Source: an uncultured Verrucomicrobiae bacterium
GTDB taxonomy: Bacteria; Verrucomicrobiota; Verrucomicrobiia; Opitutales; JABDGR01
Assembly (NCBI GenBank): GCA_963765205.1
Contig: CAVXVB010000008.1
Location: forward strand, 352,001-416,000
Direction of reading: 5' to 3'
Length of the DNA: 64,000 nt
The notes below the pieces were generated by a model. It saw nothing but the letters and a program-made list of their open reading frames with translations, was not told where the DNA came from and did no database searches. A program made the translations under genes and the position numbers. Shown here in pieces: positions 1 to 64,000 of this stretch (the first letter of the stretch is position 1; the number at the start of each line of letters is the position of its first letter).

Positions 1-1198
1 CAGCGCGGTGGGTTGGCGCGCCGGCGGTTTCCGCGCGAGCGGAGGAATTCGCCTGATGCACGGGGATGTTCTGGCGGATGAGGCGTTGAATGCCGCGCAG
101 GTAATTGCGTTCGCTGTGGTCGCAGAAGGAGAGCGCGAGGCCGGCGGCGCCGGCGCGGGCCGTGCGGCCGATGCGGTGGACGTAGGCTTCGGGTTCGTTC
201 GGGATGTCGTAGTTGATGACGAGGGCGATGCCTTTCACGTCAATGCCGCGCGCGGCGACATCGGTGGCGACGAGGACGCGGACGCGGCCGGAGCGGAAGG
301 TTTCGAGGGCGTTCTGGCGGGCGGACTGGGATTTGTTGCCGTGGATTTCGCCGGCGGGGAAGCCGTCGCGCGTGAGGTTGCGGGCGAGTTTTTTCGCGCC
401 GTGCTTGGTGCGGGTGAAAGCGAGGACGAGGCCTTCGGAATGTTCGCCGAGAATTTGGCGGATGAGGGGATATTTGTCGCCTTGGTTGACTTGGTAAACG
501 CGCTGGGTGACGCGGTCCACCGTGGGGGCCTCGGGGGTCATTTCGACGCGGACGGGGTGGTCGAGGATGCGGGCGGCGAGGTCGAGGATGCTGGAGGGCA
601 TGGTCGCCGAAAAGAGGAGCGACTGGCGTTCCTCGGGGAGTTTGGCAAGGATGCGTTTCACGTCGGGCGCGAAGCCCATGTCGAGCATGCGGTCGGCTTC
701 ATCGAGGACAAAAATTTCGACGTGGTCGAAGCGGACGTGGCCTTGCTGGGCGAGGTCGAGGAGGCGGCCGGGCGTGGCGATGGCGATGTCGCAGCCGTGG
801 TGGAGCGCGTATACCTGGGGTTGCTGGCCGACACCGCCGTAAATGACGACGTGGCGCATTTTGAGATATTTGCCGTAGGCGGTGAAGCTGGCGCCGATTT
901 GCACGGCGAGTTCGCGCGTGGGCGTGAGGATGAGGGTGCGGGGCGAGCGGGGCACGCGGGGGAGCAGGCTGGCGGAGAGGCGTTGCAAAATCGGCAGCGC
1001 GAAGGCGGCGGTTTTGCCGGTGCCGGTTTGCGCGGAACCCATCAAGTCGCGGCCGGCGAGCAGGTGCGGAATGGCCTCGGCCTGGATGGGCGAGGGGTGT
1101 GTGTATTTCTTTTCGGTGAGCGCGCGCAGGAGCGGCTCGGCGAGGCCCAATTGGGCAAAGGTGCTGGCGGGGGCCAACGCGGGTGGGTGCTGAGTCAT
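1..1198 (-). CDS. rhlE: DEAD-box ATP-dependent RNA helicase (RhlE-like), 3' end runs off the window
   Basis: Manual minus-strand translation from ATG at 1198: MTQHPPALAPASTFAQLGL...PSPIQAEAIP...AQTGTGKT...VLDEADRMLDMGF...YVHRIGRTARAG (Q motif, motifs I, II, VI). Absent from the ORF track because its stop lies outside the window. Confidence 0.93.
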   Translation of the reverse strand, partial: MTQHPPALAPASTFAQLGLAEPLLRALTEKKYTHPSPIQAEAIPHLLAGRDLMGSAQTGTGKTAAFALPILQRLSASLLPRVPRSPRTLILTPTRELAVQIGASFTAYGKYLKMRHVVIYGGVGQQPQVYALHHGCDIAIATPGRLLDLAQQGHVRFDHVEIFVLDEADRMLDMGFAPDVKRILAKLPEERQSLLFSATMPSSILDLAARILDHPVRVEMTPEAPTVDRVTQRVYQVNQGDKYPLIRQILGEHSEGLVLAFTRTKHGAKKLARNLTRDGFPAGEIHGNKSQSARQNALETFRSGRVRVLVATDVAARGIDVKGIALVINYDIPNEPEAYVHRIGRTARAGAAGLALSFCDHSERNYLRGIQRLIRQNIPVHQANSSARAETAGAPTHRA

Positions 1199-1468
1199 GG
1201 AGAGGTGGGCAGGCGAAAGCAGGGATGCTTTCCGTGGGGCCGCCGCAAAAATCGCGGAGGCAACGGGCCTGAGCTAACTGAAGTTCCGAGTGGATGAGGG
1301 ACCGCCAAAGGCCACTTCTCGGAGAGATGCCCGCAGGGTTCTGAACGCCATGAATACCGGAGTGAACCCAGTGAACCAACGCTCGATGAAGGGGTGACTA
1401 TTGCAGACGGCGGGGAAAAAGCAAGGATAAATCGGCGGCGGGGTAAATTTGCTGAGCGACGCCGAAGC

Positions 1469-1538
1469 GGGCGCAGCAAGACTGCGCCACTACAAAAACG
1501 CGCTGTTCCAAATGTAGGGGCGCAGTCTTGCTGCGCCC
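1469..1538. repeat. Inverted pair of GTAG-type REP palindromes
   Basis: tgtaggggcgcagtcttgctgcgccc (1513-1538) and its reverse complement at 1469-1494 (25/26 match). Each has GTAG followed by an imperfect hairpin. Confidence 0.8.
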
Positions 1539-1542
1539 TCGC

Positions 1543-2910
1543 CTACCTATTTGTTGCCGGCAAGCCGTTGGCCAAAATTTCACGGATTTTTGGGAGAAGC
1601 GTCGCGTCGTTGGCGAAGGGGGCTTCGGTGCCGGATTTCATGTCCTTGATTTTGACTTCATTTTTCGCCACTTCGTCGGGGCCGAGGATGAGGGCGAGGC
1701 GCGCGCCGCATTGGTCGGCGGCTTTGAATTGTTTGCCGAATTTTTCGTCCTTGAGGGGGTAATCCACGGCGAGGCCGACGGCGCGCAGTTGGGCCGCGAG
1801 CTGGAGCGCCGGGGCGCGTTCCTTTTCGCCGCCGATGACGAGATAGATGTCCGGCTGGTCAACATCGCCGAGGGGGCGTTTCAGTTCCTGCAATAAATCG
1901 GTGACGGTCACGTCGCCGATGGCGAAGCCGACAGCAGGCAGGTCCACGCCGCCGAGTTTTTGAAGCAAATCATCATAGCGGCCGCCGCCGGCGAGGGCGC
2001 GGGCGGTGCCTTTGATTTGGAAAGCCTCAAAGACGAAGCCGGTGTAGTAGGCGAGCCCGCGGACGATGCGTAAGTCGAATTTGACAAATTCCCGCAAGCC
2101 CAATGCTCGCAAATGAGCTTTTAACGCTGCCGTTTCTTGCCCCCGTTGTATTAGCGGAGTATTTATACTGGACGGCATCGTAGGTTGCGAGAAATACATC
2201 GGGTCTTCGCCATGTGGAAGAAACTCATTGATTTTTTTCCATGCCTCTTCAGCCCGCTCACCAAAACACGACTTCAGCTTGTTAATTATTTCTTCCTTTG
2301 ATTCCCGTTCCCACTTATCTATATAAGTTCGTACCAATGGAATCTTTGCCTTGTCGGCATCTTGAGTAAAACCAAGGCAATCAAATAATGCGCCTAAAAA
2401 CATAAACCACAACTTCCGATCACTGATGCGAATTTCAAATTCACCCTCTTTCAAGCCGCAGGCTTTGAGCGACTCGACGAGAAGGGCGATGCACTCGGCG
2501 TCAGCGCCGGGGCCGGGTTCGCCGAGGATGTCGGCGTTGAATTGGTAGAAGGAGCGGAGGCGGCCTTTTTGGGGTTTTTCGTAGCGGAACTGTTCGCCGA
2601 TGGAGAACCATTTGACGGGTTTGCGGAGGGAGCCGGCGCGGGCGGCGACAAGGCGGGCGAGCGAGGGGGTCATTTCCGGGCGGAGGGCCACTTGGCGGCC
2701 GCCTTTGTCGGTGAACTCGAAGAGTTGCGCGCGGATTTCCTCGCCGGATTTTTCGGTGAAGAGTTCGAGCGGTTCGAGGAGGGGGGCGTCGTATTCGACG
2801 AAGCCGTGGCGGCGGGCGGCGGCGCGCCAGGCCTGGAAGAGCGCGTGGCGGGCGGCGCAGTCCTCGGGATAGAATTCCCGAAATCCGGGCAGGCTTTGGA
2901 AGGTGCTCAT
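1543..2910 (-). CDS. hisS: Histidine--tRNA ligase
   Basis: LRPEMTPSLAR, FRYEKPQKGRLRSFYQ, VRGLAYYTG, GGGRYDDL, PAVGFAIG and a C-terminal anticodon-binding domain. Confidence 0.97.
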   Translation of the reverse strand: MSTFQSLPGFREFYPEDCAARHALFQAWRAAARRHGFVEYDAPLLEPLELFTEKSGEEIRAQLFEFTDKGGRQVALRPEMTPSLARLVAARAGSLRKPVKWFSIGEQFRYEKPQKGRLRSFYQFNADILGEPGPGADAECIALLVESLKACGLKEGEFEIRISDRKLWFMFLGALFDCLGFTQDADKAKIPLVRTYIDKWERESKEEIINKLKSCFGERAEEAWKKINEFLPHGEDPMYFSQPTMPSSINTPLIQRGQETAALKAHLRALGLREFVKFDLRIVRGLAYYTGFVFEAFQIKGTARALAGGGRYDDLLQKLGGVDLPAVGFAIGDVTVTDLLQELKRPLGDVDQPDIYLVIGGEKERAPALQLAAQLRAVGLAVDYPLKDEKFGKQFKAADQCGARLALILGPDEVAKNEVKIKDMKSGTEAPFANDATLLPKIREILANGLPATNR

Positions 2911-2923
2911 TTAGGAAAATTTA

Positions 2924-3067
2924 ACCACGGAAGGCACGGAGGACACGGAGGGCGGAAAGAAGGGAATTATGTTATCTCGCGCAGAGACGCCAAGGCGCAA
3001 AGGAGGAGGGAAAGCCGTTGCAGCCAGGCCCGGAAACACTGCTTTGCGCCTTGGCGTCTGGGCGCGA
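2924..3067. repeat. Intergenic short-period repeats: 9-mer CACGGA-NNN run plus a long inverted repeat
   Basis: cacggaagg cacggagga cacggaggg; tcgcgcagagacgccaaggcgcaaag (2977-3002) pairs with ctttgcgccttggcgtctgggcgcga (3042-3067). Confidence 0.7.
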
Positions 3068-3087
3068 AGATTCAGGCCCGCAAACAT

Positions 3088-3411
3088 TTACGCGGTGGGC
3101 TGGTCGAGGACGTTGAGGTCGAGCTTTTTGAGTTCGGCCTTCAACTCCTTGCCGGACTTGAACTTGATGACGGCGCGCTTGGGGATGATGACGTTTTTTT
3201 CGGGCTTGTTGGGGTTGCGGCCGATGCGGCTCTTGCGCACCTGGACCTCGAAGACGCCGAAGTTGCGCAGCTCGACGTTTCGCCCTTGCGCCAAGGCCCG
3301 GGCAATGACATCCAAGGTCATATGCACCGTGTCGCGGACTTCCTTTTGCGGAAAGCCCGTTTTTTCGTATATTTCCAAAACTATGTCGCGTTTGGTGAGA
3401 TTGGCAGCCAT
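3088..3411 (-). CDS. HU/IHF family nucleoid DNA-binding protein
   Basis: LTKRDIV...VELRNFGVFEV..RKSRIGRNPN...IPKRAVIKFKSGKELK signature. Confidence 0.95.
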   Translation of the reverse strand: MAANLTKRDIVLEIYEKTGFPQKEVRDTVHMTLDVIARALAQGRNVELRNFGVFEVQVRKSRIGRNPNKPEKNVIIPKRAVIKFKSGKELKAELKKLDLNVLDQPTA

Positions 3412-3507
3412 GGTGGCCTCCGGTCGGGGCGCCCGGGGGGCGCGAGTTGAAAGTTCTTTGTCGTGAGATACTTCCGCATAAACCCCACCCTGTCAAAAGG
3501 TTTTTTT

Positions 3508-5100
3508 ATGAGCCAAGACGAGCCAAGCACCCCCCTGGACGACCTGCAAAAGCAGATGCAGGAGTGGCTGCGCGCGAACCGGCCACCCGGCGGAGCGGCG
3601 GGCGCGCCCCACCCTTTCGGCCAGGCGGCTCCGGAAGCGCCCCCGTCCGCGCACGACAGCGAGGCCGATGCCGAGGCTTTGCGGCGCATCCGCGAATTTT
3701 CATTCAAGCCCAAGGAAATCCGCGATTACTTGAACCGCTACGTGGTCAAGCAGGTGGAGGCGAAAAAGGTGCTATCCGTGGCAATTTGCGACCACTTCAA
3801 CCACGTGCGGCTGTGCCTGGACAAGCCGGAGCGGCGCGAGCGGGAATACAGCAAGCAGAATATTTTGCTGCTGGGGCCGACCGGCGTGGGCAAGACTTAC
3901 CTGATGCGCACGGTGGCGCGGCTGATCGGCGTGCCGTTCGTGAAGGCCGACGCGACGAAGTTTTCCGAGACGGGCTACGTCGGCGGCGATGTCGAGGACT
4001 TGGTGCGGGATTTGGTCAAGGTGGCCAATGGGAATGTGGAGCTGGCGCAATACGGCATCATCTACATTGACGAGATTGACAAGATTGCGTCGGAGGCCGG
4101 GCACGGGCGCGATGTGTCGGGGCGTGGCGTGCAAATCAATTTGCTGAAGTTGATGGAGGACACGGAGGTGAGCCTGGTGTCGCCGACGGATATGATGGGG
4201 CAGATGCAGGCGATGATGGAATTTTCGCGCGGGGCAAAGAAGCCGCGCAAGCGCACCGTGAACACGCGGCATATTCTGTTCATCGTCTCGGGGGCGTTCG
4301 ACAAGCTGGCGGAGACGGTGCAGAAGCGGCTTGACCACGGACGCATTGGGTTCGGCAGCGAAAACCTGTCGGGCCGCGAGCCGCATGAATACCTGCGCTA
4401 CACGGAGACGGCGGACTTTATCAAATACGGGTTTGAGCCGGAATTTATTGGGCGGCTGCCGGTGCGCGTGGCGTGCGAGGCGCTGGGCGCGGACGACCTG
4501 GCGCAAATCCTGGTCTCGTCGGAAGGCTCGATTCTTCAGCAATATCGCGAGGACTTCCAGGGCTACAAGGTGGATTTTCGCATCACGGCGGAGGCCATCC
4601 GCGAAATCGCCACACGCGCGCACGCGGAAAAAACGGGCGCGCGCGGGTTACTGACGGTGCTCGAGCGGGTGTTCCGCGATTTTAAATTCCACCTGCCCTC
4701 GACGGGTATCAGCGCGTTTGAAGTCACGGACGCGACGATCAAGGACCCGCACACGGCGCTCCAGCAACTGCTGGCCGAACACACGCACCTGCAGCATGGC
4801 GCGCACATGGCGGACCTGGACCGCTTCGCCGAGGATTTTCTGCGCGAGCACGGGCTGCGGCTGGTGTTTGACGAGGGCGCGCGGGACGTGCTGGCCGCCG
4901 CCGCACTGGAAAAGGACCAGAGCATCCGCGCGCTGTGCCAGCAGCGCTTCCGCGACTTCCAGCACGGGCTGAAAATTGTCGCGCGGAACCTGAATCGCGA
5001 CAGCTTCACGATCACGCGCGCGGCGGCGGAAAACCCGGACGCGGAATTGTCGAAATGGGTGGTGGAGAGTTTTGCGAAGAATGCCGAGGGGAATAAGTGA
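3508..5100 (+). CDS. ClpX-like AAA+ ATPase (no N-terminal zinc finger, duplicated C-terminal small domain)
   Basis: [15 protein letters not shown] (Walker A), [27 protein letters not shown] (Walker B), [12 protein letters not shown] loop, [15 protein letters not shown]. Confidence 0.9.
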
Positions 5101-5190
5101 AAAATTGAAAATTCTCCCCGGTCCGACTTACAAACGCCGCCGCATTTTATAATGGCGGGACACCGGTGGATTCTGCGAAACTCACGGCGC

Positions 5191-5718
5191 ATGAAATCCC
5201 ACGAACTCATCCGCCAACTGCTGCAAAAGGCGAATGCCAAACAACTGGCCGCGGAAATGGGCCTGTCCACGTCGCTCATCTATAAATGGGCGGAGCCGGG
5301 CGAGGACGGCGGCAGCGGGACGGTCAACCCGCTCGACCGCGTCCAGCAACTGGCCCATTTGACGGACGGCATCCGCGTGGCGCAATGGGTGTGCGCGTGC
5401 GCCGGCGGCCTTTTCGTCAAAAGCCCCAAAGCGCTGCCCGGCGGGGAGACGCACACGCTGGCGGCGGCCAGCCATGAAATCATCCATGAGTTTGCCGACA
5501 TGCTCTCGACCATCGCCGCCGCGGCACTTGACAACAACATCACCGCGGAGGAGGCGAAAGACATCCGCGAGCGGTGGCAGTTGCTCCAGTCGGCGACGGA
5601 GGAATTTGTCCGTAGTTGCGAAGGGGGGGATTTTCGTCCGATCATTGAGAAACACCAGCAAAACGGCCCGGCGAAAATCGGGTCGAGAAATGCGCCGCCG
5701 AGTCCGACGCGCGGGTGA
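5191..5718 (+). CDS. Phage regulatory CII-like helix-turn-helix protein
   Basis: N-terminal HTH (AKQLAAEMGLSTSLIYKWAEP), NPLDRV motif, C-terminal 'ALDNNITAEEAKDIR' helical segment. Confidence 0.6.
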   Translation: MKSHELIRQLLQKANAKQLAAEMGLSTSLIYKWAEPGEDGGSGTVNPLDRVQQLAHLTDGIRVAQWVCACAGGLFVKSPKALPGGETHTLAAASHEIIHEFADMLSTIAAAALDNNITAEEAKDIRERWQLLQSATEEFVRSCEGGDFRPIIEKHQQNGPAKIGSRNAPPSPTRG

Positions 5719-5735
5719 AGCGGTAGTTTTTTCCC

Positions 5736-6431
5736 ATGCCCGAAGCCAGCGCCATCGCGGATATGTTCAGCGGCATTGCGCCGCGCTATGACTTGGCCAA
5801 CCATGTCCTGAGCTTTGGCTTGGACTTTGGCTGGCGGCGGCGGCTGGTGCGGGCGGTCGCGGCGGCGCACCCGCGGCGGGTCGCGGACCTGGCCACGGGG
5901 AGCGGCGATGTCGCGTTTGCGTTGAAGAAACAGTTGGGACCGGGCGTGGAAGTGCGCGGGCTGGATTTTTGCGCGCCGATGCTGGAGGCGGCCGAGCGGA
6001 AAAAGGCCGCGCGACCATGGGCGCGCGCGATTGTTTTTGCTCTGGGCGACTGCCTGAATTTGCCGTTGGCGGATGATTCGCTGGATGCGGTGACGATCGC
6101 GTGGGGCGTGCGCAACCTGGCGGATCGCGCGCGGGGTTTTGCGGAGATGCGGCGCGTGCTGCGGCCCGGCGGGCGGTTGTTCGTGCTCGATAATTCGCAG
6201 CCCGAGGGCTGGACGCGCCCGTTGAGCAAGTTCTACCTAAATACAGTGGTGCCCATGGCGGGCGGGGTGATCACGGGGCGGCCGGCGGCGTATCGCTACC
6301 TGGCCACTTCATCCGCGGCGTTTCCGAGCCGCGCCGCGCTGGCGGCGGAGATGACTGCGGCCGGCTTCGCGCACGTGCGCCATGAAGGACTGGCGGGGGG
6401 CGTGGTGGCGCTGCATGAGGCGGAAAAATGA
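5736..6431 (+). CDS. ubiE: UbiE/MenG family (demethylmenaquinone) methyltransferase
   Basis: MFSGIAPRYDLANHVLSFGLD..WRR, DLATGSGD, LPLADDSLDAVTIAWGVRN, EMRRVLRPGG, AYRYL. Confidence 0.92.
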   Translation: MPEASAIADMFSGIAPRYDLANHVLSFGLDFGWRRRLVRAVAAAHPRRVADLATGSGDVAFALKKQLGPGVEVRGLDFCAPMLEAAERKKAARPWARAIVFALGDCLNLPLADDSLDAVTIAWGVRNLADRARGFAEMRRVLRPGGRLFVLDNSQPEGWTRPLSKFYLNTVVPMAGGVITGRPAAYRYLATSSAAFPSRAALAAEMTAAGFAHVRHEGLAGGVVALHEAEK

Positions 6432-6612
6432 GAAGGCGGTGGGGTGAGGCGACTGAGGGGAAAAGGCAGATTGCTGAACATTCGAAAACTCAATTGCGAT
6501 GGGATTCAGTTAGGAGTGGACAAACATTCATTTCGACTACGCTCCGCCCCCTCAGTCATCCTAGTCGCTTTTGTCGCCAAGCCCTATTATAAAATACACC
6601 CTTGCGGCAGTG

Positions 6613-6984
6613 ATGGAAAATCTTAACCTTCCACCCATGAATATTGAAAAATTGCAGCAACTGGCCGAAATGCACCGCCGTGGCGAATTGACGGACGCGG
6701 AGTTTACCTTGGCCAAACAAGCAATCTTGCAAGCACCGCCGGAAACATCATTCAATCTGCCCACGCCAGAAACGCTGGGCGAATCCGTTCGCGAAGGGGT
6801 AAATGCCTGGATCAAATACCGCATAGTTATGGCCGTGGTTGGTGGGATTCTCATTGTGATTATGGCGATAGCGATGTTCAGCATGGTCTCCTCCGCGACT
6901 TCACGCATGAGCGGCGGGCCACCGGTGATCACTCCGTTCTCCGGGCCGGGGCATGGCGTTCCCAGTGTGATCCCCAGCCGGTGA
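6613..6984 (+). CDS. SHOCT-domain membrane protein
   Basis: IEKLQQLAEMHRRGELTDAEFTLAKQAIL (SHOCT pattern) plus one TM helix. Confidence 0.75.
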   Translation: MENLNLPPMNIEKLQQLAEMHRRGELTDAEFTLAKQAILQAPPETSFNLPTPETLGESVREGVNAWIKYRIVMAVVGGILIVIMAIAMFSMVSSATSRMSGGPPVITPFSGPGHGVPSVIPSR

Positions 6985-7041
6985 TTCGCAAAAGCCTGCG
7001 ACGGCCCGGCGTGGTGGATCTGCATGTGGCAGAAAAGTAGC

Positions 7042-7131
7042 GGCAAAGGGGCAGAGGGACAAAGGCACAGAGGGAAAGGCAAAAGAGCCTCCACCGCCTT
7101 TGTCCCTCTGTCCCTTTGCTCCTTTGTCCCT
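7042..7131. repeat. Inverted arrays of 8-mer tandem repeats
   Basis: ggcaaagg ggcagagg gacaaagg cacagagg ... gcctttgt ccctctgt ccctttgc tcctttgt between convergent genes. Confidence 0.75.
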
Positions 7132-7141
7132 ACCACCTCCC

Positions 7142-9600
7142 CTACTCTTTCCGGCTGATGCGCATGCCGTAGAAGGAGCGCCAGACGAAGAAGAGGCCGA
7201 TGGCGATGAAGAACACGGCGAGATACGGCGCCTGGGCCTTGGCGTTCACGGCGATTTCCACCGCGAGGATGCCGAAGAGCGTCGTGAACTTGATGATGGG
7301 GTTGAGCGCCACCGAGGAGGTGTCCTTGAACGGGTCGCCCACGAGGTCGCCGACGACGGTCGAGTCGTGCAGGGGCGTGCCCTTTTGCTTGAGTTCGACT
7401 TCGACGAGCTTCTTGGCGTTGTCCCAGCAACCGCCGGCGTTGGCCATATAGACCGCAGCGAAGAGGCCGAAGAGCGCGATGGCGATGAGGTAGCCGATGA
7501 AGAACACCGGATTGACGAAGGCGAAGCCGAGCGCGAGCGTGAAAATGACGATGAAGATGTTGATCATGCCTTTTTGCGCGAAGACCGTGCAGATGCGCAC
7601 GACCTCGTTGCTGTCCGCCGTGGAAGCCTTCTGGCCGCCGTCGAGCTTGATGTTTTTGCGGATGTATTCCACCGCGCGGTAAGCGCCGGTGGTGACGGCC
7701 TGCATCGAAGCGCCACAGAACCAGTAGACAACCGCGCCGCCGGCCATCATGCCCATGATGATCCAGGGGTTGGTGATGCTGAGCGGCTCAAAATTCGCCC
7801 AGCCTTCGTGAGCCTTGAGCATCAGGATGAGCGAGAAAATCATCGTGGTCGCGCCGACAACGGCGGTGCCGATGAGCATGGGCTTGGCGGTAGCCTTGAA
7901 GGTGTTGCCCGCACCGTCGTTGGCTTCGAGGAAGTGCTTGCCGGTTTCGAAGTCGGGGCGGAAGCCGAAGGCGTGCTCCACTTCTTTATGGATGTTGGGC
8001 ATCTGCTCGATGGTCGAAAGCTCGAAGACCGACTGCGCGTTGTCCGTCACCGGCCCGTAGCTGTCCACCGCGATGGTGACAGGGCCCATGCCCAACATGC
8101 CGAAAGCGACGAGACCGAAGGCGAAGACCTCGGGGTAATTCATGATTTCGGCGAGGATGTGGCCGGTGCCCAGCGCGTGGGTGCTGGTCATAAAACCGAT
8201 GAACATCAAACCCGCCAAGGTCAGGCCCATCCAGAAGGCGGAGAATTCGCCGGCGACGAGGCCGGAGAGAATCGTGAGGCCGGTGCCGCCTTCCTTGGTG
8301 GCGTCCACGACTTCGTGGCAATGGGCGCTGTGCATGGAGGTGAAGGCGCGCGTCAACTCGGGGATGACGGCGGCGCAGATGGTGCCGCAACTGATGATGG
8401 TGGCGAGCTTCCACCACACGCCGGTCGCGAGGACGTCGTGCAGCATGGTGTAGCTGAGGAGGAACGTCACGCCGATGCCCATGAGGGAAGTGATCCAGAC
8501 CAAGAGGGTGAGCGGGTGCTCGAAATTGAAGTTCTTCGAGTCCTTGAACAAGACGCGGGACAGTTTGGTGTTGATGAACCACGCGACGATGGACAGGGCC
8601 ACCATCACGATGCGCATGGCAAAAATCCAGACAATCAACGTCCATTGATACTCCGGCTTGACGGCCAGGCAGATGAAGCTAATAAGGGCGACGCCGGTAA
8701 CGCCGTAGGTCTCGAAGCCATCGGCGGTGGGGCCGACGCTGTCGCCGGCGTTGTCGCCCGCGCAGTCGGCGATGACGCCGGGGTTGCGCGCGTCGTCCTC
8801 CTTGATTTTGAGGACGATCTTCATCATGTCGCTGCCGACGTCGGCAATTTTGGTGAAGATGCCGCCGCAGATGCGCAGGACGCTCGCGCCGAGGGACTCG
8901 CCGATGGCGAAGCCAATGAAGCTGACGCCGGCCAGCTCGCGCGGGACGAACTTCAAAATCGTCAGCATCATGATCAACTCGACGCTGACCAGCAGCACGC
9001 CGATGCTCATGCCGGAGCGGGTCGGAATTTCAGACAGGGGGACGGCCTTGCCGCGCAGGGCGGCGAAAGCCATGCGGCTGTTGGCGACGTTGTTGATGAG
9101 GATGCCGAACCACGCCACCGTGAGCGAGCCGCCCATGCCCACGAGCGACCAGAAAAGAATCAGGACGACGGAGCCAACCGCCATCTTTTGCAGGACGCCG
9201 AAATAAAGCACCATCGTCGCGCCAATCAGCACTTCGAGCATGAGCAGCAGCTTGGCCTGCTGGAAGAGGTAGGTCTTGCAGGTGCTGTAGATTAGCTCCG
9301 AAACATCCAGCATGGACTTGTGCGCGGGCAGGCTCTTCAGGTAGCGCAATTCATTGAGGCCGTAAAACGCGCCAAAAACGCACATGACCAGGCCGCCGAG
9401 CAGAATCGCGCCGCCGGTCAGGTGCAGGCCGAAAACATTGAACACGAAGTCGGTGGGCGCCGGCAATTGGATGTCGGCGTCGCCGGCCGCGCGGGCAGTC
9501 GAGGCGAAAAGCGCGCAGGAGACGAGAGCCGTGAGCGCGCACGCCAAAGCGCGCGCCGCCCACCGCGAAAAACGGGGGAGAGGGGGGAACGGGATTTCAT
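7142..9600 (-). CDS. hppA: Membrane-bound H+-translocating pyrophosphatase, divergent long subfamily
   Basis: GGIFTKIADVGSD, EDDARNPGVIADCAGDNAGD, DSYGPVTDNA, GAGNTFKATAK, GGCWDNAKK, VVGDLVGDPFKDTS. The likely ATG at 9600 is one base out of frame with the main ORF, suggesting an indel near 9580. Confidence 0.93.
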
Positions 9601-9714
9601 AAGCAGCAACAAAAGAACGGGACGAGGGAGATTCCACCGTCCAGAAGCCCCATCCCCTTAGAGCCAATTTGCGCGTTTGGCAATGGCATTTAGTTCGGGG
9701 TAGTGACCTATTGT

Positions 9715-9769
9715 GGCAGGGACGCTTCTCCGAGGCGTCCGCAGACGTTTCGGAGAAACGTTCCCTACC
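9715..9769. repeat. REP doublet (GGTAGGGACG family)
   Basis: ggcagggacgcttctccgaggcgtcc ... gacgtttcggagaaacgttccctacc, an inverted pair; same family as 54411-54437. Confidence 0.75.
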
Positions 9770-9844
9770 AAATTTTAGAATGCGCCACTGGCTGCGTTTT
9801 TCGTGGGTTGATTAAATAACCGCCCTCGCCTACGCTGGTAGCCT

Positions 9845-10111
9845 ATGACAAACCGCACGGCCAAACGCGTTCGCAACAGCCGCAGCGAAGGGTCGCGCAT
9901 TCCCAAGGCGTGGTCGCTGGGTTGCGCGGAAGTGCAAATCTCCCGCACGCCCGAAGGTTTGCTCGTCCGGCACCCGCCGCGCACCATCGCCGATTTGGCG
10001 GCGCGGCATGATGGGTTGCCCGCCTTGCGGCTCAATTGTCCACGCGGCGATTATCCGCAAAAACGCTCAACGTTTAACCAAGAAAAACCCTCGGTGGGGA
10101 TTATCGGTTGA
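9845..10111 (+). pseudogene. Degenerate AbrB/VapB(VagC)-like antitoxin, no toxin partner
   Basis: TAKRVRNSRSEGSRIPKAWSLGCAEVQISRTPEGLLVRH resembles the 'TAKLFxNGRSQAVRLPK...EVxIxRxGxxLILxP' AbrB-fold pattern, with several degenerate positions. Confidence 0.5.
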
Positions 10112-10170
10112 AAATCGTTGCCGTCTCTAAACTTGAGCGTTGAACGTTAAGTGTTAAACGTTGAGCGTTC
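10062..10170. repeat. Inverted arrays of 7-mer tandem repeats
   Basis: aacgctc aacgttt aacc ... ttgagcg ttgaacg ttaagtg ttaaacg ttgagcg. Confidence 0.7.
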
Positions 10171-10263
10171 AGAGGCTTCAGTTTCGGTGCACGAGTAAAG
10201 TTTGATGACGCACGAGCCAACCCAGCCCACCAAAGCCCCCGACCATCTATAACGGAAAATGCC

Positions 10264-10734
10264 CTAGAAATGCAGTTGGCCGGCGGCGAGGGCCTGAGCG
10301 ACGACCAGAATCCACATCAGGAGGCAGTTGAGCAGGCTGAGGAACACGGCCGCGCTGCCCATGTCCTTGGCGCGCTTGGCAAAGGGGTGGCGCTGCTGCT
10401 GCGCGGCCAGGTCCACGCACCACTCGACGGCGGAATTGAGCAGCTCCACAATCAGCACGAGCAGGACGCTGCCGATCATGAGCGCTTTGCCGAGGATGTC
10501 GACGGGGAGGAAAACCGCGACGGGCATCAAAAACATCGCGAGGTAAATTTCCTGGCGGAAGGCCTCCTCGTGCTTGTAGGCCGAGCCGAAGCCCTCCATT
10601 GAATAAAAAAAAGCGTTGACGACGCGCCGCATTCCCAGCGCGGTGGCTTTCGTGTCGGACAGCACCGCTGGGCCGGAGGCGGCGGGCGGGACCGGTGTTG
10701 CCGGGGCGGTCTCTTTTTCGAGGGGAATGGGCAT
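10264..10734 (-). CDS. dgkA: Diacylglycerol kinase
   Basis: AFFYSMEGF..AYKHEEAFRQE, LIVELLNSAVEWCVD, HPFAKRAKDMGSAAVF. Confidence 0.93.
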   Translation of the reverse strand: MPIPLEKETAPATPVPPAASGPAVLSDTKATALGMRRVVNAFFYSMEGFGSAYKHEEAFRQEIYLAMFLMPVAVFLPVDILGKALMIGSVLLVLIVELLNSAVEWCVDLAAQQQRHPFAKRAKDMGSAAVFLSLLNCLLMWILVVAQALAAGQLHF

Positions 10735-10830
10735 GATGAGTTTGTAACAATTTCGACACATGACATTATCAAACCCATGGTGGCCCGCAATGCGAAAGCG
10801 CAAACGAAAAAATTGAACTTGAAATAAGAC

Positions 10831-13800
10831 CTACTTGATCAACGCCCGGGGAAAGGAGAATTGATAAGAGCCGGCGGCGAGGGGGAGGCTGGTGGTCGGC
10901 GCATCGGCGGCGGCCAGCGGCCGGTCGCCTTGTTTCACGCTTTGCGTGGGGAACGGCAGCGTGAGCGTGGCCGAGGAATTCGGCGGGACGGTCACGTCGT
11001 AAACCATTTGGTCGCCTTCGACGTGCCAGTAGGAAGAAATTTTGCCGTAAGCTGAATCAATCGAGGACTTGACGTGGGTCAGGTTGTTGGTGAATTGCGG
11101 CGCAAACAAGAAATGTTTGTAGCCCGGGCTGGCGTCGTCGAGCTGGATGCCGGCGGCGGCGGAATAGAACCAGTAGCCGACCTCGCCTTCGGAATAGTGG
11201 TTGAAGGAATTTTCACTGGAGTCCATGAAACCACGTTCGGGCGTCCACCCGTCCCAGTGCTCCCAAATGGTCGTCGCGCCGTTTTTGACCTCGAACAGCC
11301 ACGAGGGGAAAGTGTCGGTGAAAACGAGTTTCCACGCGATGTCCGAGTGTCCGATGGTGGTCAACGCCGGACAAATCCACGCGCAGCCGACGAAGCCGGT
11401 GCTGAGGTGATCGTAGCGCGCGATGTTGTCGAGGAATTTTTGGGCAACGACCGCGCGGAGGTTATCGGGCACCAGATTGAACTGGATGGCCAGAGCGTAG
11501 GCCGTCTGGGTGTCGCTGGTGACGGTGCCGTCAGGGGAAAGGTAGGCGTCGTCGAACGCTTGGACGGCGGCTTGGTAGAGTTTTTCGTAGCCTGTGGCAT
11601 CATCCGTGCGGCCGAGGGCGGCGGCGGACTTGGCGAGGATGCGGATGGAATTAGCGTAATAAGCCGTGTCGTAAACAGCGGTGCCTCCACGCGCGCCGAA
11701 AGCGCCGCCGCCAAACCCGCCGCCCGCCCCGCCCACGCCACGCGCACCCGCGCCGCGTGCACCCGTCGCGGCCGCTCGCGGCCGCCGCAGCCGCGCCCGG
11801 GCCAACGCCCGTCATGACGGGGGCTAGGTTGTCGCCCACGCCACCGCTGACGAGCAAGGTGGGATATTTGTTATATTGGAAGGTAATCCAACGCGCCATG
11901 TTCGAGTAATTGTCGGCGAGGAATTTTTTGTCGCCGTAAGTTTGATACATCACCCACGGCACAATGACGCCGGCATCGCCCCAGATGGCGTAGCAGTTGT
12001 TGTTGGCGGCGGTGTTTTGGTTGGCGACCGGTGAAACTGCGGTGAAGCCGCCTTCGGGCGACTGGGAATCGTCCACGTCCACCATCCATTTCTGGAAAAA
12101 GGAGGCGACATCGGCGTCGAGGGCGGCGGTGGGAGAGAAAATTTCCGCGTCACCCATCCAGCCGAGGCGTTCGTCGCGCTGCGGGCAGTCGGTCGGAATG
12201 CTGAGGAAATTGCCGCGCTGGCTCCATTGGATGTTGGAGAAGATCTGGTTGACCCGGGGGTCGGAGCTTTCCCAAGTGCCGGTCATGGGCACGTCAGAGC
12301 CAACCACGATGCCACGGATGTTGTCCACCGTCAGTTCGCCGGGATAACCCTGGATGAGGGCATAGCGGAAGCCGTGGAAGGTGAAGCGCGGCTCGAAGGT
12401 TTCGACGCCGCCGCCCTTAAGCACGAATTCGTCCAGCGAAATAGCCGGGCGGAGGTTTTCGTTGTAAAGCGTGCCGTCGGTATTGAGCATTTCGCCGTGG
12501 CTAACCTTGATGACCGAGCCGGCCGAGCCGCTCACCGAGAGGCGGATATGGCCGACCATGTTCTGCCCGAAGTCCACCAGCCACAAGTTGCCCTGGCGGG
12601 TGATTTTCTTCGGCGTCAGTTCCATCAACTGGCGTACGGCCGGCCCTCGTTGCGGATCAAGGGCCACCGCGCTGTGGTCCTCGACTGCAACCGGAGACCA
12701 GGCGGCGTCATTGAAATCAGGCTGGTCGAAGGCCACCGCGTTGTGGTCGTCCATGACTTCGCCAAGTTGCTCGTCCGCGCCGGTGATCTCGCCCGGGCCG
12801 CCCTTCCAGGTGTTGTCCGTGGCGATCACATCCTTGGTGCCGTCCGCGTAAGTAATTTCCAACTGGGCATTGAAGGAGGGATGGTCGCTGACTTGTTTAT
12901 ATTGATAAAGGCCCATCCAACCGAGACGACCGGCAAACCAGCCATCGCCGAGCACCACGCCCAGGACATTTGGCCCAGGTTTGAGGAGTTTCGTGACATC
13001 GGTGGTCTGCACCATTACGCGCTTGTCATAGGAGGTGAACCCTGGGTCGAGCTGGTGGTCGCTCACGCGCTGGCCATCAAGGCTCGCCTCGTAAACACCG
13101 AACGCCGTCGAATACAGGCGCGCCTGGGTTACGGGGCCTTTGACGGTGAAAGTTTTGCGCAGGTAGCGTCCCGGGCCGATGGTGCTGTCGGCGCTGGCCA
13201 CCGGCTTGCTGTCAGGATACGGGCCGAGAACCGTCGCAGCGGCCCAAGTGGAGTCATCAAACTCGGGTGTCGCCCAGGAAGCGGGCGCGGGAATCGCCGT
13301 CGCGCTGGGGCCGGTGACGGTGGCCGCAGGCACGATCCCCGCCTTCCATGAGCCGTCCGTAATGATTTCGATGTGCTGGCCGTCGGCCAGGGTAATTTCC
13401 CCGTGCGCAGCGATGGCGTCGCGGCCACCGCCGCCGCGATTGTTGCGCACCCCACCGGAAAGGATGGCGAGGACATTGCGGCCCGGTTGCAGATTCTGGC
13501 CAAAGTTGGCGTGGAATGGCGCGGTGTGGCTGCTGCTGCCCTGGCGGGTTGGCTTGCCGTTGGCGTAAATGGCGATGAGACCGTCGGCGGAGACATCCAG
13601 GTTCGCGTCGAGAATTTTCGCGTCGGCGGGCAGATCAATGACCAGGCGCACGCCCGTGCCTTGGGCGGCCGTCGCGCCGCCGGTAATCCAACTGGCCTTG
13701 GCCAAGGGGGCGGCTTCGATGTCGAACCGCGGCAAATCCACGGTGATCCACTGGCCCTTCCAGTCGGTGGCGGGATTCAGCAAGCCGAGCTCGAACGAGG

Positions 13801-14188
13801 CCGGGTCGCTCCAGGCGGAGGCGACGCCGTCCTTGTCCCAGACGCGCACCTGCCAGAAAACCTGCGCGCGGGAGCCAAGCAGCTTGCCACCCCAAGGCAC
13901 CAGAACAGATTGATCGGAGGCGACCTTGCCGGAACTCCACAAATCGCCCTGGCCGGCCTTAAGCGCGGAGGCGGTCGAGGCGGCGCGGATTTCGTAGGCG
14001 GTTTGCGCTTCGCCCTGGCGGTCGGACAGCAATTTCCACGAAAGCCGCGGGGCCGTATCACCGATGCCAATGGGATTTTGCTGGTGTTCAGTGGAGAGAG
14101 CGCCGAGGCGCACGGGGGAAACAGTCTGCGCCACAAGGGGGCCAGCCAGAACGAAGAGCAACGAAAGAAAAACAGCGCGGGTTTTCAT
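10831..14188 (-). CDS. Secreted GH78 alpha-L-rhamnosidase, split by one frameshift near 11776
   Basis: Signal peptide; PRLSW, DFGQNMVG, PRFTFHGFRY, PTDCPQRDERLGWMGD in ORF 11651-14218; STGFVG, GATTIWEHWD, NSFNHYS in ORF 10831-11805. Confidence 0.9.
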
Positions 14189-14359
14189 GGGGTATCCTTG
14201 GGGTAGGGGGTGAGGCAACTATAAGGTCAGAATAGCGCCAATGACAAAGCCCAAAATTATGCGCCGTGCACGTCTCCTTCCTGATACTTGCCATGACCCG
14301 GCCCAAGTGTCAGCCTTGACAGCCTACCCTGGTTCGGTTCTCCCCCACCCCGCCCCAAA

Positions 14360-17131
14360 ATGAAAATATCCCTGTATTCCACGGTGTTTGCTTTTTTCCT
14401 GGTGACGGTTGGTCTGGCCTCTGCCGCCGTCACGCCCGTCGCATTGCGCTGCAATGGGCTGGCCAACCCGCTGGGTGTGGATTCTCCGATTCCACATCTC
14501 ACATGGCTCCTGGACAATGACCAGCCGGCCGCGCGCGGCATCAAACAAACGGCCTACCAAATTTTGGTGGCCTCGACGCCGGAACTGCTCGCGCAAGACC
14601 GAGGCGACCTCTGGGATAGCGGCAAAATCGCGTCCGATCAATCGTTGGAGATTGCGTATGCGGGCCGCGCGCTGCCCACGCTGGCCGATGCGTTTTGGAA
14701 AGTGCGCGTGTGGGACCAGGACCAAAAGCCCTCCTCCTGGAGCACACCCGCGCGGTGGACGATGGGGTTGCTCGCGCCGGCGGATTGGCACGCGCAGTGG
14801 ATTGGGCGCGACGATCCCGCGCCGACCGCGAACGTCGCCACGCCCGCGCGCTGGCTGCGCAAGGAATTCACGACGGGCAAGCCGTTGCGGCGCGCGCTGG
14901 TTTCGTTCGCGGGGTTGGGCACGTCGGAATTGTATGTCAACGGCGTGAAGGCCGGCGACGCGGTGCTCTCGCCCGCGCTCAGCGATTACACGCAGCGGGT
15001 TTATTACGTGACGTATGACATTCTGCCGCTGCTCAAAACGGGCGCGAACGCCCTTGGCGTCGTGTTGGGCAACGGGCGTTTTTATGCGCCGCGCGTCGTG
15101 GGGCGCAACGGGCTGACCACCTATGGCTGGCCCAAGCTTATTTTGCAACTGCACTTGGAATACCAGGACGGCTCGACCGCGGAAGTGGTGAGCGATGAGT
15201 CGTGGAAATTCACCGATGCGGGGCCGATCCGCGCCGACAACGAATACGACGGCGAGGATTACGACGCGCGCGCGGAGATGCCCGGCTGGGCCGCGCCCGG
15301 GTTCGATGACTCGAAATGGACCGCGGCGAGCCTGGCCAACGCGCCCGGCGGCCAGCTCGAAGTGCAGGACATTGCGCCGATCCGTATCACCGGCGTGCTC
15401 GCGCCCGTCTCGGTCAAGGAAGTTTCGCCCGGCGTGTTCGTTTACGACCTGGGCCAAAACATGGTGGGCTGGTGCCGATTGATCGTCAACGGGCCGGCGG
15501 GCACGAAGGTGACGATGCGTTTCGCCGAACGATTGCACGACGATGGCACGGTGAGCATGGAAAATCTGCGCACCGCGCAGGCGGCGGACCATTACACGCT
15601 CAAGGGCGGCGGCGTGGAGACGTGGGAACCGCGCTTCACCTACCACGGGTTCCGCTACGTCGAGGTCACCGGCTACCCGGGGACGCCGCCGCTCAGCGCG
15701 CTCGAGGGTCACATCGTCAACGACGACCTGGAGAAAACCGGTGAATTCACCACATCGAATCCGCTGCTGAACAAAATTTACGAGAGCGTGGTCTGGGGCG
15801 TGCGCGGCAACTACCGCTCGATGCCGACGGACTGCCCGCAGCGCGACGAACGCCAGGGCTGGCTGGGCGACCGCGCGGCGGAGTCCCTCGGCGAAATGTT
15901 CATTTTCGACAACCACCTGCTCTACCAAAAATGGTTGCGGGATATCACGGACGCACAACAGCCCAACGGCAGCGTCCCGGCCGTCGCGCCGGCGTTCTGG
16001 AAGGTTTACAACGACGACGTGACGTGGCCGAGCGCGCTGCTCCTGATCCCCAACAGCCTGCGCGAGCAATTCGGCGAGGATGCGCCCATCGCGCGCGCCT
16101 ACCCGGCGATGGTGAAATGGATTGACCACATGAGCACATTCATCGCCGACGGCCTCATGCCGAAGGACAAATACGGCGACTGGTGCATGCCGCCCGAGGA
16201 TTTGAAAATCATCCACAGCACCGACCCCGCGCGCCTGACCGCCGGCCCGTTGCTGGGCACGGCGTATTTTTATCACGACCTCGGCCTGATGAGCGATTAC
16301 GCCCGGCGCCTCGGCCAGCCCGGCGACGGGCAGCGCTTCGACGCGCTCGCGGCCACGTTGAAGGCCGGCTTGAATGCGAAATACCTGAATCCGACCACCC
16401 ACCAATACGACAATGGCACGCAGACTTCGAGCGTGTTGCCGCTGGCGTTTGGGATGGTGCCCGATGATCAACGCACGGGCGTCATGGCCAACCTGGTCAA
16501 TAGCATCACCAATGTTTACCACAATCACATTGGCACGGGCCTGATTGGCGCGGCGTGGCTCAACCGGGTGCTCAATGACAATGGCCGGGCGGATTTGGCC
16601 TACGCCATTGCCACGAACCGCGATTTCCCGAGCTGGGGCTACATGATTGACCATGGCGCGACCACGATTTGGGAGCTATGGAACGGCGACACGGCGGACG
16701 TGCAGATGAACTCCGGCAACCACGTCATGCTGGTCGGCGATTTGGTCATCTGGCTCTACCAGGATTTGGCGGGCATCCGCTCCGACCCGGCACAGCCAGG
16801 CTTCAAAAACATCTTGATGCAGCCCACCTTGGTTGACGGTCTCTCCTCGGTCAAAGCCTCGCACCGCTCGCCGTATGGTCTGATCGAGAGCGAATGGCAC
16901 AAGGACGGCACGACTTTCCACTGGCACATCACCGTGCCGCCCAACAGCACGGCGACAATTTGCGTGCCCTCCTATTCGCCCATCACCCCCGCCAATGCGC
17001 CTGACAGCGTACAGGAGGGGGGCCATGCCACCGCCACCAGTCCCGGCGTGAAATTTCTCCACGTCACACCCGGCTATGCCGTTTACCAGCTTGATTCGGG
17101 CACTTATGAATTTCAATCAACCAGCCTATAA
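14360..17131 (+). CDS. Secreted GH78 alpha-L-rhamnosidase
   Basis: Signal peptide; DLWDSGK, DLGQNMVG, PRFTYHGFRY, PTDCPQRDERQGWLGD, YGDWC, GATTIWELWNG, MNSGNHVM. Confidence 0.94.
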   Translation: MKISLYSTVFAFFLVTVGLASAAVTPVALRCNGLANPLGVDSPIPHLTWLLDNDQPAARGIKQTAYQILVASTPELLAQDRGDLWDSGKIASDQSLEIAYAGRALPTLADAFWKVRVWDQDQKPSSWSTPARWTMGLLAPADWHAQWIGRDDPAPTANVATPARWLRKEFTTGKPLRRALVSFAGLGTSELYVNGVKAGDAVLSPALSDYTQRVYYVTYDILPLLKTGANALGVVLGNGRFYAPRVVGRNGLTTYGWPKLILQLHLEYQDGSTAEVVSDESWKFTDAGPIRADNEYDGEDYDARAEMPGWAAPGFDDSKWTAASLANAPGGQLEVQDIAPIRITGVLAPVSVKEVSPGVFVYDLGQNMVGWCRLIVNGPAGTKVTMRFAERLHDDGTVSMENLRTAQAADHYTLKGGGVETWEPRFTYHGFRYVEVTGYPGTPPLSALEGHIVNDDLEKTGEFTTSNPLLNKIYESVVWGVRGNYRSMPTDCPQRDERQGWLGDRAAESLGEMFIFDNHLLYQKWLRDITDAQQPNGSVPAVAPAFWKVYNDDVTWPSALLLIPNSLREQFGEDAPIARAYPAMVKWIDHMSTFIADGLMPKDKYGDWCMPPEDLKIIHSTDPARLTAGPLLGTAYFYHDLGLMSDYARRLGQPGDGQRFDALAATLKAGLNAKYLNPTTHQYDNGTQTSSVLPLAFGMVPDDQRTGVMANLVNSITNVYHNHIGTGLIGAAWLNRVLNDNGRADLAYAIATNRDFPSWGYMIDHGATTIWELWNGDTADVQMNSGNHVMLVGDLVIWLYQDLAGIRSDPAQPGFKNILMQPTLVDGLSSVKASHRSPYGLIESEWHKDGTTFHWHITVPPNSTATICVPSYSPITPANAPDSVQEGGHATATSPGVKFLHVTPGYAVYQLDSGTYEFQSTSL

Positions 17132-17135
17132 AATC

Positions 17136-17648
17136 ATGAAAGCCGCCATTCACCAAGCCGCCCTGCTTGTTCTTTTTGCGGGTGCCGCGCTCGCCCTCGG
17201 CGCGTGCGCGCAGACGCCCGCGCCGACCGCGGCCGATACCATCACCGCGAAAACCCCGCTGGCTTCGATGGTCATTGACACCAACGCGCTGCCGGTCGAA
17301 ACCACCGCTTTTGGCCTGCACCGCACCGTCTTCAACGGCCCAACCCAGACGCTGAACAATTTCGAAAGCCACATTACGACCGTCAACCCCGGCCAGCAGG
17401 CGCACGCGCCGCACACGCACGGCAACGAGGAAATGCTGATTGTGAAAGACGGCACGCTGGACGTGACGATCAAAGGCCGCACTTACACCGCCGGGCCGGG
17501 CGCGATCATTTTTTATGAATCCAACGACCTCCACGGCACCCACAACTCCGGCACCGTGCCGGTGACGTATTACGTTTTCTCGTGGGTCACGGACAAAACG
17601 CCCGCGACCATCCCGCCGCCCGGCGGCGAGCCGACGGCGGCGAAATAG
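17136..17648 (+). CDS. Exported cupin-domain protein
   Basis: Signal peptide; HAPHTHGNEEMLIVKDG...G.....SNDLHG cupin motifs. Confidence 0.85.
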   Translation: MKAAIHQAALLVLFAGAALALGACAQTPAPTAADTITAKTPLASMVIDTNALPVETTAFGLHRTVFNGPTQTLNNFESHITTVNPGQQAHAPHTHGNEEMLIVKDGTLDVTIKGRTYTAGPGAIIFYESNDLHGTHNSGTVPVTYYVFSWVTDKTPATIPPPGGEPTAAK

Positions 17649-17660
17649 GGCCGGTCGGCG

Positions 17661-19052
17661 TCAAGCGGTTGAATCCGGCGGCGGCCTTGTGCGCGGTATG
17701 AAAATCGCGTGCATAATAATGAATCCCAGGCAGATTGCCACCATGGCGCCGATGAAGAGAACCGAGTGATGCAGGCCACCCAAGATGGTGGTAAAAAGCA
17801 CGAGGTAAGCGACCCAGCCGGCGGCGCGGACGGCAATTTTCAAGCGGTCGGGGTCGCCCAACCCGGCCAGCCGGGCGAAGATCAGCCCCGCCAAGGTGAG
17901 GCCGAGGAAAATCAGGGTGCTTTTCGGATAATGCTGCACGATGAAAAATAAGGCCACGATCACTGCAAAAGACACGGTTTGTTTTACTCCCAGCACGAGA
18001 AAAGTTTTGATTTTCCATGGTTTGGGGCTGTTCCAAACAGTCGCCACAATCAGGCCAACGGCGATTAAGACCCAAGGCACAAAGTCAGATACACTGATGT
18101 GTGTATCCTGATTTTGATGATGCTCTTCCCATGACGCACCCCAAATACCACCAAAACATAGGAGAATCAGCATCACTCTAACGAGCGGTTTTCCGAGCCC
18201 GGTCTTCTCAATCCACTCCTTTTGCCTCTCCTTCGGACGCGCGCTTTTAATACTGTCCTGCATGACGGTGTATAAACCGGCGAGAAGGACAATAAGGGGC
18301 CAGACGAGCACCCCAAGCCAGCCCAGTATTCCCGTGGCCTTGGCCGCAGTCGCGGCTTTGGCGGCTGCGGTGGCCACGGTCGCTGTCTTGATGGCGCTGC
18401 CGGTCGCAATCGGCAGGGCCGCCATCACCTGCGAAGTAAATACGGGGCCGGGATTGGTGCGCGCGAGGGTTCCTTCGACGAAGGCCAGCACTTGTTCGTG
18501 AAGCAACTTGCGCCCGCGCGAGAGGCGTTGCTTCACGGCGTCTTCACTCAAGTCCAGCGCCGCAGCCACGCTTGCGATGGATTGGTTTTGACGATAAAAG
18601 AGGATCAGGGGTTCGCGGTAGAGTTCGGGAATGTTTTCCATCTCGCGCCACAAGATGGTTTCTTCGTCGCGTTGGATGGCGAGGGCAGAGGGCGAAGGCT
18701 CGGGCGCCGCGTGGGAGCCGGCGGCGTCGAGAGCCTCGGCGGCCTGGGTTGGTTCGCGGCCCTGCTCACGCCGTAAACTATGAATGCGGTTGCGGACAAT
18801 TTCACACAGCCAGGCGCGCAGTTTCGCGGGTTCACGCAAGTCGGCCAAATGCCGCCAGGCGGCGACGAAAGTTTCCTGCGCGAGGTCTTCGCTCTGCGCC
18901 AGATTGCCGACGCCACTGTAGGCCAGCGCGCAAATGAGAGACTGGTAGCGCGCCACGATCCGGGCGAAGGCATCGCGGTCGCCCATCCGGCAAAGGACGA
19001 CCAGTTCGGCGTCGCTCTGGTCGGCCTCAAGGAGGGCGTGGTTGGCATTCAT
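17661..19052 (-). CDS. ECF sigma-70 factor fused to a multi-TM C-terminal extension
   Basis: SDAELV..C..GDRDAF..IVARYQ, SEDLAQETF..AW, LRAWL (region 2); PELYREPLILFY...SIASVAAALDLSEDAVKQRLSRGR (region 4); then several hydrophobic helices. Confidence 0.88.
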   Translation of the reverse strand: MNANHALLEADQSDAELVVLCRMGDRDAFARIVARYQSLICALAYSGVGNLAQSEDLAQETFVAAWRHLADLREPAKLRAWLCEIVRNRIHSLRREQGREPTQAAEALDAAGSHAAPEPSPSALAIQRDEETILWREMENIPELYREPLILFYRQNQSIASVAAALDLSEDAVKQRLSRGRKLLHEQVLAFVEGTLARTNPGPVFTSQVMAALPIATGSAIKTATVATAAAKAATAAKATGILGWLGVLVWPLIVLLAGLYTVMQDSIKSARPKERQKEWIEKTGLGKPLVRVMLILLCFGGIWGASWEEHHQNQDTHISVSDFVPWVLIAVGLIVATVWNSPKPWKIKTFLVLGVKQTVSFAVIVALFFIVQHYPKSTLIFLGLTLAGLIFARLAGLGDPDRLKIAVRAAGWVAYLVLFTTILGGLHHSVLFIGAMVAICLGFIIMHAIFIPRTRPPPDSTA

Positions 19053-19149
19053 GTCAAACAAGGAGAGTCGCATTGGCCCGTTCCGGTGACAAGAATTCGC
19101 GCATTCCGGCATTTGACAAAGCTAATTTGTGCGTGCTAATATTTCCTCC

Positions 19150-19329
19150 ATGTCCGTGCTTACCGCCAAAATGAGCAAGGCCAGCCGAGGCAAAGTCCCG
19201 ACCGGCGGGCGGAAGCGTGCGCACACCAAGGCTGAACCGAAGACGCGGCAGGCGGAGACAAAAGCGTTCAACAAGGTTTTGGACGAGGTCATCCGCGATT
19301 ACTCCACCACCTTGCGAAATTTGGCATGA
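19150..19329 (+). CDS. Small putative antitoxin upstream of doc
   Basis: 59 aa ending FNKVLDEVIRDYSTTLRNLA, like Phd-type C-terminal helices; ATGA overlap with the doc start. Confidence 0.65.
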   Translation: MSVLTAKMSKASRGKVPTGGRKRAHTKAEPKTRQAETKAFNKVLDEVIRDYSTTLRNLA

Positions 19330-19721
19330 AAACGCCCAACGACTGCGTCCACCTCACGGTGGGCCAAGTCCGGGCGATTCACCAGCGCGTGCTGCGCGAA
19401 TTTGGCGGCAGCGATGGCGTGAGGGAACCGGGACTTTTGGAATCTGCCACGCTCGCCCCCCAGGCGACCTTTGGCGGGCAATCCGTTTATGCCGACCTCC
19501 CGGAAGTGGCGGCGGCGTATTTGGTCGGTCTGTGCAAAAATCCTCCGTTCGTGGACGGGAACAAGCGCACCGCCTTGGCGACTTGCCTGGCCTTTCTCAA
19601 GCTGAATGGCGCAGCGCCCTCACCAGACCAGCCCGCCTGGGAGCAACTCACCCTGGAGGTCGCGGCGGGAAAAATTGACCGCGACCAAACCGCCGCACGG
19701 CTGCGGGCGTTGGTGGCCTGA
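19326..19721 (+). CDS. doc: Doc/Fic family toxin with the catalytic His replaced by Pro
   Basis: IHQRVL..FGGSDGVREPGLLES, AAAYL..LCKNPPFVDGNKRTA versus canonical NHPFxDGNKRTA. Confidence 0.88.
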   Translation: MKTPNDCVHLTVGQVRAIHQRVLREFGGSDGVREPGLLESATLAPQATFGGQSVYADLPEVAAAYLVGLCKNPPFVDGNKRTALATCLAFLKLNGAAPSPDQPAWEQLTLEVAAGKIDRDQTAARLRALVA

Positions 19722-19772
19722 TCACTTCGCGGATCAAACGATATTGACGTCTGTCTTGCCATGCGACTGTTT

Positions 19773-19846
19773 CGTAGCGCTGCGCTTTAGCCGGCGCTCC
19801 GGTTACGCGAATCACGAAGACGCGCTGGCTGAAGCTCAGCGCTACG
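19773..19846. repeat. GTAG-type REP doublet
   Basis: cgtagcgctgcgctttagccggcg ... cgctggctgaagctcagcgctacg, an inverted pair. Confidence 0.72.
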
Positions 19847-19880
19847 GCAATGCGTCGCTGCCCCGGCCCGGATAGCCCCT

Positions 19881-21737
19881 TTAGATCTTCACTTCCACCC
19901 AGCGTTCGATTTTCCGGAGGGTCCACTCCTCGACGGAGCCTTCGATTTCGGTGCGGACGGTGTCGCCGACTTTTTTGCCCATGAGGTTCTGGCCAAGGGG
20001 CGTTTTGTAGGAGAGGACGCCTTGCTCCGGATTGCTGTCCCAGGCACCGAGGAGGGCGTAGCGGTGGGTGTGGTTCGCGCCTTTGTTGAACAACTCGACG
20101 ACGCAGCCGACGCCGACGTGGGTGGTCGTGGCCTCGCTGAAATCCGTGACGCGGGCGCGGGACATCTCGGTTTCGAGGAGGGACTTGCGGGCCAGCAGCG
20201 TGTCCTGTTCCTGGCGGGCCATTTTGTATTCGGCGTTTTCGCGCAAGTCACCCAGCTCGCGGGCGGTCTGGATCGCGATCTTGTTCTCGGGGATGAGGAC
20301 TTGGACGAGGTGCTCGTATTCCTTTTTGCGCGCCTCGATGGATTCCTGCGAAACAAAGAGGGACTCGACCTGGCGGCTGGTGGTGTCGCCGCCGACGAGG
20401 GTCTGGATTTTCGGGAAGAGGCGGATGAAGCGCGCGATGAGGGACTTCTTGGTCAGGTCCTCGAAGCCTTGGTTGAGGAGGAGGGTCTGGGCGAGGTCGC
20501 GGGCGGTTTCGTCATTGGCGTCGGCGAGGAGGTCGGCAATGAGATCGGGGTCGTCGCTGAGGGCGTCGGCGAGGACGATGCGGCGGTTGCCGGTGCTTTG
20601 GAGGGCTTCGCTGTCAATGGCGTAGAAGATGGCGGCGAGCAGGCGCGAGGTGACCATGCCGTCCACGAGCTTGGCGAATTTGCGGGAGTGGCGGTTGCGG
20701 ATGATCCAGAGCAGGACGGAGGTCTTGAGGGTCTGCTCGTTGAGCCAGCGGCGGAAGCAGTCGGCGACTTGCTCGGCGCAGCCCTTGTCGGTGAGGAAAG
20801 AGATGCACTCGGAGGTGAACTTGCCCTGGCTGTTGCGCAGGAGGTTGATGATCACGTCGCGCCAACTGTCGGGATAAACGCGGGTGACGACATCGAGGAA
20901 CCGACGCTGGAAATTCGCGGGCAATTGCTCGGCGAGCTGCGGGAGGTCGGGACAGCCGAGGATGATGCCGGTCGAGGTGGGTTCAAGTTTGTCCACGTCG
21001 GCGTGGAGGTGGCGGGCGAGGTCGTTGCGCACCCAGACGCCATGGAGGCGGTCGGCGTTGGTGAGCTGGCGGGCGTCGCGGATGGTGGCGGTGAGATCGT
21101 CGAAGATGCGCGGGAGGTCTTTTTCGATTTCCTCGACGCTGCCGGAGGCGGAATAAAGTTTTTCGGCGAGGAGGATTTTTTTCTTGGGCTGCTTGGTGAC
21201 GTAGAACTCCTCGAGGATTTCCTGTTCGGGCTTGAGGGGTTCCTCACGCAGGACGAACGGCTCGGATTTGCGGCCGGGGAAGGCGACGCGGGAGTCCTTG
21301 GCGAGGTGTTTTTTCGCGCCGGCCCACCATTTTTTGAAGCGTTCGCCGAGGAGGCGCGCGAGCAGGTTTTCCAGCTCGACGCTGCTCATGGTGCGGTCGG
21401 GGGCGTGGTGGAGGATTTCGACCACGAGGTCGGCCGGGTGCTTTTTCAGCATTTCGTCAATGGCGGCGGGGTCGTTGCGGTGGCGCACCAGGATGTTGGT
21501 CGCCGGAAGCAATTCGAGCCGCTCGACGCAAAAGGCGGGGTCCATCGGGTGCGCGGCCTTGTCGCCGTCGAATTCAATGATGAGCTTGCCGGTGGCCACA
21601 TCATATTCGCGGATTTTGCCGAAGCCCCACGCCCGGTGCAGACAAAAGGCGCCGGGTTGCATGGCTTCGAGTTTGGCACGCGCTTTGGCGAGCTTCGGGT
21701 TTTTCTCAATGATGAGATCAATGGCCTCTTTTTTCAT
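19881..21737 (-). CDS. greA: Long-form GreA/GreB transcription elongation factor with a large N-terminal extension
   Basis: C-terminal IQTARELGDLRENAEYKMAR, VGVGCVVEL, LLGAWDSNP..GVLSYKTPLGQNLMGKKVGD. Confidence 0.9.
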   Translation of the reverse strand: MKKEAIDLIIEKNPKLAKARAKLEAMQPGAFCLHRAWGFGKIREYDVATGKLIIEFDGDKAAHPMDPAFCVERLELLPATNILVRHRNDPAAIDEMLKKHPADLVVEILHHAPDRTMSSVELENLLARLLGERFKKWWAGAKKHLAKDSRVAFPGRKSEPFVLREEPLKPEQEILEEFYVTKQPKKKILLAEKLYSASGSVEEIEKDLPRIFDDLTATIRDARQLTNADRLHGVWVRNDLARHLHADVDKLEPTSTGIILGCPDLPQLAEQLPANFQRRFLDVVTRVYPDSWRDVIINLLRNSQGKFTSECISFLTDKGCAEQVADCFRRWLNEQTLKTSVLLWIIRNRHSRKFAKLVDGMVTSRLLAAIFYAIDSEALQSTGNRRIVLADALSDDPDLIADLLADANDETARDLAQTLLLNQGFEDLTKKSLIARFIRLFPKIQTLVGGDTTSRQVESLFVSQESIEARKKEYEHLVQVLIPENKIAIQTARELGDLRENAEYKMARQEQDTLLARKSLLETEMSRARVTDFSEATTTHVGVGCVVELFNKGANHTHRYALLGAWDSNPEQGVLSYKTPLGQNLMGKKVGDTVRTEIEGSVEEWTLRKIERWVEVKI

Positions 21738-21965
21738 GAAAGTTCCGGGAAGGTGTCGGGCCTGCGGGCAGGCGGGTGCGGGAGGGAAGAAAAATTCAAC
21801 GCGCCAGGCCTGGGGTCCCTTCGAAGCGGCGCACCCGTCTGGCGTGTGGAAATAGTAAAGGATATGGTGTTTGACGAACGGCCCGGTGATTAGACCGAGG
21901 CTGGTAGCTGCGCCCGCCAAGTTTCAATTTGTCTATCCAGAAGCAGTTGTCAATCCCGGATTTCG

Positions 21966-23489
21966 GTGCAAACTCCCTCCTCCGTGCCTGCCTCACACCC
22001 AGAAAATCCAGTGGCCCCTTCCAAAGGACGGGTCGTCGTCATTGGCAGCGGCTTTGGGGGGCTGGCGGCGGCGATCCGCACCCAGGCCAAAGGCTACGCC
22101 GTGACTTTGCTCGAGATGCGCGACGCACCGGGCGGGCGGGCCTATGTTTACCGCGACCGGGGTTTCACCTACGATGCCGGGCCGACCATCATCACCGTGC
22201 CGTTCGTGCTCGACGAACTGGCGGCGGCGGCGGGGAAAAAGCTGGCTGACTACGTACGCCTGGTGCCGTGCGACCCGTTCTATCGGATTTATTTTCCCGA
22301 CGGGCGCGAGTTCAACTACCGTGGCGGGCAGGCGGAACTGGAGGCGGAGATCGCGAAATTCAACCCGGACGACGTGGCGGGCTACCGGGAGTTTCTCGAC
22401 TATTCGCGCCGGGTGTTCGACCGGGCATTCACGGATTTGGCCGCGCATTCGTTCGACAATTTTTGGGAGATGGTGAAGGTCGCGCCGGACTTGCTGCGGC
22501 TGCGCGCGGACCAGGCGGTGTTCCAGCGCGTGGCGCGGCACATCCGCGACCCGGCGCTGCGGCAGGTGTTCAGCTTCGAGCCGCTGCTCATCGGCGGCAA
22601 CCCGCTGCGCTCATCCTCGATTTACGCGATGATTCATTTCCTGGAAAAAAACTGGGGCGTGCATTTTGCGATGGGCGGGACGGGCGCGCTCGTGCGCGGG
22701 CTGGTAAAAATGTTCGAGGACATCGGCGGCGTGCTGCATTGCAACGCGCGCGCCAGTGAAATCGTGGTCGAGCAGGGCCGCGCGCGCGGTGTGCGCACGA
22801 CAGACGGGCGCTTTTTCCCGGCCGACATGGTGATCAGCAACGGCGATGTGGCCAACACCTATCGCAAACTCGTCGCCCCGCAACACCGGCGCAAGTGGAC
22901 GGACCCGCGGCTCGAAAAAATGCGCTACGCGATGTCGCTGTTCGTGGTCTATTTCGGGACGGACCGGACGTATCCGCACCTGCCGCACCACTCGATCATC
23001 CTCGGCCCGCGCTACGAGGAATTGCTCGGCGACATCTTCGACCGCAAAATCGTCGCGGAGGATTTCTCGCTGTATCTGCACGCGCCCACGCGCACCGACC
23101 CGTCGCTCGCGCCGCCGGGGTGCGAATGTTTCTACGTGCTCAGCCCCGTGCCGCACCTGGGCGGCGGGCAGGACTGGGAAAAAATCAAGGACGCGTATGC
23201 CGACCGCATCCTGGCGTCGCTGGAAAAGGAACACCTCGTGCCCGGTTTGCGCAAGCATCTCGTCTCGAAACTGATTTTCACGCCGCTGGATTTCCAGGAC
23301 CGGCTGGACGCGTATCTGGGCAGCGCGTTTCAATTCGAGCCGCTGCTGACGCAGAGCGCGTGGTTCCGCCCGCATAACAAGAGCGAGGACGTGGAGGGAT
23401 TGTATTTCGTCGGCGCCGGCACCCACCCCGGCGCCGGCCTGCCCGGCGTGATTTGCAGCGCGAAGGTGCTGGATAAGTGGATTTTGTGA
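21966..23489 (+). CDS. crtI: Phytoene desaturase
   Basis: VIGSGFGGLAAA, GGRAYV...GFTYDAGPTIIT, LLIGGNP, GGTGAL, AFQFEPLLTQSAWFRPHN, LYFVGAGTHPGAGLPGV. Confidence 0.93.
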   Translation: MQTPSSVPASHPENPVAPSKGRVVVIGSGFGGLAAAIRTQAKGYAVTLLEMRDAPGGRAYVYRDRGFTYDAGPTIITVPFVLDELAAAAGKKLADYVRLVPCDPFYRIYFPDGREFNYRGGQAELEAEIAKFNPDDVAGYREFLDYSRRVFDRAFTDLAAHSFDNFWEMVKVAPDLLRLRADQAVFQRVARHIRDPALRQVFSFEPLLIGGNPLRSSSIYAMIHFLEKNWGVHFAMGGTGALVRGLVKMFEDIGGVLHCNARASEIVVEQGRARGVRTTDGRFFPADMVISNGDVANTYRKLVAPQHRRKWTDPRLEKMRYAMSLFVVYFGTDRTYPHLPHHSIILGPRYEELLGDIFDRKIVAEDFSLYLHAPTRTDPSLAPPGCECFYVLSPVPHLGGGQDWEKIKDAYADRILASLEKEHLVPGLRKHLVSKLIFTPLDFQDRLDAYLGSAFQFEPLLTQSAWFRPHNKSEDVEGLYFVGAGTHPGAGLPGVICSAKVLDKWIL

Positions 23490-23600
23490 GCACACCGAGT
23501 CAATGGCGGGACGGGCTTATCGCCTTTCCTTGAACATCAGTCCATAAACCGGCCGCGTCGCGGCCATTGAGAATATTGGAGCAAAAATGGAAAATATTGG

Positions 23601-25277
23601 TTAAGGAGTGGCTGTTTTGCTCGCGATTTTTTGGAGGGCGGCCAACTGCGCGGGGGTGAGGCCGGTGAGACTGTTGAGCGCGTCCTGGGCAGCAGCGGCG
23701 GCGACAGCGGGGTTTTGATCCGCCCAAGCAGTGAGAACCTTGATTTGGACCGTGCCGGCGTTGCTGCCAGTGAGGTTCTGGGCGTCCTGCCAGGCGGTTT
23801 GAGGGTCAGTCTTCGCGAGTCGGACGACCGCAGCATTAATGGCGCTATTTTGCCCGTCGCCTTGGGGGAGGCCTTCCGCCCACTGCAGCGCGGCTTGCGG
23901 GTTCGTCGCACCCCACTTGTCTGCAACCTGAGCGGCCAGGCTACTGAAAGCAGGGTCCGTGGTGAAATTTTGTCCGAGGTAGGCCGCAGCAGTCGCGGCA
24001 TTGTAGAAGGTCCAGGAACTGACAACTTGCGTGAGTGCCGCGTTACGGCTATTGGCATCGTCCGTGGGCAAGGACTGAGCCCACGCAAATGCGGCCTCGG
24101 GATCCTGCGCGGCCCAACTGCGGGCCACAGTGGGGATGACATTGTTTGCCACGTCAGGGTCGGGATTCTGGGCAAGGTAAGCGGCCGTGGCGGCGGGATT
24201 GGTGGCGGCCAATTGGTTCAACGCGGAAACGGCTGCGGTTTGATAATTTGCCCCGTCGAGATTATCCGCGGCCCAAGCGAGCAAGCCAGAGGGATCTTTT
24301 GCCGCCCAATTGGAAGTGATGTTGTTAAGTAATGAATCACGGTTTTGGTCACCAGACAGGTTGACCGCGTAGTTGGCTGCGGTGGCCGGGTCCTGTTCGC
24401 TTAGGGTCTGGATGACGGTGGTAACGGCGTTGTCTTGAGTCGCGCCGGCCGGCAAGGTTTTTGCCCAGGCAAAAGCCGCGTTAGGGTCTTGCTTTGCCCA
24501 GGTGCTGGCCACGGCATTCAGCGATGCATTCCGAGCGAGGCTGATGGGCAGGTTGAGAGCTGCTGCGGCAGCGGCGGCAGGATCGTTGCCCACCCACGCC
24601 TGAAATATGGCGGAGTAACTCAGCTGGGATTGTTGACCGGCCGGCAGACTTCGCAGCGCATCCAAGGCCGTCTGCGGATTCTGTTTCGCGAAGTCTTGGA
24701 GCGGAGCCATCATGTTAAGAAGACCCAAATTCGGGTTCTTTAATTGGGCAAGCAGGCTCTCGGCGGTTGAGCTTTTGGCCGAAATGGCGTCACGAATTCC
24801 GGACCAGCACGATTCTTTTACCCCTGAATCCTTGATATTATTGAGCCACGCCAGAGCCGCCTGCGGATCCAGTTCGGCCCAATGGCTCATCAATTCGGCC
24901 AACGTTGTGCCGTTGTGATTGATCAAGGGCTGGTCTTTAAGGTCATCCAGGAGTGCCTTCGTCATTCCGGCGTCAAGGCTGGCAATATAATCGAGTATTT
25001 CTCGTTCTCGATTGAGCGAGCCAGTGGCGTGAAGTAACTGCGTTAGCCGAGCTTCGGTTTGGGTGATTTCCGCGGCAGACGGCGGAACCAGCATTTTTAC
25101 CGTGCTGCGCCTGGTTGGCGTGTTTTTAGCTGGCATTGTCTCCGTAGCCTTTGCGCTTATTGCCAAATACCGTCCCAAGGCAAACGACACGATTATGGCC
25201 ACAAGCTGATACGTTAATACCCTCCAAAGCGGAATGGCCCTGGACGGCTGGAAAGTTTCCTGTTTGGAAGAGTGCAA
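23601..25277 (-). CDS. Membrane-anchored alpha-helical repeat protein (W-x-x-x-D-P-x-A-A repeats)
   Basis: N-terminal TM helix followed by many repeats such as WAELDPQAALAW, WAKQDPNAAFAW, WAAQDPEAAFAW; start codon uncertain. Confidence 0.75.
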   Translation of the reverse strand: MHSSKQETFQPSRAIPLWRVLTYQLVAIIVSFALGRYLAISAKATETMPAKNTPTRRSTVKMLVPPSAAEITQTEARLTQLLHATGSLNREREILDYIASLDAGMTKALLDDLKDQPLINHNGTTLAELMSHWAELDPQAALAWLNNIKDSGVKESCWSGIRDAISAKSSTAESLLAQLKNPNLGLLNMMAPLQDFAKQNPQTALDALRSLPAGQQSQLSYSAIFQAWVGNDPAAAAAAALNLPISLARNASLNAVASTWAKQDPNAAFAWAKTLPAGATQDNAVTTVIQTLSEQDPATAANYAVNLSGDQNRDSLLNNITSNWAAKDPSGLLAWAADNLDGANYQTAAVSALNQLAATNPAATAAYLAQNPDPDVANNVIPTVARSWAAQDPEAAFAWAQSLPTDDANSRNAALTQVVSSWTFYNAATAAAYLGQNFTTDPAFSSLAAQVADKWGATNPQAALQWAEGLPQGDGQNSAINAAVVRLAKTDPQTAWQDAQNLTGSNAGTVQIKVLTAWADQNPAVAAAAAQDALNSLTGLTPAQLAALQKIASKTATP

Positions 25278-25302
25278 ACGGGGAATGGGTGGATAATTTA
25301 AA

Positions 25303-26859
25303 TCAATGACTGGAGGTTTTAGCCGCGATTTTCTGCAATGCGGTTTGCTGGTCTTGAGTCAGTCCGGTTAGGCTATTCAAGGCGTTCTGAGCGGCCATGC
25401 CTCCCGATTGAATGTCAGCATCGGCCAGTTGACTGATGGCGGTGATGACGGCGGCGTTTTGCTTCTCCGGAGGCAGGCTTTCAGCCCATTTGAGCGCAGC
25501 TTGCGGGTCGGCTTGCGCCCAACTATTGGCCACTTGTGTGGCATCCCTGCTGAAAGTCGGACTGTCGGCAAGGTTTTGCTGGACGTAAGCCGCCGCGGCC
25601 GCCGGGGCAATGGAGGCCCAGCCGCCAAAAACATTGGCGACAGCGGAATTGCGCAAGGTTGGGTTATCCTCAGGCAGGGATTTCGCCCAAGCGAGCGCGG
25701 CTGGCGGGTCCTGCTGCGCCCATGTGGTTGCCAGCGCGGGTGTGGCCTGGTCGTTGATCGTGGGATCAGGATGTTGGGCCAGATAGGTAGCGGCGGAATT
25801 GGGATCAGACTGGGACATCGCATTGAGGGCATTGAGGACAGCCGAATTGTAGTTTGCACCGCTAAGGTTGTTACCGGCCCAGGCGATCAGCCCAGTTGGA
25901 TCCTCTTCGGCCAAGCTTATAGTGATCTTGCTCATTAGATCGTCACGTTGTGAGCCGCTGAGAAGACTGAAGGCATATCCGGCCGCGGCTTGAGGATCTG
26001 AACCTGAGATTATCTCGATGGCGCCTAATACTGCGGCGTTTTTTGATGCTCCTGGCGGTAAATTGTTGGCCCAAGCCAGAGCAGCCGCGGGGTCTTGTTC
26101 GGCCCAATCGGTGGCGATAAATTGCCAAGACATAATCTGGTTCCCGCTATCGGGTAAATTGAGCGCCGCCGCCGCCGCTGCGACTGGATCCGTTTCCGCC
26201 CAAACCGCAAATACCGAAAAAGCATAACCTTCCAGCGCCTGTTTATTGGGCGAGTCATCGGGCAGAGACGGCAACGCAGCCAGCGCAGCCTGGGGATCCT
26301 GCCTCGCAAAAGAACTTAGCACGCTTGCTTCGGCCATGCCCAAGCCAGCCACCCCCTGAAGGTTGGCCAATACGCCAAGGGCCGCGGCAGGATTTTTATC
26401 CGCATAAGCTGCAAAAATCATGCCTATACTGTTTGCCTGGACATTTTTGTCGTTCAGCCCTTGGTTCCAGGCAATGGCAGCTTCAGGATCCAGTTCGGCC
26501 CAGTGGTAAGCAAGATATGTAAAGGTCTCATAATCTTCCGAGTTTGAGAGTTTTGCGGCGTAGTCCTCCAGCAAGTCTTTGGTCGTTTTGGCATCGAGCT
26601 TTGCAATATAGTCCAGCTTGGCGCGCCGGCGGTCGATTAGGCCAAGGGTGTGACTCGCTTGTTCGAGGCCCGCTTTGGCCTTGGCCAAGATGTCTGCGGG
26701 GGAAAGTGGAGTTACCTTAGGCAAGGCGACCTTCGCTTCCATGGTGTGCTTTACAGGCGATTGTATTGCGCCATACCAACCCAAAAAAAATGCGGCCAGT
26801 GGCACGACCCATTGCCATGCTCTGGTTTTCCGGCAGAAATCGCTGGCAGGGTCCAACAT
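25303..26859 (-). CDS. Paralogous membrane-anchored alpha-helical repeat protein
   Basis: Same repeats (WAELDPEAAIAW, WAEQDPAAALAW) and a near-identical C-terminus (AAQNALNSLTGLT...ALQKIA.KT). Confidence 0.78.
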   Translation of the reverse strand: MLDPASDFCRKTRAWQWVVPLAAFFLGWYGAIQSPVKHTMEAKVALPKVTPLSPADILAKAKAGLEQASHTLGLIDRRRAKLDYIAKLDAKTTKDLLEDYAAKLSNSEDYETFTYLAYHWAELDPEAAIAWNQGLNDKNVQANSIGMIFAAYADKNPAAALGVLANLQGVAGLGMAEASVLSSFARQDPQAALAALPSLPDDSPNKQALEGYAFSVFAVWAETDPVAAAAAALNLPDSGNQIMSWQFIATDWAEQDPAAALAWANNLPPGASKNAAVLGAIEIISGSDPQAAAGYAFSLLSGSQRDDLMSKITISLAEEDPTGLIAWAGNNLSGANYNSAVLNALNAMSQSDPNSAATYLAQHPDPTINDQATPALATTWAQQDPPAALAWAKSLPEDNPTLRNSAVANVFGGWASIAPAAAAAYVQQNLADSPTFSRDATQVANSWAQADPQAALKWAESLPPEKQNAAVITAISQLADADIQSGGMAAQNALNSLTGLTQDQQTALQKIAAKTSSH

Positions 26860-27025
26860 AGAAAAAGCATGAGAAATTGTCTAAAAGGCAACAAGGTCAA
26901 AAAATATGTCAAAAAGACAGGGTGCGGTTGCTACGAAGTTGTTGCCGATTCATTGAGGCCAATGTCGGGGCCGGAGTATTTTTTTAAGGTTGAACAAAAC
27001 CATGCTTCCCCCACACTCAGGCCAC

Positions 27026-27098
27026 GGCAATGGATTCTGCCGGTTCCGCGGTACGGGACAAACCGCCCTGGTTTTCGACCAGGGCTGATGACTCCTAC
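27026..27098 (+). promoter_or_regulatory. Fluoride riboswitch (crcB motif)
   Basis: GGCAATGGATTCTGCC ... AAACCGC ... GCTGATGACTCCTAC matches the crcB-motif consensus and lies directly upstream of crcB. Confidence 0.9.
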
Positions 27099-27121
27099 CA
27101 AACTAACACCTTGGAGTGGTC

Positions 27122-27532
27122 ATGCTTATCTACCTTTATGTTGCGTTGGGCGGGGCGCTGGGGACCGTGGGGCGGTATGCCTTGGGCGACTTGGTGGTGC
27201 GCCTGTCCGGCATTCCCGCCGAGACGTTTCCCTGGGGCACGCTGATCATCAACGTCACCGGTTCGTTCATCATTGGCTTTTTTGCCACGCTGACCCTGCC
27301 GCCGGACGGGCGCTGGATGGTGGGGGCGAACGGGCGGCAGTTTTTCATGACCGGCATCTGCGGGGGCTTCACCACCTTTTCATCCTTCAGCCTGCAAACG
27401 CTCAACCTCGCGCGCGACGGTGAATGGCTGCGGGTGGGCGGCAACGTCGTTGGCTCGGTCACGCTGTGCCTGGTGGCGGTGTGGCTGGGTTCAGTTTTGG
27501 CGACGGCGATCAACCACAAAAAAGGCTCCTAA
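27122..27532 (+). CDS. crcB: Fluoride efflux channel Fluc/CrcB
   Basis: GGALGTVGRY, FPWGTLIINVTGSFIIG, TGICGGFTTFSSFS. Confidence 0.96.
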   Translation: MLIYLYVALGGALGTVGRYALGDLVVRLSGIPAETFPWGTLIINVTGSFIIGFFATLTLPPDGRWMVGANGRQFFMTGICGGFTTFSSFSLQTLNLARDGEWLRVGGNVVGSVTLCLVAVWLGSVLATAINHKKGS

Positions 27533-27534
27533 CC

Positions 27535-27876
27535 ATGAATCTCCCCGAAGCCTGCCTTTCCCTGCGCATTTTCATCGGCGAATCTGACCGCTATCAGGGC
27601 CACCCGTTATATGAGCAGATCGTGCTCAAGGCCCGCGCAACGGGGCTGGCCGGCGCGACCGTCCTGCGCAGCCCGATGGGTTTTGGCGCGACGAGCCGCC
27701 TGCACACCGCGAAAATTATGCGACTCTCCGAAGACCTGCCCATTGTGATTGAAATCGTGGATACCAAGGAAAAGGTGGACGCCTTCCTGCCCGTGCTCGA
27801 CACGATGATGGCCGGCGGGCTGGTGACGCTCGAACCCGTGGAGGTGCTGCATTATAAGCATGAGGAAAAGAAGTAG
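27535..27876 (+). CDS. DUF190 PII-like protein
   Basis: LRIFIGESDRY.G.PLYE.IV..AR..GLAGATVLR..MGFG, LSEDLPIVIEIVD; usual crcB neighbour. Confidence 0.9.
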   Translation: MNLPEACLSLRIFIGESDRYQGHPLYEQIVLKARATGLAGATVLRSPMGFGATSRLHTAKIMRLSEDLPIVIEIVDTKEKVDAFLPVLDTMMAGGLVTLEPVEVLHYKHEEKK

Positions 27877-27888
27877 CCGGAGGGCCCA

Positions 27889-28040
27889 GTGCTGGATTGT
27901 TCGATTGCTGAATTGTTGGATTGCTAAATTGCCTTTTGATAATTTCGCAGGTTCAACAATCGAACAATCGAACAATCCAGCCATTAATTTCCCCCATCGG
28001 TTTTTCCTTCATAATTCATCCCGCGTCCTTCATCCTTGCC
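27889..28040. repeat. Inverted 8-mer arrays followed by a 7-mer array
   Basis: gattgttc gattgctg aattgttg gattgcta ... caatcgaa caatcgaa caatccag; then ttcataa ttcatcc ... ttcatcc. Confidence 0.72.
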
Positions 28041-28044
28041 TTCC

Positions 28045-28851
28045 ATGTCCCGCCTTGCCGCCGCCTTTGCCCGCGCCCGCGCCGAAAAGCACGCGGCCTT
28101 TGTCGCGTATCTGTGCGCGGGCGACCCGGACGCCGCGACCTCGCGGGCCGCGTGCCGCGCGCTCCTCAAAGGCGGGGTGGACGTGCTGGAACTCGGACTG
28201 CCCTTCACCGACCCGCTGGCGGATGGGTTGACCAACCAACTCGCCGCGCAGCGCGCGCTCAAGGCCGGAGCCAGCCCGGAAAGCGTCTTCCAACTCGTGG
28301 GCGAGCTGCGCGCCGAATTCCCCGCCGCGCCGATCGTGTTCTACGCCTATTACAATATGATCTACGCACCGGGCGTGGAGAACTTTTGCCGGCGGGCCGC
28401 CGCGGCGGGCGTGGACGGCCTGCTCGCGCTCGACTGCCCGCCGGAGGAGGCGGCGGACTTGCTCGCGGCCTCGCGGAAACATAAATTGGACAACATCTTT
28501 ATCGTCGCGCCGACCACGCCGCCCGCCCGCATCACCCGCATTGCCTCAGTCGCGAGCGGGTTCATTTATTACGTCTCGCTCGAAGGCGTGACGGGCGAGC
28601 GCGCGGAACTCCCGGCGAGCATCCCGGCGGCGGTGCGGGAAATCCGCCGGCACACCAAATTGCCCGTGGTGGTGGGTTTCGGCGTGTCGAAGGCCGCCCA
28701 TGTGCGGCAAATTGGCGCGGTGGCGGACGGGGTGGTGGTCGGGAGCGCGCTGGTCAACACCATCGCGGCCAACCTGCAGGCGCGGAAAAAAATCCCCGCG
28801 GCGCTCGGCGCGAAGCTGGCCGAATTGCGCGCGGGGCTGGCGCCCGCCTGA
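28045..28851 (+). CDS. trpA: Tryptophan synthase alpha subunit
   Basis: YLCAGDP, LELGLPFTDPLADG, YYN, APTT, GFIYYVSLEGVTG, VGFGVS, ADGVVVGSALV. Confidence 0.96.
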   Translation: MSRLAAAFARARAEKHAAFVAYLCAGDPDAATSRAACRALLKGGVDVLELGLPFTDPLADGLTNQLAAQRALKAGASPESVFQLVGELRAEFPAAPIVFYAYYNMIYAPGVENFCRRAAAAGVDGLLALDCPPEEAADLLAASRKHKLDNIFIVAPTTPPARITRIASVASGFIYYVSLEGVTGERAELPASIPAAVREIRRHTKLPVVVGFGVSKAAHVRQIGAVADGVVVGSALVNTIAANLQARKKIPAALGAKLAELRAGLAPA

Positions 28852-28941
28852 AGGCGGCATATTACAGACCGGCGGTTGTGGCGCGATGGGGCGTTTCCGA
28901 GGCTGGATTTCGCGCGGGCGACCCTTTAGGCTGGCTGCCGC

Positions 28942-29757
28942 ATGACCCGACCCCGGCCCTTGGCGGCGCATTTTCCCGGCCTGATTACCCTGGGCCTGGC
29001 GCTGTTTGCGCCGACCCTGCGCGCGCACGACACCCTGTCCTTCGATCCCAATGCGAAGCCGGAATTTGCCTCGAATGCCGACCCGACCGTCGCGCCGCCC
29101 GCGCCGGTGGTCATCCAAGGCATAGCCAGCGCGCGGCTGCGGCCGGATGACCTGGAAATTGACCTCACCGTCGCCGACGGCTTCGCGTATAAGCTGCTCG
29201 ATCACGACCCCTACCAACCGCCGGTCAACACCACTGGCAGCGAGACGGCGAACCCGGAGGCGGACAGTTCCTCCGGCCTGCCCATCGTCCACGATCCGCA
29301 TTTCACCCGGGACAAGCAATTGCTGAGCAAGCGCGGGGAAACGCTCTTTAATATCACCAGCAATGGCGCGCCGCTCGCGCCGCTGGCGGTGGCCGTGGAC
29401 TTGACGGAAGCGCAGGACGTGGTCTTCCACATCACCTACCCGCACCCCGCGCCCGGCCCGCTGCGCCTGGAAATGACCTATTTCAACCTGGTGCCTGCGG
29501 GGCAAAAGGACATGGTGGCCGTGATGGACTCCGCGGACAAAACCATCGCCTCGACCAGTGTGGGCGCGGACACCCCGTATTTGGACGTGAACGTGCCCAA
29601 CCCCAATGCGGCGCCCGCCTCGGTGGCCACTCCGGCCACTACCACGCCGCCCGCGGCCAAGGGCGGAAACAACCTGTCCCTCATTCTGGGCACCGCCGCC
29701 GGAGTCGCCTTCCTGTGCTTCGGCCTGAAATTTCTGCGTCGCCCGGCGCGCGGTTAA
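28942..29757 (+). CDS. Exported protein with a C-terminal membrane anchor
   Basis: Signal peptide ending LRA-HD, Pro/Ala/Thr linker, C-terminal TM followed by basic residues (LRRPARG). Confidence 0.7.
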   Translation: MTRPRPLAAHFPGLITLGLALFAPTLRAHDTLSFDPNAKPEFASNADPTVAPPAPVVIQGIASARLRPDDLEIDLTVADGFAYKLLDHDPYQPPVNTTGSETANPEADSSSGLPIVHDPHFTRDKQLLSKRGETLFNITSNGAPLAPLAVAVDLTEAQDVVFHITYPHPAPGPLRLEMTYFNLVPAGQKDMVAVMDSADKTIASTSVGADTPYLDVNVPNPNAAPASVATPATTTPPAAKGGNNLSLILGTAAGVAFLCFGLKFLRRPARG

Positions 29758-29810
29758 TTCCGGCTCGCGTCGGCGCGCCCGCTTTCTTCAAAATCCCCCC
29801 TCTCTTATTT

Positions 29811-30440
29811 ATGAAATGGCTTCGCGAACCGCTGGCGCAATTTCTCCTGCTCGGGGCCGTGCTGTTTGGCGCGTTCGCCATCTGGGGCGGCCCGGTGGTG
29901 CCGCCCGCCGGCCAATATCATTTCACCGTCACGCCGACCTATGTGCAAAATCTCGCCCTCTCCTTTCAAAACACCCACCAGCGCCCGCCGACGGATAAGG
30001 AATTGAGCGATGCCATTGACGACTTCGTGCGCGAAGAAATCCTCTTTCGCGAGGCCAAAGCCATCAACCTGGATGAGGACGACCCGGTCGTCCGCAAGGA
30101 ATTGCGCGGGAAGATGGAGTTCATGCTGCAGGACAGCGCAGTCATCCCCGCGCCGACGGATGCGCAGTTGACCGATTACCTGCAAAAAAACGCCGACATT
30201 TTCCGCAATGCGGACGGCTCGCTGCCCACCCTGGCGGACACCGCGGTGCGCAACAAAGCAACAGCGCTCTGGAAAAATGAGCAGCGCCTGGCCGCCGCGA
30301 ACGCCGCGTATGAGAAACTCCGCGCGCACTACGTGGTGGATATCCAAATGCCCGCGGCGGCGCCCGCCGCCGGCACCGCGCCCGCCGCCGCCACTTCGGC
30401 AAACGCGCCCGCCGCCGCCACCAACTCCACCGTCAAATGA
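29811..30440 (+). CDS. PpiC/SurA-like chaperone (shortened rotamase-associated family)
   Basis: WLREPLAQFLLLGAVLF, RPPT..EL...IDDFVREEILFREA..INLDEDDPVVRK.L..KMEF; typical HupE/UreJ neighbour. Confidence 0.75.
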   Translation: MKWLREPLAQFLLLGAVLFGAFAIWGGPVVPPAGQYHFTVTPTYVQNLALSFQNTHQRPPTDKELSDAIDDFVREEILFREAKAINLDEDDPVVRKELRGKMEFMLQDSAVIPAPTDAQLTDYLQKNADIFRNADGSLPTLADTAVRNKATALWKNEQRLAAANAAYEKLRAHYVVDIQMPAAAPAAGTAPAAATSANAPAAATNSTVK

Positions 30441-31446
30441 CGCGCCGCGCCTTAATCCTTTTGCTTGCGCTGCTGGGTGCGCTGGCCGCCCTGCCCGCCG
30501 CGCACGCGCACGAAATCCGCCAGGCGTTTTTGGACTTTAACGAGACCGGGCAGGACACGTACGCCGTGTTGTGGAAAGTGCCGCTCTTCAACAACGCGCC
30601 CAATGGGTTCAGCCTGCTGCTGCCGCCCGCGGCGAAAATCACCTCGGACATTGCGCGCGAAACCACCAACAGCACTTATTACGAACGCTACACGTTGACC
30701 ATTCCCGGCGGGTTGACGGGCCAGACGCTCTCCGTAACCGGCCCGACCGCCCCGCTCGCCGATGTGCTGGTGCGAATCGTACGCGCCGACGGCAAAATCC
30801 AGTATTTGCAGATCAACCCGGCCACGCCCACCGCCGTGGTCGAGGCCGCGCCCGGCGCATGGAGCGCGGTGGGGACGTTTGTGCGCCTCGGCGTCGAGCA
30901 TATCCTGATGGGCGTGGACCATCTGCTCTTCGTGCTCGGGCTGATGTTCATCGTGCGCGACCGCTGGATGCTGCTCAAAACGATCACGGCCTTCACGCTG
31001 GCGCACAGCATCACGCTGGCGGTGGCGACCCTCGGCTACGCGAGCGCGCCGCTGCCGCCGCTCAACGCCTGCATCGCGCTTTCGATTTTATTCCTCGGGC
31101 CGGAAATGGTGCGCGTGCAGCGCGGCGAGACCAGCCTGACCATTCAGCGGCCCTGGCTGGTGGCGTTTGCCTTTGGGCTGCTGCACGGCTTCGGCTTTGC
31201 CAGCGGGCTGACGAGCCTGGGCCTGGGCCACAGTGAAATTCCGCTGGCGCTGGTGTCATTCAACGTCGGCGTGGAACTCGGCCAGTTGTTTTTTGTCGTC
31301 GTCATCCTGCTGCTCGAGGCGCGTTCAAGGTGCTGCTCATGCAGTGGCCGCGCTGGGCGGAGTCCCTGCCCTCCTACACCGTCGGCGGCCTCGGTGCCTA
31401 CTGGACAATCCAGCGCGTTTGGGTTATGGTTTCCGCGCTGCGCTAG
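30437..31446 (+). CDS. HupE/UreJ-2 family protein, frameshift near 31319
   Basis: LGVEHILMGVDHLLFV, ITAFTLAHSITL, FAFGLLHGFGFA, FNVGVELGQL; the shifted frame continues AFKVLLMQWPRWAESLPSYTVGGLGAYWTIQRV to TAG at 31446. Confidence 0.88.
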
Positions 31447-31466
31447 TCCCTGTTTTGAAACCCCTT

Positions 31467-31547
31467 TTCACCGCCAAGACGCCAAGCGCGCGAAGAGTGC
31501 CCTTACCCATAAATCCCCCTTTGCGTTCTTTGCGACTTTGCGGTGAA
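31467..31547. repeat. Inverted 8/9-mer repeat array
   Basis: ttcaccgccaagacgccaagcgcgcgaag ... ctttgcgttctttgcgactttgcggtgaa. Confidence 0.7.
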
Positions 31548-31566
31548 TTATCTCCCTCCCCATCCC

Positions 31567-32280
31567 ATGAAAACGAATCCCTCGCGGCCCTCCCGCAACT
31601 TCGCGCTGTGGCTCTGGACGTTGACCGTCGTGCTGCTGCTCAGCACCTCTCCCGCGCAGGCGCACATCATTCACGGCGAACCCGTCAGCTTCCGCAGCGG
31701 TTTCCTCCATCCCCTGTCGGGCTGGGACCATATCATCGCGATGGTGGCCGTCGGCATCTGGGGCGCGCAGTTGGGCGCGCCGGCCATCTGGGTGCTGCCG
31801 GTGACGTTCCCGATGGTCATGTCGTTCGGCGGCTTCCTCGGGCTGATCCGCGTGCCGTTGCCGGGCGGCGAACATTTTGTGGAATGGGGCATCGCGCTCT
31901 CCGGCGTGACGCTGGGGGCGATGGTGCTCGGGGAAGTGCGGCCGAAGCTGTGGGTGGCGGCGTTCACGGTTGGGCTGTTCGGCCTGTGCCACGGCTACGC
32001 GCACGGCTACGAACTGCCGGCGGGCGAGAGCGGCCTCTATTATAGCTGCGGCTTCGTGCTCGCGACGGGCCTGCTCCACCTAGCGGGCATCACCATCGGG
32101 CTGATCCATCGCTGGCCGGCGGGGCGCGTGGCGCTGCGCGTCTGCGGCGCGATGATTTTGATGGGCGGCCTGTATTTCCTCTACCAAGCCTTCCAGCCGG
32201 AAACCGAAGAACCCACCACCGCCCCCACCGCCGCGAAAACCGCGGCCCTGGCCCCGGCCCAGCTCTCAACTCAAGCGTAG
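31567..32280 (+). CDS. HupE/UreJ family Ni/Co transporter
   Basis: AQA-H, GFLHPLSGWDHIIAMVAVGIWGAQ, FGLCHGYAHGYELP, GFVLATGLLHLAG. Confidence 0.92.
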   Translation: MKTNPSRPSRNFALWLWTLTVVLLLSTSPAQAHIIHGEPVSFRSGFLHPLSGWDHIIAMVAVGIWGAQLGAPAIWVLPVTFPMVMSFGGFLGLIRVPLPGGEHFVEWGIALSGVTLGAMVLGEVRPKLWVAAFTVGLFGLCHGYAHGYELPAGESGLYYSCGFVLATGLLHLAGITIGLIHRWPAGRVALRVCGAMILMGGLYFLYQAFQPETEEPTTAPTAAKTAALAPAQLSTQA

Positions 32281-32294
32281 CCGGAAGCAAAAAG

Positions 32295-32323
32295 CTCAGG
32301 TGATAAGGTAAAGCCTGACCCTC
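32295..32323 (-). repeat. 29-bp site, copy 1 (inverted relative to copies 2 and 3)
   Basis: ctcaggtgataaggtaaagcctgaccctc; 27/29 match to the reverse complement of 33387-33415. Confidence 0.85.
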
Positions 32324-32439
32324 TCTGATTTCCCTTCGGGCTTTCCTCAATGGGTCTCTACTTTCCTCAGTGGGTCTCTATTTTCCGGGGCTAAATACAT
32401 TCGCCAAGCAAAAACCCATGGATAGAGTGAGTATTCAAT

Positions 32440-33327
32440 ATGATCCCTCATCGCTGGAGTTTGGCCACCGTCGTCATTTTGGTTCTTTTTTTGACGGGTT
32501 GCACGGATGTCTATGGGCCGACCAGCGCGAGTGAACAGTGGTTGACCTATACCAGCGCGGAGAATGGATTTCACATCAAATACCCCTCCCAGGCGTGGCT
32601 GGAGGAACAAGGTGGCGACGGATGTTTTTTTGGCCGATACTCGGACGAAGGATTGCGCGTTCAGCGTTTAAATCAGTCCATGGACTCGTTCATAAAAACT
32701 TTTGGCGATCTCAGTTGGAGCACAGCAAAAGTTAACGGGCAGAAGGTGAAACAAGCCACCTCCGTGCAGAGGAATTTTACCGATCTATTCAGCTACCAGG
32801 ATATAAAAGTGACCAAGCGGCTGTTCATTCAGAATGGCCCCTCCGTCTATGTGATTTCCTGGAGTCCCGGCTGGAAAAACAAATCGGCCCCAGACCCAGC
32901 GACAAGCGCCACCTACCGCGAAATGATTGGAACCTTTGGCTTTAATGAAATTATCCATTCCGACCATTTGGACTACACCGACTCCGTTCATCATTATTCT
33001 TTCGCCTATCCGCCGGCCTGGCGGGTGTCGAGGGGCGGCGACATGGTCACGGTGGCCTCAGCCGATTACGGTCTGCGAATCTGGGTCGTGACTGATTCCA
33101 CTGCCGAGATATTTCAACACCGGCCGGCCACCCAGCTTAAGGATGTCGGGGAAAAGCAGCCTTTCTTTCAACATCAACTAATTGGGCAAAAGTGTCTGTT
33201 GCTTGGCCGGGAAACTTATTTTTTTGAAAAGAACAAAAATGTTTATGTCATTGCGCTTACCGGCAGAATTGCCCATGGTCGTGAACTGGATGCTATTTTG
33301 GACAGTTTCCGCCTGCCGCCTGATTGA
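32440..33327 (+). CDS. Hypothetical lipoprotein, possibly two PsbP-like domains; AT-richer than neighbours
   Basis: Lipobox LTGC; repeated W/Y-x-Y-T...F/Y-x-(I/F)-x-YP-x-x-W and terminal 'I(L/G)xxF' patterns. Confidence 0.65.
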   Translation: MIPHRWSLATVVILVLFLTGCTDVYGPTSASEQWLTYTSAENGFHIKYPSQAWLEEQGGDGCFFGRYSDEGLRVQRLNQSMDSFIKTFGDLSWSTAKVNGQKVKQATSVQRNFTDLFSYQDIKVTKRLFIQNGPSVYVISWSPGWKNKSAPDPATSATYREMIGTFGFNEIIHSDHLDYTDSVHHYSFAYPPAWRVSRGGDMVTVASADYGLRIWVVTDSTAEIFQHRPATQLKDVGEKQPFFQHQLIGQKCLLLGRETYFFEKNKNVYVIALTGRIAHGRELDAILDSFRLPPD

Positions 33328-33386
33328 TTTAACCAAGGCCAAAAAGGGATCATAGGGGCCAAAAAGAGGGGCCCAAAAAAACCAGC

Positions 33387-33415
33387 GAGGGTCAGGCTTT
33401 ACCTTATTACCCGAG
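33387..33415 (+). repeat. 29-bp site, copy 2
   Basis: gagggtcaggctttaccttattacccgag. Confidence 0.85.
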
Positions 33416-33584
33416 TTTTCAGCCCTTTTTCATTCGGTCACGGGCGATCCGCCAAGGCCTGCTCCATTTCCGCCCGCGACACCCAGTGGGGGTTGTTCAG
33501 CGCGGCGGCCACTTGCCCGCGCCAGGCCGGGTTTTTGCGCAAGGCCAGCCCGCGCAGATAACGAAAAAGCAGGGCGAAAAAGCA

Positions 33585-33613
33585 GGGGGTCAGGCTGCAC
33601 CTTATTACCTGAG
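33585..33613 (+). repeat. 29-bp site, copy 3
   Basis: gggggtcaggctgcaccttattacctgag; direct repeat of copy 2. Confidence 0.8.
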
Positions 33614-33634
33614 TTTTTGCCCTCTTTCATTCCG

Positions 33635-34024
33635 TCACAGGCGATACGCCAGAGGATGCTTCGGCTCGTAGAGAATGATGTCGTCCGCGCCCGGCACGGC
33701 CATCACGACCACGAGTCCATAGCCGTGATCCTGAACTGCGGTGCGGAACTCCGCGCCCTTGCCCTTCAGTTCCGCGACCGTGGCGGCGATATCGTCGCAC
33801 ATCAGCGAGATCAAATGGTGCCGCGGCGATTCGTAAGTCTGGCCCGCGTGGACGCTGCGGGTCGGGTGTACGCCCATTTCGCTCGGCCCGGCCTTGAAGA
33901 TCAGCCAGCCCTCGCCTCCGCCCTTCACATCCTCGACGCAGGGCCAGCCGAGGACGTTGCGCAGGAAGGCGCGCGTCGCGGGCGCGTCGTCGGAATAGAT
34001 CAGGGTGTGGATGCTGGTGATCAT
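33635..34024 (-). CDS. VOC/glyoxalase family protein
   Basis: HTLIYSDD..ATRAFLRNVLG, GWLIF..GPSEMGVHP, LMCDDIAATVAELK.KG, LYEPKHP. Confidence 0.88.
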   Translation of the reverse strand: MITSIHTLIYSDDAPATRAFLRNVLGWPCVEDVKGGGEGWLIFKAGPSEMGVHPTRSVHAGQTYESPRHHLISLMCDDIAATVAELKGKGAEFRTAVQDHGYGLVVVMAVPGADDIILYEPKHPLAYRL

Positions 34025-34167
34025 CGGACGGAACGAACGGTTAGGCGGGTTCCGGGCCTTTGACAAGCCCGAAGCAAGGTACGCGACAACTCTATTTCCT
34101 TGGCTTGTCCGCCAATTCGGCTCGCCAAACCCTGCTTAACCCACCAAGCTTATCCGCATTCGTTTCC

Positions 34168-34806
34168 ATGAACTTTTCTCGTCAATGGTGGAAAGCCGCG
34201 GCGGCGCTGGCGCTCGTCCTCGCCTGGCCGGCGCGGGCGGACGCGCATTTGGTGACGACGGGTCTGGGGCCGGTTTACGACGGCATCGGCCACTGGGCGT
34301 CCACGCCGGAGGACATCCTGCCGGTGGTGGCGCTGGGGGTGTTGGCCGGGCTGCGCGGGCCGTTGACGGGCCGGTGGCTGATGTTTGTGCTGCCGGGGAC
34401 GTGGCTGCTGGGCGGGGTGGCGGGGATGCTGATGTCCACGGTGCCGGAACTTTCGCGCCCCGTGTTGTCGGGCATCATCTCGTTCACTTTTCTCGCACCG
34501 GGCCTGCTGGCGTTATCGGATCTGAAGGTGCCCCCGGCGGTGGTCATCGGGGTCGGAGCCGTCGTCGGGGTTGTGCATGGATTTTTGGACGCAGGGGGCT
34601 TTCGCTCCGAAGGCGCGACGACGACCGTGGGCATTTTGCAATTTGTCGGGATGACGTTCGAGTTGTTTGTCCTGATGGCGTTGCTGGCGGCATGGGTGGT
34701 GTCGCTGCGGCAGCCGTGGATGCGGGTGGCGGCGCGGGTGGCAGGCAGTTGGATTGCCGCGGCGGGGCTGTTGCTGCTCGGCTGGTCGCTGCGCGGGGTG
34801 GGTTAA
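34168..34806 (+). CDS. HupE/UreJ-like membrane protein
   Basis: ADA-HLVTTGLGPVYDGIGH, VVHGFLDA, RVAGSWIAAAGLL. Confidence 0.8.
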   Translation: MNFSRQWWKAAAALALVLAWPARADAHLVTTGLGPVYDGIGHWASTPEDILPVVALGVLAGLRGPLTGRWLMFVLPGTWLLGGVAGMLMSTVPELSRPVLSGIISFTFLAPGLLALSDLKVPPAVVIGVGAVVGVVHGFLDAGGFRSEGATTTVGILQFVGMTFELFVLMALLAAWVVSLRQPWMRVAARVAGSWIAAAGLLLLGWSLRGVG

Positions 34807-34910
34807 ATGGCCGCTGGGAACGAGTCAGCCACGTTCGCACTTGCCAGAACGGCGCGAGGCGGCTATTAAAAAAACGTTTTCCCCCCATCCCCTTTCCCAT
34901 TTTCCAACCC

Positions 34911-34984
34911 GCGGGCGTAGTATAGAGGTAATACGTGAGCTTCCCAAGCTTGAATCGAGGGTTCGATTCCCTCCGCCCGCACCA
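34911..34984 (+). tRNA. tRNA-Gly (anticodon CCC)
   Basis: GCGGGCG acceptor pairing with CGCCCGC-ACCA, anticodon loop TTCCCAA, T arm GAGGGTTCGATTCCCTC. Confidence 0.95.
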
Positions 34985-35160
34985 GTTATGCAACTTGATA
35001 TTTAACAATGGGTTACTTAACATTGCGTGACGTGAGATTTGAATTCTTCCAATAAAACTTCCAATAAATCGTGGAGGCATATCGGTGTTGCGCAAGTGGC
35101 CAGATGTATTTCTATGGATAGCAAAAGTGCTGCCATGGCAAAAATACGCGACGTAACAAA

Positions 35161-36054
35161 ATGAAGAATCAAAAGACATTCCCTCGCCATTGGCCTGGGC
35201 CAGACATTGAAAGGCACCGCGTCCCAAGTGATCCGCATCTTGAACTCATCAATTTACCGCCATTCACTTTTGAGGATGAACCTCCTGGGGAATTCCTTGA
35301 GGATTGGCGTGCCAAACTAAAGAGCAATGGCACTTTTTCATTATATTCTGAAAATGATGGGCCTACTCCTGACATGGCTTTCAATCAAGCTCGGGAAAGT
35401 CTAATTGAGTTATGCCAAACGTCATGGGAAGGTGACGTGCCAGCAATACAGCGCTTTCTGGAAATGAGTAGATGGATGTGTGATCAATTGTCAGAAATGG
35501 AAAGATTCGCTCCTGACATACTCGCCAATCTTGGAACAACCTCTATTAATTGGCCAATGAACATAGGGCCAGGAAACGCATATATCCGCGAGGCGAAACG
35601 TCGGCTTGAAATATTGCAGATTGGAGCAAAAGCTCCAATTCGGATTGCTCCAAGCGGCAAACAACCAGATTTTTTTGCGAGCCCCTCTTATAAACTTTTG
35701 TTTAGGCTGTATGTGTATGTTAGCAATGTAAGGCTGATGTGGCTACAAGGCGACATGTGGCTCGCTGAAAAAAACGTGTGGGCAAATGAGGCAATTACAC
35801 TTCTTGAACTCGACAAAAAAACTGCCCCGGCTTGGTTTGAAGTAATGTGGAAAATCCTCCTGTATGCGACCGACAATAAGCCCGAAAGTCGGCCTGAGTT
35901 GAAAGCCTTAGGCGAGGGGCGTGAATATGACAGTGAATTCTACGAAGGCCGCAAAAATCCGCCATTGCGCACAAGAATTGCGAAAATTCGCAATGGGATT
36001 AAAACCCGGCTCAAACGCGACTTCTTCAAAATGATTAGAGCAGATTCTCCCTGA
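35161..36054 (+). CDS. Hypothetical protein, first gene of the element
   Basis: 297-aa ORF in AT-rich sequence, upstream of the excisionase-like gene; no motif recognised. Confidence 0.7.
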   Translation: MKNQKTFPRHWPGPDIERHRVPSDPHLELINLPPFTFEDEPPGEFLEDWRAKLKSNGTFSLYSENDGPTPDMAFNQARESLIELCQTSWEGDVPAIQRFLEMSRWMCDQLSEMERFAPDILANLGTTSINWPMNIGPGNAYIREAKRRLEILQIGAKAPIRIAPSGKQPDFFASPSYKLLFRLYVYVSNVRLMWLQGDMWLAEKNVWANEAITLLELDKKTAPAWFEVMWKILLYATDNKPESRPELKALGEGREYDSEFYEGRKNPPLRTRIAKIRNGIKTRLKRDFFKMIRADSP

Positions 36055-36099
36055 ATCGGTGCTAATAGAGGGAGGTCGTGGATTGTGGTAAGAATAGCC

Positions 36100-36405
36100 A
36101 TGATCCAAACTTTGGCTCCAACACCTGCGGCGACGCACTCGCCCGGCACTCACGCGACCTGGCCTATCTGGCTGCGTCTTCCTAAACCCGGTGCCCGTTG
36201 CCCCTACACCGGGCTATCGCGCGGCACCCTGGTTGAACTCGTCTTGCCATGCCCGGTAAACGACAACCGCCCCCCGGTGCGGAGTGTCTGCCTCAAAAAG
36301 AAAAATGCCATTCGTGGCATCCGGCTAATTGATGCCGCCAGCCTTGCCCAGCATTTGGCGCACCTGGCTGACGAACAAACCCCCGCTCAAGGAGCCAGAC
36401 TATGA
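36100..36405 (+). CDS. Excisionase/AlpA-like small DNA-binding protein
   Basis: WLRLPKPGARCPYTGLSRGTLVEL...VRSV.LKK...RGIRLIDAASL winged-HTH pattern; ATGA overlap with rep. Confidence 0.7.
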   Translation: MIQTLAPTPAATHSPGTHATWPIWLRLPKPGARCPYTGLSRGTLVELVLPCPVNDNRPPVRSVCLKKKNAIRGIRLIDAASLAQHLAHLADEQTPAQGARL

Positions 36406-37553
36406 GCACAACCCCAAAGAAAAGAGGCGGTAAACGCCGCTCTGCTGACTGGCCTGCCTGTAAGCCCGTCCTGCCCTCCATAGCTGCGCCCGACACCGGC
36501 TCGCTGTCAAGGTGGAGCACAGCTCGCGAGCAATACCTTGACAGCCTCCCAGCCGGTAAAATTGACCAGCGCCCAGGGCAGGACCGCATTTCGGGGAAAA
36601 AATTGACCGTCACCAAGCCGCATTTTGCGCCTGCTAAGGCGCGAAGGGCGGCACGACTTCAATCCGACTCACCGAAACCGCGAGCAAAAACCAAACCGCT
36701 CAAGGCAGGGCCGCCGCAAAGGCCACAGGCCGTCGTCGGTGGCCGGGCCGGTCGTTCACGAGAAACACCCCCTGTTATGGGGCTGCTTTGCGAATATATA
36801 CCGATCTCGTGGCATCACGAAAAGGGCATTATCAAGGTCGTCCGGCGCCTCCTGCCTCGGTTACCTGACGTGTCGGGGATGCTGTTCCTGACATTCAGCC
36901 TGGATAGAAACCTTTTCAGCGGCCCAGCCTCCGCGTTTGAGTTAGCCCGGCAGAGAATCCGCAAGCTCTTTGCCCGCCTCCGCAAAGGCATAATGTGGAT
37001 GGGCAAAACATACAAGATCGCTGCCCCCTACTGTGTAAAAGTCGAATTTCATGGTGATGATGAAGGATGGGTTCACTTTCACGTCATCCTCTTAACCCGC
37101 CGCTTCATCCCAGGCGACCTGCTCAATTACCTTTGGGACCTTGGTCGGGTAAATGTCGCTCGCATCAGCAATGACGATTTCCATTACCTGCTAAAATATT
37201 CCTGTAAGGGCGTAGGGTATCCCCCATGGGCCTTATCCCGCCGCCGATTGCGCATCTTCCAGCCCTCCCATGGCTTCCTTTTGGCTGTCGAGAAGCCGGA
37301 AGCCAAGGAAGGCCCTAAAACGAAGCGCGAGCGCGTCTCCTACACCATCGGCCAGCGCCTGGAACGCTGGTCCCGAATGGCGCTATTCAATTGCCACGGT
37401 AGCTACCAGGCAATCCGGCTCCTGCGCCCATTCAAACAACTTTTTGATGAGTTAGTTTTCTCCATTGCCGAGGAAGGGAGATACCTGGGCCTCGGGCTTA
37501 TCAAAATTAACCACATAACTGATCTAAGTCTATGGCAACTGATACCAAACTGA
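36402..37553 (+). CDS. HUH-endonuclease rolling-circle replication initiator (Rep)
   Basis: Motif I FLTFS; KVEFH; motif II WVHFHVIL; motif III YLLKY with two tyrosines. Confidence 0.85.
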   Translation: MSTTPKKRGGKRRSADWPACKPVLPSIAAPDTGSLSRWSTAREQYLDSLPAGKIDQRPGQDRISGKKLTVTKPHFAPAKARRAARLQSDSPKPRAKTKPLKAGPPQRPQAVVGGRAGRSRETPPVMGLLCEYIPISWHHEKGIIKVVRRLLPRLPDVSGMLFLTFSLDRNLFSGPASAFELARQRIRKLFARLRKGIMWMGKTYKIAAPYCVKVEFHGDDEGWVHFHVILLTRRFIPGDLLNYLWDLGRVNVARISNDDFHYLLKYSCKGVGYPPWALSRRRLRIFQPSHGFLLAVEKPEAKEGPKTKRERVSYTIGQRLERWSRMALFNCHGSYQAIRLLRPFKQLFDELVFSIAEEGRYLGLGLIKINHITDLSLWQLIPN

Positions 37554-37858
37554 ACCTAAAATCCGGGGTGTATGTGCGCGGAACCGTCTTGTCCAGCACC
37601 GCCACCCTGTTCGACCGCAAGGACAAATCCGGCCAATTCGTGCGCATTCGGCACGAAATCGCCACCAAACCCGGAGTCATTGACTTCGAGCAGATACTGG
37701 ACACGGCCAAAGACGCCGGCGTCAAGGTGGAGGGCGGCAAAGTCGTCACCTTCCCCACCTACCCGGAAGACTCGCCGATCACGCTCAAGCTCGAACCTGG
37801 GGCGATTAAGGAGTTCAAGGGCAAGGTCAAGATCACTCGGGCGGAACTCCTTGCCTGA
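37532..37858 (+). CDS. Putative ssDNA-binding protein (inovirus g5p-like OB fold)
   Basis: 108 aa, beta-rich (VRGTVLSS...FDRKDKSG.FVRIRHEI), overlapping the rep 3' end; position matches inovirus gII-gV order. Confidence 0.6.
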   Translation: MATDTKLNLKSGVYVRGTVLSSTATLFDRKDKSGQFVRIRHEIATKPGVIDFEQILDTAKDAGVKVEGGKVVTFPTYPEDSPITLKLEPGAIKEFKGKVKITRAELLA

Positions 37859-37895
37859 AAGACCTTGCCATGCCCGGCAAAATGACAGAGAAACG

Positions 37896-37947
37896 GGGCC
37901 GGTCGGGGGCCGCGTCCGGCGTGAGCCGGACGCGCCCCCACCGGCCC
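37896..37947. other. Long GC-rich hairpin; candidate double-strand origin and/or terminator
   Basis: gggccggt-c-ggggg-c-cgcgtccggc GTGA gccggacgcg-ccccc-accggccc, followed by ttttccttgtttctaat. Confidence 0.6.
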
Positions 37948-37991
37948 TTTTCCTTGTTTCTAATCGTGTAATAACTGTCCAATATGAAACT

Positions 37992-40454
37992 ATGGCAAAA
38001 CTATTTAGAACTTTCAAACGAGCACTACTCAAGGCAAAGACAGAGGAGGAGGTGAAATCTATATACGCAGGTCACTTCGGCCTTCGTTACGATACTGAAT
38101 TTAGACACGACCTTTATTCGCAAGAAATACTTTACGAGTTCAAGTTTAACCGGCAGCTTAAAAAACGAGGTGTGAGGGCTTCAATAATCGCACAGGTTCT
38201 GTATTATATTCGACGCCTTAGATACAGTCACGCCGATAAAGCGATCCCTCCCGTAATTTGCATCGCTGACCATAACGCAGCATTCTTTACTTACACGAAT
38301 ACTTGGAGCAAATTCTATAAAAATGAGAAGGGAAAATATGACTGGGAAGTCGCTCCAAGCACTCCCGATCAAAAACTTGTTATTGATTTAAGTACGTCTA
38401 AAGAGATCAACACCATACAAGTATACAACGTATTAGAAGAATCTGAATTCAAACGATTCAGCGAAGCTTTAGAACAACATAGGTCAAAACAATTAACCTT
38501 AGAACTTCGTGAAAAGAAATTAATCACTGAGGATAATTTTGAAGATGTTTTCGAATATTGGAACAGATGCTTTGGTCAGGCCGTAAAAAATGGCACAAAA
38601 CCATCTCGCTATTTTCTGTGTGACATCCAGAAGGAACGGTCTTTATATGACCCAATTGAGAATAAAGTTATATTCTTCGTTGGTCCCACAGAGAAGAGAG
38701 CAAAGAAAATATTGCCGAATGAATATGAATTATTTTGGTCAAATTATGAAAAGGTAAGTAACCCAGATACAGTCAGAAATATTTTGGCAAAAGTAGATCG
38801 ACTGACTGAAGAGCCAATCAAAAGATTTACCGGGGAGTTTTTTACACCGGTTCTCTTTGCTAAAAAAGCCCACAAGTATTTAGAGAAAGCTGTTGGAACA
38901 GAATGGTGGACTAAGAATATAAGACTTTGGGACATGGCAGCAGGAACGGGAAATCTAGAGTGGTATTTGCCTTCTGACTCTTACAAGAATATATACCTAT
39001 CTACACTTCATAGGGACGATGTCGAACACTGCAAACGAGTGTTTCCGGATGCTACTGTCTTCCAATACGATTATCTTAATGATGACATTGACAACGTTTT
39101 TGCACAAGGGTCTCTCTTCGCTGAGCCAACGAAGCTTCCTGACAATTTAGCTTCAGACCTATTGAATCCCGAAATCAGTTGGATTATTTTTATAAATCCC
39201 CCTTTTGCTACATCACAAACTGCCGGCACCTCAGGCAAGAGTAAAAAGAATGTTAGTAAGACAAAAATTCGACCACTCATGCATGAAATGGGTCTTGGTG
39301 AAGTTTCACGAGAACTATTTGCTCAATTCCTATTTCGCATTAAACATGAATTCAGAGGGAAGCAGGCTTGCCTAGGCCTATTTTCTACGCTCAAGTATGT
39401 GACTGCTAATAATGATCAAACTTTTCGCGATAAAATATTTAAGTTTACATATAAAAACGGTTTTATTTTTTCGTCGGCAAATTTTTGGGGGACGAAAAAA
39501 GGAAACCCATTTCCTGTAGGATTTCTTGTTTGGGATCTTGTTAACCAAAAAAAGCTTGAGGATCAGACAATTGAAGTTGATGTTCTAGATGACGATTCCA
39601 GCAAGCTGGCTAGAAAGCTAATCACTTCAGAACACCGGTCACAATTTTTAAGCAAATGGATTGAACGACCAGACGCGACAGAAAAGTTTCCGCCTTTTGG
39701 TGGAGCAATATCTATAAAATCTAATAATGAAGATACTCGTGATAGGGTGGCTCCTGGTTTTCTTGCTTCATTGATGTGCAAAGGAAATGACGTTCAAAAT
39801 TACAATAATGTCGCACTTCTTTCTGGCCCGTACGTAAGTGCTGGTTCACTCTCAATCACAGAAGGCAATTTCGATAAAGCCATGGTTGTCCATGCAGTTA
39901 GAAAGAATGTGAAAAAGACGTGGATAAATGATCGCGACCAATTTCTTCAACCCAGGAAGCAACCTAGCGTAGATTTCGTTAAAATATGCACGGTTTGGAA
40001 CCTTTTCTCCGATTCTAATCAAACTGCGTCGTTACGTAATGTTGATTATTTAGGCAATACTTATCAAATTGTAAATCATTTCTACCCCTTCAGAGTAGCA
40101 ACATTATCTCACTGGATCATTACAGATTCTGAAATTAAACGGTCACTAACGAAAGACCCTCAAGATCGATTTGTAGCCCTATGGCTTGATTCTCAAAGAC
40201 TGGATCCTCAATCACAAAATTTAATCAAAATTGGCAAAGAGGTATATAAGTCTTTTTATGCAAACTTTAAGGATCTCCCAACAGCAAAATACAAAATTGA
40301 ACACTGGGACGCGGGTTGGTGGCAGATAAGGAAGTGCATGATAGATGCTGGATTGGAATCCTCAAAATTCGTAGAATTGGAAGATTTACAGAAAAAGTTG
40401 GGTTTGGTAATTTACGGGTCAGCTTTGGATCTAGGCATTATATCTTCAATATAA
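37992..40454 (+). CDS. Single-chain restriction-modification enzyme (type IIG-like: PD-(D/E)xK nuclease, amino-methyltransferase, TRD)
   Basis: HDLY...YEFK nuclease-like motif; GEFFTP; LWDMAAGTGNL (motif I); FINPPF (motif IV). Real start taken at MAKLF (37992). Confidence 0.82.
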   Translation: MAKLFRTFKRALLKAKTEEEVKSIYAGHFGLRYDTEFRHDLYSQEILYEFKFNRQLKKRGVRASIIAQVLYYIRRLRYSHADKAIPPVICIADHNAAFFTYTNTWSKFYKNEKGKYDWEVAPSTPDQKLVIDLSTSKEINTIQVYNVLEESEFKRFSEALEQHRSKQLTLELREKKLITEDNFEDVFEYWNRCFGQAVKNGTKPSRYFLCDIQKERSLYDPIENKVIFFVGPTEKRAKKILPNEYELFWSNYEKVSNPDTVRNILAKVDRLTEEPIKRFTGEFFTPVLFAKKAHKYLEKAVGTEWWTKNIRLWDMAAGTGNLEWYLPSDSYKNIYLSTLHRDDVEHCKRVFPDATVFQYDYLNDDIDNVFAQGSLFAEPTKLPDNLASDLLNPEISWIIFINPPFATSQTAGTSGKSKKNVSKTKIRPLMHEMGLGEVSRELFAQFLFRIKHEFRGKQACLGLFSTLKYVTANNDQTFRDKIFKFTYKNGFIFSSANFWGTKKGNPFPVGFLVWDLVNQKKLEDQTIEVDVLDDDSSKLARKLITSEHRSQFLSKWIERPDATEKFPPFGGAISIKSNNEDTRDRVAPGFLASLMCKGNDVQNYNNVALLSGPYVSAGSLSITEGNFDKAMVVHAVRKNVKKTWINDRDQFLQPRKQPSVDFVKICTVWNLFSDSNQTASLRNVDYLGNTYQIVNHFYPFRVATLSHWIITDSEIKRSLTKDPQDRFVALWLDSQRLDPQSQNLIKIGKEVYKSFYANFKDLPTAKYKIEHWDAGWWQIRKCMIDAGLESSKFVELEDLQKKLGLVIYGSALDLGIISSI

Positions 40455-40459
40455 GATAG

Positions 40460-41048
40460 ATGGATATGACGCACAACCCGCTAATTCTGCCCATTGTCAC
40501 CATGGCTGTGCTCGGAGTGCTAGTCTTAGTCCTCAAGGTTCTCAAGGCTAGGGTATCGAAAGAGCCAGAAAATGGCACCTACTACCTCAAGCAATCTCTG
40601 TTTACCCCTGCAGAGCGGTCATTCCTTGGCGTGCTGGAGTCCTTGGGGATGCCAGAATACCGAATTATGGCTAAAGTGCGCCTGGCTGACATCTTTGGAG
40701 TCAAAAAGGGGCAAGGCTGGCGGTCGGCCTTCAACCGGATAAGCGCCAAGCATGTGGACTTCCTGCTGGTCAGGCAAAGCGACGGCGCACCGATTCTTGG
40801 CATCGAGCTCGACGATAGCTCCCATGATCGGCCGGATCCGCAAAGAGCGGGATAGGTTCGTTGACGTTGTTTTTGCCTCCGCTGGCCTGCCCCTGCTCCA
40901 TGTGCCAGCCCGCCAATCCTACGAAACAAGGGCCATTCAGGCACAGATCAATGACGCCATCAATAACCGGGCCAATGCGGGCGCAGTGGGGGCGGGTGGG
41001 GGATTGAGCGGGCCCAAAGCAGTCCCCGGTCAAGCGGCTGCCGGGTGA
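40460..41048 (+). CDS. DUF2726 family protein, frameshift near 40836
   Basis: N-terminal TM; LFTPAERSF..VL, KVRLADI, RISAKHVDFLL, IELDDSSH; continues RKERDRFVD.VFASAGLPLLH in the shifted frame. Confidence 0.85.
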
Positions 41049-41193
41049 GCTTGCACCGGGGTCTGCGACGGCTCGCAATTTTTGGTTCTTTTTCCCAAAA
41101 GGAAGGGAGGAAGCAGTCCGGGGTGCGAACGGGCGGGAGGTGTAGCGCAAGCGGAACGCACGCCAGGTAGTCGCCCCGGTCTGCGGGGTGGGT
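41008..41193. repeat. Multi-hairpin repeat A, copy 1
   Basis: Direct repeat of 42209-42393 with about 20 differences over ~186 nt by manual alignment. Confidence 0.92.
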
Positions 41194-41357
41194 GCTTGTT
41201 TCGTTTTGACAACCTTGTGTGCCTTTGTCTTGCCTGTGCTTGGCGGCGGGGGTAACCAAGCCTGCGACAGTCTTATTCCAGCAGGAGAGTTCGGCACAGC
41301 ACAAATGCTCCCTTGGGGGCCACACGATGGAGAGCGTCTTGACAAATAAACTTTTCC

Positions 41358-41404
41358 TTAACCCTCTCTCCCCAACCCCGGCAACCCCAAAAAAGCAAAT
41401 TCCA
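41358..41404. repeat. Repeat B, copy 1
   Basis: ttaaccctctctccccaaccccggcaaccccaaaaaagcaaattcca; near-copy at 41905-41950. Confidence 0.85.
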
Positions 41405-41665
41405 TTCAGTGAAAAGTTTGTGGGTTGAACCCAAAAAGTCAACGCCGACCGCCCCACCGAGGGAACAAGAGGCAACCTCAACCTGAACCCTTGCTTGCCC
41501 CCCGCGCAGCATGGCGAGCATCACGGCCAGCAGCCGGTGGTGCAGCTTCGTCGGCAGTGTGCGCGCGAGGCGGCGCAGTTGGCGGCTAACGGCCACTTCG
41601 TCAACACCACCAGCCCACCCGACTTCGGTGCCCTTTAACCGCTAGGCCCAAAGGGGGCAAGCCGA

Positions 41666-41854
41666 TTAAGCCCCTCCTGTCAGCAGTAACATCCACGATC
41701 CATCATCTTGACATTGTAAATGTTTTTCGGGGTTGGTGTCAACTATGATAATTGAGCCTGTTGAATATTGCTGGCCATTATACCAGCAAATTCCGGGCGT
41801 AGGTGCAGGCGGCTGTGTAGGTGCAGGTGGGGGTGTTGTATTGCTCTCTTTCAT
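41666..41854 (-). CDS. Small Cys-containing protein (DUF1496-like)
   Basis: CWYNGQQYSTGS...LQCQDDGSW after a Pro/Thr-rich N-terminus. Confidence 0.6.
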   Translation of the reverse strand: MKESNTTPPPAPTQPPAPTPGICWYNGQQYSTGSIIIVDTNPEKHLQCQDDGSWMLLLTGGA

Positions 41855-41904
41855 GTTGTGAATGGGAGTTGATGTTAAAAGAGGACGAGGCATTTCTGGG
41901 CGAT

Positions 41905-41950
41905 TTAACCCCCTCCTCCCAACCCTGGCAACCCCAAAAAAGCAATTTCA
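41905..41950. repeat. Repeat B, copy 2
   Basis: ttaaccccctcctcccaaccctggcaaccccaaaaaagcaatttca. Confidence 0.85.
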
Positions 41951-42190
41951 GTTACCCTATTTGAACCGCTTTTGGGTCGAATTGTGGGTTACGGGACGGT
42001 CGCCGTCTCTGGAACCGGGGGCACGGTCTTCCAGCTTCGGTTTCTGCCCAATGCACCCCACATTCACAGCTTACTCCAAGAGTCGATTAATCAAGCCAAA
42101 ACTGGCCGGCGGTCGCCCTACCCGGCATCGCCCCTGGAACACGCAACAGGGCCAGCCTACGACGAAACCCGCTATATGCCGAAAGGGTAG
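41951..42190 (+). pseudogene. 5'-truncated bacterial PH-domain (bPH_2-like) gene fragment
   Basis: VTLFEPLLGRIVGYGTVAVSGTGG resembles the 'LGRILGYGTV.V.GTGG' bPH_2 motif; the N-terminal half is missing and the fragment abuts repeat B2. Confidence 0.6.
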
Positions 42191-42208
42191 TGCCTTGCTG
42201 TGCGCTTG

Positions 42209-42393
42209 GCGGGCCCAAAGCAGTCCCCGGACAGCGGATGCCAGGGGAGCTTGCGCCAGGGTCTGCGACGGCTCGCAACCTTTGGTTCTTTTTTCCAAAA
42301 AGAAGGGAGGCAGCAGCCCGGGGAGCGCACGGGCGGGAGGTGTAGCGCACGCGGAACACACGCACGGTAGCCGCCCCGGTCTGCGGGGTGGGT
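42209..42393. repeat. Multi-hairpin repeat A, copy 2
   Basis: Direct repeat of 41008-41193. Confidence 0.92.
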
Positions 42394-42464
42394 AAAAGCC
42401 CCGGCTGGCGTTTTTACAAATCAAACTGATACAGTGCCATTTCCTCTTGCATATATTTTTATAG

Positions 42465-43670
42465 ATGTATATTGAAACTTATATGTCAAGGGATGCCAAT
42501 AAGCAGTCCGATGCACAAGGGTCACGCTTACTAGCCACAGCTACGTCCTTTTTTACTGCAGCGATTCATGATTGGAAATCAGTTCGACGCGCACTCACCC
42601 TTATCACCGGCGGGGCAGCTATTTTGGTGGCATTAGTTTGGGGTATTCTCACATTGATTACACCATATATCGAAAATATCGAAAGCGTCAAAAATGTGGA
42701 GGATGGCACCAATATGGAGGTAGGGCATTACACGATTCAATTACGCAACGGACAACAAGTAACAGTCGTGTCTGTTCCGGCCATGCAGCTTGCCGTTCCT
42801 ACTGGAGTGTATTTGGACAGTGTAAACCAATTCCACATAAAAGCGGTCGGCGGCTTGGTTATGACTGTTGGCGGACTCCCCCGTATGCCCAGAAAAACAT
42901 TAGACGATACCAATTACCCCGATGTATCCAAGGATTTGCTAATTTCTGACTTGGACAGAGACTCAAACCCCGGCTGGAGAAAACCAGATGGGACACTGTA
43001 CTACGGTAAAGGCGCTATCTATGACCCGACAAAGGACGATCCGGAGCGTGCGAATCACAAACTCATTCCGGGCGCTGAATACGGATGCCTATTGGCCTTC
43101 GTCGTCCCGCGTAATACACAATACCCCGATGATGTTTTCAAGTACATGGCAAGCAATAACGTGGTTTTTCTTGAAATTGGAGATGGGGACACCATTAAAT
43201 ATGATTCAAGCAATAAAGAATATTATCTTGAAAACAAGCATTACGTTAACGGTGTCCGCATCGGACACACACTTCCCTCAAATGGAGAGATATACTTGAC
43301 CATAAACGATGTTCTCGTTAAAGATAAAAATGACATCAATCTATCACAAAAACAAAAAGATGATGCCAAACTAACACTCGAAAATCAGGCCAAAAGATTG
43401 ATAGACGACGAGGGGGAGGCCGAGATACTGGAAGCTGAATCAGACGAGGAAAAGGCCAAAACAATATCAGACGCAGAAGTGACATTGAAAGACAATTCGG
43501 AATTGGCAGTGAAGGTGACCAAAGAATTACAGTTGGACTCGAATACTACGGCAATGTATTACGAAGCTCAACGGGAGATAGTTACGAATTCACTTCGTGG
43601 ATCTTATGGAATCTGGTATCTTGATAACCGCGGCAGCTTTACCGTCTCCATTATAAAGGGGAAAGATTGA
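42465..43670 (+). CDS. Membrane-anchored hypothetical protein with LecA/PA-IL-like motifs
   Basis: N-terminal TM; YGCLLAFV, GEIYLTIND and YLDNRGSFTVSI, with a long helical acidic insert between the last two motifs. Confidence 0.55.
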   Translation: MYIETYMSRDANKQSDAQGSRLLATATSFFTAAIHDWKSVRRALTLITGGAAILVALVWGILTLITPYIENIESVKNVEDGTNMEVGHYTIQLRNGQQVTVVSVPAMQLAVPTGVYLDSVNQFHIKAVGGLVMTVGGLPRMPRKTLDDTNYPDVSKDLLISDLDRDSNPGWRKPDGTLYYGKGAIYDPTKDDPERANHKLIPGAEYGCLLAFVVPRNTQYPDDVFKYMASNNVVFLEIGDGDTIKYDSSNKEYYLENKHYVNGVRIGHTLPSNGEIYLTINDVLVKDKNDINLSQKQKDDAKLTLENQAKRLIDDEGEAEILEAESDEEKAKTISDAEVTLKDNSELAVKVTKELQLDSNTTAMYYEAQREIVTNSLRGSYGIWYLDNRGSFTVSIIKGKD

Positions 43671-44018
43671 AATATTTTCGATCTAAAGCCGCCTGCCAAG
43701 GCCGGCACTTACTATGAACTGTTTCGAGACAGAGTCGTTTATACCCGATTCGACGCGGCTTTGTGGTAAATTACAAAACTCCGTCCTGGGAAAATTGGAG
43801 ATTTTCTTAATTAAATTCAGACGAAAGCGGACGAAAAACTTGAAAATCCGCCAAGCAACCAGATCGTTGAAAATCCGTAAATGGGACTACTGCATTGGTG
43901 GAAGATTTCAACAACAAGAATATTTTTCAACTGAAAGCCCTGCTTGACACATTTTTGGTTTTCCTGAACTCTTGCTAAATCAAATAAAAACTTGACCTTA
44001 TAGAAAGCGGAGACACAC

Positions 44019-45089
44019 ATGAGCAAACAAATTATCTTTTGCACTGACGGCACTTGGAATAGTCCTGACTCTGACACCAATGTCTACAAGCTATACAAGG
44101 CTATCCCAATCACTTCAAATCAGGTTGCATTTTATGACGACGGCTTAGGAGCGGACGGCACTCCACTTGAAAAACTCGCAGGTGGAGCGATGGGTGAAGG
44201 AATTTTTCAGAAAATAAAAGATGGTTACACAAAAATTGCCCATGCCTATGAGCAGGGAGATGAAATATTTTTGTTTGGCTTTAGTCGAGGTGCCTTTACT
44301 GCGCGAAGCCTTGCTGGGATGATCGCCGTTTGCGGTCTGCCAACGGGATTGTTTGACGATAACTTAGTGGAGACTGCATTTCAGGCTTATCGCGACAAAG
44401 TCCAGCGTGAAGTTTTGCTGAGCAGCTTAGGTAAGTATAACCTGTTTGATGCCAAGCTCACTATGGTTGGCGTGTGGGATACGGTCGGCGCACTAGGCAT
44501 ACCGGCCCTTTGGGGAGGATGTGACCCGGCTATCTATGGTTTCTTGGACACTGGCCTGCACCCAGATGTATTGAATGCCTATCAAGCCCTATCGATTGAT
44601 GAACGTCGTCGCGAATTCCCTCCCACGCTATGGACATCTTCACCGGTTCCAGGCCAGACTATCGAACAGGTTTGGTTTTCTGGCGTACACTGCGACGTTG
44701 GAGGAGGGTATCCAGAAACTGGCTTATCGGACATTACCTTGGCTTGGATGATTGGGAAAGCTACCGCCCTTGGATTGCAAATCAACCCCAGCGTCCAGAC
44801 ACAGTATGGTCAGCCGGACGCCAAAAACGCGCTTGCTGTCCTACACACTTCATGGAGCATTTGGTGGGGATTTCCCACATGGAGATCGATTGCTACCAAT
44901 GCAGTGCTTGCTAACAGCGCTGCCATCCGTTGCCAATACGATACAACTTACCGGCCTGGCAGCTTGAGTATTCCGAGCGGCATTCTGGCTACTAATTATT
45001 CCTTAGTAACGGTGGTAAATCCGCTACCGGCGCAAGGAGCGTCGCCGGCAGCACCACCAGCATCGATGTCAAACCCGCCACCCGGCTAG
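44019..45089 (+). CDS. DUF2235 / Tle1-like alpha/beta hydrolase
   Basis: FCTDGTWN, TNVYKL, FGFSRGAFTARSL, VGVWDTVGALG, ALSIDERR..F, VWFSGVHCDVGGGY. Confidence 0.92.
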   Translation: MSKQIIFCTDGTWNSPDSDTNVYKLYKAIPITSNQVAFYDDGLGADGTPLEKLAGGAMGEGIFQKIKDGYTKIAHAYEQGDEIFLFGFSRGAFTARSLAGMIAVCGLPTGLFDDNLVETAFQAYRDKVQREVLLSSLGKYNLFDAKLTMVGVWDTVGALGIPALWGGCDPAIYGFLDTGLHPDVLNAYQALSIDERRREFPPTLWTSSPVPGQTIEQVWFSGVHCDVGGGYPETGLSDITLAWMIGKATALGLQINPSVQTQYGQPDAKNALAVLHTSWSIWWGFPTWRSIATNAVLANSAAIRCQYDTTYRPGSLSIPSGILATNYSLVTVVNPLPAQGASPAAPPASMSNPPPG

Positions 45090-45342
45090 CCGGATCATCG
45101 GAAATGTGTAACCCGAATGTGTAACCCGGTGGTCAAAAATGGGCCTATTTTAGCGGACTGATGCGGAGTCGAGTCGAAGGTACAACTTTTGCAAGTTGCT
45201 CTAGGTCATACTCAAGCGGACTCCTGCGGGATCGCGCCGAATATAGCAAATAGTATCATTTCTCATTAGAAAACCATTGCTCTATCTACTCGACAAACCT
45301 GCTGCGAACGGTACTGGTTTTTGCATAATGGACTCTTAGGGC

Positions 45343-46486
45343 TTATCGGGTAACGTCAGGAAGTTTGTTCACGGCCGCACGTTTGTGCTCATCGGAAATA
45401 TGCGTGTAATGGCGGCTCACTGCAGCGCTGTCATGGCCGATAATGTCCATTGCCACAGCTTCAGAAACACCCGCGTTTTTGAGCAAGCTTGTGGCAGTAT
45501 GACGCAAGGCATGAAAAGACAGCGCAGACATTTCGTGTCGTGCGGAACCGTCCTTCCTTGTGGGCTTGATGATCTCGGCTGTCGGCTAATCCAGCCGCTG
45601 CCAACAAATCTGAAAACTCGCGGGAAAGCTGCGAGACTTTGCCTTGTGTAGTGGCGCAATCGTGCGCATGGGCAAAAACAGCCGCGGTGGGGTCGTCACC
45701 TGCATGCTTTTCCAGCCAGCGCAATAACGGAGCGGCGATGGGCACCCCCATGCGTCGCCCGGTCTTTTGGGTGGTAAAAACCACTTCCTGCTCCACAAGG
45801 TCAATTTGCTGCCACGTCATCCGTGCCAGATCGCCAAGACGCTGCCCGGTATAAAGCCCAGCCAGCACAAGGCCATGCCATTCTTCATTTGCCACGTTCA
45901 AGACGCGCTTTAGCTCTTTCATGGTGAAGGGACGGCGGGTGTTGACCTCACGGCGTTTAATCGTCGGCACAAGCGCGGCGGGATTTGTCAGGCAAGCACC
46001 TTCACGCAAAGCGTCTTGCAAGGCGCAGCGGAGGATTTTTAGCGCGGTGTTCGCTGTGGCCGGGGCGCGTCCCTTGGCCCGCGCGTCACGCCACGCCGCC
46101 ACAATCGAGGGAGTCAATTCGTCGAGGAACATCTTTTGCGCCCGGTCGCCAAGGTGAGCGGTGAAGCCCTCTGCTACCTTGCGGTAGGCGTGGGCGGTGC
46201 TGGGGCTGGTCTCCACGGCCTTACGGCTGGCCCAGCGCGCCAGATAGGCAGCAATCGGCTCGCCGGCCACGTTCTCGCCCGTGAGCTCGCGCACAACTTC
46301 GGAAATGACGCGTCGGGCCTGATTGGCGGACATCCGGCCCCGGTAGGCTGCTTCCCACGTCTCTGCGAGCTTTTGGGCCCCAGGACGGCTGGTTTGGCGG
46401 GTGCTGCGTTGGCGCTGTTTTCCGGTTGCATCCGTAAAGCAGGCAATCCAATATCGGCAGTTAGGTTTGCGAGTTAGAGAAGCCAT
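45343..46486 (-). CDS. Tyrosine recombinase/integrase, frameshift near 45547
   Basis: YTGQRLGD (R), QKTG (K), then in the shifted frame SFHALRH, IIGH, HYTH (H-x-x-R, H, Y). Confidence 0.92.
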
Positions 46487-46584
46487 AATCTTCCAATGAT
46501 TCTTCCAATGACGTGGAGCTTTGTCAACATCATAGAGTTGTTTTCCCGCTCTAAGATAGAGACTTACGACACGCCCGGAACCAT

Positions 46585-46614
46585 TCGAGGGTTCGATTCC
46601 CTCCGCCCGCACCA
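46585..46614 (+). repeat. attR: duplicated 3' 30 bp of tRNA-Gly
   Basis: Identical to 34955-34984. Confidence 0.95.
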
Positions 46615-46671
46615 CTTTCCCCCCAGTCCGCCACCGACTGACAAACTTTTTACGGTCTCTCGTCCACGCGC

Positions 46672-49600
46672 ATGAGCTACTCCCCCGAGCAATTGGATTC
46701 CTTCCGGATTTTGGGCCTCGAACCTGGCGACGCCTTCGACGAGGTCGAACGCGCCTACCAAGGCCTGATCAAGACCTGGGACCCGAACCGCTTTGGCGAT
46801 GACCAGCCGCGCCGGCGCCGGGCGGAGAAAAAGCTGCGCCAGCTGAGCCAAGCTTACGAACGGTTGAGCGCGGACCTGAAAAATGGCTCGGGGCCGTCTG
46901 AAGAAGTGGCGGCCGCCGTGGAGGTGGCCGCGCCCGAAGCGCCGCCGCCGCCGAGCACCCCGGCACGGCACTGGACGGAGAGTTGGCGCTTTCTATGGAT
47001 CGTCGCGATGGTACTGGCGCTGACTTATCTCGGCGTGGACAGTTATACGCGCTTCGTGAGCATCTGGAACACGACCAAGGGCACAGTCTCCAACTATCCA
47101 CTGCCGGAGCGGGATCTGACTTCGATTACCGGCTATGCTTTCAACCAGCATGTGCAGGTGATGCCGGCGCTGGGCACCGACGGGTATCACTGGATCATGC
47201 AAATGGAACGGATGCTGGACGGGCGGGAGGGCCTGCGGGTGCGGCATACGGACTATGACGGGCCGCCGGGCGGGCGCGAGGTGCATTGGAGTTCGTCGCT
47301 GCATTGGCTGGTGGCGGCGCTGGCGTGGGTTGATCATTTGGTGACGCACGATCCGCTGCCGGTGTCACTCGAACGGACGGAGCCGTGGGCGAACACGTTT
47401 GTCCTGCTTGTATTGATGATTGCACTGCCGATAGTGGCGATGCGGCGGTTTGGCTCGATTCCGGCCGCGATATTGGCGCTGAGCTTCATCACCACGTATC
47501 CGTATTATGAATTTTCGTTTGTGGGCTATCTGGACCACCACGGGCTGGCGGCGTCGAGTGATTTGATGATGGTCTTTTTCCTGGCGTGCGCGGGCGCGGG
47601 CTGGCTGCGCAATGAAAAACTCTCGCCGGACAAGCTTACGCCGGGGGAGCGGGCGCTCTGGCAGTGGCTGCCGGACCCGCCGGCGGCCCGGCGGTGGATG
47701 ATCGCCTCGGGCATCGCCACAGGCACGGGGCTGTGGATCAGCACGGCGTCGGTGATTCCGGCGATGTTCGGCGTGGGCTTGGGAGCGCTTGTCAGCACGG
47801 GTTACCTGGCGCGCGACCTGGCGCCCAACGAGGTTGCGTTGTTGCGCAAACAGGCTTCGTGGATGATGGCATTTTGCATCGTGGTGGGCGCCTGCGCGGG
47901 CGCGGTGGTGCTGTGGCTCAAATGGGATGTGGCAGGTGGCGCCCTCGGGGCCATTATCGGCGGGTTACTTGGCTGGCTGGCGGTGTTCTGCCTACTGCAA
48001 AGTTCGCCTGACAAAACGCCGGTGGGGCGCGCGGATCCGACACTGTGGCGCACGTGGGGCACGGCGGTGGCCTGCACGAGCATCTTTTATTACTTGCTGG
48101 AATACGCGCCGGCCCATTTCTCGATGCGACTGGAAGTAAACCACCCGCTGTATGCGCTGGCGGCGTATGGCGCGGGCGACCTGCTCTGCCGCTTCTGCTG
48201 GCTCCTGCAGGCGATCGGGCGCCGGGGTGCGGCGAATAATCTGGGGACCGTGTGGAACGAGCACCGGCTGCGCATTGGCGGTTCGCTGGCGATGGTGCTG
48301 GTGCTGCCGGTATTGGTGTTGGCGGGCGGCGAGGCGGTATTTGTCATCCGGCCGGGCTTCCTGCTGAACCTGCACACGGATTACATATTGGAATTTCGCA
48401 CGTTTTTCACGCAGATGAGCCTGCTGTCGCCGATGCAGATTGCGGGTGGCATCAGCTTCATCCCGATCACGGCGCTGCCCATGCTGTTGTTGCTGGGCGC
48501 GCCGGATTTGCAGCGGCAATGGAAGGCGGTGCTGGGCATTGCGGTGCTGCCGGCGCTGGTGCTGCTGGCCCTGGCCCTGATCCAAATCCGCTGGCTGGGG
48601 ATCAGCTGCGCGATGTGGTGCGGCGGCCTGGTCGTGGCGGCGGCGGTGACGACTTTGCCCGGCTCGGCCTTCCGCTGGCAAGCCGGGTTCCGGCGGCCCA
48701 TTGCAGTGCTGCTTTTGCTCATCACGCTGGTGCCGTTTCCGGTGTTCACGCTCTACCAGTGGATTGGGACGGACTTGAATAAACTTTCCGGCCCCACCGA
48801 GCTGGATCTGACGCAGATTGTCACCCGCGACGTGTCCCAGCGGATTCGCGCCCGGCTGGGCAGCGAACAGGGGGTGATTCTGAGCGGGCCGACGACGACG
48901 ACGTGGATGATGTATTTCGGCGGGTTCAAGGGGGTGGGGACGCTTTACTGGGAAAACATCGCGGGCCTGCGGGCCGCGGCGGCCACCTACAGTGCGCGGC
49001 CCACGTGGGAGGACGCGAAAAAGCTCATTGATGAAAACCACGTCACCCACATTTGCATTTTTTCCTGGGACGCCTTTGCGGAGGAATACGCGCGCCTGGG
49101 CGCGGGCCTGCGCAAGCCGGCGGACAGCGACATTAAAACCCAGCAGGCCCAAGCCCGGGAACTGCAGGACTCCTTTGTAGTCAAGATACTGACCCAGCAC
49201 CCGCTGCCCAACTGGCTGCGCGCCATTCCGTACCATATGCCTGATCATCCGTGGTTGCGCTTTGCCTATGTCAATCTGCTGGAGGTCGTGCCCGAGCAAA
49301 CCGAGGAGGAAGCGCATTTGCACCTCGCGGAATATGCCCTCGAGATGGGGAATGTGAATTTTCTCAATATCGCCGCCCAGGAATTGGACCAACTGCTGAA
49401 AAACAACCCGAATGATTACCCAGCCCAGATTGTCCGGGCAATGGTGATGCTATCTTCGGGCAATCCGGACCTGGCCGGGCCGGCGGCACAACTGGTCTTC
49501 AACAACCTTGCCCAGGCGGGCACGCTGGATTTGGAGGACCGGGTCTATTTGGCCATCGTGCTGCTGAACTCCGGGCATAATGACGAAGCGATCAAACAAG

Positions 49601-50158
49601 CCGCCGCCTGCGTGGCGATGGCCGATGAAAAGAGCATGCGGCATTTGGTGCCCGAACGGCTGGCGGTCGCGCTACAAATGGCGGCAAGCCTGCCAGCCGG
49701 CTCCTACCCGCAGGCGACTTTTGACCTGGGCTTGAGTCTGTTACCCACGCCTTTACGCGTGCAGGTTATCGCCGAGCAGGCAGCCGTCGCCGCGCCGAAG
49801 AACCCTGCGCAGGCGGTGGCCCTCTACCGCCAGGCCCTGGTCCTGGCAGCCGGAGTTTACGACGGCGCAGAATGGCCTGATTCTGCTGCTGTCCACGAGC
49901 GCGGATGCGTCGGTGCGCAACGGCGCGGAAGCGGTTAAAATCGCGGAGGCGGAGGCGAAGACGTCCCATCTGCAAAACGCCGACAGCCTGGAGTTAATGT
50001 CCTGCGCCTATGCGGAAGCGGGCCGCTGGGACGATGCGATTTTCTATGGGAACATGGCGCTGCAATTCCTGAAGAATGCAAAGAACACGGAGGCGGCGGC
50101 CCAATGGAATGACAAGCTGCAACTGATTATCGGCCACCACCCCTTCCATATGTCATGA
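46672..50158 (+). CDS. J-domain-like / STT3(AglB/PglB)-like multi-TM / TPR fusion protein, frameshift near 49846
   Basis: N-terminal FRILGLEPG...VERAY..L.KTWDPNRF; GTDGYHW, YLDHH, many TM helices; C-terminal TPR continuing in the shifted frame as ASVRNGAEAVKIA...AYAEAGRWDDAI. Confidence 0.7.
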
Positions 50159-53022
50159 AACGTCGTCTTGCCCCGGCCCTCCTTGGCCTTGGACTGCTAG
50201 CGGCCCTGCGCCCGGTGGTGGCCGCTCCCGGCCCGCCGCCCGCGGATTCTGCGCCGGCCACGATTGAGCAACGACCCGATGGGATAATCATCACGCGCGG
50301 CGGCCTGCTGCTCGACCTCGAGATTCGCGCGGATAATGTGGTGCGCGTGGCGGCGTCGCCCGACCGCGCGTTTTTTTCCGCCGCCAGCCTCGATGTGCTG
50401 CCCAAGGCCGGCGCGGCGCCGAAATGGGCGTTCAGCCAAACCGCCGACACGGCCACGCTGACCACCGCCCAACTGCGTGTCCGCGTGGATTTGGCCACCG
50501 GCGCGGTCACGTTTCTGGACGCGGCCGGCGCGGTGATCCTGGCCGAAGTGCCGGGCAGCCGGGCGCTCGAAGCGGTGGATGTGTCCGGCGAGCACACCAC
50601 CCACGTCCGCCAGCAATGGCAGGCGCAGGATGGCGAGTCGCTCTATGGCTTGGGCCAGCAGCAACTGGGCATCGTGGATATCAAGGGCTACGACCTCGAC
50701 TTGTGGCAGCGCAACACGAACGTGGTCGTGCCGTTTCTGGTCTCCAGCAAGGGTTACGGGATTTTATGGGATAATTTGTCCTACACGCGGTTTGGCGACT
50801 TGCGCGCCTTCACGGCCATCCCGGCTGACTGCCTGGTGGACGCCGCCGGCCAGCCCGGCGGCCTAACGACCGGCACCTTCACCACCGCGAACCCGGATGC
50901 GCTGCAAAATCCGACGACCACCGCCAGCATCGTCCGCGGCAACGCGGCGCGGGGACGGGGCGGGCGGGGCCAAGGCGGGCCGACCTCGACGCGCTGGGCG
51001 GGCGAGGTGGTCGCGCCCGCCACCGGGGATTACCAATTTCAGACTTATTCCAACGGCGGCATCAAAATGTGGCTGGACGGGAAGCTGGTGATTGACCACT
51101 GGCGCCAGAATTGGCTCACCGAGCACGACCAGGTGAAAGTCCACCTCGACCAGGGGCGGCATTACGCGATCAGGCTCGAATCCGGCGGCGACCAGACCAC
51201 CACCATGACCTTGCAATGGAAAACGCCCGCGGTCTCGGCCAACACGTCGCTGTGGTCGGAAGTCGGCGACGGCGAGGACTACTATTTTGTTTACGGGCCG
51301 GCGTTGGACAAGGTGGTGGCGGGCTACCGGCTGCTCACCGGCCAGGCCGCGATGATGCCGCAGTGGTCGTTCGGCCTGTGGCAGTCGCGCCAGCGCTACG
51401 AAACCTCGCAGCAGAGCCTCGACGTGGTGAACGAGTTCCGCCGCCGGGAAATCCCTTTCGACAACATCGTCCAGGATTGGATGTATTGGCCCGAAAACGC
51501 CTGGGGTTCGCACCAGTTCGACCCGGCGCGCTTTCCCGATCCGCTGGCTTGGATCCAGGCTATTCACGATTTGCACGCGCACCTGATGATTTCCGTCTGG
51601 GGCAAGTTTTACCCGACGACCGACAACGCCAAGGCGATGCAGCAGGCGGGCTTCCTCTACCAGCCGACGCTCGACGAAAACATCCACGACTGGGTGGGCC
51701 GCGGGGGCTACAACTACACTTTCTACGACGCCTTCAACCCGGCCGCGCGCCAGCTTTTCTGGAAACAGTTGGACGCGGACTTGTTCAGCAAGCATGTGGA
51801 TGCGTGGTGGATGGACGCCACCGAGCCGGACGTGGTGCAACCCTCGCCGCCGACACTCGACAAGCAGAAACATTTCATCGGCACGACGGCGCTCGGCCCG
51901 GCCGCGCGCGTGCTCAATGGCTATGCGCTAATGAACAGCGCAGGCATTTACGAAGGCCAGCGCGCCAGCGCACCCGACCAGCGCGTGTTCATCCTGACGC
52001 GCTCGGGTTACGCCGGGCAGCAGCGCTACGGCGCCGTCACCTGGTCGGGCGACATCACCTCAACCTGGACGGCGCTGGCGAAGCAAATCCCGGCGGGCCT
52101 GGGCTTCTGCCTCTCGGGCGTGCCGTATTGGACGATGGACACGGGCGGCTACACGATGGAGACGCGCTTTTCCACCAACAACCCGACGCCGGCTAGTCTC
52201 GACGAATGGCGCGAACTCAACGCCCGCTGGTTTGAATACAGCGCGTTCACGCCCTTCCTGCGCGTCCACGGCGAATTGCGCCCGCGCGAGATGTGGAATA
52301 TCGGCGACGAGACGACGCCCGTTTACCAGGCCGAACTGAAATTCGACCAACTGCGCTACGCGCTCTTTCCGTATATTTATTCGCTCGCGGGCGATGTCGT
52401 GCAAAACGCCGGCACGATGATGCGCCCCCTCGTCATGGATTTTCCGCAGGACGCGACCGCGCGCGAGCTGACCGATGAATACCAGTTCGGCCCGGCCTTC
52501 CTCGTCGCGCCGGTGACGAAATACCAGGCGCGCAGCCGCCCGGTCTATCTGCCCGCGGGCGCGGCGTGGTATGACTTTTGGACCGGCCACGCGCAGCCCG
52601 GCGGCCAGACGATTGACGCGCCCGCGCCATATGACGCGATGCCGCTGTTCGTGCGCGCCGGCTCCATCATCCCCTATGGCCCCGCCGAACAGTATGTCGC
52701 CGAGAAGCCCGCCGACACGTTGACGCTGTATGTTTACGCCGGGGCGGATGGGAAATTCACGCTCTACGAAGACGACGGCCTGACGTATGCTTACGAAAAA
52801 GGCGCGTTCGCGCAGATTCCGATCCAATGGAATGACGCCACGCGCATGCTTAGCCTTGGCCCGCGCACGGGTTCGTTCAAAGGCATGATCGCCGACCGCA
52901 CCTTCAACATCGTGCTGGTTTCCGCCAACAAAGCTGTGGGCTATGCGGCGGCGAACGCGCCGGACCTGAGTGTCCAATACCACGGCGACGCAGTTGCGGT
53001 GCAATTGCCGGCGGGGCGGTAG
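50155..53022 (+). CDS. Secreted GH31 alpha-xylosidase-like enzyme with PA14 insert
   Basis: LYGLGQ, GLWQSRQRY, IPFDNIVQDW, WWMDATEPD, WSGDI, YWTMDTGG, FLRVHG; PA14 motif SNGGIKMWLDGKLVIDHW. Confidence 0.92.
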   Translation: MKRRLAPALLGLGLLAALRPVVAAPGPPPADSAPATIEQRPDGIIITRGGLLLDLEIRADNVVRVAASPDRAFFSAASLDVLPKAGAAPKWAFSQTADTATLTTAQLRVRVDLATGAVTFLDAAGAVILAEVPGSRALEAVDVSGEHTTHVRQQWQAQDGESLYGLGQQQLGIVDIKGYDLDLWQRNTNVVVPFLVSSKGYGILWDNLSYTRFGDLRAFTAIPADCLVDAAGQPGGLTTGTFTTANPDALQNPTTTASIVRGNAARGRGGRGQGGPTSTRWAGEVVAPATGDYQFQTYSNGGIKMWLDGKLVIDHWRQNWLTEHDQVKVHLDQGRHYAIRLESGGDQTTTMTLQWKTPAVSANTSLWSEVGDGEDYYFVYGPALDKVVAGYRLLTGQAAMMPQWSFGLWQSRQRYETSQQSLDVVNEFRRREIPFDNIVQDWMYWPENAWGSHQFDPARFPDPLAWIQAIHDLHAHLMISVWGKFYPTTDNAKAMQQAGFLYQPTLDENIHDWVGRGGYNYTFYDAFNPAARQLFWKQLDADLFSKHVDAWWMDATEPDVVQPSPPTLDKQKHFIGTTALGPAARVLNGYALMNSAGIYEGQRASAPDQRVFILTRSGYAGQQRYGAVTWSGDITSTWTALAKQIPAGLGFCLSGVPYWTMDTGGYTMETRFSTNNPTPASLDEWRELNARWFEYSAFTPFLRVHGELRPREMWNIGDETTPVYQAELKFDQLRYALFPYIYSLAGDVVQNAGTMMRPLVMDFPQDATARELTDEYQFGPAFLVAPVTKYQARSRPVYLPAGAAWYDFWTGHAQPGGQTIDAPAPYDAMPLFVRAGSIIPYGPAEQYVAEKPADTLTLYVYAGADGKFTLYEDDGLTYAYEKGAFAQIPIQWNDATRMLSLGPRTGSFKGMIADRTFNIVLVSANKAVGYAAANAPDLSVQYHGDAVAVQLPAGR

Positions 53023-53024
53023 GG

Positions 53025-53429
53025 TTACGGTGGAATGGCAAACACCGCGTCAAACCCAGCCTGGGCAAAATGATGGTCGCCGGTCAAGGCCTTGGTAATT
53101 TTTCGTTCACGCATGACCACGAAAGACAAACAGTCGGTCAGCGACCAAGCCTTGTCATCATGATGGTGATAAAATTCAAGCGCGAGTTTTCGCAGCCGGT
53201 CATCCACATGCACAATTTCAAGGTGGCTTTCCAAATACGCCAAATAATCCTTGATGATCTTTCGGAGTTTGGTCTTCGCCAAAGTGTCAGCCAACTCCAG
53301 GAACACCCACTCCGTCGTCAGCAGCCGCACCCGCGTCTCGCCGGAATAGGCCATGACCCGGGCGCGATGCGGATCCAGCGTATTGAGCCTCGCCAGAAAA
53401 TAATAGGTGTCCGCGAAGACCACATTCAT
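53025..53429 (-). CDS. vapC: VapC PIN-domain toxin
   Basis: VFADTYYFLA, TTEWVFLE, WSLTDCLSFVVM, ALTGDHHFAQAGF. Confidence 0.92.
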   Translation of the reverse strand: MNVVFADTYYFLARLNTLDPHRARVMAYSGETRVRLLTTEWVFLELADTLAKTKLRKIIKDYLAYLESHLEIVHVDDRLRKLALEFYHHHDDKAWSLTDCLSFVVMRERKITKALTGDHHFAQAGFDAVFAIPP

Positions 53430-53617
53430 CGTCCGTGGCGTTTGGGAATTCCCAGCCGATAGTGATCGTGGTTTAACGCCAAATCGGGTGGCGCGTCTTG
53501 GAGCAATCCGTCAAACGGAGCCAGTAGCTCCAACAGCGTAGGCACCACAGCTGGTTTGGCCTGGCGGACAAACCGCGCACGGGGGAGGCGGCGTTTGATC
53601 AAAGGGGCGGCTTTCAT
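53426..53617 (-). CDS. Putative antitoxin
   Basis: 63 aa with PPDLALNHDHY motif; 4-nt overlap with vapC. Confidence 0.75.
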   Translation of the reverse strand: MKAAPLIKRRLPRARFVRQAKPAVVPTLLELLAPFDGLLQDAPPDLALNHDHYRLGIPKRHGR

Positions 53618-53727
53618 TTTGATAAAATGCTAAGTTCTGCCTCCCAAGGCAAGCCTGACCTGACCCCAAAACTCAACAGCGGCAAGGTAGGGCATGGACA
53701 AAGATAAACCGAAATGCATCCTGATTG

Positions 53728-54030
53728 TTAAATTTTCTTGGCGCCAAGCCGCAGATAAAGTTCTTCATAGGTCAGCACTTCTTCCTTCACTTTTTCCAAG
53801 GCAGTCTTACCACGATTGGGGCGAAAAATTGCAACTTTCACATCGAAGCCAGTGGAGGAAACTACCTGCATCGAAGTCCCAAGGACTTTTAGCGCTTCAC
53901 CCCATTCCTTCGTGTAGGCATCAATGTGATCATAAAACACGTCTCCAATTTGCAATCTTTGCCTTTCCAGCGGCTCTCGAAACGCTACTGGAACTGGCCA
54001 CGAATATGTAGAAAGAAAAGCCATAATCAT
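53728..54030 (-). CDS. Hypothetical protein (AT-rich)
   Basis: ORF immediately downstream of, and co-oriented with, the SWIM gene; no motif recognised. Confidence 0.55.
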   Translation of the reverse strand: MIMAFLSTYSWPVPVAFREPLERQRLQIGDVFYDHIDAYTKEWGEALKVLGTSMQVVSSTGFDVKVAIFRPNRGKTALEKVKEEVLTYEELYLRLGAKKI

Positions 54031-54033
54031 CCC

Positions 54034-54375
54034 TTAGCCACCAAGGCATCTTGTTAATTTTTTCTTTGCTATATTCAGATCTTTCTTTGCATTTTCCAGC
54101 TTAATTTCAGCAGTTCGCATTTTCGCTAATGCTTTTTCTAAATCCGTTCCTGCCAGCCATAGCACAACTTTCTTAACCGCATCTTTGTTCGGACTGATAA
54201 TCGCGTCTTCACTTCCAGCAAGGATGCTTAAACGATGCTTGCAGGCTTGTCCCATTTCTCCCGCTTGACATGTGCAAGTGGCAGTCAAATTCATCCCGTT
54301 TTTTATGAAAATTACGGAATAGGGCTCAGGGGCGGATCCCTGAACCTGAAACTTTATTTGTTCTGCGTTCGTCAT
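54034..54375 (-). CDS. SWIM zinc-finger protein
   Basis: FQVQGSAPEPYSV...CTC.AG..GQACKH (CxC-xn-CxH) plus a C-terminal coiled coil. Confidence 0.85.
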   Translation of the reverse strand: MTNAEQIKFQVQGSAPEPYSVIFIKNGMNLTATCTCQAGEMGQACKHRLSILAGSEDAIISPNKDAVKKVVLWLAGTDLEKALAKMRTAEIKLENAKKDLNIAKKKLTRCLGG

Positions 54376-54410
54376 TTTACAATCGCCTGATTGTAGTAAA
54401 CAGGTATCGG

Positions 54411-54437
54411 CGGACGGCTCGGAGAGCCGTCCCTACC
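54411..54437 (-). repeat. REP palindrome (GGTAGGGACG family) overlapping the DUF433 stop codon
   Basis: Reverse complement ggtagggacggctctccgagccgtccg. Confidence 0.75.
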
Positions 54438-54684
54438 GAACGACCACCGTTTGGTCGGCGACCAACCGGTCAATCTCGGCGCGATGGTCTTCGTAAAAGG
54501 CGAGACATTCGTAAACCTGCGCCTTGGTCAGGCCGGGAAAGCAGCGCAGCACGCTGTCGGGCGTTTCGCCGTTGAGCAAAAGCCCGACCACGTCATGCAC
54601 GCTCAGCCGGGTGCCTTCGAGGCACGCACGGCCCAAACGCACCACGGGGTCGCGCACAATATAGCGATAGGCCGCCACAATCAT
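54433..54684 (-). CDS. DUF433 family antitoxin
   Basis: IVRDP.V..GRACLEGTRLSVHDVV..L..G.T...V...FPGLT.AQVYECLAFY. Confidence 0.9.
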   Translation of the reverse strand: MIVAAYRYIVRDPVVRLGRACLEGTRLSVHDVVGLLLNGETPDSVLRCFPGLTKAQVYECLAFYEDHRAEIDRLVADQTVVVR

Positions 54685-54834
54685 GGAATTACGTTATCTC
54701 AACTTTGGCTCTTGCGCAAGCACGCATCCAACTCGATTATTTTCCAGTGTTGAAAACGTCGCGGCCGCGCCTATGCTCCATTTGCCTGGCGGGTCGAGGA
54801 CGCCCCGCCCACCCCACGATTGCTCCCCCTCCCC

Positions 54835-57190
54835 ATGAAAAAACTGCTGCTGACTGCTTTGTTCGCTTCATTAATTTCCGCGCCGGTATTGTGCGCGCAG
54901 ACGGCGCCGGACGCCGCGCCGGCCCCGGATCCGCACGCGCTTTATTTCGACGCGACGCAGCCGGTGGCCGCGCGGGTCGCGGATTTGCTCCAGCGGATGA
55001 CGCCGGAGGAGAAGGACATGCTGCTGCACGCCGTCGGCACGTTTCCCACCGCGGCCATCCCGCGCCTGGGGATTCCCGAGCGCTGGATGGACGACGGCCC
55101 CAATGGCGTGCGTGAGGAAATCCAGCTCAACAGCTTTGGCGATGTTTACCCGCGCACCGATTTGACCGACGCCTCGACCGCGTTCCCGTCCGGCATCGGC
55201 CTGGCGGCGACCTGGAACCCCGAGCTGGCCAAGGCGGAAGGCCAGGCCATCGGCGAGGAGGCCCGCGCCCGGAACAAGGACATCATGCTCGGGCCGGCGG
55301 TAAACATCGAGCGCACGCCGCTCAACGGCCGCAGCTTTGAATACTACGGCGAGGACCCGTGGCTGTCCGGGCGCATCGCGGTGGGGTTCATCCAGGGCGA
55401 ACAGTCGCGCGACATCGCCTCGTGCGTAAAGCACTTCGCGGCCAACAACCAGGAGACGCAGCGCGGCAGCGTCAACGTCAACGTGGACGAACGCACGCTG
55501 CGCGAGATTTATCTGCCGGCCTTCGAGGCGGCGGTCAAGGAGGGCGGCTCGCTCGCGATCATGGCGGCCTACAATAAAATCAACGGCGCGTATTGCGCGG
55601 AGAATGATTACCTGCTCAACCAGGTGCTCAAAAAGGATTGGGGCTTCCAAGGCCTGGTGATGACGGACTGGGGCGCGGCGCACACGACGGCGGGCTGCGC
55701 CATCGGCCTCGACCTCGAAATGGGCTCCCGGCCCGGCCCAAACTTTGATTACGACGCATTTTACCTGGGCAAGGCCTTTCGCGACGGCGTGGCTGACGGC
55801 ACCTACCCGCTGGCGGCGCTCGACGACAAGGCGCGGCGCAACTTGTATGTGATGTTTGCCTCGCACGTCTTCGACCCCGGCCGCCAGACCGGTTCGATCA
55901 ACACGCCCGCGCACCAGGCCACTTCGCGGATGGTCGCCGAGGAAGGCATGGTGCTGCTCAAAGACGAGCAAAACGCGCTGCCGCTCGACCCGGCGAAGGT
56001 CAAGACCATCGCGCTCATTGGTGAAAACGTGAAGCACTTGCAGGCGTTCGGGGGGCAAAGCTCGGGCATCAAGGCGTTCCACGAAACCTCGCCCTTCGAC
56101 GGCATCACGGCGCGCGCGGGCGACGGCATAAAGATAATTTTTGCCCAGGGTTATACCGATCCGGCCAAGCCGGGGCCGGGCCAGTTGCCGCCTGCGGATA
56201 TTGACAACCTGAACCTGGCCTTCCGGCAGTTGTTGTCCAAAGACCCGGATGCCGCCGCGGTTCTCGCGCAGCATCCCACTTTCCAGCCGCTGCCGGGCGG
56301 CACCACGGCAAATGAGCGCGCGCTCATTGCCGAAGCCGTGCAGGCGGCCAAGCAGGCCGACGTCGCCATCGTCATCGGCGGCCTGAACAAGAATTTCGAC
56401 ACCGAGGGCAGCGACCGGCCGGGACCTGCAACTGCCCGGCGACCAGGACGAATTAATCAACCAAGTGGTCGCGGCCAACCCGCACACGATTGTGGTGCTC
56501 GTCTCCGGCTCGCCGGTGGAGATGGGGCCGTGGCTGCAAAAAGTTCCCGCCGTGCTGCAAGCTTGGTATGGCGGCTCGGAGGCGGGCACCGCGCTGGCGC
56601 GCGTTTTGTTCGGCGACGTGAACCCCTCGGGCAAACTGCCCTGCACTTTTCCGAAAAAATTGTCGGACACGCCCGCGGCGGCCTTCGGCGAGGAAGCGTA
56701 TCCCGGGGTCGGCGGCCAGGAGTATTACCGCGAGGGCCTGCTCGTCGGCTACCGCTGGTATGACACCAAAAACATTGAGCCGCTGTTTCCCTTCGGCTAC
56801 GGGCTGTCCTACACCACGTTCAAGTATTCCAATTTGAAGCTCACGCCCGGCGACCAGAGCCAAGGCGTGTGGGCGACCGCGCAATTTGACCTCACGAACA
56901 CCGGCGCGCGCGACGGCGCGGAAGTCGCGCAGCTCTACATCCACCAAAACCAACCCACGCTGACACGCCCCGAGAAGGAATTGAAGGGCTTTCAAAAAAT
57001 CGCGCTCAAGGCCGGCGAAACCAAAACGGTGACCATCCCGCTCGCGCAACGCGCGTTCGCGTATTACGACCCGGAGAAAAAAGGCTGGCTGGCCGAGGCG
57101 GGCGCTTTCCAAATCCTCATCGGCTCCTCCTCGCGCGACATCCGCCTGCAGGACACCTTCAGGCTGGCGGCGACGAGTTTGACGAAGTGA
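54835..57190 (+). CDS. Secreted GH3 beta-glucosidase, frameshift near 56421
   Basis: DGPNGVR, GRSFEYYGEDP, KHFAAN, VMTDW, EGSDR; continues LQAWYGG, NPSGKLP, YREGLLVGYRWYD, PFGYGLSYT and an Fn3-like domain. Confidence 0.92.
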
Positions 57191-57249
57191 GGGGGGACGA
57201 CTGAATGATCAAACACCGGGAACCGGCTTAACCGCGTCGGGCGGCCAAT

Positions 57250-57292
57250 AGAACATCCAATACCCAACTCTCAACATCGAACATTCAATAAA
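57250..57292. repeat. 7-mer tandem repeat array
   Basis: aacatcc aataccc aactctc aacatcg aacattc aat. Confidence 0.65.
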
Positions 57293-57406
57293 AGAGTCGC
57301 CGGAAACACCCTGATGAAATCGCAGATCAAGCCACCCCTCCAAGAACGCATTGACCTGCGAGCCATTTAACTCAATAATTCCCGTACCCTTTAACCCCTC
57401 CACCCC

Positions 57407-58444
57407 ATGATCAGGCGTTTTCTGTTTGTCTCATTGTCGTTTTGTTCGGTTGCGCTGGCGCAAACGGCGCCCACGCCGCAACCCGTCAAGATTCTGCCGC
57501 CGGTGCCCACCAAGGTCATTGCCCCGGGCAATTCCGTGCCCGGCGGGCCGCCGATTCCGGATGCGTTCCCGACGGAAGCCGCGCACCCGCCGTCCATCTT
57601 GCTCTGGCCGTATGGCGCGCCCGGTTCGGAAGCGCACCGGGACGAGGCGGAAATCGTGGGCTGGCGGCAGGAGGCCGACATCGTTTTCCCCATCCTTTAT
57701 AATATCCATAACCCGACGATCACGCCGTTCCTGCCAGCGCAGGACAAGGCAACCGGCTGCGCCGTCGTCATCTGCCCCGGCGGTGGGCATATGTTCCAGA
57801 CGATTGACCGCGAAGGTTACGATGTCGGCCAATGGCTGGCCGACCATGGCGTCGCCGCGTTTGTGCTGAAATACCGCCTGGCCCGGGACACCGTCAATAT
57901 CATCAGCGGCCAGCCGCAACCTTACACCGTGGCCGTCCATGCGCAGGCGGACGCGCTGCGGGCGCTACGCCTGGTGCGCAGCCGGGCGGCGGAATGGGGC
58001 GTGGACCCAAACCGGCTTGGCATCATGGGTTTTTCGGCGGGTGGCGAAGTGACGTTTGATGCCGCCCTGGCGAATGGCGCCGGCGACCCGAACGCCGCCG
58101 ACCCGATTGACCGGCTGGACGCCCACCCGGATTTCATTGGCATCGTTTATTCCTCGCCGCCCCGGCAAATGAGCGCGCCGGATTATGTCATCCCGGCCAA
58201 CTTCCCCCCGGCCTTCCTGCTCTGCTCCGCGAGTGATCCCTCCCCCGGCGTGTCTGGCGCCCAAGGTCTGGCGCGGTTTTACGGAGTCCTGAAAAACGCC
58301 CATATCCCGGTCGAACTGCACATCTACGAGGAAGGCGGCCATGGCTTCGGCGTACGCCAGTGGGATTACTCGGTGTCATCCTGGCCGAACTTGTTTCGCG
58401 GGTGGCTCAATGACCGCGGGTATTTGAAGAAATCCTCGAATTGA
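57407..58444 (+). CDS. Exported alpha/beta hydrolase (carbohydrate-esterase-like)
   Basis: VICPGGG, FVLKYRL, GIMGFSAGG nucleophile elbow, ELHIYEEGGHGFG. Confidence 0.88.
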   Translation: MIRRFLFVSLSFCSVALAQTAPTPQPVKILPPVPTKVIAPGNSVPGGPPIPDAFPTEAAHPPSILLWPYGAPGSEAHRDEAEIVGWRQEADIVFPILYNIHNPTITPFLPAQDKATGCAVVICPGGGHMFQTIDREGYDVGQWLADHGVAAFVLKYRLARDTVNIISGQPQPYTVAVHAQADALRALRLVRSRAAEWGVDPNRLGIMGFSAGGEVTFDAALANGAGDPNAADPIDRLDAHPDFIGIVYSSPPRQMSAPDYVIPANFPPAFLLCSASDPSPGVSGAQGLARFYGVLKNAHIPVELHIYEEGGHGFGVRQWDYSVSSWPNLFRGWLNDRGYLKKSSN

Positions 58445-58478
58445 TTTGTGGGTTGCTTTCGGGTATACTGCGTTTTTT

Positions 58479-61400
58479 ATGCGAATCCAAAGAATGAAAT
58501 GGTTGGCGCTTCTGACGGCGCCGGGGTTGTTGGCGGCCTTGGCGGCGGCTACTGCCGCGTCCGCGCCCACCGCGGCTCCGACTGCGGAAGCGGCCGCGCC
58601 GGTATTGCCGAAATTCGAGGACGCGACGTTTGAAAAGGATGTGCACCCGCTCATTGAGAAATACTGCTATGAGTGCCACGGCGACGGCATGGCCAAGGCG
58701 GATCTCGCCCTGGACAAATACAAGACGGTGGCCGACATGGAGAAGGACACCACCCGGTGGGAGACCGTGCTCGACAAAGTCCACCGGCATGAAATGCCGC
58801 CCGACGACGCCGACGCGCAACCAACCGAGCAGGAGCGCGACTTCCTCGTGGACTGGGTGGATCGCACCATTCATCAATACGACCCCGCCAACCCCGACCC
58901 CGGCCACGCGACACTGCATCGTCTCAACCGCTCCGAATACACCAACTCCATCCGCGACTTGACCGGGGTGAACTTCCAAGCCGACGAGGACTTCCCGGCC
59001 GACGACTCGGGCTACGGCTTTGACAACATTGGCGACGTGCTGTCGTTGCCGCCCATGCTCATGGAGAAATACCTGAACGCCGCCGATAAAATTCTGGACC
59101 AGGCCATCCCGACTGACCCGCTGGTTTGCCGCACGCAGAATTTTCCCGCGTATTTGCTGGAGACGGGTTTCAACGACCTCGGCGCTCAGGCGGGCGGCTG
59201 GGTACACCTCATCAGCTTGGAGGAAGGCCACGTCAGCCTCGACCAGTATATCCGTGCGCCGGGCGAATACAAAGTCAGCTTCGAAGGCTATGGCGAGCCG
59301 ACCGGCGGGATTTCCCCGAACGGCGTCGGCTCGACCACGACGCCGCCGCCGACCCCTGTAATGCCGAAAATGTCCCTGCGCATCAACGGCGGGACGGTGG
59401 GCGTCGGGGAGACGTATATCCACCAATTTCAAATTGATGCGACCGACAAGGACCATCCGGGTGAATACTCATGGGAAGTCGGCCTGCCCGCCGGGCCGGT
59501 GGAATTGCACGAGGTGATGGACCGCATCCGCGGCGGCGCGAATGAGAACCTCATCACCAACGGCCGCGTGGGCGCGCAGCAAACCGGCGTGGGCTGGGTG
59601 AAATCCATCACCATCGAAGGGCCGCTGCCCGGTGTCATCACCCGCTGGCCCGCCGCCCAACTCACCGCCACCGGGCCGGGCACTGCGAATGCCGCGGGCG
59701 AGCGGATGATGACGGGCAACGGCGAGATCTCGACCAAGTTTACCGTGGCCCAGGCGGGCGATTACATCCTGCGGGCCACCGCCTACGCGCAACAAGCCGG
59801 CGACGAGCCGACGAAAATGGCCTTCCGCATGGATGGCCAGCCGGTCACCTCTTTCGACGTGCTGGCGCCGGCGCAGCGCCTGCAACTGCCCGGCGAGCGC
59901 GTGTTCTCCGGCCACCCCGCCTCGCTCGCGCTGCAAAAAGCGGTACCGCAGGTTTACGAATTCCGGCTGAAGCTCACGCCGGGTGAAAAAACTTTTTCCG
60001 CGGGGCTGGTCAATGAGTTCGCCGATCCCGACAATGCCAACCCCAACCTCCAGCGCCGCACCCTCACCATTCAGAACCTCGAAGTCGTGGATCTCACCCA
60101 GCCCTTCGTGCAGCCGGAATTGACGGACGAAATGAAAGGGTATTTCGCCCAGGAGGCAACGTCGGCCAACAAAGAACAGCGCGCACGGCAAATTATCACC
60201 CAGTTCGCGGAACGCGCCTGGCGCGGCCCGGTGGATCCCGCCGAGGTGGACAAGCTGATGGGGCTCTTTGCGCTCGCGGATAAGAATGGTGAGTCGTTTC
60301 CCGTTAGCGTCAAGGTGGCGATGAAGGCGGTGTTGGTGTCGCCACATTTCCTGTTCCGCGGCACGGCGCCTGACGCCGCCGGGCTGGCGGGCACGACCGG
60401 CCCGGAAATAAAAAAGACGGCGCTCGCAAAAACGACCACGGCGGCCAGCGGCGGCGAAAGCCTCGGCGTGCCGGTGGATGAGCTGACGCTCGCCTCGCGC
60501 CTCTCCTATTTCCTTTGGAGCAGCGCGCCGGACGACGAACTCCTCGGCCTCGCCGAGCACCACCAGTTGCGCGCCCACCTAGCCGAACAAGTCCAGCGCA
60601 TGATTGCCTCGCCCAAATCTCAGGCGCTGGTGGATAATTTTGCCGGCCAGTGGCTCCAGTTCCGCAGCCTGGCGACGTTCAACCCCGACCGGGCGGTGCT
60701 GGGGGATGATTATTATAACGCGTGGCCCGAGTTGTGTGATGAAATGGAAAAGGAAACCGGGCTGTTTTTCAATTACGTGATGCGCCAGGACCGCAGCGTG
60801 TTCGATTTTCTCACCGGCAACTACACCTTTGTGAACGACGACTTGGCCAACTATTACGGATTACCTGCCATAACCGGCGACGACTTCCGGAAAGTCTCGC
60901 TGGACGGCACGCCGCGGCGCGGGGTGCTTACGCAGGGCAGCGTGCTGGTGCTGACCTCGAACCCAACGCGCACCTCGCCCGTCAAACGCGGCAAGTGGGT
61001 GCTGGAAAACCTGCTGGGCACGCCGCCGCCCCCCCCGCCGCCGAACGTCCCGGCGCTGGATAGCGAAACAGAGCTCACCGGCACGTTGCGCCAACAGATG
61101 GAGCAGCACCGTGCCAACCCGATTTGCGCCTCGTGCCATGCGCGCATGGACCCCATCGGCTTCGGCCTCGAAAATTTCGACGCCGCCGGCCTGTGGCGGG
61201 ATACCGACAAGGACAGCCCGATTGACGCCTCCGGCAAACTACTCACCGGCGAAACCTTTAACGGCGCGGCAGACCTGGTGCAAATCCTCGCCGAGAAAAA
61301 GCGCACGGATTTCCTGCGCTGCCTGTCGGAAAAAATGCTCACCTACGCGCTGGGCCGCGGCCTCGAATACTATGACCGCGAGGCAACCGACCAAATCATC

Positions 61401-61547
61401 ACAGAACTCGACAAAGGCGGGGACAAGTTCTCCGTGCTGATGATGAGCGTGGTCAACAGCGTGCCGTTCCAGGAAATGCGCCGCGCCGACGCACAGCCGG
61501 AAAAGCCAACAGAGAAGCCGACGACGACGGTAGCGGCGGTGCCATAG
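58479..61547 (+). CDS. DUF1592/1588/1587/1595/1585 (PSD/PSCyt) cytochrome-c-type protein
   Basis: CYECH and CASCH heme motifs, RLNRSEY.NSIRDL, GFDNIG, LASRLSYFLWSSAPD, TSPVKRGKWVL. Confidence 0.92.
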   Translation: MRIQRMKWLALLTAPGLLAALAAATAASAPTAAPTAEAAAPVLPKFEDATFEKDVHPLIEKYCYECHGDGMAKADLALDKYKTVADMEKDTTRWETVLDKVHRHEMPPDDADAQPTEQERDFLVDWVDRTIHQYDPANPDPGHATLHRLNRSEYTNSIRDLTGVNFQADEDFPADDSGYGFDNIGDVLSLPPMLMEKYLNAADKILDQAIPTDPLVCRTQNFPAYLLETGFNDLGAQAGGWVHLISLEEGHVSLDQYIRAPGEYKVSFEGYGEPTGGISPNGVGSTTTPPPTPVMPKMSLRINGGTVGVGETYIHQFQIDATDKDHPGEYSWEVGLPAGPVELHEVMDRIRGGANENLITNGRVGAQQTGVGWVKSITIEGPLPGVITRWPAAQLTATGPGTANAAGERMMTGNGEISTKFTVAQAGDYILRATAYAQQAGDEPTKMAFRMDGQPVTSFDVLAPAQRLQLPGERVFSGHPASLALQKAVPQVYEFRLKLTPGEKTFSAGLVNEFADPDNANPNLQRRTLTIQNLEVVDLTQPFVQPELTDEMKGYFAQEATSANKEQRARQIITQFAERAWRGPVDPAEVDKLMGLFALADKNGESFPVSVKVAMKAVLVSPHFLFRGTAPDAAGLAGTTGPEIKKTALAKTTTAASGGESLGVPVDELTLASRLSYFLWSSAPDDELLGLAEHHQLRAHLAEQVQRMIASPKSQALVDNFAGQWLQFRSLATFNPDRAVLGDDYYNAWPELCDEMEKETGLFFNYVMRQDRSVFDFLTGNYTFVNDDLANYYGLPAITGDDFRKVSLDGTPRRGVLTQGSVLVLTSNPTRTSPVKRGKWVLENLLGTPPPPPPPNVPALDSETELTGTLRQQMEQHRANPICASCHARMDPIGFGLENFDAAGLWRDTDKDSPIDASGKLLTGETFNGAADLVQILAEKKRTDFLRCLSEKMLTYALGRGLEYYDREATDQIITELDKGGDKFSVLMMSVVNSVPFQEMRRADAQPEKPTEKPTTTVAAVP

Positions 61548-61596
61548 GCGTTGCGGTCAGCAAGTGCGCCTTCCGGTCGGCCATTGTATCCCAACG

Positions 61597-62130
61597 CTAT
61601 TCCGCCGATACCTCCGGGCAGGGATTTGCGGAGGTTTTTTGGGCGATTGGGGCAGCGAAGTGGTCAAAGAGGACGTTCACCAGCAGCGCGCAGAGGCAGC
61701 CCAACAGAACCGCGATTACGCGGCTGACGGACCCATACCATGAGTGATCCCCTTGCATGGTGAGCGTGATGATGGCCGTGGCGGCGTAGGCGGCGCGCAG
61801 GCCTTCGTCCATTTTCAAGTGGTGGCAAACCATGCCGACCGCCATGATGCCGATGAACAGGTCGAGCAGGGGGATTCCAGCCAGGGCATTGAGCGCCCCG
61901 CCCACCAGCGCGGCAATGAAGTTGGCCTGGACGCGCACCACCGACGCGCGGAGCGAGGTGTGCAAAAAGGGCTGGATGACGATGACGGCCGAAATGGCGG
62001 CCCACGCCGCATTCACCGTGGCCAGCGTCACCATCTGCGACAGCAAAAACGCCAGCACGGCGGCGAGCGCGGCCTTGCAGGTGTAGATGAACGCCGTAAG
62101 CGTTGGGATGGAGGCGCGTGACGGCGTCAT
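61597..62130 (-). CDS. FUSC / aromatic acid exporter family membrane protein
   Basis: KAALAAVLA, WAAISAVIVIQP...S..AS..R..AN.I, R...VLLG..CALLVN. Confidence 0.8.
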   Translation of the reverse strand: MTPSRASIPTLTAFIYTCKAALAAVLAFLLSQMVTLATVNAAWAAISAVIVIQPFLHTSLRASVVRVQANFIAALVGGALNALAGIPLLDLFIGIMAVGMVCHHLKMDEGLRAAYAATAIITLTMQGDHSWYGSVSRVIAVLLGCLCALLVNVLFDHFAAPIAQKTSANPCPEVSAE

Positions 62131-62288
62131 TCGCCCCATTTAATGGAGGCCCGGGGAAAAAGCAAACCCCGGCGGTGGCCTAGGATTGATGCAGTGAAGG
62201 GCGCTCGCGGCGAGGATAACATAGGACTTTGGCCCGCGCTATAAAAAAAGCGCGCCGAACGCAAAAGCGCGTCAAGGTCCGCCACCCG

Positions 62289-62630
62289 TCACCAGGTCTG
62301 GATGGGGGTATTGGTGTTGGGGTCAGGGCGGAAGGGATAGCGGCTGCCCTCGGGATTGAACTGGCCACGGTCGAGTTTGTAATAGTGGAAATTGGAATTC
62401 GGAGTGATGGAGATGCCGCGCTTGAATTCGTAGATGTAGTCGTATTTGTCGTCCGAGCCGGCATAATACCATTGGTTGAACATGTCGTTCGGGTTGCTAT
62501 TGTTGGCGCGCACCTTGGCATTGACTTGGGCGAGGGTCGAATACTGGTAATCCGGCAGGCTTGCGCTGACGCCGGCGCAGCCACAAAGCACGAGCGCGAG
62601 AATCAGGATTGAAAGGCAGGATTTGTTCAT
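62289..62630 (-). CDS. Small hypothetical lipoprotein
   Basis: Signal peptide with lipobox LCGC; WYYAGSDDKYDY. Confidence 0.7.
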   Translation of the reverse strand: MNKSCLSILILALVLCGCAGVSASLPDYQYSTLAQVNAKVRANNSNPNDMFNQWYYAGSDDKYDYIYEFKRGISITPNSNFHYYKLDRGQFNPEGSRYPFRPDPNTNTPIQTW

Positions 62631-62803
62631 GGGGGGATTGGCCAGCGGAAAGTCTGACGCAGTTGACTCACGAAAGGAAGGCAAAAGAGACAGGCTCGGT
62701 AAACGCCACCCGGCAAAAATAAACCCTTGCGCAAAAGGCGGGGAGGAGTTAGTTTGCCGGGTGACGGGCAGCCGTTGCTGATGGCGGCTGACCGACTGAC
62801 CTT

Positions 62804-64000
62804 ATGAGCAACTCCTGGCAATTACCCCGCCGGAAATTTTTACGCGGCCTCGGCACGGTCATGGCCTTGCCGTTTTTTGAATCGGCGCTGCCCACGGCAC
62901 GCTTGATGGGCGCGACCGCCGCGCTCAAGACCTACCCGAAACGCATGGCGTTTATCTACATTCCGAATGGCGTCAACATCGCTTACTGGACACCGCAAAC
63001 GACCGGCCGCAATTACGAAGTTCCTTACACGCTGGCGCCACTGGCCGATTTTCAGAACGACATCACCGTCCTCACCGAGCTCGACAATAACCAAGCCAAC
63101 GATTTTGGCGATGGTGGTGGCGGCCACGCCCGCGCCTCGGCTACCTTCCTCACCGGCGTGCATCCGCGCAAGACCGCCGGGGCCGACATCAAGGCGGGCG
63201 TCTCCGTGGACCAAATTGCGGCGGACAAAATTGGCGACCAGACCAAGCTGCCCTCCTTGGAATTAAGCTGTGACCACGGCCAGCGGGCCGGCTCGTGCGA
63301 CTCGGGCTATAGTTGCGCCTACCAGTTTAACATCTCGTGGAAATCAGACACGATGCCGATGAGTCCGGAAGTGGATCCACGCCTGGCCTTCGAGCGTCTC
63401 TTCGGCGCGGCCGACGATGCGTCCACCAAAGAAGCCCGCGCCAAGCGCGATCTGTATAACAAGAGCGTGCTCGACTATGTGCTCGATGATGCGCAGAGCC
63501 TCAGCCGCACCCTCGGCAGCACCGACCAGCACAAGCTCGACGAATACCTGTCCGCCGTGCGCGACCTCGAACGCCGCATCGAGGCGAGCGAGAAATATGT
63601 CATCGAGCTGCCGCCGGAACAGCGCCAGTTGAAAATGCTGGCCGATTACAATTTTGACGCACACGCCAAGTTGATGATGGATATCATGGCCTTGGCGTTC
63701 CAGACCGACGCCACCCGCGTCTCGACCTTCATTTTGGGCCATGATGGCAGCAATCGCCCCTACCCGCAGGCCAACATCTCGGAAGGCCACCACGACCTTT
63801 CCCACCACCGCAACGACCCGGATAAATTGACCAAGCTGGCCATCATCAACCGCTATCATATGGAGCAGTATGCCTACCTGCTGGGCAAATTGAAGTCCGT
63901 CAAGGAAGGCGAAGGCACGCTGCTCGACAACTGCATGGTGCTCTATGGCGGCGGTTTGAGCGACGGCAACTCGCACTCGCCGGAAAACGTGCCCGTCATC
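62804..64000 (+). CDS. DUF1552 (HXXSHH) Tat-exported protein, runs off the window
   Basis: Manual translation from ATG 62804: LPRRKFLRGLG.VMALPFFES, RMAFIYIPNGV, SVDQIAA, CDSGYSCAY, HHDLSHH, EGEGTLLDN. Confidence 0.92.
   Translation, partial: MSNSWQLPRRKFLRGLGTVMALPFFESALPTARLMGATAALKTYPKRMAFIYIPNGVNIAYWTPQTTGRNYEVPYTLAPLADFQNDITVLTELDNNQANDFGDGGGGHARASATFLTGVHPRKTAGADIKAGVSVDQIAADKIGDQTKLPSLELSCDHGQRAGSCDSGYSCAYQFNISWKSDTMPMSPEVDPRLAFERLFGAADDASTKEARAKRDLYNKSVLDYVLDDAQSLSRTLGSTDQHKLDEYLSAVRDLERRIEASEKYVIELPPEQRQLKMLADYNFDAHAKLMMDIMALAFQTDATRVSTFILGHDGSNRPYPQANISEGHHDLSHHRNDPDKLTKLAIINRYHMEQYAYLLGKLKSVKEGEGTLLDNCMVLYGGGLSDGNSHSPENVPVI

Follow-up and report, generated by a model that had tools for sequence, protein, structure and literature searches.

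A covarying, strand-oriented DNA motif in mobile elements of soil Opitutales, a putative single-strand origin

Results

An integrative island with two copies of a structured motif

The window analysed here is a 64-kb stretch of the genome of an uncultured Opitutales bacterium (G000), in which an 11.6-kb island lies at a tRNA-Gly(CCC) gene and is bounded by a 33-nt repeat of the 3′ end of this tRNA (Table 1). The island encodes a rolling-circle Rep, a tyrosine integrase, DUF2726 and DUF1496 proteins, a weakly methyltransferase-like protein and a Tle1-like protein. Its 108-aa gene is best treated as a lead only for an inovirus-type ssDNA-binding protein. The integrase frame (45461-46615) opens within the right attachment repeat. 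One public-run contig (X1), with a depth equal to the total, is without one base at 40837 and likewise at 45546, so that the split of the DUF2726 gene and the 3′ end of the integrase gene may each reflect an assembly error. The DUF1496 gene is flanked by a 45-nt C-rich repeat (41358-41402 and 41905-41949), one of a dispersed family for which the genome gives dozens of matches.

Table 1. Features of the window, with the loci of two further conserved elements of the IMEs (own locus handles)
Feature	Position	Strand	Remarks
tRNA-Gly(CCC), integration target	34911..34984	+	
Left attachment repeat, 33 nt	34955..34987	+	
Rolling-circle Rep, PF23343 REP_ORF2-G2P	36402..37553	+	E 2e-7, over cut-off; same strand as both motif copies
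108-aa gene	37532..37858	+	Nearest named look-alikes are inovirus-type ssDNA-binding proteins (scores 0.83-0.89)
DUF2726 gene, split over two frames in the assembly	40460..41048	+	Second frame (C-terminal part) stops within copy 1
Motif copy 1	41008..41193	+	
Copy 1, rod 1: 7-bp base stem, 4x3 internal loop, GCAG/CTGC stem, T·T mismatch (41023/41062), upper stem	41008..41076	+	Predicted from covariation
Copy 1, T-run, T/A hairpin (stem 41086-41104, 3-nt loop), purine linker	41077..41112	+	
Copy 1, rod 2: GCAG/CTGC stem, T·T mismatch (41117/41180), purine-rich internal loops, apex 41140-41157 with TAGCG	41113..41184	+	
Copy 1, G-rich 3′ tail	41185..41193	+	
DUF1496 gene, between the motif copies	41666..41893	-	Sigma-70-like site at 41742-41713
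72-aa ORF	41972..42190	+	No family match
Motif copy 2	42209..42393	+	Rod 1 42209-42276, T/A stem 42286-42304, rod 2 42313-42384
Tyrosine integrase (PF00589, PF13102), not integron type	45461..46615	-	
Right attachment repeat	46585..46617	+	97% identical
Single-copy inverted repeat	G000:C9:1459975-1460288 (L190); L055:5005-5150; L063:7315-7465; L093; L094; L095; L189:1880-2015		
GGTAATCG block	L055:4501-4582; L063:6806-6889; L093:12316-12393; L094; L095; G000:C9:1460370-1460419		

The longest among the direct-repeat families listed for the window is a pair of elements within this island, hereafter the motif. As noted in a preliminary description of this DNA, the motif occurs in two direct copies, which are 89% identical (20 differences, including one 1-nt gap) and both contain TAGCG. 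Copy 2 is covered without difference by a public-run contig (41481-42828). Each copy had been described as directly following the 3′ end of a cargo gene. This is not so for copy 1, because the frame with the C-terminal part of DUF2726 enters the element by 41 nt before stopping at 41048. Copy 2 does start 18 nt past the 72-aa ORF, but the PH label given to this ORF finds no match in Pfam or PHROGs.

The differences between the copies had been read as preserving a structure, which is true in part. Thirteen of the 20 fall in unpaired positions, for a baseline of 45% of the element unpaired, one pair is kept and one gained, and the T/A hairpin shows the change described earlier (T·G to T-A at 41101), but five pairs are broken. 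Copy 2 has four family pairs broken and a C·T in place of the second T·T. Whereas copy 1 folds better than shuffled sequences (z -3.5 with RNA and -2.3 with DNA parameters), copy 2 folds no better than its shuffles (z -0.16 and -0.88, respectively). By themselves, the window copies are thus little evidence for selection on a fold.

A motif family of Opitutales

Searches with blastn and two covariance models locate seven motif copies in the source genome. In all, 43 distinct full-length members of 146-276 nt, from genomes of Opitutales and from metagenome contigs, were delimited by script, a few of the end points being approximate. Motif copies are present in 3/9 genomes of the same family as the source, and one covariance model (R1) is positive in 11/151 genomes of a second family of the order (f22) and in 0/151 genomes of a phylum-wide sample that includes no known carrier. 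A pattern scan of metagenome contigs gave 25 loci; the same pattern matches 3/401 genomes of the phylum, all from this order, and its control matches none. The covariance-model searches covered Verrucomicrobiota, and a wider scan of genome contigs, run once with a narrow rod-2 pattern, gave 16 matches, two of which are real (both Opitutales) and 14 of which were judged on inspection to be chance. Among plasmids and phages, blastn returned one 32-nt chance match and nothing else, and viral contigs gave no match with two patterns and two protein queries. Rfam 15 has no match at the motif in the window or in three other loci (L033, L055 and L063). We found no description of the motif in the mainly open-access literature searched, although one could exist in the supplements of comparative structured-RNA screens. 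The motif family is real, strongly structured and apparently undescribed, and is a feature of mobile elements of soil Opitutales.

Members end in a 3′ tail, GGG[CT]GG, in 34/43 cases, and three short copies in the source genome are without the T-run, T/A hairpin and linker part. One short copy without the T/A hairpin (G000:C9:895551-895770) is followed by a GTGTAACC repeat and lies after a urea transport operon; the same repeat also occurs at 45102-45140, close to the end of the window island that carries the integrase, and the C9 locus is probably an island remnant. In a tree of the motif core, from which four short copies were left out and in which bootstrap values are not fully settled, the window copies fall within a supported group of nine, together with other copies from G000 and from G008, regardless of the carrier element. 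The two window copies are not sisters, and copies within the same element are sisters in L055, L056, L097 and L098. The motif is not part of a conserved coding frame, which had been named as a way to refute the structural reading: lengths modulo 3 are spread over 12, 14 and 17 of the 43 members, and no reading frame is conserved.

Covariation supports a two-rod fold

Alignments of the family support a predicted fold in which two long rods, both interrupted and both containing a T·T mismatch, flank a T/A hairpin that is not present in every member. All covariation counts given here are inflated by the relatedness of the members. For rod 1 and the T/A hairpin, an alignment of 28 sequences, in which part of the columns are fixed by the search pattern, has 92.8% of cells paired and two-sided change in 13/26 pairs, which none of 500 shuffles equals, and slid controls have paired cells near 50%. 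Members found with the models (L092, L098, L100-L102) add compensatory changes in the T/A stem, and a model-fitted alignment of 53 rows, which leans toward the model and includes seven weak rows, some of them chance, has two-sided change in 24/26 pairs of the same region. The upper stem of rod 1 has a variable top. Rod 2 repeats the GCAG-T...T-CTGC foot, carries purine-rich internal loops and varies in length across the family.

The preliminary description had proposed about six hairpins. In 19 hand-picked sequences of the short type, the three short 3′ hairpins of that proposal are 75% paired with two-sided change in 4/17 pairs, and 237/500 shuffles score as high. In contrast, a single long rod (rod 2) over the same bases is 88% paired with two-sided change in 14/20 pairs, and 0/500 shuffles score as high. 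Selection on a single-stranded fold is therefore strongly supported, by the covariation of the family and not by the two window copies from which it had been proposed.

G·T pairs outnumber A·C pairs on the motif strand (18:7 and 6:2). The strands also differ in folding energy (39/43 and 42/43 members), which we dropped as evidence because shuffled sequences are equally asymmetric; G-richness accounts for the lower energy on the motif strand, and compared with their own shuffles both strands are nearly equal (z -4.7 and -4.9).

Signatures of known single-strand signals in the family

The hexamer AAGCGG is a PriA primosome assembly site, and GCGAAGC forms a DNA-type mini-hairpin. Among the 43 members, the former is present in 12 (8.5 in shuffles, maximum 15) and the latter in 7, which is not a significant enrichment (3.5 in shuffles, maximum 9). 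Promoter elements are not in excess in the stems of these members (TTGAC 5 versus 5.4 in shuffles, TAnnnT 8 versus 9.6), and tetraloops of the RNA type are not enriched (CUUCGG 1 versus 5.1, GNRA-type 6 versus 7.0). The end boxes of attC sites are RYYYAAC and GTTRRRY. They are present in 1/43 and 0/43 members, and the best match to the integron integrase model TIGR02249 in the source genome, which is 92% complete, scores 74 bits for a cut-off of 265; the earlier suggestion of an attC-like site is not borne out.

The TAGCG of the window copies had been likened to the CS-6 box of ssoA origins, which is defined as TAGCG(A/T) in a terminal loop (PMC10378824). Both copies read TAGCGC instead, and in the family TAGCG occurs in 13/43 members and the full box in 4/43. 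A further trait of ssoA, a long imperfect stem-loop of ~160 nt on one strand, is found in the motif (146-276 nt, covarying rods). Of the sequence hallmarks examined in the 43 members (CS-6, AAGCGG and -35/-10 elements), none is a feature of the family.

Host elements and strand regularities

An element-core gene (relaxase, VirD4-like, primase, recombinase, Rep or other) is found in 24 of the 47 mapped motif regions, many of the remainder being contigs under 2.5 kb. Because members are related and six locus pairs are duplicates, the counts of context and strand that follow are not independent. The commonest host element encodes a PF13814 relaxase, a family classed as MobC (PMC5357655), with a VirD4-like coupling protein, a CHC2-Toprim primase, a serine recombinase and an uncharacterised protein that we refer to as MDFLT. 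Other carriers are islands with a G2P-type Rep (the window and C7:239380), islands that adjoin tRNAs or tyrosine integrases (L091, L101-L103) and a defence-type island with an SRAP gene (C5). G008 and G006 have orphan copies, without a mobile gene in the vicinity. A single genome can thus have the motif in unrelated element types, and its position relative to genes is flexible.

Several side observations concern these elements. MDFLT (L063:8239-8931 and relatives) is a 230-aa protein with 47 relatives and no Pfam family found; its start faces a motif copy on the other strand across a short gap in 6/8 elements. SRAP and DUF72 genes recur beside motif copies (G000:C5:87369-106600, L062 and L034), and the C5 island has, by eye, a KAP-NTPase/TatD-like cluster and SNF2/methyltransferase-like genes. 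The ends of motif-bearing IMEs adjoin a comM/YifB Mg-chelatase-like gene in L065 (583-2160) and L032, which is likely to be the target of the serine recombinase.

The orientation of the motif is regular. Two-copy loci are co-oriented in 8/8 cases. The motif strand is opposite to the PF13814 relaxase gene in 9/10 elements (the relaxase being on the motif strand in the remaining one), to the MDFLT gene in 8/8 and to the primase gene in 7/9 (on the motif strand in 2/9), and the motif and Rep share a strand in 2/2. In most mapped elements, core mobility genes lie on the other strand with their starts facing the motif, and a position after a cargo gene, which had been expected, is not general. In the 70 nt on the 5′ side of the motif, an extended -10 is found on the other strand in 10/46 cases and on the motif strand in 1/46 (1.7 in shuffles). 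Since this -10 sits on the opposite strand, the adjacent promoter points away from the motif and serves the neighbouring operon.

Two alternatives bear on this arrangement. The motif could be a structured non-coding RNA of mobile elements, such as a countertranscript or sponge, divergent from primase, relaxase or MDFLT operons. Covariation is blind to the difference between RNA and DNA, G·T pairs are tolerated, the T-run after rod 1 is terminator-like, and the motif lies antisense and just upstream of the starts of IME operons. However, the Rfam, tetraloop and promoter checks gave no positive sign for such an RNA, the nearby promoter being directed away, and one window copy overlaps a gene end. 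We keep this candidate of the preliminary description as a rival, although an unlikely one. Alternatively, the fold could act in cis in the early expression of genes on its 5′ side, for example as a single-stranded promoter like Frpo, with priming secondary or absent. The core genes on the 5′ side are indeed mostly templated by the motif strand (MDFLT and relaxase counts above), which is the geometry described for Frpo, where adjacent genes are templated by the folding strand (PMC11541004). The rods, however, show no excess of -35/-10 elements, the -10 that is observed lies outside the fold, and the copies in the window and C7 have same-strand genes on their 5′ side, all of which make this reading improbable.

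Paired copies bracket cargo in four of the seven mapped elements (the window, C9 of G000, L097 and L098) and core genes in the other three. The first of these counts, the sister copies within elements and the orphan copies would suit a role at the borders of cargo blocks, as a site of recombination or cargo exchange or as a non-autonomous hairpin element. The bracketing of core genes, the attC and integron-integrase results above, the lack of a sister relationship between the window copies and the lack of any contig that joins across the segment between them argue against such a role, and we consider it quite improbable. A search for a deletion between the copies had been proposed as a check; the contigs of one public study contain neither such a deletion nor an excision joint, and the one listed joint, from 42276 to 41134, carries the letters of the paralogue at C9:895551.

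The motif is not a fixed part of this Rep family, since 40 regions around other G2P-Rep homologues of the order (out of 48 matches in 32/301 genomes; several of the scanned regions end at contig ends) contain no motif, and the one weak match lies in a gene. It looks native to MobC IMEs and acquired by the Rep islands of G000. In another class, one IME (G463), which is the whole of the contrast in host range, has the complete IME layout, and the motif is absent from its 40 kb.

A separate candidate for the origin of transfer

MobC oriTs are described as usually lying upstream of the coupling-protein gene (bioRxiv 2024.01.30.577996), and one reading of the motif is that it is this oriT, or else a mimic of it by which islands without a relaxase, like that of the window, could hitchhike. 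One copy is intergenic and upstream of the coupling-protein or relaxase gene in 7/10 relaxase elements, just upstream of the former in four IMEs and of the latter in three, which does not extend to second copies or to the window, and multi-copy oriT mimics with several inverted repeats are on record (PMC4993578). Against this reading, the motif has no nick-like word at a constant position, the same motif is found alongside distant relaxases, and a different, single-copy inverted repeat tracks the relaxase. We therefore regard it as quite improbable.

This other inverted repeat, of ~140 nt with an invariant AAGTCGGGCGC, lies upstream of the VirD4-like coupling-protein gene in 7/7 MobC IMEs of the clade, from two classes, and three of these seven have no motif beside it (C9 of G000, L093 and G463). 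Its GTCGGG, on the motif strand, is partly like the nick of the ICEKp1 MobC, GGTTG|GTCGCG (PMC7755788). It is a better oriT candidate than the motif, and may define a new family of MobC oriTs. We had considered that the rod in G463 could be a diverged substitute for the motif, and rejected this idea because the rod is a distinct element, present in single copy, that occurs together with the motif. A second conserved block, with a GGTAATCG core, lies just before the coupling-protein gene, and an AACCCG word is repeated near this block and 5′ of many motif copies (20/43). The block and these words are possibly relaxosome or regulator sites.

Discussion

Among the candidates put forward earlier, a single-strand origin survives best, though not as an ssoA. 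We slightly favour the view that the motif is a strand-specific structured ssDNA signal, a putative host-restricted single-strand origin (sso or ssi). An island or IME would be released as one strand, either by a rolling-circle Rep or, during mobilisation, by the MobC relaxase. The released strand would fold into the two mismatch-interrupted rods around the T/A hairpin, and a priming enzyme, which could be the host RNA polymerase or a DnaG-type primase of the host or element, would recognise this fold and start the complementary strand. From there, DNA synthesis would proceed to the 5′ side of the motif. In many IMEs this side holds the promoters of the primase, coupling-protein and relaxase genes, so that these promoters and genes would be the first to become double-stranded. 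Second copies would be redundant starts; partial redundancy has been reported for ICEBs1 (PMC4595007).

Beyond the fold, the family, its mobile-element context and its strand regularities, which are observed, we infer the identity of the released strand, the DNA nature of the molecule and the priming itself. In rolling-circle replicons, the coding strand of Rep is the displaced strand. The MobL relaxase of pLS20 is described as nicking the template strand of its conjugation genes (PMC5313138), which offers an analogy from a relaxase other than MobC. Taken together, this rule and this analogy suggest that the motif strand is the released one. Orientation specificity, a flexible position and host restriction are described for known sso (PMC5703833, PMC4595007), and the orientation, flexible position and host range of the motif fit an sso in these respects. 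The absence of the motif near other Reps lowers the standing of this reading but is compatible with it, since sso classes are modular.

The motif most resembles the sso of rolling-circle plasmids and ICEs (ssoA, ssoU, ssoT, ssoW, ssoL and sso1 of ICEBs1), which are described as imperfect stem-loops of ~160-280 nt in elements with a Rep or relaxase, with one orientation, flexible position and a narrow host range (PMC5703833, PMC4595007, PMC5313138). It differs from them in that the CS-6 consensus is not a family feature, in its fold, which is GC-rich and combines two rods that contain T·T mismatches with a T/A hairpin, in its often being present in two copies, and in its hosts, which are Verrucomicrobiota whereas those of known sso are Bacillota; sso activity of the motif is accordingly putative. 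The Frpo/ssi repeats of the F leading region likewise form long rod-like ssDNA folds in several co-oriented copies, with adjacent genes templated by the folding strand (PMC11541004). Unlike Frpo, however, the motif has no sigma-70 -35/-10 elements in its stems, and its neighbours are replication/mobilisation genes or defence cargo rather than anti-defence genes. Staphylococcal oriT mimics of the pWBG749 family are ~126-bp modules of multiple inverted repeats, present in one to three copies per replicon on relaxase-less elements (PMC4993578), whereas in the Opitutales elements it is another inverted repeat, present in single copy, that tracks the relaxase, and what the motif conserves is structure more than a core sequence. 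Because the CS-6, -35/-10 and attC tests fail, we do not file the motif as an ssoA, an Frpo or an attC site, and propose that it works like an sso or ssi.

The host elements have likenesses of their own, which do not concern the motif. The gene set of the motif-bearing MobC IMEs matches that of class 8 of the streptococcal IMEs (PF13814/MobC relaxase, VirD4, serine integrase; Coluzzi et al. 2017, PMC5357655), and streptococcal IMEs with an RCR-initiator-like relaxase and a tyrosine integrase (PMC5357655) have the gene set of the second carrier type. In addition to these sets, the IMEs of Opitutales encode a CHC2-Toprim primase, a second large ATPase of VirD4-like type and MDFLT.

More tentatively, and with some doubt on our part, the motif could be a portable module for second-strand priming that is specific to Opitutales, with a new fold and neither sigma-70 mimicry nor a known sso box. 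The T·T feet of its rods would be read by a DnaG-type primase, of the host or the CHC2-Toprim primase of MobC IMEs, and the module would be swapped as a unit between unrelated integrative elements and set their host range.

How single strands are primed after transfer or displacement is understood for a few elements of Bacillota and enterobacteria, and the literature that we searched offered no such priming signal for Verrucomicrobiota. A covarying family of 43 members, two covariance models and a candidate oriT make lagging-strand priming and host range testable in this phylum, and the motif could supply vector parts for Verrucomicrobiota, a group with few genetic tools.
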